From NCBI RefSeq assembly GCF_044647545.1, contig NZ_CP172818.1: a stretch of DNA of 64,000 nucleotides; one strand, 5' to 3'. The stretch comes from Escherichia coli (GTDB lineage Bacteria; Pseudomonadota; Gammaproteobacteria; Enterobacterales; Enterobacteriaceae). Shown here piece by piece: positions 1 to 64,000 of the stretch. Below the pieces are notes generated by a model. It saw only the letters and a list, made by a program, of their open reading frames with translations. It ran no database searches and was not told the DNA's origin. Position numbers and translations under genes: made by a program. Numbering within the stretch: position 1 is the stretch's first letter; the number at the start of each line of letters is the position of its first letter.

Positions 1-627
1 GGGATCGTGCCGCGCGTTCCGCCTATCGACGGGATCGATCATCCGAAGGTATTGAGTTATCTCGATGTACTGCGCGACAAAGCGCCGGTGGGCAACAAAG
101 TTGCCATCATCGGTTGTGGCGGAATTGGTTTTGATACGGCGATGTATTTAAGTCAGCCGGGCGAATCCACCAGCCAGAATATCGCCGGGTTCTGTAATGA
201 GTGGGGAATCGACAGTAGCCTGCAACAGGCCGGAGGTTTGAGTCCGCAAGGCATGCAAATCCCCCGTAGCCCACGGCAGATTGTGATGCTCCAGCGCAAA
301 GCCAGCAAACCAGGACAAGGGTTAGGCAAAACCACCGGCTGGATCCATCGCACCACCCTGCTCTCGCGCGGCGTGAAAATGATCCCAGGCGTAAGTTACC
401 AGAAGATCGACGATGACGGGCTGCATGTAGTGATCAACGGCGAAACGCAGGTACTAGCAGTGGACAATGTGGTGATCTGCGCGGGGCAAGAGCCAAACCG
501 CGCATTGGCGCAACCGCTGATTGATAGTGGGAAAACCGTGCATTTAATTGGCGGCTGCGATGTAGCTATGGAGCTGGACGCACGGCGGGCAATTGCCCAG
601 GGAACACGGCTGGCGCTGGAGATTTAA
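1..627 (+). CDS. fadH: 2,4-dienoyl-CoA reductase, C-terminal part (5' end lies outside the window)
   Basis: ORF open from window start; translation ends ...DARRAIAQGTRLALEI, matching the FadH C-terminus; followed by a palindromic REP-like hairpin. Confidence 0.85.
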   Translation, partial: GIVPRVPPIDGIDHPKVLSYLDVLRDKAPVGNKVAIIGCGGIGFDTAMYLSQPGESTSQNIAGFCNEWGIDSSLQQAGGLSPQGMQIPRSPRQIVMLQRKASKPGQGLGKTTGWIHRTTLLSRGVKMIPGVSYQKIDDDGLHVVINGETQVLAVDNVVICAGQEPNRALAQPLIDSGKTVHLIGGCDVAMELDARRAIAQGTRLALEI

Positions 628-640
628 ATCGTTGTTTGAA

Positions 641-665
641 GCGCCGGATGCGACGCATCCGGCAC
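641..665. repeat. REP-like palindromic element / hairpin downstream of fadH
   Basis: gccggatgcg-a-cgcatccggc near-perfect inverted repeat. Confidence 0.5.
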
Positions 666-671
666 GTCGCG

Positions 672-1088
672 TTAATCAATAAACAAGGCGGGAGAAATAC
701 CGAATCGCGTTGCCAGTTTTTTAGCGTGTTCCAGCGTTAATTTCCTCTTCCCGCTCAAAACGCGTGACACCATCGATTTACTGCCTATTTCCGGAAGATC
801 GGAAAGGGTTAAACCATATTGATCCATAAGGGTACGAATCACGGCTATACCGCCAGGCATGGCTTGAGCCATGGCATTAAATTCCACAAATTCGGGCGCT
901 GATTCTTCCCACGCGGTTATTTTGGCACACACCAGATCCAGTAAGGGGTTTTCAGGATCGTTGAGCAGCAGATGATCTACCAGTTCCAGCGCCTGGGTGT
1001 ATTGTTCCTCGTTCTGAATACCCGCCAGAAAAGGTGCCACAGCAGTTAGCTTTTCTCCTGCTTGCAAGATGTCGGCAATCGCAATCAT
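672..1088 (-). CDS. higA: HigA antitoxin (XRE-type HTH)
   Basis: 138 aa ORF; start ATG overlaps the stop of the upstream toxin reading frame (ATGA). Confidence 0.85.
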   Translation of the reverse strand: MIAIADILQAGEKLTAVAPFLAGIQNEEQYTQALELVDHLLLNDPENPLLDLVCAKITAWEESAPEFVEFNAMAQAMPGGIAVIRTLMDQYGLTLSDLPEIGSKSMVSRVLSGKRKLTLEHAKKLATRFGISPALFID

Positions 1089-1398
1089 TTTTTCCCCTTA
1101 GTACGATGAACGGCGGTAAAGAAATCGTATTCTTTATGCGTCATAACTTCACGTATGTAGCACTTTTGCGATTCAAAAAAGACCATTGCTACAACACGTA
1201 ATTCATTGCCCCGACATTGAAAACATAATGCTTATCCAGATATTTGAAGTTATCCAGAGAAGGGAATACTGCTTTTAATGACTCAGGTTTTTTGAAATAT
1301 CCCTTAGCAATCGTGTTCCCCAGAGCCACCAACTCCGTTTTATGTTGCGGGTATTTTTCCGCAGCATCTTTCAATGCTTTTTGAGTTATCAGGTGCAT
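1085..1398 (-). pseudogene. higB: HigB toxin (RelE/ParE-like) disrupted by a -1 frameshift
   Basis: N-terminal 66 residues in one frame (ORF 1189-1398, MHLITQKALKDAAEKYPQHK...), remainder (NELRVVAMVFFESQKCYIREVMTHKEYDFFTAVHRTKGKK) in a second frame ending in the ATGA overlap with higA; frames switch at a C4 run 1209-1212. Confidence 0.7.
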
Positions 1399-1410
1399 TC
1401 TTCATCACGT

Positions 1411-1457
1411 CCGTTGACAAATTGGCAATATGATAACATCCGTTGACAGATTGGCAA
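1411..1457. promoter_or_regulatory. Two 18-bp imperfect direct repeats upstream of higB; putative HigA operator/promoter
   Basis: ccgttgacaaattggcaa (1411-1428) and ccgttgacagattggcaa (1440-1457), each a near-palindrome, immediately upstream of the higB start. Confidence 0.4.
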
Positions 1458-1570
1458 CGAATGAATTTATCTGTGTGACGGAAGAATAAACGTAGAAAAA
1501 CGCTAAACAAGAGAATGTAGAGGATGGTGACAGGAATTTTTTGTTTTATGGAAGCGCGATTCCAGAACTG

Positions 1571-1670
1571 GGCAGACATTGCCGGATGCGACGCTTGCCG
1601 CGTCTTATCCGACCTGGGGGTAATGTGCTGAACGTATGCCGGATAAGGCGTTTACGCCGCATCCGGCAGG
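1571..1670. repeat. REP/BIME cluster
   Basis: gccggatgcgacgc ... gccggataaggcgtttacgccgcatccggca motifs typical of E. coli REP elements. Confidence 0.7.
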
Positions 1671-1682
1671 TAACCCCCAATC

Positions 1683-2819
1683 TTACCGACGACGCCCCAG
1701 CTTCACTGCTTTCAGCACCACAAATTTATTATTCGTGGCGATGGTGGTGCAGTTGCCGAAAATTTTCTTCAGTTTATGGAAGTAATCCAGGTGACGGTTG
1801 GCAACGATATACAGCTCGCCGTTGATTTTCAGGCAGCGGCGGGCGTGGTGGAACATCTCCCAGGCGACGTTATCGGTCAGCGCATGTTGCTGATGAAACG
1901 GCGGGTTGCAGAGCACAGCATTAAAACGGAAAGGCTCCACGCCGGAAAGCGCGTTGTTGATCATAAACTCGCAGCGATCCAGTGCCTCGGGCATGTTGGT
2001 TTCAACGTTCAAACGGCTGGAAGCAACCGCCATCGGTGATTCATCGACAAACACCACTTTCGCCTGCGGGTTTTTATCGAGCAATGTCAGGCCAATAACG
2101 CCATTACCGCAACCGAGATCGACAATCTCACCTTCGAGATTCTCTGGCAGATGTTGCATAAAGAAGCGCGCGCCAATATCCAGCCCGGTGCGGGAGAAGA
2201 CGTTCGCATGGTTGTGGATAGTCCAGTCAGTACCTTCCAGCTTCCAGCTAACGGTCTGCGGCGCATCGGCCAACGGCGGTTCGTTGAAGGTGCAGTTAAT
2301 CAGGCGCGCTTTCTTCCATGCCAGCGTGGTGGTGGTCGGACCGAGCACTTTTTCGAACAGTTCCAGTGTGGAAGTGTGAATGTCACGGGCTTTGGCACCG
2401 GCAATAATACGCGTATCTGGCGTGACCACTTTGCGCAGCGCACGCAGTTGCTGTTCCAGCAATGCCAGTGTTTTCGGCACTTTGATCAGCACCACACCCG
2501 GCTGTTGCGGGTAGTCGGCGGTGCTGTCGAGAAACTTCACGCTCGACTCATCAATCCCGTTGAGGCGTAAATTCTCGCGCGTGGCCAGTTCACTGATGTA
2601 TGAGTCACCAATGCTGTAGGGCTTATGTTCCGCCAGCGCACAGCTTAACGCACCAAAAGCATCATTCAGGATTAACACCAGGCCGCGGATCTCTGTGTCG
2701 TCCAACTGTTGCAGCAAATATTCATCCGCCGCTTCCCACGCCTGTAGCGGGTTAACGTCATCCGTCGCCGGAAAACGTTGTAGTGTCAGTGAACGGAAAC
2801 CGTTGTCTAAGTGGCTCAT
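1683..2819 (-). CDS. rlmG: 23S rRNA m2G1835 methyltransferase
   Basis: 378 aa ORF; class I methyltransferase motifs ([16 protein letters not shown]). Confidence 0.9.
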
Positions 2820-2903
2820 CGGCCCTCCTGAATGATAAAATTTCGACGTTGCCCCTGAAAAGGGTGCGTGAGTATACCCTTTTTCTCTTTTTCGTGGGCG
2901 GTT

Positions 2904-3407
2904 ATGAGCAATCTTACTTATCTTCAGGGTTATCCCGAGCAGCTACTTTCCCAGGTGCGAACGCTGATTAACGAACAGCGTCTGGGCGATGTGCTGGCAA
3001 AACGTTATCCGGGAACACACGACTACGCCACCGATAAAGCCCTCTGGCAATATACTCAGGATCTTAAAAATCAGTTTCTGCGCAATGCCCCGCCGATCAA
3101 TAAAGTGATGTATGACAATAAGATCCACGTGCTGAAAAACGCGCTCGGATTACATACTGCCGTTTCGCGTGTGCAGGGCGGCAAGCTGAAAGCAAAAGCA
3201 GAGATCCGCGTCGCTACCGTGTTTCGCAACGCGCCGGAACCGTTTTTGCGCATGATCGTGGTGCACGAGCTGGCGCACCTGAAGGAGAAAGAGCATAACA
3301 AAGCGTTTTACCAGTTGTGCTGTCATATGGAACCGCAGTACCACCAGCTTGAGTTCGACACCCGGCTGTGGCTAACGCAGTTGTCGCTTGGGCAGGACAA
3401 AATCTGA
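2904..3407 (+). CDS. ygjP: Putative metal-dependent hydrolase (DUF45/WLM-like, HExxH)
   Basis: ORF with internal start [11 protein letters not shown] giving 167 aa; HELAHL motif. Confidence 0.8.
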
Positions 3408-3483
3408 AAATGATGTCAGGCGTTATTTTTTCCTCCTTTAGCGCCTAAAATCGACCTCCTCCCTTTCGTTAAGGATAACGACC

Positions 3484-4176
3484 ATGCTGCGCGCATTTGC
3501 CCGCCTTCTTCTTCGTATTTGTTTTTCTCGCCGGACTCTTAAAATTGGCTGTTTATTGTTGCTTATAGCAGGAGCGACCATTTTTATTGCCGATCGCGTT
3601 ATGGTCAACGCCAGCAAGCAGCTGACCTGGAGTGATGTCAACGCCGTTCCGGCGCGGAACGTGGGTTTATTGCTGGGGGCGAGGCCGGGTAATCGCTACT
3701 TTACCCGACGTATTGATAGCGCCGCAGAGTTGTACCACGCCGGAAAAGTGAAATGGCTATTGGTGAGCGGCGATAATGGACGTAAAAATTACGATGAAGC
3801 GTCAGGAATGCAGCAAGCCTTGATCGCTAAAGGCGTACCGGCAAAAGCCATCTTCTGCGACTATGCCGGATTCTCAACGCTTGATTCGGTGGTGCGTGCC
3901 AACAAGGTGTTTAGTGAAAACCATATCACCATTATCTCGCAAGAATTTCATAACCAACGCGCCATCTGGCTGGCAAAACAGTATGGTATCGATGCTATCG
4001 GTTTTAACGCGCCAGACCTGAATATGAAGCACGGTTTATATACTCAACTGCGGGAAAAACTTGCCAGAGTCAGCGCGGTGATTGATGCGAAAATCCTCCA
4101 TCGCCAGCCGAAATATCTCGGGCCGTTGGTTATGATTGGGCCGTTTAGTGAGCATGGCTGTCCGGCAAAAGAATAA
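3484..4176 (+). CDS. ygjQ: DUF218 (ElyC/SanA-like) family protein
   Basis: 230 aa ORF with N-terminal hydrophobic segment. Confidence 0.8.
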
Positions 4177-4254
4177 TGCGTATCTGCGCACGTCGAAGAT
4201 AAAAAAGGCGTGCTACAGTGACGACAGAATCCCTTTATGGAGTATCCACGCGTT

Positions 4255-5241
4255 ATGATACGTTTCGCTGTGATTGGTACGAACTGGATCACTCGCCAGT
4301 TCGTCGAGGCCGCCCATGAGAGCGGTAAATACAAGTTAACCGCCGTCTATTCCCGCAGCCTTGAACAGGCCCAGCACTTCGCCAATGATTTTTCTGTCGA
4401 GCATCTGTTTACGTCGCTGGAAGCGATGGCAGAAAGCGATGCCATTGACGCGGTGTATATTGCCAGCCCAAATTCCCTGCACTTTTCCCAGACACAACTT
4501 TTCCTTAGTCACAAAATTCATGTGATTTGCGAGAAGCCACTGGCGTCGAATCAGGCGGAAGTGGATGCCGCCATTGCCTGTGCGCGGGAAAATCAGGTGG
4601 TGCTGTTTGAGGCATTTAAAACGGCCTACCTGCCGAACTTTCATCTGTTACGCCAGGCGCTGCCGAAAGTCGGCAAACTGCGTAAAGTCTTTTTCAACTA
4701 TTGCCAGTATTCCTCGCGGTATCAGCGTTACCTGGACGGAGAGAATCCCAACACCTTCAATCCGGCATTCTCCAACGGTTCGATTATGGATATCGGCTTT
4801 TACTGCCTGGCGTCGGCGGTGGCATTATTCGGTGAACCGAAAAGCGTGCAGGCAACCGCCAGTTTGCTGGCAAGCGGTGTGGATGCCCACGGCGTGGTGG
4901 TGATGGATTACGGTGATTTCAGCGTTACGTTGCAGCACTCAAAAGTGAGCGATTCTGTCCTGGCAAGCGAGATTCAGGGCGAAGCGGGATCGCTGGTGAT
5001 TGAAAAACTCTCTGAATGCCAGAAAGTCTGCTTTGTACCGCGTGGCAGCCAGATGCAGGATCTCACCCAGCCACAGCATATTAATACCATGCTCTACGAA
5101 GCAGAGCTGTTCGCTACCCTGGTGGATGAGCATCTGGTGAATCATCCAGGGCTGGCGGTCAGTCGTATCACCGCCAAACTGCTGACTGAGATCCGCCGCC
5201 AGACTGGGGTGATTTTTCCGGCAGATAACGTAAAACTATAA
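4255..5241 (+). CDS. ygjR: Gfo/Idh/MocA-family NAD(P)-dependent oxidoreductase
   Basis: Start chosen at MIRFAVIGTNWI (Rossmann GxGxxG-like N-terminus), 328 aa. Confidence 0.8.
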   Translation: MIRFAVIGTNWITRQFVEAAHESGKYKLTAVYSRSLEQAQHFANDFSVEHLFTSLEAMAESDAIDAVYIASPNSLHFSQTQLFLSHKIHVICEKPLASNQAEVDAAIACARENQVVLFEAFKTAYLPNFHLLRQALPKVGKLRKVFFNYCQYSSRYQRYLDGENPNTFNPAFSNGSIMDIGFYCLASAVALFGEPKSVQATASLLASGVDAHGVVVMDYGDFSVTLQHSKVSDSVLASEIQGEAGSLVIEKLSECQKVCFVPRGSQMQDLTQPQHINTMLYEAELFATLVDEHLVNHPGLAVSRITAKLLTEIRRQTGVIFPADNVKL

Positions 5242-5289
5242 TTGCCAAAGTAAAACAGTGTAAAAGGTATGTAACAGACCATTGACTGA

Positions 5290-5523
5290 CTGAATGGTCT
5301 GTCATACTTTGTTACCTGCAAAGGGGAGTAACTTCATTGTCGGTCGATCGTCATTACGATGTGTGAAAAACCACATCCGGTCACCGGGCAACCCGAAAGG
5401 AATACGCAGACGTATTCCTTTTTTGTTGTAAGTGAGACCTTGCCGGAAGGCGAGGTCTATGCATAAAAAGCAGCGGCTGACGTCTTCCGACGTTGGCCGT
5501 TTTTTTATGTGTAAGGAACTTCT
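5290..5523 (+). promoter_or_regulatory. alx 5' leader (yybP-ykoY-type Mn/pH-responsive leader with hairpin+U-run attenuators)
   Basis: Long untranslated leader before alx; hairpin aggaatacg-caga-cgtattcct followed by a T run at 5398-5426, and a second hairpin + T7 near 5465-5493. Confidence 0.5.
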
Positions 5524-6489
5524 ATGAATACTGTCGGCACGCCGTTGCTATGGGGCGGATTCGCTGTTGTTGTCACCATTATGCTGGCTATCGACCTGTT
5601 GTTGCAGGGGCGTCGTGGGGCACATGCCATGACCATGAAACAGGCTGCGGCCTGGTCGCTGGTCTGGGTGACGCTGTCGTTACTGTTTAACGCCGCTTTC
5701 TGGTGGTATCTGGTGCAAACCGAAGGTCGCGCCGTTGCCGATCCACAGGCACTGGCCTTTCTCACGGGTTATCTGATTGAGAAATCGCTGGCGGTCGATA
5801 ACGTCTTTGTCTGGCTGATGTTGTTCAGCTATTTCTCTGTTCCGGCGGCATTACAACGTCGCGTGCTGGTGTATGGCGTGCTTGGGGCGATTGTTCTGCG
5901 TACCATCATGATCTTCACTGGTAGCTGGCTGATTTCACAGTTCGACTGGATCTTGTATATCTTCGGTGCCTTCCTGCTGTTTACCGGCGTGAAGATGGCG
6001 CTGGCTCATGAAGATGAATCAGGCATTGGCGACAAGCCGCTGGTGCGCTGGCTACGCGGTCATTTACGCATGACCGACACCATCGACAACGAGCATTTCT
6101 TTGTGCGTAAGAATGGTTTGTTGTATGCCACGCCGCTGATGCTGGTGCTGATTCTGGTGGAGTTGAGCGACGTGATTTTCGCCGTGGATAGTATTCCGGC
6201 TATCTTCGCCGTGACCACCGATCCGTTTATTGTGCTGACCTCAAACCTGTTTGCGATCCTCGGCCTGCGTGCGATGTATTTCCTGCTGGCAGGTGTGGCA
6301 GAGCGTTTCTCGATGCTCAAATATGGTCTGGCGGTGATTCTGGTGTTTATCGGTATCAAGATGCTGATTGTCGACTTCTACCATATTCCGATCGCCGTCT
6401 CGCTGGGCGTGGTGTTTGGCATTCTGGTGATGACGTTTATTATCAACGCCTGGGTGAATTATCGGCATGATAAGCAGCGGGTAGAATAA
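5524..6489 (+). CDS. alx: TerC-family inner membrane protein (putative Mn exporter)
   Basis: 321 aa multi-pass membrane ORF. Confidence 0.9.
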
Positions 6490-6812
6490 TTTTTAATCTG
6501 CCTAAGCCGTGTACCCTGTCATCAACATGAGCACCGTTTTCTCCCTCTCCCCAAAAGGGGCGAGGGGACTGACCGAGTACTTTTTTGACGTTGTCATCAG
6601 TCTGGAAGCCGCACGTTGGGCTTTATTTTTATGTCAAATAAATGTAACCATTAAGTTGCAAAATATGACCTCTCTTTAAAATCCAGCATTTTTCGCTTCC
6701 CGAAGCTGTAACTTTCCTTATACTCGACCTTGCAAACACTTTGTTACATCCTGAAAGATGCGTCGACAGAACGCACCAGGGATGTGCGACAACACAATGA
6801 AAGGATCGAAAA

Positions 6813-8057
6813 ATGACTACGCAACGTTCACCGGGGCTATTCCGGCGTCTGGCTCATGGCAGCCTGGTAAAACAAATCCTGGTCGGCCTTGTTCTGGGGA
6901 TTCTTCTGGCATGGATCTCAAAACCCGCGGCGGAAGCTGTTGGTCTGTTAGGTACTTTGTTCGTCGGCGCACTGAAAGCCGTTGCCCCCATCCTGGTGTT
7001 GATGCTGGTAATGGCATCTATTGCTAACCACCAGCACGGGCAGAAAACCAATATCCGCCCTATTTTGTTCCTCTATCTGCTGGGCACCTTCTCTGCTGCT
7101 CTGGCCGCAGTAATCTTCAGTTTTGCCTTCCCTTCTACCCTGCACTTGTCCAGTAGCGCGGGTGATATTTCGCCGCCGTCAGGCATTGTAGAAGTAATGC
7201 GCGGGCTGGTAATGAGCATGGTTTCCAACCCCATTGACGCGCTGCTGAAAGGTAACTATATCGGGATCCTGGTGTGGGCAATTGGCCTCGGTTTCGCACT
7301 GCGTCACGGTAACGAGACCACCAAAAACCTGGTCAACGATATGTCGAATGCCGTCACCTTTATGGTGAAACTGGTCATTCGCTTCGCACCGATCGGTATT
7401 TTTGGTCTGGTTTCTTCTACCCTGGCAACCACCGGTTTCTCCACACTGTGGGGCTACGCGCAACTGCTGGTCGTGCTGGTTGGCTGTATGTTACTGGTGG
7501 CGCTGGTGGTTAACCCCTTGCTGGTGTGGTGGAAGATTCGTCGTAACCCGTTCCCGCTGGTGCTGCTGTGCCTGCGCGAAAGCGGCGTGTATGCCTTCTT
7601 CACCCGCAGCTCTGCGGCGAACATTCCGGTGAATATGGCGCTGTGTGAAAAGCTGAATCTGGATCGCGATACCTATTCCGTTTCTATTCCGCTGGGAGCC
7701 ACCATCAATATGGCGGGCGCAGCAATCACCATTACCGTGTTGACGCTGGCTGCGGTTAATACGCTGGGTATTCCGGTTGATCTGCCCACAGCGCTGCTGT
7801 TGAGCGTAGTGGCTTCTCTGTGTGCCTGTGGCGCATCCGGCGTGGCGGGGGGATCTTTGCTGCTGATCCCACTGGCCTGTAATATGTTCGGTATTTCGAA
7901 CGATATCGCCATGCAGGTGGTTGCCGTCGGCTTTATCATCGGCGTATTGCAGGACTCTTGCGAAACCGCGCTGAACTCTTCAACTGACGTGCTGTTCACT
8001 GCGGCAGCTTGCCAGGCGGAAGACGATCGTCTGGCAAATAGCGCCCTGCGTAACTAA
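6813..8057 (+). CDS. sstT: Serine/threonine:Na+ symporter
   Basis: 414 aa ORF, membrane protein. Confidence 0.9.
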
Positions 8058-8060
8058 TAC

Positions 8061-8612
8061 TTAGCCCCTTTCGTCTACGGCGGAAGGGGTTTTCTCCACT
8101 TTAAACGGATCAATTCCCCTTTTCTGCATCCGCCAGAAACGAATGATATTCAGGCCATTCATTAGCAGAAAACTCCCCTCAATCATCGTGCCGCCTATCG
8201 ACCCCGCCCAGAAGTTGTGAATCACCCAGCAACACGTTGAAAACCACATTACGCAGCGCATGGTCAGCCCTTTACAGCGGAACAGCGCCCAGGTACTGAC
8301 AATCGTGCCGATTACCGGCAGTAGTTCGACAGGATGATGGAACTTCGCGAGGCCAATTCCACCAGTCAGCACAATAAAAATCGCCATTACCCATAAGCTG
8401 CGCGTGCGTAAGGTAATCAATGTACGAATGGCATTAAGGATGGCACTGGCACCGGCAGGATAGGTGCCCAGAAGAAAAAAATGTACGCCAATAACGGCGC
8501 TATAGACCGAAAGTTGCTTTTTGAAGCGACGTTCGTCACGATTGAAAAATGTTGTGATACCAATCAGAAAGGCGATGACACCCACGCCCTGGGCCAGCCA
8601 ATACGCGGTCAT
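8061..8612 (-). CDS. ygjV: Inner membrane protein YgjV
   Basis: 183 aa hydrophobic ORF. Confidence 0.8.
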   Translation of the reverse strand: MTAYWLAQGVGVIAFLIGITTFFNRDERRFKKQLSVYSAVIGVHFFLLGTYPAGASAILNAIRTLITLRTRSLWVMAIFIVLTGGIGLAKFHHPVELLPVIGTIVSTWALFRCKGLTMRCVMWFSTCCWVIHNFWAGSIGGTMIEGSFLLMNGLNIIRFWRMQKRGIDPFKVEKTPSAVDERG

Positions 8613-8640
8613 GATAAATCCTTAGCAGGTATGGAAAAGC

Positions 8641-8676
8641 AAACGGCGCTTCACATTATGAAACGCCGTTTTTTAT
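8641..8676 (-). terminator. Hairpin with flanking A/T runs between ygjV and uxaA (likely uxaCA terminator, possibly bidirectional)
   Basis: aaacggcg...cgccgtttttt. Confidence 0.5.
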
Positions 8677-8694
8677 TAACAACTCATTTCGACT

Positions 8695-10182
8695 TTATAG
8701 CGTTACGCCGCTTTTGAAGATCGCCAGTTCGCGGAAGTCGTTACGCTCGTTGCAGGTTTGTTTACCGTTGGCAAACTCAACGATGGTGTCGATAAATTCT
8801 TCCAGCAACTGCGGCATCGCTTTACCGTGGATCAGCTGACCCGCGTCAAAGTCGATCCAGTGTTTTTTCTTCGCCGCCAGTTCACTGTTGGTGGCGATTT
8901 TCACCGTCGGCACAAATCCACCATACGGCGTACCACGACCAGTACTGAACAGCACCATATGGCAGCCCGCACCCGCCAGGGCGCTGGTCGCTACGGCATC
9001 GTTACCCGGCGCACTTAACAAGTTCAGCCCCGGCGTTTTCAGACGCTCGCCGTAACGCAGCACGTCAACCACGACACTGGAACCCGCTTTCTGGGTACAG
9101 CCAAGCGATTTATCTTCCAGCGTGGTGATACCGCCCGCTTTGTTCCCCGGTGATGGGTTTTCGTAGATCGGCTGGTCATGGGCAATAAAGTACTGTTTGA
9201 AGTCGTTGACCATGGTGACCAGTTTTTCAAACGTTGCTTCGTCGCGGCAATGGTCCATCAGCAACTGCTCTGCGCCAAACATCTCCGGCACTTCGGTCAG
9301 TACGGTAGTACCACCGTTAGCAATCACGTAGTCAGAGAAACGACCGAGCATTGGGTTGGCGGTAATACCGGAAAGACCGTCAGAACCGCCGCACTCCAGA
9401 CCAAACTTCAGTTCGCTGAGTTTGCCCGGCTCGCGCTTGTCGTTGCGCATCACGTTATACAACTGATGCAAATGCGCGATCCCGGCCTCGATTTCATCAT
9501 CCTGCTGTTGGCAGATCATGAAATGAACGCGTTCAGGATCGATATCGCCCAACGTTTCACGGAATGCGGCAACCTGGTTGTTTTCACAGCCCAGACCAAT
9601 CACCAGCACTGCGCCCGCGTTCGGGTGGCGCACCATGTTTTGCAGCATGGTGCGAGTATTGATGTGATCGTCGCCCAGTTGTGAGCAGCCGTAGGTGTGG
9701 CTGAAGAGGAACACGCCGTCGGTACCTTCAGCGTTGTTGGTCTCTTTCAGGAAACGGTTCTGGATCTGCCGCGCGATGCCGTTAACACAACCCACGGTTG
9801 GCAGGATCCACAGCTCATTACGCACCCCGACATCGCCGTTCGCGCGACGATAGATCTGCACTTCACGATCTGCCGCTTGCGCAGGCAGATCCTGAAAATC
9901 AGGTTGATAGCGATACTGATCCAGATCGCTCAGATTCGTGCGCGTATTGTGGGCGTGAACGTGTTCACCCGCCGCAATATCCGCCAATGCATAACCAATC
10001 GGCAGGCCATATTTAATGACGTTGGCCCCTTTTGCGATATCCGTTAACGCAAATTTATGTCCACGAGCAACATCCTGGCGCAGCGTAACAGTCTGGTTAT
10101 CGACACTGACTTCTGTGCCTTCAGCCAAATCCGCTAAAGCAACCGCGACGTTATCCAGCGCATGGATCTTGATGTATTGCAT
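8695..10182 (-). CDS. uxaA: Altronate dehydratase
   Basis: 495 aa ORF. Confidence 0.9.
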   Translation of the reverse strand: MQYIKIHALDNVAVALADLAEGTEVSVDNQTVTLRQDVARGHKFALTDIAKGANVIKYGLPIGYALADIAAGEHVHAHNTRTNLSDLDQYRYQPDFQDLPAQAADREVQIYRRANGDVGVRNELWILPTVGCVNGIARQIQNRFLKETNNAEGTDGVFLFSHTYGCSQLGDDHINTRTMLQNMVRHPNAGAVLVIGLGCENNQVAAFRETLGDIDPERVHFMICQQQDDEIEAGIAHLHQLYNVMRNDKREPGKLSELKFGLECGGSDGLSGITANPMLGRFSDYVIANGGTTVLTEVPEMFGAEQLLMDHCRDEATFEKLVTMVNDFKQYFIAHDQPIYENPSPGNKAGGITTLEDKSLGCTQKAGSSVVVDVLRYGERLKTPGLNLLSAPGNDAVATSALAGAGCHMVLFSTGRGTPYGGFVPTVKIATNSELAAKKKHWIDFDAGQLIHGKAMPQLLEEFIDTIVEFANGKQTCNERNDFRELAIFKSGVTL

Positions 10183-10196
10183 ATCAACCCCAGACC

Positions 10197-11711
<1,515 letters not shown>

Positions 11712-12091
11712 TCAATAAACGTAGTTAAAAAAATTACTCTCAAAGTGGTAAATCTCGCTGCAGGCCGCGCCAGTACTGGCCTCGTGGTCGTCAGGTAATG
11801 TCCCTACAAATATTCGCACATTTGTGATGGCTCTCACCTTTTAAAGTTGTATGACAAGTTATCTTTCTGCCGTCGCAAATCATAAGTCGACGGAATGCAA
11901 ATTGCCGATTCATTCATTTGTTAGATGAATCGGGTTAACCGGTACGGAAGCCGAATTAGCACGAAACTTTCATGGCAACGTTCGGGGCGTGCCGGTTTTT
12001 TTTCGGTTACCCGGTCGTAACTAACATCTTCAGCCTCTGGCGGGATGATGGCCGCGCTTCCTGCGGATATAACAAAACGATGAGGTTTTAC

Positions 12092-13390
12092 ATGCGTAAA
12101 ATTAAAGGGTTACGTTGGTATATGATCGCACTGGTGACGCTCGGCACCGTGCTTGGTTACCTGACGCGTAACACTGTGGCGGCAGCTGCGCCAACTCTGA
12201 TGGAAGAGTTAAACATCTCCACCCAACAGTATTCCTATATCATCGCAGCGTATTCTGCTGCTTATACGGTCATGCAACCGGTAGCGGGTTATGTACTGGA
12301 TGTGCTGGGTACGAAAATCGGTTATGCAATGTTTGCTGTACTGTGGGCCGTATTCTGTGGTGCAACCGCGCTGGCAGGTAGTTGGGGTGGCCTGGCTGTT
12401 GCTCGTGGTGCGGTCGGTGCCGCGGAAGCCGCGATGATTCCGGCGGGTCTGAAAGCCAGCTCCGAATGGTTCCCGGCGAAAGAGCGTTCCATCGCGGTAG
12501 GTTACTTTAACGTAGGTTCTTCGATTGGTGCGATGATTGCGCCGCCGCTGGTGGTATGGGCAATCGTGATGCACAGCTGGCAGATGGCATTTATCATCTC
12601 CGGTGCGTTGAGCTTTATCTGGGCGATGGCATGGCTGATTTTCTACAAGCATCCGCGCGACCAGAAACATCTGACCGATGAAGAACGCGACTACATTATT
12701 AATGGTCAGGAAGCCCAGCACCAGGTTGACACAGCGAAGAAAATGTCCGTTGGTCAGATCCTGCGCAACCGTCAGTTCTGGGGTATCGCGCTGCCGCGCT
12801 TCCTGGCAGAACCGGCATGGGGTACTTTTAACGCGTGGATCCCGCTGTTCATGTTTAAAGTTTACGGCTTTAACCTGAAAGAGATCGCGATGTTTGCCTG
12901 GATGCCGATGCTGTTTGCTGACCTCGGTTGTATCCTCGGTGGTTACCTGCCGCCGCTGTTCCAGCGTTGGTTTGGTGTGAACCTGATCGTTTCCCGTAAG
13001 ATGGTCGTAACGCTGGGTGCTGTGCTGATGATTGGCCCGGGTATGATCGGTCTGTTCACCAACCCGTATGTCGCGATTATGCTGCTGTGTATCGGTGGTT
13101 TTGCTCACCAGGCACTGTCTGGCGCACTGATTACGCTCTCTTCTGACGTGTTCGGTCGTAACGAAGTGGCGACGGCGAACGGTTTAACCGGGATGTCCGC
13201 ATGGCTGGCAAGTACGCTGTTTGCACTGGTAGTCGGTGCACTGGCTGACACCATCGGCTTCAGCCCGCTGTTCGCAGTTCTGGCAGTGTTCGACCTGTTA
13301 GGTGCGCTGGTTATCTGGACCGTGTTGCAGAACAAACCGGCGATTGAGGTGGCGCAGGAATCACATAACGATCCCGCACCGCAACATTAA
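12092..13390 (+). CDS. exuT: Hexuronate transporter (MFS)
   Basis: Start at [10 protein letters not shown] with upstream tgagg RBS gives 432 aa. Confidence 0.85.
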
Positions 13391-13414
13391 CGCTTAATGT
13401 AAGTCGTAATGACG

Positions 13415-13440
13415 AAGCCGCCTCTTCAGGCGGCTTTTTC
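13415..13440 (+). terminator. Rho-independent terminator after exuT
   Basis: aagccgcc-tcttca-ggcggcttttt. Confidence 0.6.
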
Positions 13441-13530
13441 AATCATGCGATTTATATTTTAACAATGGCATACGCATGCATAAAGTGGTATAATAACTTT
13501 GTCTGCCGCATTCCACTCCTGGAGACGCAT

Positions 13531-14307
13531 ATGGAAATCACTGAACCACGCCGTTTGTATCAACAACTTGCCGCTGATCTGAAAGAGCGCATCGAACAGG
13601 GCGTCTATCTGGTGGGTGATAAACTGCCTGCCGAACGCTTTATTGCCGATGAAAAAAACGTCAGCCGCACCGTGGTTCGTGAAGCCATCATCATGCTGGA
13701 AGTTGAAGGCTATGTCGAAGTGCGTAAAGGTTCAGGTATTCATGTGGTTTCCAACCAGCCGCGCCATCAGCAATCGGCTGACAATAATATGGAGTTTGCC
13801 AATTACGGTCCGTTTGAGCTACTGCAAGCCCGCCAGCTCATCGAAAGTAATATTGCCGAGTTCGCGGCAACTCAGGTCACAAAACAGGACATCATGAAAT
13901 TGATGGCCATCCAGGAGCAGGCACGCGGCGAACAATGCTTCCGTGATTCCGAGTGGGATTTGCAGTTCCATATTCAGGTAGCCCTGGCGACGCAGAACTC
14001 CGCCCTGGCGGCTATCGTTGAAAAAATGTGGACCCAGCGTAGTCATAACCCGTACTGGAAAAAACTGCACGAACACATTGATGCCCGTACCGTCGATAAC
14101 TGGTGTGATGACCACGATCAAATCCTCAAAGCGCTGATTCGCAAAGATCCTCATGCTGCTAAGCTGGCAATGTGGCAGCACCTGGAAAACACCAAGATCA
14201 TGTTATTTAACGAAACCAGCGACGATTTCGAGTTCAATGCCGACCGCTATCTGTTCGCCGAAAACCCGGTGGTGCATCTCGATACAGCCACCAGCGGCAG
14301 TAAATGA
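13531..14307 (+). CDS. exuR: GntR-family hexuronate regulon repressor
   Basis: Start at [12 protein letters not shown] gives 258 aa. Confidence 0.9.
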
Positions 14308-14318
14308 AATTCCTGTCC

Positions 14319-14346
14319 GACAGGCGCTACAGTGCGCCTGTTTGTC
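14319..14346 (+). terminator. Rho-independent terminator after exuR
   Basis: caggcgc-tacagt-gcgcctg followed by tttgtc. Confidence 0.5.
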
Positions 14347-14651
14347 TCGTCGGTAAGCGAAAAGTATAAAGTGTCAGCCTGTGTAAATCCTCTCGCCTCC
14401 CTCCCCTGCATTCAGCAAAATCAGACTCCACGGACATGTAATTTTGATAACGAACAACGTTGACCTTTGTTACAATTAGATTCAATTTGAATTTATGCTT
14501 TTGAATGCTTTCTTATCTCACGATTTAACAGGGAATAGTTCAGGCTGTGTTGATGTATCAAACCCGCAAAACATACCAAAACAGCAATAACATTGCGGTA
14601 GTGCATCATTTAAAACCAGCGTGGCGTTAACCGATTCACCAGGAATAATGA

Positions 14652-15314
14652 ATGGAACTTTTGACCCAATTGCTGCAAGCCCTGTGGGCGCAGGATTTTG
14701 AAACCCTGGCCAATCCGTCGATGATTGGCATGTTGTATTTTGTCTTGTTTGTCATTTTGTTCCTTGAAAACGGCTTGCTTCCGGCGGCCTTTTTACCGGG
14801 CGACAGTTTACTGGTACTGGTCGGCGTATTGATTGCGAAAGGCGCGATGGGCTATCCGCAAACGATTCTGCTGCTGACCGTTGCCGCCAGCCTCGGTTGC
14901 TGGGTCAGCTATATTCAGGGGCGATGGCTGGGCAATACCCGCACCGTACAAAACTGGCTATCTCATTTACCCGCGCATTATCATCAACGCGCACACCATC
15001 TTTTTCATAAACACGGTTTATCGGCGCTGTTAATTGGTCGCTTTATTGCGTTTGTCAGAACACTGCTGCCGACGATTGCCGGGTTATCAGGGCTGAATAA
15101 CGCGCGCTTTCAGTTCTTCAACTGGATGAGTGGTCTGCTGTGGGTATTGATCCTGACAACTCTGGGTTACATGCTCGGCAAAACGCCGGTATTTTTAAAG
15201 TACGAGGACCAGCTGATGTCATGCCTGATGCTGCTCCCGGTGGTGCTGCTGGTGTTTGGCCTGGCAGGTTCTCTGGTTGTGTTATGGAAAAAGAAATATG
15301 GAAATCGGGGGTAA
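14652..15314 (+). CDS. yqjA: DedA-family inner membrane protein
   Basis: 220 aa ORF. Confidence 0.9.
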
Positions 15315-15317
15315 GGG

Positions 15318-15701
15318 ATGCAAATACCTCGCATGTCACTTCGCCAGCTAGCCTGGTCCGGCGCTGTTTTACTTCTGGTCAGCACACTATTGCTGGCCTG
15401 GTCCGCGGTTCGCCAGCAAGAGTCTACGCTGGCGATTCGTGCCGTTCATCAAGGGACAACGATGCCAGACGGTTTTTCGATCTGGCATCACCTTGACGCT
15501 CACGGCATTCCTTTCAAAAGTATCACCCCCAAAAACGACACTCTGTTAATTACCTTTGACTCCAGCGACCAGAGCGCCGCCGCAAAAGCGGTCCTCGACA
15601 GAACATTGCCCCATGGCTACATCATTGCGCAGCAGGACAATAACAGTCAGGCTATGCAGTGGCTGACCCGGTTGCGGGATAACTCTCATCGCTTCGGATA
15701 A
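15318..15701 (+). CDS. mzrA: Modulator of EnvZ/OmpR
   Basis: 127 aa ORF with a single N-terminal TM segment. Confidence 0.85.
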
Positions 15702-15847
15702 CTTCCTGTTATCTGAAACAGATCACTCACTTTGGTGATTTCACCGTAACTGTCTATGATTAATGGGGCGGTGGTTAACACGACCGCTTCGTTGTCTGGA
15801 CAATCGTTCCTTTGTAATAGGTCCGAATCACAATGGAAGGTTCAAGA

Positions 15848-16216
15848 ATGAAATACCGCATCGCTTTAGCTGTTTCTCTCTTTGCTCTTAGTGCCGGTAG
15901 TTATGCCACTACCCTGTGTCAGGAAAAGGAGCAAAATATCCTTAAGGAGATCAGCTATGCCGAAAAACACCAAAACCAGAATCGTATTGACGGTCTGAAT
16001 AAAGCCCTGAGTGAAGTCCGGGCCAACTGTTCAGATAGCCAACTGCGTGCCGATCATCAGAAGAAAATCGCAAAGCAGAAAGATGAGGTGGCGGAACGCC
16101 AGCAAGATTTAGCCGAGGCGAAGCAAAAAGGCGATGCAGATAAGATTGCCAAACGCGAACGGAAACTGGCAGAAGCGCAGGAAGAGCTGAAAAAGCTGGA
16201 AGCGCGCGACTACTAA
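15848..16216 (+). CDS. yqjC: DUF1090 periplasmic protein (signal peptide, coiled-coil)
   Basis: Start at MKYRIALAVSLFAL gives 122 aa. Confidence 0.8.
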   Translation: MKYRIALAVSLFALSAGSYATTLCQEKEQNILKEISYAEKHQNQNRIDGLNKALSEVRANCSDSQLRADHQKKIAKQKDEVAERQQDLAEAKQKGDADKIAKRERKLAEAQEELKKLEARDY

Positions 16217-16253
16217 CTCACAATAGTCACTACTTACTCACCTGGAGAAAACT

Positions 16254-16559
16254 ATGTCGAAAGAACACACTACGGAACATCTGCGTGCTGAGTTGAAATC
16301 CCTTTCCGATACGCTGGAAGAGGTGCTTAGCTCATCTGGCGAGAAGTCGAAAGAAGAGTTGAGTAAGATTCGTAGCAAAGCGGAGCAGGCACTGAAACAG
16401 AGCCGTTATCGCCTGGGTGAAACCGGTGATGCCATCGCCAAACAAACCCGTGTCGCGGCGGCGCGTGCCGATGAGTATGTGCGTGAAAATCCGTGGACCG
16501 GCGTGGGCATTGGCGCTGCAATCGGTGTAGTGCTCGGCGTTCTGCTGTCGCGTCGTTAA
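16254..16559 (+). CDS. yqjD: ElaB/YqjD-family ribosome-associated membrane protein
   Basis: 101 aa ORF with C-terminal TM anchor. Confidence 0.85.
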   Translation: MSKEHTTEHLRAELKSLSDTLEEVLSSSGEKSKEELSKIRSKAEQALKQSRYRLGETGDAIAKQTRVAAARADEYVRENPWTGVGIGAAIGVVLGVLLSRR

Positions 16560-16561
16560 TT

Positions 16562-16966
16562 ATGGCGGACACTCATCACGCGCAAGGGCCCGGTAAAAGC
16601 GTTCTGGGCATCGGGCAGCGAATTGTTTCCATCATGGTTGAAATGGTGGAAACACGTCTGCGGCTGGCGGTGGTGGAGCTGGAAGAGGAAAAAGCGAATC
16701 TCTTTCAACTTTTACTGATGCTGGGCCTGACGATGCTTTTCGCTGCATTTGGTCTTATGAGCCTGATGGTGCTAATTATTTGGGCGGTTGATCCGCAATA
16801 TCGCCTGAATGCGATGATTGCCACCACCGTGGTGTTGCTGCTACTGGCACTGATTGGCGGTATCTGGACGTTACGTAAATCGCGTAAATCCACCTTGCTG
16901 CGCCATACACGCCATGAGCTGGCAAACGATCGGCAGCTGCTCGAGGAGGAGTCCCGTGAGCAGTAA
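16562..16966 (+). CDS. yqjE: Inner membrane protein YqjE
   Basis: Start at MADTHHAQGPG gives 134 aa. Confidence 0.8.
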   Translation: MADTHHAQGPGKSVLGIGQRIVSIMVEMVETRLRLAVVELEEEKANLFQLLLMLGLTMLFAAFGLMSLMVLIIWAVDPQYRLNAMIATTVVLLLLALIGGIWTLRKSRKSTLLRHTRHELANDRQLLEEESREQ

Positions 16967-17255
16967 AGTCGAACATGAACGACGTAAGGCGCAACTGCTT
17001 AGCCAGATCCAGCAACAACGGCTGGATCTTTCCGCCACTCGTCGTGAATGGCTGGAGGCAACAGGCGCTTACGATCGTCGCTGGAATATGCTGTTGAGTC
17101 TGCGCTCCTGGGCGCTGGTTGGCAGTAGCGTGATGGCTATCTGGACGATTCGCCATCCTAATATGCTGGTCCGCTGGGCCAGACGCGGTTTTGGTGTATG
17201 GAGCGCCTGGCGTCTGGTTAAAACGACCCTCAAGCAGCAACAGCTTCGCGGTTAA
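16956..17255 (+). CDS. yqjK: Small protein YqjK (GTG start, overlaps yqjE stop)
   Basis: GTG at 16956 gives 99 aa (SSKVEHERRK...); no in-frame ATG at the expected position. Confidence 0.6.
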   Translation: MSSKVEHERRKAQLLSQIQQQRLDLSATRREWLEATGAYDRRWNMLLSLRSWALVGSSVMAIWTIRHPNMLVRWARRGFGVWSAWRLVKTTLKQQQLRG

Positions 17256-17440
17256 CTTCCCTCTGGCCGGAGCCATTCCGGCCTTATCCCTCAAATTTTT
17301 TGAAGATTTTTGACAATTTTCCTTGCTAACAATCACGCTTCGCCACGTTTATGATTCTCTCCATCGACAGCAACGACGCTAATAGCGCGCCCTTGCACAA
17401 AAAAACAATCAGCAGCCTGAGCGGCGCAGTGGAGAGTATG

Positions 17441-17833
17441 ATGAAAAAATTAGAAGATGTTGGTGTACTGGTAGCGCGTATTTTAATGCCGATTCTGTTT
17501 ATTACCGCAGGCTGGGGAAAAATTACTGGCTACGCGGGTACCCAACAATATATGGAAGCAATGGGCGTCCCCGGCTTTATGCTGCCGCTGGTGATTCTGC
17601 TTGAGTTTGGTGGTGGTCTGGCAATCCTGTTCGGTTTCCTGACACGTACCACAGCCCTGTTTACTGCGGGCTTTACGCTGCTGACGGCATTTTTATTTCA
17701 CAGCAACTTTGCTGAAGGCGTCAACTCGCTGATGTTCATGAAAAACCTGACGATTTCTGGCGGGTTCCTGCTGCTGGCGATTACCGGTCCGGGCGCGTAT
17801 AGCATCGACCGCCTGCTGAATAAAAAGTGGTAA
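17441..17833 (+). CDS. yqjF: DoxX-family membrane protein
   Basis: Start at MMKKLEDVG with ggagag RBS gives 130 aa. Confidence 0.8.
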   Translation: MKKLEDVGVLVARILMPILFITAGWGKITGYAGTQQYMEAMGVPGFMLPLVILLEFGGGLAILFGFLTRTTALFTAGFTLLTAFLFHSNFAEGVNSLMFMKNLTISGGFLLLAITGPGAYSIDRLLNKKW

Positions 17834-17856
17834 GCACGCGCTATACTTAACAATAA

Positions 17857-17884
17857 AAAACGAGGAGGAAGCTCCTCGTTTTTG
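17857..17884 (+). terminator. Rho-independent terminator after yqjF
   Basis: cgaggag-gaag-ctcctcg followed by ttttt. Confidence 0.6.
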
Positions 17885-17902
17885 CTATTGGAGGAGAGAA
17901 AA

Positions 17903-18889
17903 ATGGGTCAACTGATTGACGGCGTCTGGCATGACACCTGGTACGATACCAAATCCACCGGCGGTAAATTTCAACGTTCAGCTTCCGCATTTCGTAACTG
18001 GCTCACTGCCGATGGCGCGCCAGGCCCCACTGGCACAGGCGGTTTTATCGCAGAGAAAGATCGTTATCATCTCTATGTTTCACTCGCCTGCCCGTGGGCG
18101 CACCGCACGCTGATCATGCGTAAGCTCAAAGGACTGGAACCGTTTATTTCCGTTTCCGTAGTGAACCCGCTGATGCTGGAAAACGGCTGGACCTTTGATG
18201 ACAGTTTTCCGGGAGCAACCGGCGACACGCTCTATCAACATGAATTTCTGTATCAGCTTTATCTCCACGCCGATCCACACTACAGCGGACGAGTTACTGT
18301 TCCCGTGCTGTGGGACAAAAAAAACCACACCATCGTCAGCAACGAATCAGCAGAAATCATACGCATGTTCAATACCGCGTTTGATGCGCTGGGCGCGAAA
18401 GCGGGTGATTACTACCCACCAGCCCTGCAAACGAAAATTGACGAACTTAACGGCTGGATTTATGACACTGTTAACAACGGCGTGTATAAAGCTGGTTTTG
18501 CCACCAGCCAGCAAGCTTACGACGAGGCGGTGGCGAAAGTGTTTGAATCGCTGGCGCGACTGGAACAGATTTTAGGTCAGCACCGTTACCTGACCGGCAA
18601 CCAGCTAACCGAAGCCGATATTCGCCTGTGGACCACGCTGGTGCGTTTTGATCCAGTGTATGTGACCCACTTCAAGTGTGATAAGCACCGCATCAGCGAT
18701 TACCTGAATCTGTATGGCTTCCTGCGCGATATCTACCAGATGCCGGGAATTGCCGAAACAGTCAATTTCGATCACATCCGTAATCATTACTTCCGCAGCC
18801 ATAAGACCATCAACCCTACGGGGATTATTTCAATTGGTCCGTGGCAGGATCTCGATGAACCGCATGGACGAGATGTTCGCTTCGGTTAA
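17903..18889 (+). CDS. yqjG: Glutathionyl-hydroquinone reductase (Xi-class GST)
   Basis: Start at MGQLIDGVWHDTW gives 328 aa. Confidence 0.9.
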   Translation: MGQLIDGVWHDTWYDTKSTGGKFQRSASAFRNWLTADGAPGPTGTGGFIAEKDRYHLYVSLACPWAHRTLIMRKLKGLEPFISVSVVNPLMLENGWTFDDSFPGATGDTLYQHEFLYQLYLHADPHYSGRVTVPVLWDKKNHTIVSNESAEIIRMFNTAFDALGAKAGDYYPPALQTKIDELNGWIYDTVNNGVYKAGFATSQQAYDEAVAKVFESLARLEQILGQHRYLTGNQLTEADIRLWTTLVRFDPVYVTHFKCDKHRISDYLNLYGFLRDIYQMPGIAETVNFDHIRNHYFRSHKTINPTGIISIGPWQDLDEPHGRDVRFG

Positions 18890-18929
18890 AAAAAGGCACC
18901 TTACGAGGTGCCTCTGATAATTAGCTAAG

Positions 18930-19050
18930 TGCGTGTTGTTCATGTCGGATGCGGCGTAAACGCCTTATCAAACCTACAAAACATTTATATTCAATATGTT
19001 GCAATGACCGCGCAGGCCAGATAAGCGTAGCGCATCTGGCAATTTTGCGC
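18930..19050. repeat. REP element cluster
   Basis: gtcggatgcggcgtaaacgccttatc ... motifs. Confidence 0.6.
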
Positions 19051-19171
19051 TTGCCCTTATCCTTCACAGCGCCTTATTAATTCATCGAGATAATATTTAC
19101 TGCCATTTCATTCACGTCTATTCTTAATTTGCTGCTTTAAAAACAAGTGATTGAGCAAAATTGAGGCAAAA

Positions 19172-19537
19172 ATGGACTGGTATCTGAAAGTACTAAAAAA
19201 TTATGTCGGTTTCCGGGGTCGTGCGCGGCGCAAAGAGTACTGGATGTTTATTCTGGTCAACATCATCTTTACGTTCGTGCTGGGGCTACTGGATAAAATG
19301 TTAGGCTGGCAACGTGCCGGTGGCGAAGGCATCCTGACGACAATCTACGGTATTCTGGTGTTTTTACCATGGTGGGCAGTTCAGTTCCGCCGCCTGCACG
19401 ACACCGACCGCTCGGCGTGGTGGGCACTGCTGTTCTTAATCCCGTTTATCGGCTGGCTTATTATCATCGTCTTTAACTGCCAGGCGGGTACGCCAGGCGA
19501 AAACCGCTTTGGACCTGATCCAAAACTGGAACCTTAA
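19172..19537 (+). CDS. yhaH: DUF805 inner membrane protein
   Basis: Start at MDWYLKVLKNYVGF gives 121 aa; paralogous to the next gene. Confidence 0.8.
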   Translation: MDWYLKVLKNYVGFRGRARRKEYWMFILVNIIFTFVLGLLDKMLGWQRAGGEGILTTIYGILVFLPWWAVQFRRLHDTDRSAWWALLFLIPFIGWLIIIVFNCQAGTPGENRFGPDPKLEP

Positions 19538-19778
19538 AACAAATCTCCTCGCCGGATGTCTGACTCATCCGGCTTTTATCATCATGTTGATGAATGAATA
19601 ATTTACTAATGTTTATTTAAAATATTTCAATATCGTTATATAAATTACCTATAAAAAATAACCATGTATTTATCTTAAATATCAAAACCTTTATAACATC
19701 CGAAAAAGAAAGATACGAATAGCATTTACACAATACCCGGAATAGACTTTCGTCACTTTTAATTAAAGGGATGTTTTT

Positions 19779-20135
19779 ATGCAGTGGTATTTAGCCGTAT
19801 TAAAAAATTATGTTGGTTTCTCTGGTCGCGCACGTCGTAAAGAGTACTGGATGTTTACTCTGATTAACGCCATCGTCGGCGCTATTATCAATGTCATTCA
19901 ATTGATTTTAGGTTTAGAGTTTCCATTCCTTTCTCTCATTTACCTGGCAGCAACAATCATTCCGGTCATTGCTCTGTGCGTTCGTCGTCTGCACGATACT
20001 GACCGTTCAGGTGCGTGGGCGCTTCTCTATCTGGTACCGGTCATTGGCTGGTTAGTTCTGTTTGTATTTGCCTGTTTAGAAGGCAATTCTGGCAGCAATC
20101 GTTACGGAAACGATCCGAAGTTTAGTTCAAATTAA
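19779..20135 (+). CDS. yhaI: DUF805 inner membrane protein
   Basis: 118 aa; shares WY/LxVLKNYVGFxGRARRKEYWMF and RRLHDTDRS motifs with yhaH. Confidence 0.8.
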   Translation: MQWYLAVLKNYVGFSGRARRKEYWMFTLINAIVGAIINVIQLILGLEFPFLSLIYLAATIIPVIALCVRRLHDTDRSGAWALLYLVPVIGWLVLFVFACLEGNSGSNRYGNDPKFSSN

Positions 20136-20145
20136 TCTTAGAATT

Positions 20146-20170
20146 GGGGCGATATTTCGCCCCTTTTTAT
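20146..20170. terminator. Hairpin terminator between convergent yhaI and yhaJ
   Basis: ggggcgatatttcgcccc followed by tttttatt. Confidence 0.6.
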
Positions 20171-20185
20171 TAAAAATAACAAATA

Positions 20186-21082
20186 TTATTTTCCGCTAAA
20201 AAGTTTGGGAATTTCCCGCAGACACCAGGATTTCGCCTCCCCCATACTGTCACGACGCCAGGCCATAATAATATCGATCTCGCTGGTCGATTCCGGGCTG
20301 ACGACACGCAACCGCCCTTCCGCAATATCTTTTTCGACCATCGGATACGGCATCGTCGCCACGCCAAGCCCCGCCAGTAATGCCTGACGTTTATCTTCAA
20401 TCGTGCTCACCGTTAAGCGCGGCTGTTTGTCCAGCAGTTGTACGGTCAATACCGGGCGCTCACGAGCGGTATCCGCCACCGCAATTCCACGATATTTCAC
20501 GCGCGTCACTTCAGATAACGGTTCCGGCTCCTGATGAATCGGGTGATCAGGCGCGGCAACGTAGACGTTCATTAACGTATAGAGCTTGCGCGAGTTGATC
20601 TCCGACGAGGAGCGAAAATGCATATCCGGCGCGATAACAATATCCGCCCGCCCCTGCTCCAGCCGTTCCCACGCCCCTGCCAGCACTTCGGTGATGATTG
20701 CCAGTTGGGTATTGGCTTTTACCGCCAGTTTGTCAATTAACGGGAAAAAGGCAGGTGTCGGTACCAGCGCTTCGGTCACAATGGTGAGATGCGTTTCCCA
20801 ACCGCGCGCGAGAGCTTCCGCATCGGTAGTCAGTTTATCTGCGGCTTCCAGCAAAACGCGCCCTCGCTCCAGCAACATCCTCCCGACATTGGTGAATTTG
20901 GTGCGATGGCCCGAGCGGTCAAACAGCACCACATCCAGCTCTTCTTCCAGTTTTTGCATGGTGTAGCTAAGTGCGGAAGGCACGCGTCCCAGCTCATCCG
21001 CCGCCGCCGCAAAACTGCCCCGGCGATCGATCGCATCCATAACCCGTAGTGCTTCCAGCGTTAATGCCCTTTCTTTGGCCAT
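20186..21082 (-). CDS. yhaJ: LysR-family transcriptional regulator
   Basis: 298 aa ORF with N-terminal HTH. Confidence 0.9.
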   Translation of the reverse strand: MAKERALTLEALRVMDAIDRRGSFAAAADELGRVPSALSYTMQKLEEELDVVLFDRSGHRTKFTNVGRMLLERGRVLLEAADKLTTDAEALARGWETHLTIVTEALVPTPAFFPLIDKLAVKANTQLAIITEVLAGAWERLEQGRADIVIAPDMHFRSSSEINSRKLYTLMNVYVAAPDHPIHQEPEPLSEVTRVKYRGIAVADTARERPVLTVQLLDKQPRLTVSTIEDKRQALLAGLGVATMPYPMVEKDIAEGRLRVVSPESTSEIDIIMAWRRDSMGEAKSWCLREIPKLFSGK

Positions 21083-21186
21083 TTCGTTCTCATTCAGGAA
21101 ATTTGAACATACCGGGCAGAATATCTGGCTAACAATGTAGCGTCCAGCCCCTTACCATAAAAGGAAGTAAAGAGAGGTCAAGAATT

Positions 21187-21888
21187 ATGATTACTACCCG
21201 AACTGCCAGGCAGTGTGGACAAGCAGACTACGGATGGTTGCAGGCCCGGTATACTTTTTCCTTTGGACACTACTTCGACCCGAAATTGTTAGGCTATGCC
21301 TCCCTGCGCGTGCTTAACCAGGAAGTGCTGGCCCCAGGTGCCGCCTTTCAGCCACGAACCTATCCCAAAGTCGATATTTTAAATGTGATTCTGGATGGAG
21401 AAGCTGAGTATCGCGACAGCGAAGGCAATCATGTTCAGGCCAGCGCTGGTGAGGTGTTGCTGCTCTCTACCCAGCCGGGTGTCAGCTATAGCGAACACAA
21501 TCTCAGCAAAGACAAATCGTTAACGCGAATGCAACTTTGGCTGGATGCCTGCCCACAACGAGAGAATCCGCTGATTCAAAAACTGGCGCTTAATATGAGC
21601 AAGCAGCAATTAATCGCCTCGCCAGAAGGTGGGATGGGAAGCCTGCAATTGCGCCAGCAAGTGTGGCTGCACCATATCGTGCTCGACAAAGGCGAAAGTG
21701 CGAATTTCCAGTTGCATGGGCCACGCGCGTATTTGCAATCGATTCACGGGAAATTTCATGCGCTTACGCATCATGAAGAGAAAGCGGCGCTAACCTGCGG
21801 TGATGGGGCGTTTATTCGTGACGAGGCTAACATTACGCTGGTTGCCGATTCCCCACTGCGCGCTTTGCTGATAGATTTGCCTGTCTAG
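21187..21888 (+). CDS. yhaK: Pirin-like cupin protein
   Basis: 233 aa ORF, divergent from yhaJ. Confidence 0.9.
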   Translation: MITTRTARQCGQADYGWLQARYTFSFGHYFDPKLLGYASLRVLNQEVLAPGAAFQPRTYPKVDILNVILDGEAEYRDSEGNHVQASAGEVLLLSTQPGVSYSEHNLSKDKSLTRMQLWLDACPQRENPLIQKLALNMSKQQLIASPEGGMGSLQLRQQVWLHHIVLDKGESANFQLHGPRAYLQSIHGKFHALTHHEEKAALTCGDGAFIRDEANITLVADSPLRALLIDLPV

Positions 21889-21910
21889 TTGTTTTTACAG
21901 GGAGATGATG

Positions 21911-22075
21911 ATGAGTAAAAAATCGGCCAAAAAGCGTCAGCCAGTGAAGCCCGTGGTGGCGAAAGAACCTTCTCGCACCGCCAAAAATTTTGGCTATGAA
22001 GAGATGTTGAGCGAGCTGGAAGCCATCGTCGCGGATGCTGAAACGCGTTTAGCCGAGGATGAAGCTACCGCGTAA
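21911..22075 (+). CDS. yhaL: Small protein YhaL (54 aa)
   Basis: ATG at 21911 to TAA at 22073; translation MSKKSAKKRQPVKPVVAKEPSRTAKNFGYEEMLSELEAIVADAETRLAEDEATA; below the 60-aa cutoff of the ORF track. Confidence 0.55.
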   Translation: MSKKSAKKRQPVKPVVAKEPSRTAKNFGYEEMLSELEAIVADAETRLAEDEATA

Positions 22076-22081
22076 AGACAA

Positions 22082-22190
22082 GTGCCGGATGTGGCGTAAA
22101 CGCCTTATCCGGCCTACAAAACACAACAACATCAACAAATTGTGCAATTCGTAGGCCGGATAAGATGCGCCAGCATCGCATCCGGCACGA
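22082..22190. repeat. REP element pair
   Basis: gccggatgtggcgtaaacgccttatccggcctac ... gtaggccggataagatgcgcc. Confidence 0.7.
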
Positions 22191-22207
22191 TACCCAAAAC
22201 CTGGCGT

Positions 22208-23518
22208 TTATCTGGCCTTGCTCGCCATAATCTCGATAATCTGCCGATCCGTTTGCTGCATCGAATGGCTTGCTAACGCACACAGGTTGGCAATCGACTG
22301 CTCAACATCATGCGCCACGATTCCTTCATTGCCGGTCACTGCGGTATCATCCAGCGCCATTAACACCGCTTTCCACGCAGCCGAAGCACTGGTCGAAACC
22401 TTCATCGCGCAGCTGTTCGACGCTCCATCGCAAATCATGCCGCTGACATCGCCGATCATACTGCTGATCGCCATCGAGATGGTTTCATAACGCCCATCCA
22501 CCAGCCATGCCATCCCGGCGGCGGCCCCCATTGCTGCGGTCGTTGCGGCACAAAGCGCAGACAAACGCGGTAACTGGTTATGGATGTAAATCGCGCTCAA
22601 ATGCGAAAGCATCAGCGCACGCGCCAGCCGTTCATCATCCGCTCCGAAGTGTTCTGCTACCACCACCACAGGCATTGTTGCGGTGATCCCCTGGTTACCC
22701 GAGCCGGAGTTACTCATTGCCGGAAGCGTAGCGCCGCCCATACGCGCATCGGATGCCGCGCTGGTACGAATCACAATGGATGAAGAGAGATCTTTCGCCA
22801 GCAAACCGCGCGCGCACTGTTTTTCCAGCGTCGCACCAATATGCAGCCCCCAGTTACCGCTCAAACCTTCCTGCGATAACGCACAATTTAACTTCGCAGA
22901 ATCGAGAATAAAGCGGATCGCCGCAAACGGGACCTCATTGACGAACTTCAGGATCTCAGCCAGCGTCGTCCTGGAAAGCACCGTCAGCGGCGACTCTTGC
23001 TCGCCCTCTGTCACACACGCCTGCTGGGTAAACACCACACCATTGTGCGTCTCAATATGCACAATGTTGGTATGCCCGCCGACAATGGTGACACACGCCC
23101 ACTTCTCACCGTTCCAGACTTTGGCGCGTGAGAAGAGGATTTCATCGCAAGGTTCCTGGATCTTAACTGAGACTTTCCCCGCCGCCAGCAGTGCTTTGGC
23201 ATCGGCAATTGCCTGCGCAGTTGCATCTTTCAGCACTTCCAGCCCGGCGTTAGCATTTCCACCTAACGCTCCCAGCGCCGCCGCAATCGGCAGCCCCACC
23301 ATTCCCGTGCCGGGAACGGTGACGCCCAGACCGTTCTTCATCAGATTTGGCGAAACCCAGGCTTCTACACGTTCAACCGGACCTTCCAGTTCTGCCGCAG
23401 CAACCGCCGCCGCCAGCGCCAGTGAAATCGGTTCAGTACATCCCAGCGCCGGTTTTACTTCCTCCTGAACGGCGAGGATGTAACGCTGCCATAACGGATT
23501 TAAAGTCGAATCAAACAT
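22208..23518 (-). CDS. cyuA: L-cysteine desulfidase
   Basis: 436 aa ORF (yhaM). Confidence 0.9.
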
Positions 23519-23545
23519 ATTAAAAACCTTAAAATTTCAGGTAAA

Positions 23546-23931
23546 TCAAGAAAATGCCAGGAACGGAGAAACACAAAGCAACAAACCAGTGACGATAATC
23601 AGGTACAGAGACATCCCTTTGTATTTGTGCAATGCCGGTACTTTGTAAACCAGCCACGCCGGGATCAGGCACCCTACCATGCCGAAAATCGGGCTACAGA
23701 TAGAGGTGAAGCTCAACACCGGTGCGTTCAGTACGATGGCGCTCCAGGCCAGCAAAATGGCGAAAATCATGATGCCGCGCTGAACGAGATTTTCGTTAAT
23801 CTTCTCGGCAGGCATCTTGCGACGCAGGATGTTCATTACGATCCCTTGCGTTGCTTCGCGAAAGCCTAAATAGACGCCAAAAAACGCGGTCATTACTGCA
23901 AAGATATTGAGAATGACGCTGACCCTTTCAC
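23546..23931 (-). pseudogene. cyuP: 3' fragment of the cysteine transporter gene cyuP (yhaO); 5' part replaced by anomalous sequence
   Basis: Reading frame ends ...VSVILNIFAVMTAFFGVYLGFREATQG...LLLCVSPFLAFS; upstream of codon ~23931 the frame runs into G/P/W-rich low-complexity translation. Confidence 0.75.
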
Positions 23932-24645
<714 letters not shown>

Positions 24646-24893
24646 TTACCGAAAGCGTCAAAGAAAATGCTTATCTTATCGATCCAAAAATTAATTACAA
24701 TACAGATTTAAACATAGAGGATTCTAGCTCAGAGGAATTCCTTTCAGATAATACACTAGAGAAAGACGAAAATTCTCCTGACAATTGCTTTGAGGTCGTA
24801 AAATATAACACATATGAAGCTTATAACTCAGAGAAGCAATATTTTACCAGAGAGGACTATACGTATGATTACGACCTTTTAAATGCAATATAG
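24646..24893 (+). pseudogene. AT-rich 3' gene fragment, possibly the end of yhaC
   Basis: In-frame translation ...ENAYLIDPKINYNTDLNIEDSSSEEFLSDNTLEKDENSPDNCFEVVKYNTYEAYNSEKQYFTREDYTYDYDLLNAI*; position just upstream of the rnpB terminators; identity to yhaC not verified. Confidence 0.3.
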
Positions 24894-24949
24894 ACTTAAT
24901 AATTTCTTACAAAGTCTATTATTAATACCGTAGATATTTATTCATCTTA

Positions 24950-25025
24950 CTCCAAAAGCAAAAACCCGCCGAAGCGGGTTTTTATAAAGCTCCAAAAGCA
25001 AAAACCCGCCGAAGCGGGTTTTTAC
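24950..25025 (-). terminator. Tandem direct repeats each carrying a hairpin terminator downstream of rnpB
   Basis: Two copies of ctccaaaagcaaaaacccgccgaagcgggttttta (24950-24987, 24990-25025); on the minus strand cccgcttcggcggg followed by a T run. Confidence 0.7.
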
Positions 25026-25032
25026 GTAAAAC

Positions 25033-25409
<377 letters not shown>

Positions 25410-25441
25410 GGCGCGCAGTATAGAGGGTTTGCGCGCCCTTG

Positions 25442-26587
25442 TCACCCCGCGTTGCGCATTCCAATCGCCAGTGTCGCGGCGATATTACGTGAAGCACGGT
25501 AAATATTGTCATAAGCCCCGCGGAATGCTTCGTCCAACGTACCAATACTGGTCAATACGCTGAAGACCGCATCAATGCCATGCTGATGTACAACGCCAAC
25601 ATCATTGGTCAGGCTACCCGCAATGCCAATCACCGGTTTATGGTACTTTTTCGCCACGTTTGCGACGCCAATCGGAACCTTGCCGTGTATACTCTGGCTG
25701 TCAATACGCCCTTCACCGGTGATCACCAGCGTACAATCGTGAATATGTTCCTCCAGATTCAGCGCCGTAGTGACGATTTCAATACCACTTTTCAGTTCCG
25801 CACCAAGAAACGCCATTAGCGCCGCGCCCATACCACCCGCAGCTCCTGCGCCGGGGACATCTTTCACATCAACATGCAGCGCTTTTTTAATGACATCGGC
25901 ATAGTGAGAGAGGTTATTGTCCAGCTCAACAATCATCGCTTCACTGGCTCCCTTTTGTGGGCCAAAGATGCGCGATGCGCCGTTATCGCCCACCAGCGGA
26001 TTGGTGACATCACAAGCGACGCGAATGACGCAATCTTTTAAGCGCGGATCGAGGCCGGAAATATCAATATCATTCAGAGTATTAAGACTACCGCCGCCAA
26101 AACCAATTTCATTGCCGTTGGCGTCGCATAATTTCGCCCCCAGCGCCTGTACCATGCCTGCACCGCCATCATTTGTAGCGCTACCGCCAATGCCGATAAT
26201 AATGTTTGTCGCGCCGCTCTCCAGCGCCTGCAGAATTAACTCGCCTGTGCCGCGTGAAGTGGTCACGAGTGGATCACGTTTTTCCGCAGGTACCAGCTCC
26301 AGCCCACTGGCCGCCGCCATTTCAATAAACGCGGTTTTGCCATCGCCGGAGATCCCCCAACTGGCATTCACCTTCTCGCCCAGCGGCCCTGTAACCCAGG
26401 CGTGACGTTCGGAACCCTGGGTGGCTGCAATCATCGCTTCCACCGTTCCTTCGCCACCGTCGGCAACAGGAACAGAAACGTACTGTGCATCAGGAAAAAT
26501 TTCCCGAAATCCTTTTTCTATCGCCTGCGCAACCTCGCTGGCAGATAAACTTTCTTTATAAGAGTCTGGGGCGATTACGATTTTCAT
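25442..26587 (-). CDS. garK: Glycerate 2-kinase
   Basis: Start at MKIVIAPDSYKESLS gives 381 aa. Confidence 0.9.
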   Translation of the reverse strand: MKIVIAPDSYKESLSASEVAQAIEKGFREIFPDAQYVSVPVADGGEGTVEAMIAATQGSERHAWVTGPLGEKVNASWGISGDGKTAFIEMAAASGLELVPAEKRDPLVTTSRGTGELILQALESGATNIIIGIGGSATNDGGAGMVQALGAKLCDANGNEIGFGGGSLNTLNDIDISGLDPRLKDCVIRVACDVTNPLVGDNGASRIFGPQKGASEAMIVELDNNLSHYADVIKKALHVDVKDVPGAGAAGGMGAALMAFLGAELKSGIEIVTTALNLEEHIHDCTLVITGEGRIDSQSIHGKVPIGVANVAKKYHKPVIGIAGSLTNDVGVVHQHGIDAVFSVLTSIGTLDEAFRGAYDNIYRASRNIAATLAIGMRNAG

Positions 26588-26683
26588 ACCTATGCCTGTT
26601 ACCACATGACGCCGGAGGGCGTTTCTCTTATTCGGCCTGGATTCCAGGCCCGGATTGCAATACGCCATCCGGGCACGACGTCA

Positions 26684-27568
26684 TTAACGAGTAACTTCGA
26701 CTTTCGCCAGTTTTTCGTAGTAGCACGCCAGGGCGCTATGATCTGCCGTTCCTAAACCATCTGCTCGCAGTGCCTGCATCATCTCCATAACCGCAGCTGT
26801 GAGCGGCAGTTGCGCGCCGACGCCGTGGGAAGTATCCAGCGCATTTGCCAGATCCTTAATATGCAGATCAATACGGAAGCCCGGCTTGAAGTTGCGGTCC
26901 ATCACCATCGGCGCTTTGGCATCCAGCACGGTACTGCCCGCCAGTCCACCGCGAATTGCCTGATACACCAAATCCGGGTTAACGCCCGCTTTGGTTGCCA
27001 GCGTTAACGCTTCTGACATCGCGGCAATATTCAGCGCCACAATGACCTGATTCGCCAGTTTGGTAACGTTACCTGCACCAATTTCCCCGGTATGCACCAC
27101 GGAACCCGCCATTGCTTTCATCAAATCATAGTATTTGTCGAAAATAGCCTTGTCGCCGCCCACCATCACTGACAGCGTACCGTCGATAGCTTTCGGTTCA
27201 CCGCCGCTCACCGGAGCATCCAGCATATCAATGCCTTTCGCTTTCAGCGCTTCGCTGATTTCACGGCTTGCCAGCGGTGCGATAGAACTCATATCGATCA
27301 ATACCGTACCAGGCTTCGCGCCTTCAATAATCCCATTCTCACCCAGCGCCACCTCTTTCACATGAGGGGAGTTTGGCAGCATGGTTATGATGACGTCGCA
27401 CTGTTCAGCGATCGCTTTAGCCGTAGAGGCTGTTTCTGCACCTGCAGCAATCACGTCAGCAATAGCTTCTGGGTTACGGTCAGCAACCACCAGCGAGTAA
27501 CCTGCTTTCAGAAGGTTTTTACTCATTGGTTTACCCATAATCCCCAGGCCAATAAAACCAACTTTCAT
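26684..27568 (-). CDS. garR: Tartronate semialdehyde reductase
   Basis: Start at MKVGFIGLGIMG (NAD-binding GxGxxG) gives 294 aa; alternative ATGs 2 to 5 codons upstream. Confidence 0.85.
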   Translation of the reverse strand: MKVGFIGLGIMGKPMSKNLLKAGYSLVVADRNPEAIADVIAAGAETASTAKAIAEQCDVIITMLPNSPHVKEVALGENGIIEGAKPGTVLIDMSSIAPLASREISEALKAKGIDMLDAPVSGGEPKAIDGTLSVMVGGDKAIFDKYYDLMKAMAGSVVHTGEIGAGNVTKLANQVIVALNIAAMSEALTLATKAGVNPDLVYQAIRGGLAGSTVLDAKAPMVMDRNFKPGFRIDLHIKDLANALDTSHGVGAQLPLTAAVMEMMQALRADGLGTADHSALACYYEKLAKVEVTR

Positions 27569-27603
27569 AGTCATATCAATCATCTCTCTTGTTGCGGTGG
27601 TGG

Positions 27604-28374
27604 TTATTTTTTAAAGGTATCAGCCAGTTTCTGAGTGGCAGAGCGGAAGACGCCGAGATCGCTGCCGACAGCCACAAACGTCGCCCCCCATTCCAGATAA
27701 CGACGCGCATCGGCTTCGACCGGTGCGAGGATACCGCTGGGTTTGCCGTGCGCACTGGCACGGTTAAAAATATGCTGAATTGCTTTTTGTACATCCGGGT
27801 GCGAGGCATTGCCGAGATGGCCTAATGCCGCAGCCAGATCGCTGGGGCCGACGAAGATACCGTCTACGCCTTCGGTAGCGGCAATGGCATCGACGTTATC
27901 TACGCCCTGCTGACTTTCTATCTGGACCAGAATGGTGATGTTCTTGTTCGACTGAGCGAAATAATCCGCCACGGTGCCAAACATATTGGCGCGGTGAGAA
28001 ACGGAGACGCCGCGAATGCCTTCCGGTGGGTAACGGGTTGATGCCACCGCCTGCTCTGCTTCCTCTTTTGTTTCTACAAAAGGAATCAGGAAGTTATAGA
28101 AACCGATATCCAGAAGACGCTTAATAATTACCGGCTCGTTGGTCGGCACTCGTACTACTGGCGCGCTGGCGCTGCCTTTCAGGGCCATTAACTGCGGAAT
28201 AAACGTGGAGATATCGTTTGGCGCATGTTCGCCATCCAGCACCAGCCAGTCAAACCCAGCCAAACCAAGAACTTCAGTGCTAATCGGGTTAGAGAGTGCT
28301 GACCAGCAACCAATTTGTACCTGTTTCGCAGCCAGTGCGGCTTTGAATTTATTCGGGAAAACATCGTTATTCAT
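27604..28374 (-). CDS. garL: 5-keto-4-deoxy-D-glucarate aldolase
   Basis: 256 aa ORF. Confidence 0.9.
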
Positions 28375-28389
28375 CGCTTATACCTTTGC

Positions 28390-29724
28390 TTATTTCTGCA
28401 ATTCCATACGTTTAATGTCGCCGACTACGAAGAGGTAGCAGACCATCGCCATCAGCGCTGAACATCCCACGAAAACCAGTGCTGCATTGAAGGAGTGCAA
28501 TTCACTTACCAGGTAGCCAATCACCAGTGGAGTGACAATGGAGGCAACATTGCCAAAGACGTTAAAGACGCCGCCGCAGAGACCAACAATCTCTTTCGGC
28601 GCGGTGTCAGAAATCACTGGCCAGCCCAGCGCACCAAATCCTTTGCCAAAGAAAGCCAGCGCCATCAGCATGACCACCAGCGTGGTGTTGTTGGTGTAGT
28701 TACATAAGATAATGGTGGAAGCCAGCAACATTCCCAGCACAATCGGTAGCTTACGTGCCAGGGTCAGGGACAAACCGCGTTTGATCAGATAATCCGAGAA
28801 GACACCTCCCAGTACGCCGCCCGCAAAGCCACACAGTGCCGGAATCGAGGCGACCAGACCCACTTTCAGAATCGACATGCCTTTTTCCTGAACCAGATAA
28901 ATTGGGAACCAGGTGAGGAAGAACCAGGTGATGGTGTTGATAAAATATTGTCCGAAAAATACGCCCAGCATCATGCGGTTAGAGAGCAATTGCTTGATGT
29001 AATGCAGTTTGGGACCGCTTGCTGCCGCACTGCCCGGCTTTTTGTGGTCCATATCGACCACCGCGCCATTTTCTGAGATAAACTTCAGCTCTTCCGCAGA
29101 CATACGTGGGTGATCTGTCGGGTTATGAATCAACTTGATCCACAGCGCCGTCAGCACAAAACCAATCACCCCCATAACGGTGAAGACGTGCTCCCAGCCC
29201 CAGGCGAAAGTCAGCCAGCCAAGCAGCGGCGAAAAGAGCGCCAGCGAGAAATATTGCGCCGAGTTAAAGATGGCGGAGGCAGTACCACGTTCTTTCGTTG
29301 GGAACCAGGCGGCGACAATACGGGCGTTCGCCGGAAATGATGGCGCTTCCGAGAACCCCAGCATAAAGCGCATAAAGAACATGGAGATCCCTGCCCAGGC
29401 CAGCGGGAACATATCAACAAAGCCTTGCAGGAAGGTGAACAGCGACCAGAAAAAGAGGCTGTAGGTGTAAACTTTTTTCGAGCCAAACTTATCAAGCAGC
29501 CAGCCGCCGGGAATTTGCATCAGCAGGTAGGCCCAGCCAAAAGCGGAGAAGATGTAACCCATCGAAACCGCACTTAACTGCAACTCTTTTGCCACTTCGG
29601 TACCAGCAATAGACAGCGTTGCACGATCGGCGTAGTTAACGGCGGTAACAATAAAAATAATCAGTAATATTAAATAGCGGGTATGCACGCCTTTCTTTTT
29701 TACGTCAACGGTGTCCAGAATCAT
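28390..29724 (-). CDS. garP: Galactarate/glucarate/glycerate transporter (MFS)
   Basis: 444 aa membrane ORF. Confidence 0.9.
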   Translation of the reverse strand: MILDTVDVKKKGVHTRYLILLIIFIVTAVNYADRATLSIAGTEVAKELQLSAVSMGYIFSAFGWAYLLMQIPGGWLLDKFGSKKVYTYSLFFWSLFTFLQGFVDMFPLAWAGISMFFMRFMLGFSEAPSFPANARIVAAWFPTKERGTASAIFNSAQYFSLALFSPLLGWLTFAWGWEHVFTVMGVIGFVLTALWIKLIHNPTDHPRMSAEELKFISENGAVVDMDHKKPGSAAASGPKLHYIKQLLSNRMMLGVFFGQYFINTITWFFLTWFPIYLVQEKGMSILKVGLVASIPALCGFAGGVLGGVFSDYLIKRGLSLTLARKLPIVLGMLLASTIILCNYTNNTTLVVMLMALAFFGKGFGALGWPVISDTAPKEIVGLCGGVFNVFGNVASIVTPLVIGYLVSELHSFNAALVFVGCSALMAMVCYLFVVGDIKRMELQK

Positions 29725-30098
29725 TTTATTTACCTCGGGTACTTATGCTGATTTTTATTATTATGGGGAAGGTGTTATTTATGAGTTTTATTTATGCCGT
29801 TACGGCAATGAACTCGGGAATTAGTATAAGCAGCGCGAGAATAATAATCATTGTGCAAATGCTAATTTAATTAATACTATTTAAATATTATTTTGAGCAT
29901 ATGCACATAAGGTTGCGCGCTAAAGCACAGATTTGCGCTTTACCTTGCCGGACGGCACTGCAATCCCTGAAATGATTGACATTGATCACATTTCTGCGTT
30001 TAAACTCCTGACATTCTTATTTCACCCAATGAAGTCATTTATTTTTAAATGAGACCAGGTCCTCATTTTAATAACCCCTGGCTGGAGAATATTGCACA

Positions 30099-31670
30099 AT
30101 GGCCAACATCGAAATCAGACAAGAAACGCCAACTGCGTTTTATATAAAAGTTCACGACACAGATAATGTGGCAATTATTGTTAATGATAATGGCCTGAAA
30201 GCAGGAACGCGTTTTCCGGATGGGCTGGAATTAATTGAACATATTCCCCATGGGCATAAAGTCGCATTGCTGGACATTCCAGCTAATGGTGAAATTATTC
30301 GTTATGGCGAAGTGATTGGTTACGCCGTGCGCGCAATCCCACGCGGAAGCTGGATCGACGAATCAATGGTTGTACTACCGGAAGCGCCGCCGTTACACAC
30401 GCTGCCACTGGCAACCAAAGTCCCGGAACCCTTACCGCCGCTGGAAGGATACACCTTTGAGGGCTATCGCAATGCCGATGGCAGCGTGGGCACTAAAAAC
30501 CTGCTCGGCATCACCACCAGCGTCCACTGTGTAGCAGGCGTGGTGGACTATGTAGTAAAAATCATTGAACGCGATCTGCTACCGAAATACCCGAACGTCG
30601 ATGGCGTGGTGGGGCTGAATCATTTGTACGGCTGTGGCGTGGCGATTAACGCACCGGCGGCAGTTGTGCCTATTCGTACCATCCACAATATTTCGCTGAA
30701 CCCTAACTTTGGCGGCGAAGTAATGGTGATTGGTCTGGGTTGTGAAAAGTTGCAGCCTGAGCGCCTGCTGACTGGAACGGATGATGTGCAAGCTATTCCA
30801 GTAGAAAGCGCCAGCATTGTCAGTTTGCAGGATGAAAAGCATGTCGGCTTTCAGTCCATGGTCGAGGATATTTTGCAGGTCGCCGAACGCCATTTGCACA
30901 AACTGAATCGACGGCAGCGAGAAACCTGTCCGGCTTCAGAACTGGTTGTCGGCATGCAGTGCGGTGGCAGCGATGCGTTTTCTGGCGTAACGGCAAACCC
31001 GGCGGTTGGGTATGCGTCTGATCTACTGGTGCGCTGCGGCGCAACGGTGATGTTTTCAGAAGTCACGGAAGTGCGTGACGCGATCCATCTGCTGACACCA
31101 CGCGCAGTGAACGAAGAGGTCGGCAAACGGCTGCTGGAGGAGATGGAGTGGTACGATAACTATCTCAATATGGGAAAAACCGACCGCAGCGCCAACCCTT
31201 CGCCGGGCAACAAGAAAGGCGGTCTGGCAAATGTGGTGGAGAAGGCACTCGGCTCCATTGCGAAATCGGGTAAAAGTGCGATTGTTGAAGTGCTGTCGCC
31301 TGGTCAACGCCCGACTAAACGCGGATTAATTTACGCCGCGACGCCAGCCAGCGATTTTGTCTGTGGCACGCAACAGGTGGCTTCGGGTATCACCGTGCAA
31401 GTGTTTACGACCGGTCGTGGTACGCCGTACGGCCTGATGGCGGTACCCGTCATTAAAATGGCAACCCGCACCGAGCTGGCGAACCGCTGGTTTGATTTAA
31501 TGGATATTAATGCGGGCACCATCGCTACCGGCGAAGAAACTATTGAAGAGGTGGGCTGGAAGTTGTTCCACTTTATTCTCGACGTCGCCAGCGGGAAGAA
31601 GAAAACCTTCTCAGATCAATGGGGACTGCATAACCAGCTGGCGGTGTTTAACCCAGCACCGGTGACCTGA
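30099..31670 (+). CDS. garD: Galactarate dehydratase
   Basis: 523 aa ORF, divergent from garPLRK. Confidence 0.9.
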
Positions 31671-31693
31671 TTTCTTTTGGAACGTCCCTCGCA

Positions 31694-31720
31694 AAACATG
31701 GCCTTAGTGCCATGTTTTTA
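31694..31720 (+). terminator. Rho-independent terminator after garD
   Basis: aaacatggc-cttagt-gccatgttttt. Confidence 0.6.
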
Positions 31721-31818
31721 TTGTTTAAAGCCCCCACGACCATTAATAATGCATTTGCATTACCTTAGTTCAAGCTTATAATTTGAGCAGAAAACAGGCT
31801 GTAAAAGGACAGTGAATC

Positions 31819-32154
31819 ATGCCCGCTAATGCTCGCTCTCACGCTGTACTGACCACTGAATCAAAGGTCACGATACGCGGACAAACAACTATCCCCGCGC
31901 CAGTGCGTGAGGCCTTAAAACTGAAGCCAGGCCTGGACAGCATTCATTACGAAATTCTGCCTGGTGGGCAAGTATTTATGTGCCGACTGGGAGATGAACA
32001 GGAGGATCATACTATGAATGCATTTTTGCGTTTTCTGGATGCAGATATCCAGAACAACCCGCAAAAAACTCGTCCATTCAACATTCAACAAGGAAAGAAA
32101 CTTGTCGCTGGCATGGACGTCAACATTGATGATGAGATTGGCGACGACGAATAA
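31819..32154 (+). CDS. prlF: PrlF (SohA) antitoxin, AbrB/SpoVT-type
   Basis: 111 aa ORF; stop overlaps the yhaV start. Confidence 0.9.
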   Translation: MPANARSHAVLTTESKVTIRGQTTIPAPVREALKLKPGLDSIHYEILPGGQVFMCRLGDEQEDHTMNAFLRFLDADIQNNPQKTRPFNIQQGKKLVAGMDVNIDDEIGDDE

Positions 32155-32618
32155 TGGATTTTCCACAAAGGGTTAATGGTTGGGCGCTATATGCTCATCC
32201 CTGTTTTCAGGAAACCTACGACGCTTTAGTTGCCGAAGTCGAGACATTAAAGGGAAAAGATCCTGAAAATTATCAGAGAAAAGCCGCCACAAAGTTATTG
32301 GCGGTAGTCCATAAAGTGATTGAGGAGCATATCACGGTCAATCCATCATCACCGGCATTCCGTCATGGCAAGTCGTTAGGCTCTGGGAAAAATAAAGACT
32401 GGTCACGGGTAAAATTTGGTGCTGGTCGTTATCGTCTCTTCTTTCGTTACAGCGAAAAAGAGAAAGTCATCATTCTGGGATGGATGAACGATGAAAACAC
32501 GCTGCGCACCTACGGTAAAAAAACAGATGCCTATACCGTATTCAGCAAAATGTTAAAAAGAGGACATCCTCCTGCCGACTGGGAAACCCTCACCCGAGAG
32601 ACAGAAGAAACCCATTGA
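32154..32618 (+). CDS. yhaV: YhaV toxin (ribonuclease)
   Basis: 154 aa ORF immediately downstream of prlF. Confidence 0.9.
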   Translation: MDFPQRVNGWALYAHPCFQETYDALVAEVETLKGKDPENYQRKAATKLLAVVHKVIEEHITVNPSSPAFRHGKSLGSGKNKDWSRVKFGAGRYRLFFRYSEKEKVIILGWMNDENTLRTYGKKTDAYTVFSKMLKRGHPPADWETLTRETEETH

Positions 32619-32672
32619 TGGTATTCACAATGCCCGCCGAACGCATTCGTGTTGACCAGCGGGCACCCTTTC

Positions 32673-33482
32673 TCACTCCCCGACCAGAATCACTTCAACC
32701 CCAGCCTTTCGCAGTCCTTCCAGACTATCCGCAGGAATGCCTTCATCAACAATGATCATGTCGATACGTTGAGTATCAATGATCTTATGTAAACTGGAAC
32801 GGTTGAACTTACTGGAATCGGTGACCACGATGATCCGTTCCGCAACTTCGCACATCCGACGGTTTAAACGGGCTTCATCTTCATTATGCGTGCTGACGCC
32901 GCGCTCCAGATCGATCGCATCTACACCAAGAAACAGCATATCGAAGTGGTAATTTTGCAGCGATTGCTCAGCCTGATCACCGTAAAAAGATTGCGACTGA
33001 CGGCGCAAATGCCCCCCGGTCATCAGCAGCTCAACGCCTTCCGCTTCCAGCAACGCATTAGCCACGTTCATACCGTTGGTCATCGCAATTACGTCGGTGT
33101 GCTTGCGCATCAGACGAGCAATCTCAAAAGTGGTGGTCCCGGAGTCGAGGATCACCCGATGACCAGGCTGAATCAACTCAACGGCAGCTTTCGCAACGCT
33201 GCGTTTCATTGCGGTGTTCAGCGCGCTTTTATCTTCCACTGATGGCTCGACTGACGGCGTCGTGCTATCGCAGATCAACGCGCCGCCATAGGCACGCACA
33301 GCGATCCCCTGCTTTTCCAGAAACGCCAGATCGTTGCGGATCGTCACAGTAGATACACCATACAACGCCGATAGATCATTAACTTGCACACTCCCTTGCT
33401 GGCGCAGGCGTTGAATGATCTGCTCTCGTCGCTCACTGGTGCCTGTCACTCGCTTCTCGCCTGAAGCGTCGGTATTACTCAT
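32673..33482 (-). CDS. agaR: DeoR-family repressor of the aga operon
   Basis: 269 aa ORF. Confidence 0.9.
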
Positions 33483-33490
33483 AGTAAGTC

Positions 33491-33700
33491 CTTTCGTAAA
33501 ACTTTCGTTTCATTTCGTTTTGCCTATTAACGCCTTTCTATTAAGCAAATGCAAGCCCACCTTACCCATTGGCGCAAGCTACTCTCGTTTCAGTGGCTTT
33601 CATTATGTTTCTTTTGTGAATCAGATCAGAAAACTATTATCTTTCGTTTTATTTTTATCTCACCATGGCGCAGTATCAACTGAAACAAAACGAAAGATTA
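33491..33700. promoter_or_regulatory. agaR-kbaZ divergent control region with repeated CTTTCGTTT-type motifs (putative AgaR operators)
   Basis: ctttcgtaaaactttcgtttcatttcgtttt (33491-33521), ctttcgttttatttttatc (33641-33659), aaaacgaaagat (33687-33698). Confidence 0.5.
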
Positions 33701-33730
33701 ATATCGCAGTAATCTGAACTGGAGAGGAAA

Positions 33731-35011
33731 GTGAAACATCTGACAGAAATGGTGAGACAGCACAAAGAGGGCAAAACAAATGGGATTTATGCCGTTTGTT
33801 CCGCACATCCGCTGGTGCTGGAAGCTGCAATCCGCTACGCCAGTGCAAACCAAACGCCGTTACTGATTGAAGCAACCTCCAATCAGGTGGACCAGTTCGG
33901 CGGTTATACCGGAATGACGCCCGCCGATTTTCGCGGCTTTGTTTGTCAGCTCGCCGACTCGTTGAATTTCCCACAGGATGCGTTGATTCTGGGTGGCGAC
34001 CATCTGGGGCCAAACCGCTGGCAAAACCTGCCTGCCGCTCAGGCAATGGCCAATGCCGATGATTTGATTAAAAGCTACGTGGCGGCAGGATTCAAAAAAA
34101 TTCACCTTGATTGCAGCATGTCCTGTCAGGACGATCCGATTCCCTTAACTGATGACATCGTGGCCGAACGCGCCGCTCGTCTGGCGAAAGTGGCGGAAGA
34201 AACCTGCCGTGAACATTTTGGCGCGGCCGATCTGGAGTATGTCATTGGTACCGAAGTACCGGTACCTGGCGGCGCGCATGAAACCTTAAGCGAGCTGGCG
34301 GTCACCACGCCGGATGCCGCCCGCGCCACACTGGAAGCCCATCGCCACGCCTTTGAAAAGCAGGGCCTGAATGCCATCTGGCCACGCATTATTGCCCTGG
34401 TGGTTCAACCCGGCGTCGAATTCGATCACACCAACGTTATTGATTATCAGCCAGCTAAAGCGACCGCATTAAGCCAGATGGTCGAAAACTACGAAACGCT
34501 GATTTTCGAAGCGCACTCTACCGATTACCAAACGCCGCAATCGTTGCGCCAGCTGGTGATTGACCACTTTGCCATTCTGAAAGTTGGCCCGGCGCTGACC
34601 TTCGCCCTGCGTGAAGCTCTGTTCTCTCTGGCGGCGATTGAAGAAGAACTGGTGCCAGCAAAAGCCTGTTCTGGTCTGCGTCAGGTGCTGGAAAACGTGA
34701 TGCTCGACCGCCCGGAATACTGGCAAAGCCACTACCACGGTGACGGCAACGCGCGTCGTCTGGCGCGTGGTTATAGCTACTCGGATCGCGTGCGCTATTA
34801 CTGGCCGGACAGCCAGATTGATGACGCTTTCGCTCATCTGGTTCGTAATCTGGCGGATTCACCAATTCCGCTACCGCTCATCAGCCAGTATTTGCCGCTG
34901 CAATACGTGAAAGTTCGCTCCGGCGAGCTGCAGCCAACACCACGGGAACTCATTATCAACCATATTCAGGACATCCTGGCGCAGTACCACACAGCCTGTG
35001 AAGGCCAATAA
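33731..35011 (+). CDS. kbaZ: Tagatose-bisphosphate aldolase subunit KbaZ
   Basis: 426 aa ORF. Confidence 0.9.
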
Positions 35012-35033
35012 GCAAAACAAAGAGGAACACGCT

Positions 35034-35507
35034 ATGCCAAATATTGTTTTAAGCCGGATTGATGAGCGTTTGATTCACGGTCAGGTCGGCGTTCAGTGGG
35101 TCGGATTTGCGGGGGCAAATCTGGTGCTGGTAGCCAACGATGAGGTTGCCGAAGATCCGGTACAACAAAACCTGATGGAAATGGTACTGGCAGAAGGGAT
35201 CGCCGTACGTTTCTGGACGCTGCAAAAAGTCATCGACAACATTCATCGCGCCGCCGATCGACAGAAAATCCTGCTGGTTTGTAAAACACCTGCCGATTTC
35301 CTGACGCTGGTGAAAGGTGGCGTTCCGGTGAATCGCATTAACGTTGGCAATATGCACTACGCCAATGGCAAGCAACAAATCGCCAAAACGGTTTCTGTGG
35401 ATGCGGGTGATATCGCAGCATTTAACGACCTGAAAGCCGCTGGGGTGGAATGCTTCGTTCAGGGCGTCCCGACAGAGCCTGCTGTGGACCTCTTTAAATT
35501 ACTTTGA
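35034..35507 (+). CDS. agaV: PTS GalNAc-specific EIIB component
   Basis: Start at MPNIVLSRIDERLIHGQ gives 157 aa. Confidence 0.9.
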   Translation: MPNIVLSRIDERLIHGQVGVQWVGFAGANLVLVANDEVAEDPVQQNLMEMVLAEGIAVRFWTLQKVIDNIHRAADRQKILLVCKTPADFLTLVKGGVPVNRINVGNMHYANGKQQIAKTVSVDAGDIAAFNDLKAAGVECFVQGVPTEPAVDLFKLL

Positions 35508-35517
35508 GGGATTCATC

Positions 35518-35919
35518 ATGGAAATCAGTCTGTTGCAGGCATTCGCGTTGGGCATTATCGCCTTTATCGCTGGCCTGGATATGTTTAACGGCCTAACCCA
35601 TATGCACCGCCCGGTGGTCCTCGGCCCGTTGGTCGGGCTGGTACTTGGCGATCTGCATACCGGTATTTTAACCGGCGGTACGCTGGAACTGGTGTGGATG
35701 GGGCTGGCCCCGCTGGCGGGCGCACAGCCGCCTAACGTGATTATCGGTACTATCGTCGGCACGGCGTTTGCCATTACTACTGGCGTGAAACCCGATGTCG
35801 CGGTCGGTGTCGCCGTACCTTTCGCTGTCGCAGTACAGATGGGGATTACCTTCCTGTTCTCGGTGATGTCCGGCGTGATGTCCCGCGGCGACCTGGCAAC
35901 AAACCCGTGCCGCGTTTGA
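35518..35919 (+). pseudogene. agaW: Truncated PTS EIIC gene (agaW'), K-12-type
   Basis: 133 aa EIIC N-terminal fragment ending abruptly (...DLATNPCRV*). Confidence 0.8.
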
Positions 35920-35938
35920 CGCTGGTGCCGACGGCCTG

Positions 35939-36442
35939 GTGCATTGCTATAACGGGATGACAGGTTTACATCACCGCGAACCGGGAATGGTTGGCGCGGG
36001 ATTAACGGACAAGCGCGCCTGGCTGGAACTGATAGCCGATGGTCATCATGTACATCCGGCGGCGATGTCGCTGTGTTGTTGCTGTGCGAAAGAGAGAATC
36101 GTGCTGATCACCGACGCGATGCAGGCAGCCGGGATGCCGGATGGTCGCTATACGTTATGTGGTGAAGAAGTGCAGATGCACGATGGCGTTGTCCGTACCG
36201 CGTCCGGTGGGCTGGCGGGCAGTACGCTGTCTGTCGATGCGGCAGTGCGCAACATGGTCGAGTTGACGGGCGTAACGCCTGCGGAAGCCATCCATATGGC
36301 ATCGCTGCATCCGGCGCGTATGCTGGGTGTTGATGGTGTTCTGGGATCGCTTAAACCGGGCAAACGCGCCAGCGTCGTTGCGCTGGATAGCGGGCTGCAT
36401 GTGCAACAAATCTGGATTCAGGGTCAATTAGCTTCGTTTTGA
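35939..36442 (+). pseudogene. agaA: 5'-truncated GlcNAc/GalNAc-6-phosphate deacetylase gene (agaA'), K-12-type
   Basis: 167 aa C-terminal deacetylase fragment with no plausible N-terminus. Confidence 0.8.
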
Positions 36443-36509
36443 TGGTTTGCTCCTTTATTGGGCCTTCACTTCCCCCGTAAGGCCTTTCTTTTTCTTTCTT
36501 TTTGATCTG

Positions 36510-36575
36510 TGCAGCGGTGTCGGATGCGACGCTGACGCGTCTTCTTCGACCTACGGTACGCCGCATCCGGCAATC
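36510..36575. repeat. REP-like element
   Basis: gtcggatgcgacgc ... gccgcatccggca. Confidence 0.5.
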
Positions 36576-36639
36576 GGTGAACATAGCGACGTTATCACGC
36601 AATCCTTTAATCTTCCCTTGTCTTTTCTTTCAATGATCA

Positions 36640-36755
36640 CAAATTTCGTTTTATTTCTTTTTTCTCCATTGAACTTTCAGTTTCTTTTCTATAGATTTTA
36701 ATCAACGAAAGACATCACCAAGTGAAATGAAACGAAAGGTAAGCGAAAGCGACAA
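36640..36755. promoter_or_regulatory. agaS upstream region with repeated GAAACGAAAG/CGAAAG motifs (putative AgaR operators)
   Basis: tttcgttttatttc (36644-36657), aatcaacgaaagac (36711-36724), aaatgaaacgaaaggtaagcgaaagcg (36725-36751). Confidence 0.5.
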
Positions 36756-36792
36756 CGCCCGACGCCAAGTTCATCAGACTAAGGATTGAGTT

Positions 36793-37947
36793 ATGCCAGA
36801 AAATTACACCCCTGCTGCCGCTGCAACCGGTACATGGACTGAAGAAGAGATCCGCCATCAGCCTCGCGCATGGATCCGTTCACTCACCAACATCGACGCG
36901 CTACGTTCCGCGCTCAATAACTTCCTTGAACCGTTACTGCGCAAAGAGAATCTGCGGGTAATCCTGACCGGAGCCGGAACCTCGGCATTTATCGGTGATA
37001 TCATCGCGCCGTGGCTCGCCAGCCATACCGGTAAAAACTTCAGCGCCGTACCGACCACCGATCTGGTCACTAATCCGATGGACTACCTGAATCCAGCTCA
37101 TCCGCTACTGTTGATCTCCTTCGGTCGATCCGGCAACAGCCCGGAAAGCGTCGCCGCCGTGGAACTGGCGAATCAGTTTGTACCGGAATGCTATCACCTG
37201 CCGATCACCTGCAACGAAGCGGGCGCTCTTTACCAAAACGCGATCAACAGCGACAACGCGTTTGCCCTGCTGATGCCCGCAGAAACGCACGATCGCGGCT
37301 TTGCGATGACCAGCAGCATTACCACCATGATGGCCAGCTGCCTCGCGGTTTTCGCACCTGAGACGATCAACAGCCAAACCTTCCGCGATGTGGCAGATCG
37401 TTGCCAGGAAATCCTGACCTCACTGGGCGATTTCAGCGAAGGTGTGTTTGGTTACGCACCGTGGAAACGGATCGTTTATCTCGGCAGCGGTGGCTTACAG
37501 GGCGCAGCACGCGAGTCGGCGCTGAAAGTACTGGAACTGACAGCGGGTAAACTGGCGGCCTTTTATGATTCCCCGACCGGATTCCGTCATGGCCCGAAAT
37601 CGCTGGTCGATAACGAAACGCTGGTGGTGGTGTTTGTCTCCAGCCACCCTTACACCCGTCAGTATGATCTTGATCTGCTGGCAGAACTCCGCCGCGATAA
37701 CCAGGCATTGCGCGTAATCGCCATCGCCGCGGAAAGCAACGACGTTATTACCGCCGGTCCACATATCATCCTGCCGCCGTCCCGTCACTTTATCGACGTT
37801 GAGCAGGCATTTTGCTTCCTGATGTACGCCCAGACGTTTGCACTGATGCAGTCGCTGCACATGGGTAATACGCCGGATACCCCATCAGCCAGTGGCACCG
37901 TTAACCGCGTGGTGCAAGGCGTAATCATTCATCCGTGGCAGGCATAA
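36793..37947 (+). CDS. agaS: Galactosamine-6-phosphate deaminase/isomerase (SIS domains)
   Basis: 384 aa ORF. Confidence 0.9.
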   Translation: MPENYTPAAAATGTWTEEEIRHQPRAWIRSLTNIDALRSALNNFLEPLLRKENLRVILTGAGTSAFIGDIIAPWLASHTGKNFSAVPTTDLVTNPMDYLNPAHPLLLISFGRSGNSPESVAAVELANQFVPECYHLPITCNEAGALYQNAINSDNAFALLMPAETHDRGFAMTSSITTMMASCLAVFAPETINSQTFRDVADRCQEILTSLGDFSEGVFGYAPWKRIVYLGSGGLQGAARESALKVLELTAGKLAAFYDSPTGFRHGPKSLVDNETLVVVFVSSHPYTRQYDLDLLAELRRDNQALRVIAIAAESNDVITAGPHIILPPSRHFIDVEQAFCFLMYAQTFALMQSLHMGNTPDTPSASGTVNRVVQGVIIHPWQA

Positions 37948-38820
<873 letters not shown>

Positions 38821-38986
38821 TCATTAGTTTTTTATGATTTATCCCAATGTACTTCCCGATTAATATCGGGGAGTGCCTTAATGGAAAAGGAGATGACTAA
38901 ACCTTAATAAATACATAAGTACAATATCGCAACAATAATATATTTAAAAAAATTATATTATTCAACTTTATGGTGAGGATTACACA

Positions 38987-39463
38987 ATGAGCAGTCCAAA
39001 TATTCTCTTAACCCGTATTGATAACCGTCTGGTTCACGGTCAGGTTGGCGTGACCTGGACATCCACCATCGGTGCGAATCTGTTGGTAGTCGTGGATGAT
39101 GTTGTCGCTAACGATGATATTCAACAGAAATTAATGGGTATTACCGCAGAAACCTACGGCTTTGGCATTCGTTTCTTTACTATCGAAAAAACCATTAACG
39201 TCATCGGCAAAGCTGCACCGCATCAGAAGATCTTCCTGATTTGCCGTACGCCACAAACGGTACGTAAATTGGTAGAAGGTGGTATTGACCTGAAAGATGT
39301 CAACGTCGGCAATATGCATTTCTCGGAAGGGAAAAAGCAAATCAGCAGTAAAGTTTATGTCGATGACCAGGATCTCACGGACTTACATTTTATTAAACAA
39401 CGTGGCGTGAATGTTTTCATTCAGGACGTCCCTGGCGATCAAAAAGAACAAATCCCTGACTAA
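38987..39463 (+). CDS. agaB: PTS galactosamine-specific EIIB
   Basis: 158 aa ORF; paralogous to agaV (LxRIDxRLxHGQVG N-terminus). Confidence 0.9.
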   Translation: MSSPNILLTRIDNRLVHGQVGVTWTSTIGANLLVVVDDVVANDDIQQKLMGITAETYGFGIRFFTIEKTINVIGKAAPHQKIFLICRTPQTVRKLVEGGIDLKDVNVGNMHFSEGKKQISSKVYVDDQDLTDLHFIKQRGVNVFIQDVPGDQKEQIPD

Positions 39464-39501
39464 ATCTAAAATCGCCTTAATATTGGTTTGAGGTAATAAA
39501 A

Positions 39502-40305
39502 ATGCATGAAATAACCCTACTCCAGGGATTATCCCTGGCGGCGTTAGTTTTCTTTCTGGGGATTGATTTTTGGCTGGAAGCCTTATTTTTATTCCGCCCG
39601 ATAATCGTTTGTACCCTTACAGGTGCTATTCTCGGTGATATTCAGACTGGCTTAATTACCGGTGGCCTGACAGAGTTGGCTTTCGCCGGATTAACCCCTG
39701 CAGGTGGTGTTCAGCCGCCCAACCCTATTATGGCGGGTCTGATGACCACTGTCATTGCATGGTCTACGGGCGTTGATGCCAAAACGGCAATTGGTCTTGG
39801 CCTGCCGTTTAGTTTGTTAATGCAGTACGTCATTCTGTTCTTCTATTCCGCTTTCTCATTATTTATGACCAAAGCCGATAAATGCGCAAAAGAGGCGGAT
39901 ACGGCAGCATTTTCCCGACTTAACTGGACAACGATGCTCATCGTCGCTTCAGCGTATGCGGTGATTGCTTTCCTCTGTACTTACCTGGCACAAGGGGCGA
40001 TGCAGGCGCTGGTGAAAGCGATGCCCGCTTGGCTGACCCACGGCTTTGAAGTGGCTGGCGGTATTCTGCCTGCCGTTGGTTTTGGCTTGCTGCTGCGCGT
40101 GATGTTCAAAGCGCAATATATCCCTTACCTGATCGCCGGTTTCCTGTTCGTTTGCTACATCCAGGTCAGCAACCTGTTGCCGGTTGCCGTGCTGGGTGCA
40201 GGCTTTGCGGTGTATGAGTTTTTCAATGCGAAATCCCGGCAGCAAGCGCAACCGCAGTCCGTTGTCAGTAATAATGAAGAAGAGGACTACAGCAATGGGA
40301 TCTGA
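39502..40305 (+). CDS. agaC: PTS galactosamine-specific EIIC
   Basis: 267 aa membrane ORF. Confidence 0.9.
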   Translation: MHEITLLQGLSLAALVFFLGIDFWLEALFLFRPIIVCTLTGAILGDIQTGLITGGLTELAFAGLTPAGGVQPPNPIMAGLMTTVIAWSTGVDAKTAIGLGLPFSLLMQYVILFFYSAFSLFMTKADKCAKEADTAAFSRLNWTTMLIVASAYAVIAFLCTYLAQGAMQALVKAMPAWLTHGFEVAGGILPAVGFGLLLRVMFKAQYIPYLIAGFLFVCYIQVSNLLPVAVLGAGFAVYEFFNAKSRQQAQPQSVVSNNEEEDYSNGI

Positions 40306-41086
40306 AATCAGTAAAAAAGATATCACCCGTCTGGGCTTTCGTTCGTCACTGCTGCAAGCGAGCTTTAACTACGAAAGGATGCAGGCGGGCGGTTTTACCT
40401 GGGCGATGTTGCCGATCCTGAAAAAGATTTATAAGGACGACAAACCGGGCCTAAGCGCGGCGATGAAAGATAACCTCGAATTTATTAATACCCACCCGAA
40501 TCTGGTCGGATTCCTGATGGGGTTATTAATTTCGATGGAAGAAAAAGGAGAAAACCGCGACACCATTAAAGGCCTCAAAGTGGCACTGTTTGGCCCAATC
40601 GCCGGGATTGGCGATGCGATTTTCTGGTTTACCTTATTGCCGATTATGGCGGGAATTTGCTCATCATTTGCCAGCCAGGGAAACTTGCTGGGGCCGATTC
40701 TATTTTTCGCCGTTTACCTGCTTATCTTCTTCCTGCGCGTCGGCTGGACCCACGTCGGTTATTCAGTCGGCGTGAAGGCTATTGATAAAGTGCGAGAGAA
40801 CTCGCAGATGATTGCTCGTTCGGCAACCATCCTCGGGATCACGGTAATCGGCGGGCTGATCGCTTCGTATGTGCATATTAACGTGGTGACATCGTTTGCC
40901 ATCGACAGTACCCACAGCGTCGCACTGCAGCAGGATTTCTTCGATAAAGTCTTCCCGAACATTTTACCGATGGCCTACACCCTGCTGATGTATTACTTCC
41001 TGCGGGTGAAAAAAGCGCATCCGGTGCTGTTAATCGGCGTGACTTTTGTGCTCTCTATTGTTTGTTCCGCATTCGGCATTTTGTAA
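40295..41086 (+). CDS. agaD: PTS galactosamine-specific EIID
   Basis: Start at MGSEISKKDITR gives 263 aa. Confidence 0.9.
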   Translation: MGSEISKKDITRLGFRSSLLQASFNYERMQAGGFTWAMLPILKKIYKDDKPGLSAAMKDNLEFINTHPNLVGFLMGLLISMEEKGENRDTIKGLKVALFGPIAGIGDAIFWFTLLPIMAGICSSFASQGNLLGPILFFAVYLLIFFLRVGWTHVGYSVGVKAIDKVRENSQMIARSATILGITVIGGLIASYVHINVVTSFAIDSTHSVALQQDFFDKVFPNILPMAYTLLMYYFLRVKKAHPVLLIGVTFVLSIVCSAFGIL

Positions 41087-41953
41087 ATGGAACGAGGCAC
41101 TGCGTCTGGCGGTGCCTCTTTACTTAAGGAATTTCATCCTGTGCAAACCCTTCAACAAGTTGAAAACTATACGGCGTTAAGTGAACGTGCCAGCGAATAT
41201 TTATTGGCCGTGATCCGTAGTAAACCGGATGCCGTGATTTGCCTGGCGACCGGAGCCACGCCATTACTGACGTATCATTATCTGGTAGAAAAAATCCACC
41301 AGCAGCAGGTTGATGTCAGCCAGCTCACCTTCGTGAAGCTCGACGAATGGGTGGATCTGCCATTAACAATGCCTGGCACCTGCGAAACTTTCCTACAACA
41401 GCATATCGTGCAGCCGCTGGGGCTGCGTGAAGACCAGCTCATCAGCTTTCGCTCTGAAGAGATAAATGAGACAGAGTGCGAACGGGTAACGAACCTGATT
41501 GCGCGCAAAGGCGGTCTGGATTTATGCGTTCTCGGATTGGGGAAAAACGGTCATCTTGGGCTGAACGAACCGGGAGAAAGCCTGCAACCGGCCTGCCATA
41601 TCAGTCAACTTGATGCCAGAACACAGCAACATGAGATGTTAAAAACCGCGGGCCGTCCCGTGACTCGTGGGATCACCTTAGGCCTGAAGGATATTCTCAA
41701 TACCCGCGAAGTTTTGCTACTGGTGACTGGCGAAGGAAAGCAGGATGCGACAGAACGTTTTCTCACGGCTAAAGTCTCTACCGCTATCCCGGCTTCTTGG
41801 GGCAACGCCCACACTCTCCCCCTGCTGCTCCAGTGCATACTTATACAGCGCATTTTTCTTCACGCCGTGAATTTCTGCTGCCAGCGCCGCCGCTTTTTTC
41901 AGTGGCAGTTCTGCCTGCAACAGCGCCAGCGTGCGCAGGGCATCGGCGGGTAA
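41087..41953 (+). pseudogene. agaI: Glucosamine-6-phosphate deaminase/isomerase-like gene with altered 3' end (native stop lost; frame runs antisense into rsmI)
   Basis: ORF is 288 aa versus an expected ~251; tail after ~41815 is the antisense of the rsmI 3' end. Confidence 0.7.
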
Positions 41954-42676
41954 GTCTTCTTCCTGTGCTTTATGGCCTTCGACAATCAGTACCATTTCGC
42001 CTTTGCGACGGTTTTCATCTTCTTTGACCCACGCCAGCAGCTCGCCAACGGGCGCGCCGTGAATGGTTTCCCAGGTTTTGGTCAGCTCACGCGCCAGAAC
42101 GACGTAGCGGGATTCGCCTAATACCGCAACGATATCTTCCAGGCTATCTAACAGACGGTGGGTAGATTCATAAAAAATCAGCGTGCGCGGCTCCGCTTCA
42201 ATGGCTTTTAGCGCATCACGGCGGCCTTTTGATTTGGCAGGTAAAAAGCCTTCATAACAAAAACGATCGGATGGTAAACCCGCGGCGCTTAACGCAGTGA
42301 TAGCAGCACACGGCCCGGGTAGCGGCACCACGCGAATCCCCGCTTCACGGCAGGTACGCACCAGATGGTAGCCAGGATCGTTAATTAGCGGCGTTCCGGC
42401 ATCGGAAACCAGCGCAATGTTTTGCCCCTCTTGCAGCTTCGCCAGCAGCGTTTCGGCTTTTTGTTGTTCGTTATGGTCGTGCAGCGCAAACAACCGAGCA
42501 TTAATCCCAAAATGTTGCAGCAATAAACCGGTGTGACGCGTATCCTCGGCGGCAATCAGATCAACGGCCTGTAATACCTCCAACGCACGCTGGGTGATAT
42601 CCGCCAGATTGCCGATTGGCGTCGGTACAATGTAAAGCTGGCCCTGAGAATTATCCGCCGATTGGTGTTGTTTCAT
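41717..42676 (-). CDS. rsmI: 16S rRNA 2'-O-ribose C1402 methyltransferase with a ~32-aa C-terminal extension (native stop lost)
   Basis: ORF 319 aa; residues 1-287 read as RsmI ([30 protein letters not shown] ... ALEQQGE), then [32 protein letters not shown], which is antisense to agaI. Confidence 0.8.
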
Positions 42677-42740
42677 TGTGTCGTCCGTATTGCCGATTTA
42701 ATATTGAGCATTGCGTAAAAAAAATATCACTGGATACATT

Positions 42741-44777
42741 ATGGTACCCTCAACATTTTCTCGTTTGAAAGCCGCGCGTTGTCTGCCTGTTGTTCTGGCA
42801 GCCCTGATTTTCGCCGGTTGTGGCACCCATACTCCCGATCAGTCCACTGCTTATATGCAGGGCACGGCGCAGGCTGATTCTGCCTTTTACCTGCAACAGA
42901 TGCAGCAAAGTTCTGATGATACCAGGATCAACTGGCAATTACTCGCCATTCGTGCACTGGTGAAAGAAGGTAAAACCGGACAGGCGGTGGAGTTGTTTAA
43001 CCAACTACCGCAAGAACTGAACGATTCTCAGCGTCGCGAGAAAACACTGCTGGCGGCAGAGATTAAACTGGCGCAGAAAGATTTTGCTGGCGCGCAAAAC
43101 TTGCTGGCGAAAATCACACCTGCAGATTTAGAACAAAACCAGCAAGCGCGTTACTGGCAGGCAAAAATCGATGCCAGCCAGGGGCGTCCTTCCATTGATT
43201 TACTGCGCGCGTTAATTGCTCAGGAACCGCTGCTCGGCGCGAAAGAAAAGCAGCAGAATATTGACGTCACCTGGCAGGCGCTCTCCTCCATGACTCAGGA
43301 ACAGGCGAATACGCTGGTGATCAATGCCGACGAAAATATTCTGCAAGGCTGGTTGGATCTGCAGCGCATCTGGTTTGATAACCGTAACGATCCCGACATG
43401 ATGAAAGCCGGGATCGCCGACTGGCAGAAACGTTATCCGAACAACCCGGGCGCGAAAATGCTGCCAACGCAGTTGGTTAACGTAAAAGCGTTTAAACCAG
43501 CATCGACCAACAAAATCGCCCTGCTGTTGCCACTGAATGGCCAGGCAGCGGTATTTGGTCGCACTATTCAGCAAGGCTTTGAAGCGGCGAAAAATATCGG
43601 CACTCAGCCAGTGGCGGCCCAGGTAGCTGCCGCACCTGCCGCAGACGTAGCAGAACAACCTCAGCCGCAAACCGTGGATGGCGTTGCCAGCCCGGCACAA
43701 GCCTCGGTTAGCGATCTGACCGGTGAACAACCTGCGGCCCAGCCGGTGCCTGTAAGCGCCCCGGTGGCAACCACCGCAGCGGTAAGCGCACCCGCGAATC
43801 CATCCGCAGAGCTGAAAATCTACGATACATCATCACAACCACTTAGCCAGATCCTCAACCAGGTTCAACAGGATGGTGCGAGTATTGTGGTCGGTCCGTT
43901 GCTGAAAAATAACGTTGAAGAGTTGCTGAAGAGCAACACTCCGCTGAACGTGCTGGCACTGAACCAGCCGGAGAATATCGAAAACCGCGTCAATATTTGT
44001 TACTTCGCGCTTTCACCGGAAGACGAAGCGCGCGATGCAGCGCGTCATATTCGTGACCAGGGTAAACAAGCGCCGCTGGTGCTGATCCCACGCAGTTCAT
44101 TGGGCGATCGCGTAGCCAATGCGTTTGCGCAAGAGTGGCAGAAACTGGGTGGCAGCACCGTTCTGCAACAAAAATTTGGTTCCACCAGCGAATTACGCGC
44201 GGGTGTTAACGGCGGTTCTGGTATTGCTTTAACGGGTAGCCCGATTACTCCCAGAGCGACAACCGACTCCGGCATGACGACCAACAATCCAACGCTGCAA
44301 ACCACGCCAACCGATGACCAGTTCACCAATAATGGCGGTCGTGTCGATGCGGTGTACATTGTGGCAACGCCGGGTGAAATCGCTTTTATCAAACCAATGA
44401 TCGCCATGCGTAACGGTAGCCAGAGCGGTGCAACGCTGTACGCCAGCTCCCGCAGTGCGCAAGGGACCGCGGGCCCGGATTTCCGCCTGGAGATGGAAGG
44501 CTTGCAGTACAGCGAAATCCCGATGCTGGCAGGCGGTAATCTGCCGTTAATGCAGCAGGCGCTCAGCGCGGTGAACAACGATTATTCGCTGGCTCGCATG
44601 TATGCGATGGGCGTCGATGCCTGGTCGTTGGCAAATCATTTCTCACAAATGCGCCAGGTTCAGGGTTTTGAAATCAACGGTAATACCGGAAGTCTGACGG
44701 CTAACCCGGATTGCGTAATTAACAGGAAGTTATCATGGCTACAGTACCAACAAGGTCAGGTAGTCCCCGCCAGTTAA
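42741..44777 (+). CDS. lpoA: Outer-membrane lipoprotein activator of PBP1A
   Basis: Start at [27 protein letters not shown] (lipobox) gives 678 aa. Confidence 0.9.
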
Positions 44778-45130
44778 CCACTAAACAGACCGGCGATGCG
44801 TGGGAAGCACAAGCGCGTCGCTGGCTGGAGAGCAAAGGACTGCGGTTTGTCGCCGCTAACGTGAACGAGCGTGGCGGCGAGATCGATCTGATAATGCGTG
44901 AAGGCCGGACCACCGTTTTTGTCGAGGTGCGTTACCGCCGCTCTGCGCTTTATGGCGGCGCGGCAGCCAGTGTGACCCGCAGCAAACAACACAAATTATT
45001 ACAGACTGCCCGCTTGTGGCTCGCGCGTCATAATGGGAGTTTTGATACTGTGGATTGCCGGTTCGATGTGGTAGCCTTCACCGGGAATGAGGTTGAGTGG
45101 ATTAAGGATGCCTTTAATGACCACTCATAA
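44735..45130 (+). CDS. yraN: UPF0102 family protein (endonuclease-like)
   Basis: 131 aa ORF overlapping the lpoA 3' end. Confidence 0.85.
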
Positions 45131-45149
45131 TTAAGGTTTAAGGATTAGC

Positions 45150-45740
45150 GTGCAAGAAAGAATTAAAGCTTGCTTCACTGAAAGCATTCAAACTCAAATT
45201 GCGGCGGCAGAGGCGCTTCCGGATGCCATCTCGCGTGCAGCTATGACGCTGGTTCAGTCTCTGCTCAATGGCAACAAAATCCTCTGTTGTGGTAATGGAA
45301 CTTCCGCTGCCAATGCACAGCATTTTGCTGCCAGCATGATCAACCGTTTCGAAACGGAGCGGCCCAGCTTACCTGCCATTGCACTAAATACTGATAATGT
45401 TGTCTTAACGGCAATTGCCAACGATCGCTTACATGATGAAGTGTATGCAAAACAGGTGCGGGCGCTGGGTCATGCGGGAGATGTATTGTTAGCCATTTCC
45501 ACCCGTGGCAACAGCCGCGATATTGTAAAAGCGGTAGAAGCTGCCGTTACGCGTGATATGACCATTGTGGCATTAACCGGCTATGACGGCGGTGAACTTG
45601 CAGGTTTGTTAGGGCCACAGGATGTGGAGATCCGCATTCCTTCGCATCGTAGTGCTCGCATTCAGGAGATGCATATGCTGACGGTAAATTGCCTGTGCGA
45701 TCTGATCGATAACACGCTTTTCCCTCACCAGGATGTTTAA
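45150..45740 (+). CDS. diaA: DnaA initiator-associating protein (SIS domain)
   Basis: 196 aa ORF. Confidence 0.9.
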
Positions 45741-45749
45741 GGAGAATAC

Positions 45750-46325
45750 ATGAAGGCATTATCGCCAATCGCAGTCCTTATTTCCGCGCTGCTGTTGCAA
45801 GGTTGTGTTGCCGCTGCCGTAGTGGGTACTGCTGCTGTGGGTACCAAAGCCGCAACTGACCCACGCAGTGTCGGCACCCAGGTGGACGATGGTACCCTGG
45901 AAGTGCGCGTGAACAGCGCATTGTCGAAAGACGAACAAATTAAGAAAGAAGCGCGCATTAATGTAACGGCCTATCAGGGCAAAGTGCTGCTAGTTGGGCA
46001 GTCACCAAACGCTGAACTTTCGGCTCGCGCTAAACAAATTGCGATGGGCGTAGACGGTGCCAACGAAGTGTATAACGAGATTCGTCAGGGCCAGCCGATT
46101 GGTCTGGGCGAAGCGTCTAACGATACGTGGATCACCACCAAAGTGCGTTCGCAGCTCTTAACCAGCGATCTGGTGAAATCGTCCAACGTGAAAGTGACCA
46201 CCGAAAACGGTGAAGTGTTCCTGATGGGGCTGGTGACTGAACGTGAAGCGAAAGCGGCGGCAGATATTGCCAGCCGGGTAAGCGGCGTGAAGCGGGTAAC
46301 CACGGCGTTTACGTTTATTAAATAA
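45750..46325 (+). CDS. dolP: Dual BON-domain outer-membrane lipoprotein
   Basis: 191 aa ORF with lipoprotein signal (LLQGC). Confidence 0.9.
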   Translation: MKALSPIAVLISALLLQGCVAAAVVGTAAVGTKAATDPRSVGTQVDDGTLEVRVNSALSKDEQIKKEARINVTAYQGKVLLVGQSPNAELSARAKQIAMGVDGANEVYNEIRQGQPIGLGEASNDTWITTKVRSQLLTSDLVKSSNVKVTTENGEVFLMGLVTEREAKAAADIASRVSGVKRVTTAFTFIK

Positions 46326-46440
46326 GCCATTGATCGGTCGTTGAAGTAAATATTCACACCTTAGCCGACCTGTTCCCCTCACCCTAACCCTCCCCAAACC
46401 GAAAGGGGACAGATCAGGCTGTATTCAGGAGCATCCAACA

Positions 46441-47481
46441 TCAGGCCAACAGCGCCAACCCGCCGACAATCACACCAGACACTGCCACCATCGCCCCTGT
46501 CAGCCATAAGGCTTTCGCCGGGAACGCTTTGCGCAGCATAATCAGTGACGGCAAACTCACCGCCGGGAGCGTCATCAACAATGCCAGCGCCGGAGCGGTT
46601 CCCATGCCTGCCAGCATCATCGTTTGTACAATCGGAATTTCTGCTGCCGTGGGAATGACAAACAAGCATCCTGCCACCGCCATCGCCACCACCCACATCA
46701 GGCTGTTATCGACAGCACCATCGGCATGGGGGAATAACCAGACGCGAGCGGCACCCAACACCAGTACTGCAAGGATGTAAACCGGGATCGTACTCCAGAA
46801 AAGCGTCCATAGCGCCCTGCCCCAGCGGCTAAAAAATCCTCCCTGTGCTTCCGGTATGTCAATTTCGACCGGTGCCTGCGTTTGCGGTGTTTCACGCACC
46901 CATTTTTGCACCAGCGTCGCAATCAGCAACACCATCACCAGCCCCGCCACCAGACGAATCGCGGCAAAGCCCCAGCCAAGGACAAATCCCATGAATACCA
47001 GCGTCGCCGGGTTTAACAACGGATTCCCCATCCAGAATGCCAGCGCGCCCCCCATCGATACCTGTTGACGCCGCATTCCCGCCGCGACCGGAGCCGCACA
47101 GCAGGTACACATCATGCCCGGCAGCGAAAACAGCGTTCCCAGCAGCGTGCCGCGAAAGCGCGATTGCCCAAGCGTACGCAATAACCAGTCACGCGGGATC
47201 AGCACCTGAATCAACGACCCGAGCAGTACGCCCAGCACCGCCGCTTTCCATACCGCGAGGAAATAGATCATCGCGTAATCCAACGCCGCCTGCCACGGAT
47301 TAGCATCCGCCTGCGCAAGGATAGATTTACCGATACTGTGGGTTTCGGCAGCAGTAAACGCTTTGCCGTAGTAAGGTTGCCATTTCACATACCAGAGACC
47401 AGCAATGACAACGAGAAAGAAAAGCGCGGGTTTCCACCACTGAATGGGCGTTGCCGCCTGAGATGAAGACTGACCAGTCAT
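46441..47481 (-). CDS. yraQ: Putative permease (DUF318)
   Basis: 346 aa membrane ORF. Confidence 0.85.
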   Translation of the reverse strand: MTGQSSSQAATPIQWWKPALFFLVVIAGLWYVKWQPYYGKAFTAAETHSIGKSILAQADANPWQAALDYAMIYFLAVWKAAVLGVLLGSLIQVLIPRDWLLRTLGQSRFRGTLLGTLFSLPGMMCTCCAAPVAAGMRRQQVSMGGALAFWMGNPLLNPATLVFMGFVLGWGFAAIRLVAGLVMVLLIATLVQKWVRETPQTQAPVEIDIPEAQGGFFSRWGRALWTLFWSTIPVYILAVLVLGAARVWLFPHADGAVDNSLMWVVAMAVAGCLFVIPTAAEIPIVQTMMLAGMGTAPALALLMTLPAVSLPSLIMLRKAFPAKALWLTGAMVAVSGVIVGGLALLA

Positions 47482-47553
47482 AGCATTCCCCAGGAATAAG
47501 ATATGATAATTGAGCGCGTGAATATTACGCTCACTATCATTTCTTGGGAATAA

Positions 47554-48199
<646 letters not shown>

Positions 48200-48226
48200 T
48201 TACAGAATTGTCTGCCTTGCGCTCCC

Positions 48227-48303
<77 letters not shown>

Positions 48304-48304
48304 T

Positions 48305-48814
<510 letters not shown>

Positions 48815-48835
<21 letters not shown>

Positions 48836-49258
48836 GTTACGTAGCCAGATCATTTTTTTACCAAAGCCCAGCGTGTTGTCGGTGAATTTGATTTCATCAA
48901 GCCGGATTTCCCACACCGGTGCCGACAGCATTCTGGCAACCGGAAAGCGACGATTGTACGCCTGGCGCGCAAGGTCGCTTTCCTCACCTTCAAGCCTGCG
49001 GATCTCGCCTTTAAATTGCACGCCGCGAATTAACGCTACCGTTTTCGGCTGACCGTTTACCGTTCCGGCAACTGCCGCCTGCGGCCCACTCATCTGCGCG
49101 TGGCGCGTTTTTTCTTCCGTCAAAATGTAGAAGGCGACTTTCTGTGTATCAAAAAGATAAAAGGCATTAGCGCACCAGAGTTCCCCTTCCTGCTGTACAC
49201 ACCAGGTGACAACATGTTGTTTTTCCAGCCAACGGCTGATGGCGGTGAGTGTTTCCAT
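48815..49258 (-). CDS. yhbP: UPF0306 / PNPOx-like FMN-binding protein
   Basis: 147 aa ORF. Confidence 0.85.
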
Positions 49259-49308
49259 TGCTGTTCTCTTTTATACTGTGGGCCTGACCTTAACATGCGA
49301 CGCAGACG

Positions 49309-49611
49309 ATGACACCCTGGTTTCTTTACTTGATCCGTACCGCCGACAATAAGCTTTATACCGGGATCACCACAGATGTCGAACGCCGCTATCAGCAGCA
49401 CCAAAGCGGCAAAGGGGCGAAAGCACTGCGCGGGAAAGGAGAACTAACGCTGGCGTTTTCCGCGCCAGTAGGCGATCGTTCGCTGGCACTACGGGCGGAA
49501 TATCGCGTTAAGCAACTGACCAAACGGCAAAAAGAGCGTCTGGTAGCGGAAGGCACAGGGTTTGCAGAACTGTTGAGCAGCCTGCAAACCCCAAAGATTA
49601 AAAGCGATTGA
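49309..49611 (+). CDS. yhbQ: GIY-YIG domain protein
   Basis: 100 aa ORF; [22 protein letters not shown]-like motif. Confidence 0.85.
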
Positions 49612-50101
49612 AGTGCTCGTGATACTCAACCAGACCAGTTACACCGTTCAGCGCGTCATCCGCTAAACGATGTACCTGGAAGGCACTTTCAGTGCCCGGC
49701 CAGCGGCAACGCAGATCGTGATGTGCCGCCAGTTCAAAGCCGAAACGGCTGTACAGCGCCGGATCGCCCAGCGTCACCACTGCGGCATAGCCGAACTCAT
49801 TAAGCGAATCGAGTCCTTCATAGACCAGTTGGCGTGCCAGCCCCTGTCCACGGTATTTTTCATCTACCGCCAGCGGTGCCATGCCGACCCATTGCAGGTC
49901 TTCGCCCTGCACATCAACCGGACTAAATGCCACATAGCCAATGACCTGACCTTCGTCATCTGTCGCCACCAGCCCCAGCGTCAGAAAGCCATCTTCACGC
50001 AGATCGTGAACCAGCTTCGCTTCCGCATCACTTTCGAATGAACGACGCAGCAGGGCATCAATACCCGGCGCATCAATGGGAATTTCTACTCGAATTAGCA
50101 T
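49598..50101 (-). CDS. yhbS: GNAT-family N-acetyltransferase
   Basis: 167 aa ORF. Confidence 0.85.
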
Positions 50102-50619
50102 GGTTCACCTACCGATGTCTGTTTGGTTTCAGGCGCGGTTTTCATTCCCGCCTCAACAAAATCCGCCAGTTGCAGCAGCATCATGCGTAAGGCTTTCGGC
50201 ATTTGCTCCAGTTCAATGGCGTCCATCAGGTTTTTCACATACAGCCCCAGCTCCGTATCGCCTTCAATTACCAGCCGACGCTGGAAGAAGAGCGTATCCG
50301 GATCTTGTTTACGCGCCGCAATCATCAGCAGATCGCTGGCGTCGGCACTAAAACTCACATCAGCTTGCGCGTTCTGGCTAACGACCAGTTTGCCATTCAC
50401 CACCGAGGTAAACCATTGCAGGTCAATATCACGCACATGAATACTTAACCAGCGGCCTTCAAGAAACTCCAGCTCGCCATCATCCAACGCCTGGCGGAAT
50501 TGCCAGCTTAAGACCTGCTCAAGAACCTGGCGTTTTAGCGCAAATGGCGTCAGTTTTACCGGTACACTCAACAGAGATGGCCCCAAATGCACAATACGGG
50601 AACGCAGTTTATCCAACAC
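50095..50619 (-). CDS. ubiT: SCP2-domain protein, anaerobic ubiquinone biosynthesis accessory factor (GTG start)
   Basis: GTG start yielding (M)LDKLRSRIVHLGPS, 174 aa. Confidence 0.8.
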   Translation of the reverse strand: MLDKLRSRIVHLGPSLLSVPVKLTPFALKRQVLEQVLSWQFRQALDDGELEFLEGRWLSIHVRDIDLQWFTSVVNGKLVVSQNAQADVSFSADASDLLMIAARKQDPDTLFFQRRLVIEGDTELGLYVKNLMDAIELEQMPKALRMMLLQLADFVEAGMKTAPETKQTSVGEPC

Positions 50620-50827
50620 GAGTTTTACTCCCTGTTTCAACAATCATCCTATTTTGCCATATCAGAAAAATAACATAGCGGTATAAATCAACAATTCCAT
50701 ATGAAATTGCTGCTACCACCAATACAACTTTAACTGCCTTAAATCAAAAATTGTCGCAGCAAGGTTAACTAAAATCCCAGTTCGTTAACATTTTTGCGCT
50801 TTGATAGCGCAACCTTCAGGAAAAATT

Positions 50828-51823
50828 ATGGAGCTGCTCTGCCCTGCCGGAAATCTCCCGGCGCTTAAGGCGGCCATCGAAAACGGCGCAGATGCTGTTT
50901 ATATCGGGCTAAAAGATGATACCAATGCCCGTCACTTCGCCGGCCTTAACTTTACCGAGAAAAAATTGCAGGAAGCGGTGAGTTTTGTCCATCAACATCG
51001 CCGCAAACTTCACATCGCGATTAACACTTTTGCGCATCCGGACGGTTACGCCCGCTGGCAGCGCGCCGTGGATATGGCGGCGCAGCTGGGTGCCGACGCG
51101 CTGATCCTCGCCGACCTCGCCATGCTGGAGTACGCCGCCGAGCGTTACCCGCATATTGAGCGTCATGTGTCAGTGCAGGCTTCGGCGACCAATGAAGAGG
51201 CGATTAACTTTTATCATCGCCATTTTGACGTTGCCCGCGTGGTGCTGCCGCGCGTGTTGTCGATTCATCAGGTGAAACAACTGGCACGGGTCACACCTAT
51301 CCCGCTGGAAGTGTTTGCTTTCGGCAGCCTGTGCATTATGTCGGAAGGCCGTTGCTATCTGTCGTCGTATCTGACGGGTGAGTCGCCCAACACTGTGGGT
51401 GCGTGTTCTCCGGCCCGTTTCGTGCGCTGGCAACAAACGCCGCAGGGGCTGGAATCCCGCCTGAACGAAGTGCTGATCGACCGTTATCAGGACGGCGAAA
51501 ACGCAGGTTATCCGACGCTGTGTAAAGGGCGTTATCTGGTGGACGGCGAGCGCTATCACGCGCTGGAAGAACCCACCAGTCTCAATACCCTGGAACTGCT
51601 GCCGGAGTTAATGGCAGCGAATATTGCTTCGGTGAAAATTGAAGGCCGCCAGCGTAGCCCGGCGTATGTCAGCCAGGTGGCGAAAGTCTGGCGTCAGGCT
51701 ATCGACCGTTGTAAGGCCGATCCGCAAAACTTCGTACCGCAAAGCGCGTGGATGGAGACGCTCGGGTCGATGTCCGAAGGCACGCAGACCACCCTTGGCG
51801 CGTATCACCGTAAATGGCAGTGA
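50828..51823 (+). CDS. ubiU: U32-peptidase-family protein, O2-independent ubiquinone hydroxylation
   Basis: Start at MELLCPAGNLPALK gives 331 aa. Confidence 0.9.
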   Translation: MELLCPAGNLPALKAAIENGADAVYIGLKDDTNARHFAGLNFTEKKLQEAVSFVHQHRRKLHIAINTFAHPDGYARWQRAVDMAAQLGADALILADLAMLEYAAERYPHIERHVSVQASATNEEAINFYHRHFDVARVVLPRVLSIHQVKQLARVTPIPLEVFAFGSLCIMSEGRCYLSSYLTGESPNTVGACSPARFVRWQQTPQGLESRLNEVLIDRYQDGENAGYPTLCKGRYLVDGERYHALEEPTSLNTLELLPELMAANIASVKIEGRQRSPAYVSQVAKVWRQAIDRCKADPQNFVPQSAWMETLGSMSEGTQTTLGAYHRKWQ

Positions 51824-51831
51824 GAAGAGCA

Positions 51832-52710
51832 ATGAAATATTCCTTAGGGCCAGTGCTGTGGTACTGGCCAAAAGAGACGCTGGAAGAATTTTATCAGCAG
51901 GCCGCCGCCAGCAGCGCCGACGTGATTTATCTTGGTGAAGCGGTCTGTAGCAAACGCCGGGCAACCAAAGTTGGCGACTGGCTGGAGATGGCAAAATCGC
52001 TCGCCGGAAGTGGCAAGCAGATTGTGCTCTCCACGCTGGCACTGGTGCAGGCATCCTCCGAACTGGGCGAACTGAAACGCTATGTTGAGAACGGTGAGTT
52101 TCTGATTGAAGCCAGCGATCTCGGCGTGGTGAATATGTGCGCTGAACGCAAACTGCCGTTCGTCGCCGGGCACGCGCTGAACTGCTACAACGCGGTGACG
52201 CTGAAAATATTGCTCAAACAGGGCATGATGCGCTGGTGTATGCCGGTGGAGCTTTCCCGCGACTGGTTGGTGAATCTGCTTAATCAGTGCGATGAGCTGG
52301 GCATTCGCAACCAGTTTGAAGTGGAAGTCCTGAGCTACGGTCATCTGCCGCTGGCCTACTCCGCCCGCTGCTTTACCGCGCGTTCGGAAGACCGCCCAAA
52401 AGATGAGTGTGAAACCTGCTGCATTAAGTATCCGAACGGGCGCAACGTGCTGTCGCAGGAAAACCAACAAGTGTTTGTACTCAATGGCATTCAGACCATG
52501 AGCGGCTACGTTTACAACCTCGGTAACGAGCTGGCATCCATGCAGGGGCTGGTCGATGTGGTCCGCCTGTCACCGCAGGGTACTGACACTTTCGCAATGC
52601 TCGACGCCTTCCGCGCTAATGAAAATGGCGCTGCGCCACTACCGCTGACGGCAAACAGCGACTGTAACGGCTACTGGCGGCGGCTGGCAGGACTGGAGCT
52701 GCAAGCCTAA
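51832..52710 (+). CDS. ubiV: U32-peptidase-family protein, partner of UbiU
   Basis: Start at MKYSLGPVLWYWPK gives 292 aa. Confidence 0.9.
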   Translation: MKYSLGPVLWYWPKETLEEFYQQAAASSADVIYLGEAVCSKRRATKVGDWLEMAKSLAGSGKQIVLSTLALVQASSELGELKRYVENGEFLIEASDLGVVNMCAERKLPFVAGHALNCYNAVTLKILLKQGMMRWCMPVELSRDWLVNLLNQCDELGIRNQFEVEVLSYGHLPLAYSARCFTARSEDRPKDECETCCIKYPNGRNVLSQENQQVFVLNGIQTMSGYVYNLGNELASMQGLVDVVRLSPQGTDTFAMLDAFRANENGAAPLPLTANSDCNGYWRRLAGLELQA

Positions 52711-52790
52711 GCAAATAGCTCACTTTGTTAACAACTTTAACTACTCTTTAATGCAGTATTAAAGATTAATCGGTAACAAAGTGAGCTGTT

Positions 52791-53798
52791 ATGACTGATA
52801 AAACCATTCCGTTTTCGCTACTCGATCTGGCCCCTATTCCCGAAGGTTCTTCAGCGCGAGAAGCGTTCTCCCACTCTCTCGACCTCGCCCGTCTGGCTGA
52901 AAAGCGCGGCTATCATCGCTACTGGCTGGCTGAACACCACAATATGACCGGTATTGCCAGTGCTGCAACATCAGTTTTGATTGGCTATCTGGCGGCGAAT
53001 ACCACTACGCTGCATCTGGGGTCTGGCGGTGTGATGTTGCCTAATCACTCACCATTGGTGATCGCCGAACAGTTCGGCACGCTTAATACGTTCTATCCGG
53101 GGCGAATCGATTTGGGGCTGGGTCGCGCGCCGGGTAGTGACCAGCGAACCATGATGGCTCTACGTCGTCATATGAGCGGCGATATTGATAATTTTCCCCG
53201 CGATGTCGCGGAGCTGGTGGACTGGTTTGACGCCCGCGATCCCAATCCGCATGTGCGCCCGGTACCAGGCTATGGCGAGAAAATCCCCGTGTGGTTGTTA
53301 GGCTCCAGCCTTTACAGCGCGCAACTGGCGGCGCAGCTTGGTCTGCCGTTTGCGTTTGCCTCACACTTCGCGCCGGATATGTTGTTCCAGGCGCTGCATC
53401 TTTATCGCAGCAACTTCAAACCGTCGGCACGGTTGGAGAAACCGTATGCGATGGTGTGCATCAATATTATCGCCGCCGACAGCAACCGCGACGCTGAATT
53501 TCTGTTTACCTCGATGCAGCAAGCCTTTGTGAAGCTGCGCCGTGGCGAAACCGGGCAACTGCCGCCGCCGATTCAAAATATGGATCAGTTCTGGTCACCG
53601 TCCGAGCAGTATGGCGTGCAGCAGGCGCTGAGTATGTCGCTGGTGGGTGATAAAGCGAAAGTGCGTCATGGTTTGCAGTCGATCCTGCGCGAAACCGACG
53701 CCGATGAGATTATGGTTAACGGGCAGATTTTCGACCACCAGGCGCGCCTGCATTCGTTTGAGCTGGTGATGGATGTGAAGGAAGAATTATTGGGGTAG
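52791..53798 (+). CDS. yhbW: Luciferase-like (LLM) flavin-dependent monooxygenase
   Basis: 335 aa ORF. Confidence 0.9.
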
Positions 53799-53810
53799 TG
53801 TGTTTTAACG

Positions 53811-53915
53811 TAGGAAGCCTTATCCGAGATGGTAACGCTGTCCTACACAATGCCTGATAAGCGAAGCGCATCAGGCATTGTGTAGGCAGCAGAAATGTCG
53901 GATAAGGCACCGCTG
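53811..53915. repeat. REP element cluster
   Basis: gccttatccgagatgg ... tgcctgataagcgaagcgcatcaggca ... gtcggataaggcac. Confidence 0.6.
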
Positions 53916-53916
53916 A

Positions 53917-55161
53917 TTACTGATACACCGGCAGCAAATTAAAGCTCGATAAGATATGGACCAGTGCGTTGCCAACGCCAAATACCAGAATCAGCATAAT
54001 CATCGGCTTGCCGCCCCAGACGCGGAATTTCGGGCTACCAAAGCGTTTACGCGATGCGCGGGCCAACAGCGCCGGAACAATTGCCGCCCAGATGGTAGCC
54101 GCTAAGCCAGCATAACCAATGGCGTACAGGAATCCGTTAGGAAACAGCAGGCCACCCACAACAGGCGGGGCAAAGGTCAGCAACGCTGTTTTCAAACGGC
54201 CCATAGCCGAGTCGTCGAAACCAAACAGATCTGCCAGATAGTCAAACAAACCCAGCGTTACGCCAAGGAACGAACTCGCTACCGCAAAGTTTGAGAATAC
54301 GACCAGCAGAAGATCCAGGCTACGGCTGTTCAGCACGCCGCTTAACGCCTGTACCAGCACATCAATATTACCGCCCTTCTCGGCGATGCCGATAAACTCC
54401 GGACGAGGGATGTTGCCCATCGTCGCCAGCAACCAGATGGTATACAGCGCCAGCGCCATCAGCGTACCGTACACCAGGCATTTCACGATGGTTTTCGGAT
54501 CTTTGCCGTAATACTTCATCAGGCTCGGCACGTTACCGTGATAACCAAACGATGCCAGACAGAATGGCAGTGTCATCAGCAGATACGGCGCATAAGACGC
54601 ATTGCTTTCGGCGACGTTGAACAATGTCGCAGGCTGTACATGCCCCAGTAGGCTACCGAAGGTGAGGAAGAAGGTAATGACTTTCGCACCCAGCACAATC
54701 GCCGTCATCCGGCTGACCGCTTTGGTGCTCAACCACACCACAAACGCCACCAGCAGTGCAAAACCAAAACCCGCTGCCCGTGCCGGGACGTTCAATGACA
54801 TCTCTGCGAAGGTATGATGCAGAATCGAACCGCTGGCAGAAATATAGGCATAGGTCAGGATATAGAGCACAAAGGCAATGGAAATGCCGTTGACCACGTT
54901 CCAGCCTTTGCCCAGCAAATCTTTGGTGATGGTGTCAAAGCTAGAACCGATTCGGTAATTCAGGTTAGCTTCCAGAATCATCAAGCCGGAATGCAGCATA
55001 CAGAACCAGGTAAAGATCAGCGCCGCCATTGACCAGAAGAACCACGCCCCGGACATGACCACAGGCAGAGAAAACATCCCTGCGCCAATAATGGTGCCGC
55101 CGATAATCACCACGCCGCCAAGCAGCGACGGTGACGTTTGGGTGGTGGTTAGTGTTGCCAT
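53917..55161 (-). CDS. mtr: Tryptophan-specific permease
   Basis: 414 aa membrane ORF. Confidence 0.9.
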
Positions 55162-55214
55162 GAGGGCTTCTCTCCAGTGAAAAATAGTGCGACTGCGTTG
55201 TTATGCATTGCACT

Positions 55215-55232
55215 GTACCAGTACATGAGTAC
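55215..55232 (-). promoter_or_regulatory. Candidate TrpR operator in the mtr promoter
   Basis: gtaccagtacatgagtac, an imperfect palindrome with GTAC half-sites resembling the trp operator, ~55-70 bp upstream of the mtr start. Confidence 0.4.
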
Positions 55233-55240
55233 AAAAGACA

Positions 55241-55272
55241 GAAAAAAAGCCCCGATTGTTAAAATCGGGGCT
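55241..55272 (-). terminator. Rho-independent terminator downstream of deaD
   Basis: Plus strand aaaaaaagccccgattgttaaaatcggggct (A run, then stem), i.e. stem + U run on the minus strand. Confidence 0.6.
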
Positions 55273-55314
55273 GTATATATTATTTTACAGACTGTATTCG
55301 CTGTTCAGCGATGA

Positions 55315-57204
55315 TTACGCATCGCCACCGAAACGACGACGACCGGTAGAGTCATCACGACGCGGTGCGCGGCCTTCACGACGTTCGCCGCTAAAACGAC
55401 GACCATCACCACGGCCACCTTCACGGCGTTCACCGCTGAAGTTACGACCGCCTTCACGACGTTCGCCACCGAAACCACGACCACCGCCACGACGCTCACC
55501 GCCAGTATGCGGCTGTGCATCGCCCAGTAACTGCATATTCATCGGCTTGTTGAGAATGCGAGTACGCGTAAAGTGTTGCAGCACTTCACCCGGCATACCT
55601 TTCGGCAGTTCGATGGTGGAGTGAGAAGCAAACAGCTTGATGTTACCGATGTAACGGCTGCTGATGTCGCCTTCGTTAGCAATCGCACCAACGATATGAC
55701 GAACTTCAACACCATCATCGCGGCCCACTTCAATGCGGTACAGCTGCATATCGCCAACATCACGACGTTCACGACGCGGACGATCTTCACGGTCACCACG
55801 CGGGCCACGGTCGTTACGATCGCGCGGACCACGGTCATCACGGTCACGGAATTCACGTTTCGGACGCATCGGCGCATCTGGCGGAACAATCAGAGTACGT
55901 TCACCCTGTGCCATTTTCAGCAGTGCGGCGGCCAGAGTTTCGAGATCCAGCTCTTCACCTTCTGCCGTCGGCTGAATTTTGCTCAGCAGTGCACGGTATT
56001 GATCCAGATCGCTGCTTTCCAGCTGCTGCTGTACTTTAGCGGCGAATTTTTCCAGACGACGTTTGCCCAGCAGTTCTGCGTTCGGCAGTTCAACTTCCGG
56101 AATGGTCAGCTTCATGGTGCGTTCAATGTTACGCAGCAGACGACGCTCACGGTTCTCAACGAACAGCAGCGCACGGCCAGCACGGCCCGCACGACCAGTA
56201 CGACCGATACGGTGAACGTAAGACTCAGAATCCATCGGGATATCGTAGTTAACTACCAGGCTGATACGCTCAACGTCCAGGCCACGGGCCGCAACGTCGG
56301 TCGCAATCAGGATGTCCAGACGACCATCTTTCAGTCGTTCCAGTGTCTGCTCACGCAGCGCCTGGTTCATGTCACCGTTCAGCGCGGCGCTGTTGTAGCC
56401 GTTACGCTCAAGGGCTTCTGCCACTTCCAGAGTCGCGTTTTTGGTACGAACGAAGATAATCGCCGCATCAAAATCTTCCGCTTCCAGGAAACGTACCAGT
56501 GCTTCGTTTTTACGCATACCCCAGACAGTCCAGTAGCTCTGGCTGATGTCAGGACGGGTAGTCACGCTGGACTGAATGCGCACTTCCTGCGGCTCTTTCA
56601 TAAAGCGGCGGGTAATGCGACGAATCGCTTCCGGCATGGTTGCAGAGAACAGAGCGGTCTGATGACCTTCCGGGATCTGCGCCATAATAGTTTCAACGTC
56701 TTCGATGAAGCCCATGCGCAGCATTTCGTCAGCTTCATCCAGAACCAGACCGCTCAGTTTAGAGAGGTCCAGAGTGCCACGTTTCAGGTGGTCCAGCAGA
56801 CGGCCCGGAGTACCGACAACGATCTGCGGCCCCTGACGCAGGGCGCGTAATTGCACGTCATAACGCTGGCCGCCGTACAGGGCAACCACATTTACGCCGC
56901 GCATGTGTTTAGAGAAATCCGTCATTGCCTCAGCAACCTGTACCGCCAGTTCGCGGGTCGGTGCCAACACCAGAATCTGTGGTGCTTTCAGCTCAGGATC
57001 AAGATTCTGCAGCAGAGGTAAAGAGAATGCTGCAGTTTTTCCGCTCCCCGTCTGGGCCATACCCAGGACGTCGCGGCCATTCAGCAGATGTGGAATACAC
57101 TCTGCCTGAATTGGAGATGGTTTTTCGTAACCCAGATCGTTAAGGGCTTCAAGGATAGGAGCCTTCAGGCCCAGATCTGCAAAAGTGGTTTCGAATTCAG
57201 CCAT
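55315..57204 (-). CDS. deaD: DEAD-box RNA helicase (CsdA)
   Basis: Start at [21 protein letters not shown] gives 629 aa; Arg/Gly-rich repetitive C-terminus. Confidence 0.9.
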
Positions 57205-57383
57205 GTAGTACGTGTGCCTCAAAATTAATGGCGGCCAGTCTACATAACTCATCATGAAATTGATCAGCAATTTTCATTGAAAAGTGTGAACCGGCTCAAA
57301 GTAGGTGTATTAACGAACAACAACGCCCTCACCCGTTAAGGTGATGGCAATCAAAAAAGATTACGGGCTGATGTGTACGTCAG

Positions 57384-58268
57384 CTATTGCTGGTCCGATT
57401 CTGCCAGGTCATCTTGGTCCTGGCCCAGGAGCGATAATTCCAACAATGCGTATCGGTGCTCAACAAAGTTATGAACGTTGTTGGCAACCGCCAGTTTGAA
57501 CAGTGCCGTGGCGCTGTCCAAATCCCCCAGACTTAGGTAGTACTTACCTAAATAGAAGTTGGTTTCACTGAGATGCTCAGCGAGCGAGGTGTTATCCGTT
57601 GCGTCCGCCTTGAGCCTTTCCATTAACGTTTGTTCGCTAATGTTGCCCAGGTAGAACTCGACAATGTTCCATCCCCACTGTTCCTTATCCGATTTTTCGA
57701 AGTGCTGTTTCAACACTTCTTTAGCCTGCTTCTCATCGAGCTTCTGCTCGGCGAGATAAAGCCACAGACTACGGAAAGGATCATTAGGATCGTCTTGATA
57801 AAACGCCAGCAGATCATCTTGCGCTAACTTGTCACGACCGCCGTAATATAATGCGATCCCGCGATTCAAGTGCGCGTAGTTGTAAGTTGGATCAAGCTCA
57901 AGTACAGAATCAAACGCTTCATAGGCAGCATCAAAATTGCCTGCCTGCGTTAAATATATGCCTAAGTAATTGAATACTTCAGGCATATCCGGTCGGATTG
58001 CCAGCGCTTGCGAAAAATCGTTACGCGCTAATGCCCTCAGACCGAGACTATCATACAACACTCCGCGCTCATATAAAAGCTGTGCGCGTTCGTCATCGGT
58101 TAAAGCCCGACTGGCAAGGATTTGTTCCATACGTGCCAGAATCACTTCCTGCTGTAAAGTCGGTTGCAATGGTACCGCGAGGACTTCACTTTTACGCCAG
58201 GAAGTATTACTGCATCCTGCAAGCGTAAGTGCTGTCGCAACGAAACACCAGCGCAAAAAAGGCTTCAT
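57384..58268 (-). CDS. nlpI: TPR-repeat outer-membrane lipoprotein
   Basis: 294 aa ORF with lipoprotein signal (LAGC). Confidence 0.9.
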
Positions 58269-58376
58269 TTCCCACTCCCGAAGACCACGGTTGAATGAAC
58301 GTCCTGTTCCCGGTTGCTAACAAGGCGTCCTGCCCGGTTAAAAGCCCCCCGCCGCAGCGGAGGGCAAATGGCAACC

Positions 58377-60512
58377 TTACTCGCCCTGTTCAGCAGCCGG
58401 AGCTTCCGGTGCTGCAGCAGGTTGAGACTGCTCAGTCGCTTCTTTAATGCTCAGACGGATACGGCCCTGGCGATCAACTTCCAGAACTTTCACCGGTACT
58501 TCCTGACCCATCTGCAGGTAATCGGTCACTTTCTCAACGCGTTTGTCAGCGATCTGAGAGATGTGTACCAGACCTTCTTTACCGCCGCCGATGGCAACAA
58601 ATGCGCCAAAGTCAACGATACGGGTCACTTTACCATTGTAGACGCGGCCCACTTCGATTTCTGCAGTGATCTCTTCGATACGACGAATAGCATGTTTCGC
58701 TTTCTCGCCGTCGGTCGCTGCGATTTTCACAGTACCGTCATCTTCGATTTCGATGGTGGTGCCAGTTTCTTCGGTCAGAGCACGGATAACAGAACCGCCT
58801 TTACCGATAACGTCTTTGATCTTGTCCGGGTTGATCTTGATGGTATGGATACGCGGAGCGAACTCAGAGATATCGCCGCGCGGCGCGTTGATCGCCTGTT
58901 CCATTACGCCCAGGATATGCAGACGCGCACCTTTAGCCTGGTTCAGTGCAACCTGCATGATCTCTTTGGTGATACCTTCAATTTTGATATCCATCTGCAA
59001 TGCAGAGATACCGTCGCGGGAACCCGCAACTTTGAAGTCCATATCGCCCAGGTGATCTTCGTCGCCCAAAATGTCAGACAGTACAACGTAGTTGTCGCCT
59101 TCTTTCACCAGACCCATTGCGATACCCGCAACAGCAGCTTTGATCGGCACACCTGCGTCCATCAGCGCCAGAGACGCGCCGCACACGGAAGCCATAGAAG
59201 AAGAACCGTTGGATTCGGTGATTTCAGACACCACACGTACGGTGTACGGGAATTTGTCCATATCCGGCATGACTGCCAGCACGCCGCGCTTCGCCAGACG
59301 ACCGTGACCAATTTCACGACGCTTCGGAGAACCGACCATGCCGGTTTCGCCTACGGAGTACGGAGGGAAGTTGTAGTGGAACAGGAAGGTGTCAGTACGT
59401 TCGCCCATCAGTTCATCAAGAACTTGCGCGTCACGTGCAGTACCCAGCGTTGCGGTAACCAGCGCCTGAGTTTCACCACGGGTGAAAAGCGCAGAACCGT
59501 GAGTACGCGGCAGCACGCCAGTACGCACATCCAGACCACGAATCATATCTTTTTCACGACCGTCGATACGCGGTTCGCCTGCCAGTACGCGGCTACGAAC
59601 AACGTTTTTCTCGATAGCGTGCAGAATTTCACCCAGTTCGTTTTCGTCCAGGGTTTCATCTTCAGCAAGCAGCGTCGCGATGGTTTCAGATTTGATGACA
59701 TCAACCTGCGCATAACGCTCTTGTTTGTCGGTGATGCGGTAAGCATCGCTCAGACGAGCTTCAGCCAGTGCAGCAACGCGCGCGTTCAGCGCTTCGTTTA
59801 CCGGCTCCGGCTGCCAGTCCCAACGCGGTTTACCGGCTTCTTTCACCAGTTCATTGATGTTCTGAATAACAACCTGCTGTTGTTCATGACCGAACACTAC
59901 TGCGCCCAGCATCTGGTCTTCGCTCAGCAGTTCAGCTTCAGATTCAACCATCAGTACAGCTGCTTCAGTACCCGCAACAACCAGATCCAGTTTGCTCTCT
60001 TTCAGCTCGTCCTGAGTCGGGTTCAGTACGTACTGGTCATTGATGTAACCTACGCGGGCAGCACCAATCGGACCATTGAACGGAATACCAGACAGAGACA
60101 GTGCTGCGGAAGCACCAATCATCGCGACGATATCCGGGTTAACTTGCGGGTTAACAGAAACCACGGTGGCGATAACCTGAACTTCGTTGACGAAGCCTTC
60201 CGGGAACAGCGGGCGAATCGGGCGGTCAATCAGACGCGCGATCAGGGTTTCGCCTTCGCTTGGGCGGCCTTCACGACGGAAGAAGCTACCCGGGATACGA
60301 CCAGCAGCGTAGGTACGCTCCTGATAGTTAACGGTCAGTGGGAAGAAGTCCTGACCTGGTTTGGCTTTTTTCTGGCCAACAACGGTAACGAATACCGCGG
60401 TGTCATCCATGCTAACCATAACAGCGGCAGTAGCCTGACGAGCCATCATGCCGGTTTCCAGAGTCACGGTGTGTTGGCCGTACTGGAATTTACGAACGAT
60501 CGGATTAAGCAA
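58377..60512 (-). CDS. pnp: Polynucleotide phosphorylase (TTG start)
   Basis: 711 aa from a TTG at 60510-60512 ((M)[20 protein letters not shown]). Confidence 0.9.
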
Positions 60513-60711
60513 TGTAATATCCTTTCTCTTTCTTAGACAGTACCTTACGGCACTGGTGTTAATACCCGATCTTCTGCGCATCCTCGCGACTAATGACAAC
60601 CCTAACCCAGCCCAATGTGGGTAAAGCCTCTCATTAGCCGCGCGAACCTCTGCAACGGAAGATCATTCATAGCAACAATACATTAGTTTCCAGTGAATTG
60701 CTGCCGTCAGC
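60513..60711 (-). promoter_or_regulatory. pnp 5' leader (autoregulatory/RNase III-processed region by position)
   Basis: ~200 nt untranslated region between the rpsO terminator and the pnp TTG start. Confidence 0.45.
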
Positions 60712-60745
60712 TTGAAAAAAGGGGCCACTCAGGCCCCCTTTTCTG
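60712..60745 (-). terminator. rpsO rho-independent terminator
   Basis: Plus strand gaaaaaaggggccactcaggcccccttttc, a GC-rich stem flanked by A and T runs. Confidence 0.7.
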
Positions 60746-60758
60746 AAACTCGCAAGAA

Positions 60759-61124
<366 letters not shown>

Positions 61125-61176
61125 TTAAGCGGCAGTATTCTACTCGTAGCGACCTGTTATCGCAAGACGGTTAACA

Positions 61177-62121
61177 TTACGCCGGGTATTCAACCACCAG
61201 GCGACGAGGCGCGACGCGGCCTTCATCGTCAATTTCGCCCATACCGATAAACTTGCCGTTCTCACCCTCTGTAACGCGAACCAGTCCTTCCAGCGGCGCA
61301 CCGGATGTACGAACCGGGTTACCATTTTTGAAGTAAACAGAAGACGTTAACGGAAGATTCACCACCGGGTAGTCCGAAGCTGGACTGTCCATTGGCATCA
61401 GTAATGGATCAAGTAACTCCGCAGCCGGAATATCCTGCTGTTCGGCTTGCTCAACCAGTTCACGCAGATGTTCCAGGGTCACCATCCGTTCAACCGGATA
61501 TTTACTTACCGCCAGACGACGCAAGTAAATAACATGCGCGCCACAACCGAGTTTTTCGCCGAGATCGTCAATGATAGTGCGGATATAAGTGCCTTTTGAG
61601 CAGTGAATTTCCAGCTCCAGCTCATTGCCTTCATGGCGAATAAACAGCAATTCATAAACGGTAATCGGGCGCGCTTCACGTGGAACTTCAATGCCCTGAC
61701 GCGCGTATTCGTACAGTTTTTTGCCCTGATATTTCAGTGCTGAATACATCGAAGGGATCTGTTCGATATCGCCACGGAAGGTATCCAGCGCCGCCGCCAG
61801 TTGCTCTGCACTAAAGGTTACCGGACGTTCTTCAACGATTTGTCCGTCGGCATCAGAAGTATCGGTACGCTGCCCAAGACGCGCAATGACCCGATAGCGT
61901 TTGTCGGAGTCCAGCAGATACTGGGAAAACTTCGTCGCTTCCCCGAGGCAAATTGGCAACATGCCGGTCGCCAGCGGGTCCAGCGCACCGGTATGCCCGG
62001 CACGGTTGGCGTTATAAATCCGTTTCACTTTTTGCAGCGCATCGTTGCTGGACATCCCCTGCGGTTTATCCAGCAACAAAACGCCGTTAATGTCGCGACC
62101 GCGACGACGAGGACGACTCAT
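61177..62121 (-). CDS. truB: tRNA pseudouridine-55 synthase
   Basis: 314 aa ORF. Confidence 0.95.
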
Positions 62122-62522
62122 TAGTCCTCCTTGCTGTCGTCCGGGTTAACACGACGTTCTTCGTCATGTTTGACCACGCTGGTCACCAGGTTTGACATGC
62201 GCATCCCTTCAACCAGAGAGTTGTCGTAGAAGAAGGTCAGTTCCGGCACGATACGCAGGCGCATCGCTTTCCCCAGCAGGCTGCGGATGAAACCAGAAGC
62301 TTCCTGCAACGCTTTGATGCCCGCTTTAACCGCGTCTTCATCTTTGTCGTTGAGGAACGTCACATATACTTTGGCATACGCCAGGTCGCGAGACATTTCG
62401 ACACCGGAAACGGTGGTCATCATGCCCAGACGAGGATCTTTAATTTCACGCTGCAGGATGAGAGCGATCTCTTTTTGCATTTCCTGCGCTACGCGCTGCG
62501 GGCGACCAAATTCTTTCGCCAT
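62121..62522 (-). CDS. rbfA: Ribosome-binding factor A
   Basis: Start at [20 protein letters not shown] gives 133 aa; stop overlaps the truB start. Confidence 0.9.
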
Positions 62523-62597
62523 AATAAATTCTCCTGACAAAAAAGGGGCTGTTAGCCCCTTTTTAAAATTAATTTCAGGTGGAAGGGCTGTTCACGT

Positions 62598-62680
62598 TGG
62601 CCTGATAAGACGCGCCAGCGTCGCATCAGGCAATCCATGCCGGATGCGGCGTAAACGCCTTATCCCGCATGGAACCCTAA
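62598..62680. repeat. REP element between infB and rbfA
   Basis: gcctgataagacgcgccagcgtcgcatcaggca ... gccggatgcggcgtaaacgccttatcc. Confidence 0.6.
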
Positions 62681-62685
62681 AAACC

Positions 62686-64000
62686 TTAAGCGATGGTACG
62701 TTGGATTTCGATGATTTCGAATACTTCGATCACATCGCCAGTGCGGACATCGTTGTAGTTCTTAACGCCGATACCACATTCCATACCGTTACGGACTTCG
62801 TTAACGTCATCTTTGAAGCGGCGCAGGGACTCCAGCTCGCCTTCGTAGATAACCACGTTGTCGCGCAGAACGCGGATCGGGTTGTGACGTTTAACCACAC
62901 CTTCGGTAACCATACAACCTGCGATGGCACCAAATTTCGGTGATTTGAATACGTCACGAACTTCCGCCAGACCGATAATCTGTTGTTTCAGTTCCGGAGA
63001 CAGCATACCGCTCATTGCCGCTTTCACTTCGTCGATCAGGTTATAGATGACGGAGTAGTAACGCAGATCCAGGCTTTCCGCTTCAATTACTTTACGTGCA
63101 GAGGCATCAGCACGTACGTTGAAGCCAACCAGGATGGCGTTGGACGCCGCAGCCAGGGTAGCGTCGGTTTCGGTGATACCACCTACGCCAGAACCGATGA
63201 TCTTCACTTTAACTTCGTCAGTAGACAGTTTCAGCAAGGAGTCGGAGATAGCTTCCACAGAACCCTGTACGTCTGCCTTCAGGACGATATTCACTTCGTG
63301 AACTTCGCCTTCGGTCATGTTGGCGAACATGTTCTCGAGTTTAGATTTCTGCTGACGCGCCAGTTTAACTTCGCGGAATTTACCCTGACGATAGAGTGCA
63401 ACTTCACGCGCTTTCTTCTCGTCACGTACAACGGTAACTTCATCACCCGCAGCCGGAACGCCGGACAGGCCGAGGATTTCCACCGGAATGGACGGACCCG
63501 CTTCCAGCACTTCCTGACCCAGTTCGTTACGCATCGCACGAACACGACCGTATTCGAAGCCACACAGAACGATATCGCCCTTGTGCAGAGTACCTTCACG
63601 TACCAGAACGGTAGCAACCGGACCACGACCTTTATCGAGGAAGGATTCGATAACCGCACCGCTCGCCATGCCTTTACGTACCGCTTTCAGTTCCAGAACT
63701 TCCGCCTGCAGCAGGATAGCGTCCAGCAGCTCATCGATACCAGTACCCGCTTTCGCAGACACATGTACGAACTGGCTTTCACCGCCCCACTCTTCCGGCA
63801 GGATGCCGTACTGGGAGAGTTCGTTCTTAACGCGATCCGGATCGGCTTCTGGTTTATCGATCTTGTTCACTGCAACGACCACCGGAACCTGCGCCGCTTT
63901 CGCGTGCTGGATTGCTTCGATGGTCTGCGGCATTACGCCGTCGTCGGCAGCAACAACCAGGACTACGATGTCCGTTGCCTGCGCACCACGAGCACGCATT
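62686..64000 (-). CDS. infB: Translation initiation factor IF-2, C-terminal part (5' end outside the window)
   Basis: ORF open to the window end; translation contains [14 protein letters not shown]...[26 protein letters not shown]. Confidence 0.95.

Follow-up and report, generated by a model that had tools for sequence, protein, structure and literature searches.

Non-AUG initiation codons of pnp, yqjK and ubiT in a 64-kb Escherichia coli chromosomal segment and conservation of the pnp UUG

The DNA analyzed here (64,000 nt in full, hereafter the window) is a 64-kb segment of the Escherichia coli chromosome that matches several RefSeq genomes, NZ_CP033850.1 among them, with 100% identity over long stretches, and that carries the gene order fadH-higBA-rlmG-ygjPQR-alx-sstT-uxaCA-exuTR-yqjA...yqjDEK...gar-aga...ubiTUV...deaD-nlpI-pnp-rpsO-truB-rbfA-infB'. 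A preliminary description of this sequence had assigned non-ATG starts to three of its genes, pnp (TTG), yqjK (GTG) and ubiT (GTG). All three codons are found in the sequence at the positions assigned to them and the same starts are used by RefSeq: in the RefSeq/PGAP annotation of the near-identical NZ_CP033850.1, pnp (711 aa, TTG), yqjK (99 aa, GTG) and ubiT (174 aa, GTG) begin at exactly the same positions. These non-ATG starts are already known as standard E. coli annotation and are ordinary biology; judged from alignments, the only mildly new element appears to be the depth to which UUG is conserved in pnp and GUG in ubiT.

Mapping of 66 annotated coding sequences from the RefSeq/PGAP annotation onto the window revealed 60 ATG, five GTG and one TTG start codons, such that non-ATG codons initiate six of the 66 genes (9%). 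Three of these six were absent from the preliminary list, which was therefore incomplete. They are the GTG starts of kbaZ (33731..33733, plus strand, with the Shine-Dalgarno (SD) sequence GGAGAGG upstream), of diaA (45150..45152, plus strand, with AAGGA upstream) and of yqiM (14547..14549, plus strand), which encodes a 27-aa small protein and whose K-12 counterpart, b4787, is also annotated with GTG; all three are taken from the RefSeq annotation. Across the E. coli genome, non-ATG starts occur at roughly the same rate as in the window. There is accordingly no enrichment of non-ATG starts in this segment and no excess over chance.

The pnp initiation codon, TTG (UUG in the mRNA), resides at 60510..60512 on the minus strand, where it appears as CAA on the plus strand, and opens the 711-aa coding sequence annotated by RefSeq (58377..60512, minus strand); the codons that come after it specify the N-terminus known for PNPase. 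An SD sequence, AAGGA (60520..60524, minus strand), is located 7 nt upstream of the TTG. The duplex it would form with the anti-SD (-5.4 kcal/mol) is no better than those of an upstream ATG (-5.3 kcal/mol) or an upstream TTG (-5.2 kcal/mol). Biochemical and proteomic data are available for this codon. A toeprint that depends on both 30S subunits and tRNA-fMet has been mapped 15 nt from the pnp UUG, and a TTG-to-TGA mutant was constructed in the same study as a means of inhibiting the initiation of pnp translation (Fontaine et al., 2016; PMC5029454). In the TRAINSPOTTER N-terminomics data, the row for b3164 contains a formyl-Met-derived peptide, MLNPIVR, that maps to the TTG (NC_000913:3311166-3311168); Ribo-RET and INRI-seq likewise mark this initiation site, and the table includes no alternative site for pnp (PMC13245402, supplementary table). 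Thus, the N-terminal proteomics and start-site ribosome profiling that the preliminary description had proposed as a check exist for pnp, and they confirm the TTG (PMC13245402). With a toeprint and an fMet peptide at the same codon, the use of UUG as the pnp start is experimentally proven. Of the three genes, only pnp is covered by the supplements of the TRAINSPOTTER, INRI-seq, TetRP, Stringer et al. 2021 and Salmonella riboproteogenomics studies, in which no start-site data for yqjK or ubiT were found.

The pnp reading frame remains open upstream of the TTG as far as an in-frame ATG at -23 codons (60579..60581, minus strand), which would yield a protein of 734 aa and which we reject as the start. 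Protein Data Bank entries 3CDI and 3CDJ carry an N-terminal extension that fits a construct built on this longer reading, and the later PNPase structures 3GCM and 7OGK begin with MLNPIV, in keeping with the 711-aa coding sequence. The 734-aa reading is that of the old MG1655 annotation. The upstream ATG falls within the paired 3' arm of the predicted leader hairpin, with a GAGG immediately abutting it. Just three of the 45 related pnp loci described below have an ATG at a comparable distance (at -23 in E. albertii and at -24 in loci L009 and L045), and most of the other loci contain an in-frame stop codon nearer to the TTG than that offset. On the opposite strand, a 740-aa open reading frame antisense to pnp (58314-60536, plus strand) was considered as a gene and rejected as a shadow of the pnp frame; stop codons break it in most other genera, and it is open here because E. 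coli pnp contains no TTA, CTA or TCA codons.

Comparison of 78 orthologous pnp loci, collected by a genome-collection scan, revealed that the aligned start codon is TTG in 45 of 45 loci from Enterobacterales and Orbaceae, with AAGGA 7-8 nt upstream. In other orders the start is one codon away and is GTG in 19 of the 78 loci (Photobacterium, Aeromonas, Idiomarina, Shewanella, Rheinheimera and some Haemophilus) or ATG in 14 (Vibrio, two Haemophilus, Psychromonas and Ca. Photodesmus); the assignment for Shewanella is ambiguous, as an in-frame ATG occurs two codons upstream. Across 43 distinct orthologous contexts, the SD positions from -12 to -8 are 81-100% conserved. The coding sequences themselves have diverged extensively at synonymous sites, with only one of 144 four-fold degenerate sites invariant among 46 TTG sequences and a mean major-allele frequency of 0.60. 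The first T of the start codon is nevertheless invariant, although changes from T to A or from T to G would still leave a start codon, and this pattern in the alignments indicates that the pnp UUG itself is under purifying selection. Within the species, 5426 complete E. coli genomes were searched with a 45-nt probe centered on the TTG; 5425 matched, 5414 of these identically, through a 28-nt seed that a central mismatch would have blocked. Considered more broadly, AUG is the start codon favored by selection, most strongly in conserved, highly expressed genes (Belinky et al., PMC5622118), and the retention of TTG by pnp runs opposite to this general trend.

The start of yqjK is a GTG at 16956..16958 on the plus strand, which is followed by codons for SSKVEHERRK and is annotated at the same place in both RefSeq and K-12 MG1655. 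It opens a 99-aa coding sequence (16956..17255, plus strand; RefSeq) in which Pfam domain PF13997 spans residues 14-86. The corresponding SD, GGAGG (16945..16949, plus strand), lies 6 nt upstream within the sequence GAGGAGGAG, inside the end of yqjE, and gives an anti-SD duplex of -11.8 kcal/mol, versus +1.9 kcal/mol for an in-frame ATG 14 codons upstream (16914..16916, plus strand) that lacks an SD and is rejected as the start. When E. coli is compared with homologous DNA from eight other genera, the homologous codon is GTG in five genera (E. coli, Salmonella, Citrobacter koseri, Enterobacter and Kosakonia), ATG in three (Siccibacter, Phytobacter and Intestinirhabdus) and TTG in one (Superficieibacter). 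GTG, ATG and TTG would otherwise specify Val, Met and Leu, and their interchange at one position marks an initiation codon rather than a sense codon. Of the eight other genera, five have an in-frame stop codon 1-3 codons upstream and a sixth, Salmonella, has one at -11; an SD of the GGAGGA type (GAAGGA in one case) occupies the same place in all eight. The 45-nt context of the yqjK start is present in 5375 of 5426 E. coli genomes.

Only two of the eight genera compared with E. coli have an ATG at the offset of the upstream ATG of yqjK. In K-12 an in-frame TAG comes two codons after this ATG, before the GTG is reached; the allele carried by the window leaves this frame open, which accounts for the occasional 113-aa YqjK entries in databases. 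By this reading of the sequence, a minor longer form of YqjK may be made from the window's allele. The GTG start itself is embedded in the last codons of yqjE, which ends at 16966, and the two E. coli genes share 11 nt; in Salmonella, C. koseri, Siccibacter, Kosakonia and Superficieibacter they share the classic 4 nt. This arrangement suggests that yqjK is probably translationally coupled to the preceding gene in the yqjD-yqjE-yqjK cluster.

For ubiT (yhbT), the initiation codon is a GTG at 50617..50619 on the minus strand, followed by codons for LDKLRSRIVH and annotated as the start by RefSeq. It begins a coding sequence of 174 aa (50095..50619, minus strand; RefSeq) that contains an SCP2 domain (Pfam PF02036), and it is preceded at a distance of 8 nt by the SD sequence GGGAG (50628..50632, minus strand); a GGAG-type SD is common to enterobacterial ubiT homologs. 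The anti-SD duplex available to this GTG (-7.7 kcal/mol) compares with -4.0 kcal/mol for upstream TTG codons and +0.6 kcal/mol for a downstream GTG. Thirty-seven of the pnp loci carry ubiT approximately 8-10 kb downstream of pnp, and one of these copies is disrupted and was left out. Among the remaining 36 intact homologs, which extend from Escherichia to Vibrio and Photobacterium and share 46-98% protein identity, the aligned start is GTG in 35 and ATG in one. In most loci an in-frame stop codon occurs 3-15 codons upstream, and all of the 13 four-fold degenerate sites vary among these homologs. The 45-nt start context is present in 5424 of 5426 E. coli genomes. By alignment, the ubiT GTG, like the pnp TTG, is kept by selection.

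Other candidate starts for ubiT were considered and rejected. TTG codons at -8 and -7 are found again in E. albertii and Citrobacter, the two closest relatives, and in no other homolog; the TTG directly adjacent to the GTG (+1) corresponds to a second codon that specifies Ile or Phe in many homologs; and the GTG at +9 is without an SD. The second codon of E. coli ubiT is thus itself a TTG, and it has the same SD as the GTG. An Fnr site, F2, and a proximal promoter, ubiTp2, have been described for this gene (PMC10470549). By an approximate reading of coordinates, the 5' end of the ubiTp2 transcript lies about at the upstream TTG, an estimate by which the GTG alone would be left with an SD on that transcript.

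Several features are shared by the three starts. Each is an in-frame NUG at the 5' end of a conserved coding region, and alignments of orthologs begin at the same codon. Each has an SD sequence 6-8 nt upstream; for yqjK and ubiT its anti-SD duplex is clearly stronger than those of the competing starts, whereas for pnp it is not. The position of the start is conserved among orthologs in all three cases, whereas upstream extensions are not conserved and upstream in-frame stops are common, and the start contexts are essentially invariant over approximately 5400 E. coli genomes. With high confidence, therefore, we regard the three codons as genuine initiation codons of known E. coli annotation that are read as fMet by initiator tRNA, each with an SD placed 6-8 nt upstream. 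The assertion in the preliminary description that each frame attains its full length only from a non-ATG codon holds for the assignment of all three starts, but not for the word "only," as in-frame upstream ATG codons are present for both pnp and yqjK.

The pnp start is set within an autoregulation module that is present in the window in its entirety, comprising the rpsO terminator, a long leader hairpin, the SD, the UUG and, on the opposite strand, SraG. The hairpin (60569..60664, minus strand) is located between the rpsO terminator and the pnp SD, has a predicted fold of approximately 37 base pairs with a z score of -3.9, and corresponds to the autoregulatory stem-loop processed by RNase III (PMC5029454); its processing in the window is predicted from the fold. 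The antisense sRNA SraG (60571..60742, plus strand), opposite the leader, is recognized by Rfam model RF00082 with 162 bits versus a gathering score of 50. Published work has established that RNase III cuts the leader hairpin, that the resulting duplex is removed and degraded in a PNPase-dependent manner before RNase E attacks the transcript, that CsrA binds over the SD of the processed transcript, and that there is in addition an RNase III-independent translational repression in which PNPase competes with S1 (PMC5029454). Moreover, SraG blocks the pnp toeprint, and hence the initiation complex, and the real SraG promoter adjoins the pnp SD (PMC5029454).

The preliminary description had associated the rare TTG with this translational autoregulation. 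Such a link is a plausible conjecture; the regulators described so far target the leader hairpin and the SD region. Among the papers covered by the literature search, none ascribed to start-codon identity a part in pnp autoregulation, and none reported a UUG-to-AUG change in pnp. A hairpin of 27-49 base pairs is predicted in most pnp loci with TTG. The median is 36 bp in the TTG lineages, versus 23 bp in GTG loci and 23 bp in ATG loci, values that reflect few independent evolutionary transitions; Vibrio pnp, for example, combines an ATG start with shorter hairpins. A functional link between hairpin length and start-codon type was considered on this basis and set aside, since the trend is suggestive, but stems from very few independent transitions and is phylogenetically confounded. 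The co-occurrence of a conserved TTG with a long leader hairpin would nonetheless be compatible with a connection between the start codon and autoregulation, subject to the same phylogenetic confounding.

One interpretation, which we advance tentatively and which may well prove incorrect, is that in Enterobacterales selection has made the weak pnp UUG an integral element of the circuit that maintains PNPase homeostasis. A weak UUG would hold the intrinsic rate of pnp initiation low, and at a low rate of initiation CsrA, the competition between PNPase and S1, and SraG could control PNPase output efficiently at the ribosome-binding site; attack by RNase E on poorly translated pnp mRNA could add to this control. 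If this interpretation is true, slow initiation lets CsrA, PNPase/S1 competition, SraG and RNase E win a kinetic race at the ribosome-binding site, and replacement of UUG by AUG in pnp would blunt both autoregulation and cold-shock control. The supporting observations are the invariance of TTG (45/45) at near-saturated synonymous divergence and its co-occurrence with a leader hairpin of approximately 36 bp, observations that, as far as we have found, appear to be new.

A competing view is that the non-ATG starts are neutral historical accidents without functional significance, whose presence together in the window merely reflects the use of GTG or TTG by roughly one gene in ten. Six non-ATG genes among 66 is indeed an ordinary rate by the genome-wide figure, and the start codon of yqjK changes freely from genus to genus between GTG, ATG and TTG. 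We consider this view unlikely, as pnp and ubiT retain TTG and GTG, respectively, at a divergence where synonymous sites are near saturation (invariant four-fold sites, 1/144 and 0/13), and do so despite selection favoring AUG (Belinky et al., PMC5622118). Alternatively, the pnp UUG might be kept not by translation or autoregulation but by overlapping constraints, such as the promoter of antisense SraG, the CsrA site or local mRNA structure. Read on the opposite strand, the spacer between the pnp SD and start codon gives a TAATAT -10 box, the SraG -10 element has been placed near the pnp SD by Fontaine et al. (PMC5029454), and positions -3 to -1 are also 79-98% conserved. By our own reading of the sequence, however, made without coordinate confirmation in that paper (PMC5029454), the start codon lies outside the SraG -10 hexamer. 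Within the hexamer, spacer positions -7, -5 and -4 vary (major alleles of 47-58%) while T+1 is invariant, and TTG persists where the leader differs strongly, as in Gilliamella, Orbaceae and insect symbionts. Overlapping constraints of this kind thus seem a rather improbable explanation. Finally, the possibility that the true starts are the upstream in-frame ATG codons, so that PNPase would have 734 aa (from 60581) and YqjK 113 aa (from 16914), with the TTG and GTG as mere internal Leu and Val codons, is favored by the open frames in this window and by the practical use of these ATGs in the 3CDI/3CDJ constructs and in 113-aa E. coli YqjK entries, but is already largely refuted and highly improbable, given the toeprint and formyl-Met peptide at the pnp UUG with no extended N-terminus in the N-terminomics table (PMC5029454; PMC13245402), the sequestered and sporadic occurrence of the pnp ATG, and the absence of an SD, the rarity among genera and the K-12 stop codon that attend the ATG of yqjK.

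Initiation at the three non-AUG codons therefore remains the favored reading, and correct assignment of such start sites matters for annotation and for construct design. The early PNPase crystal constructs 3CDI and 3CDJ include residues derived from the 5' leader, apparently as a result of choosing the wrong upstream ATG. For pnp and ubiT, the deep conservation of a weak start in the alignments suggests that expression may be deliberately capped at initiation. The rest of the findings confirm facts at the textbook level.

Among known systems, infC, which encodes IF3, offers an instructive parallel: it begins with AUU, IF3 discriminates against this start codon itself, and a change to AUG abolishes control. 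Like infC, pnp is a gene for an RNA-metabolism or translation factor that combines a rare, weak start with negative autoregulation. PNPase is not known to sense the start codon, nor is pnp known to be under control resembling that exerted at the infC start codon. Relative to the published pnp autoregulation module, the mechanisms described target the leader duplex and the SD region (PMC5029454), and our literature search found no role for start-codon identity in them. The start of yqjK resembles the overlapping stop/start arrangements of the GTGA/ATGA type that are associated with coupling, in that it overlaps the end of yqjE, by 4 nt in five other genera; it differs from the classic 4-nt overlap in E. 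coli, where the yqjE frame extends 7 nt further, to a TAA, and produces the 11-nt overlap. The closest correspondence is with canonical E. coli initiation at GUG and UUG, which shares the combination of a NUG codon and an SD sequence and decoding as fMet, the pnp peptide starting with Met from a TTG; rpsT is listed with a TTG start in the same N-terminomics table as pnp (PMC13245402). There is no material difference from this canonical GUG/UUG class, of which pnp, yqjK and ubiT are ordinary members.

In the orthologous pnp loci L005-L048, drawn from a scan of a genome collection, the three bases preceding the TTG start codon (positions -3 to -1) are ATT in most Enterobacterales, generating the sequence AUU-UUG in the transcript. 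Among the distinct start contexts of these loci, A occupies position -3 in 98% and T occupies position -1 in 93%, whereas the corresponding bases in E. coli pnp are ACA. The ATT may reflect a preference for an A/U-rich enhancer, a -10 box on the antisense strand, or something else. The two Edwardsiella loci (L037 and L038) carry an in-frame ATG two codons upstream of the conserved TTG (aaggaatATGactTTG). Because this additional ATG lies merely 2-3 nt from the Shine-Dalgarno sequence, the choice between it and the conserved TTG as the Edwardsiella start codon is ambiguous.

An open reading frame of 740 amino acids (58314-60536, plus strand) runs antisense over the entire pnp gene. E. coli pnp makes no use of TTA, CTA, or TCA codons, and the antisense frame is therefore free of stops across the gene. 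In most other genera the same frame is interrupted by 1-56 stops, and we thus rejected this candidate gene as a shadow ORF. Counting only RNA matches that score at or above the Rfam gathering threshold, the window contains SraG, an sRNA encoded opposite the pnp leader (60571-60742, plus strand), the autoregulatory leader of S15 (rpsO) (60972-61086, minus strand), naRNA4/CssrE between rbfA and infB (62599-62669, minus strand), and the RNase P RNA rnpB (25033-25409, minus strand).

At the yqjE/yqjK junction, the two E. coli genes overlap by 11 nt (16956-16966), as the TGA at the junction is out of frame with yqjE and reading continues to a TAA. The classic 4-nt overlap (GTGA, ATGA, or TTGA) is found in Salmonella, C. 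koseri, Siccibacter, Kosakonia, and Superficieibacter. Three bases near the yqjK start differ between the window and K-12 (within 16914-16922 and 16974-16976). Upstream of the GTG start codon, the window has CTGG in place of the TTAG of K-12, by which an in-frame TAG is lost, and codon 7 of yqjK is CAT (His) rather than CGT (Arg). The 45 nt surrounding the yqjK start match the window exactly in only 51 of the 5426 complete E. coli genomes; this stretch covers the codon-7 site, with the CTGG/TTAG site falling outside it.

The higB toxin gene (1085-1398, minus strand) is a frameshifted pseudogene according to the annotation of an identical RefSeq genome, in which the adjoining higA is intact. 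An IS1 element (23936-24651) is flanked by a truncated cyuP and by a yhaC remnant adjoining rnpB, and takes the place of an approximately 12-kb segment that carries the tdc operon along with tdcR, yhaB, and the greater part of yhaC. This segment is retained in K-12 and in the near-identical genome NZ_CP033850.1; the same deletion, likewise bounded by IS1, appears in the annotation of NZ_AP022098.1 and of three further genomes. The genes exuT and exuR adjoin one another in the window (intergenic region 13391-13530), as they do in K-12, and in NZ_CP033850.1 they are separated by a 5.3-kb CS1-type fimbrial operon encoding a chaperone, major subunit, usher, and tip adhesin. At 35884-35893 and 39152-39160, the window lacks sequence that is present in NZ_CP033850.1: approximately 2.3 kb of the aga cluster and the IS1 by which the PTS IIB gene is split in that strain. 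The missing aga segment extends from the 3′ end of agaW through agaE and agaF into the 5′ portion of nagA, an absence that we take to be reminiscent of the aga deletion of K-12.
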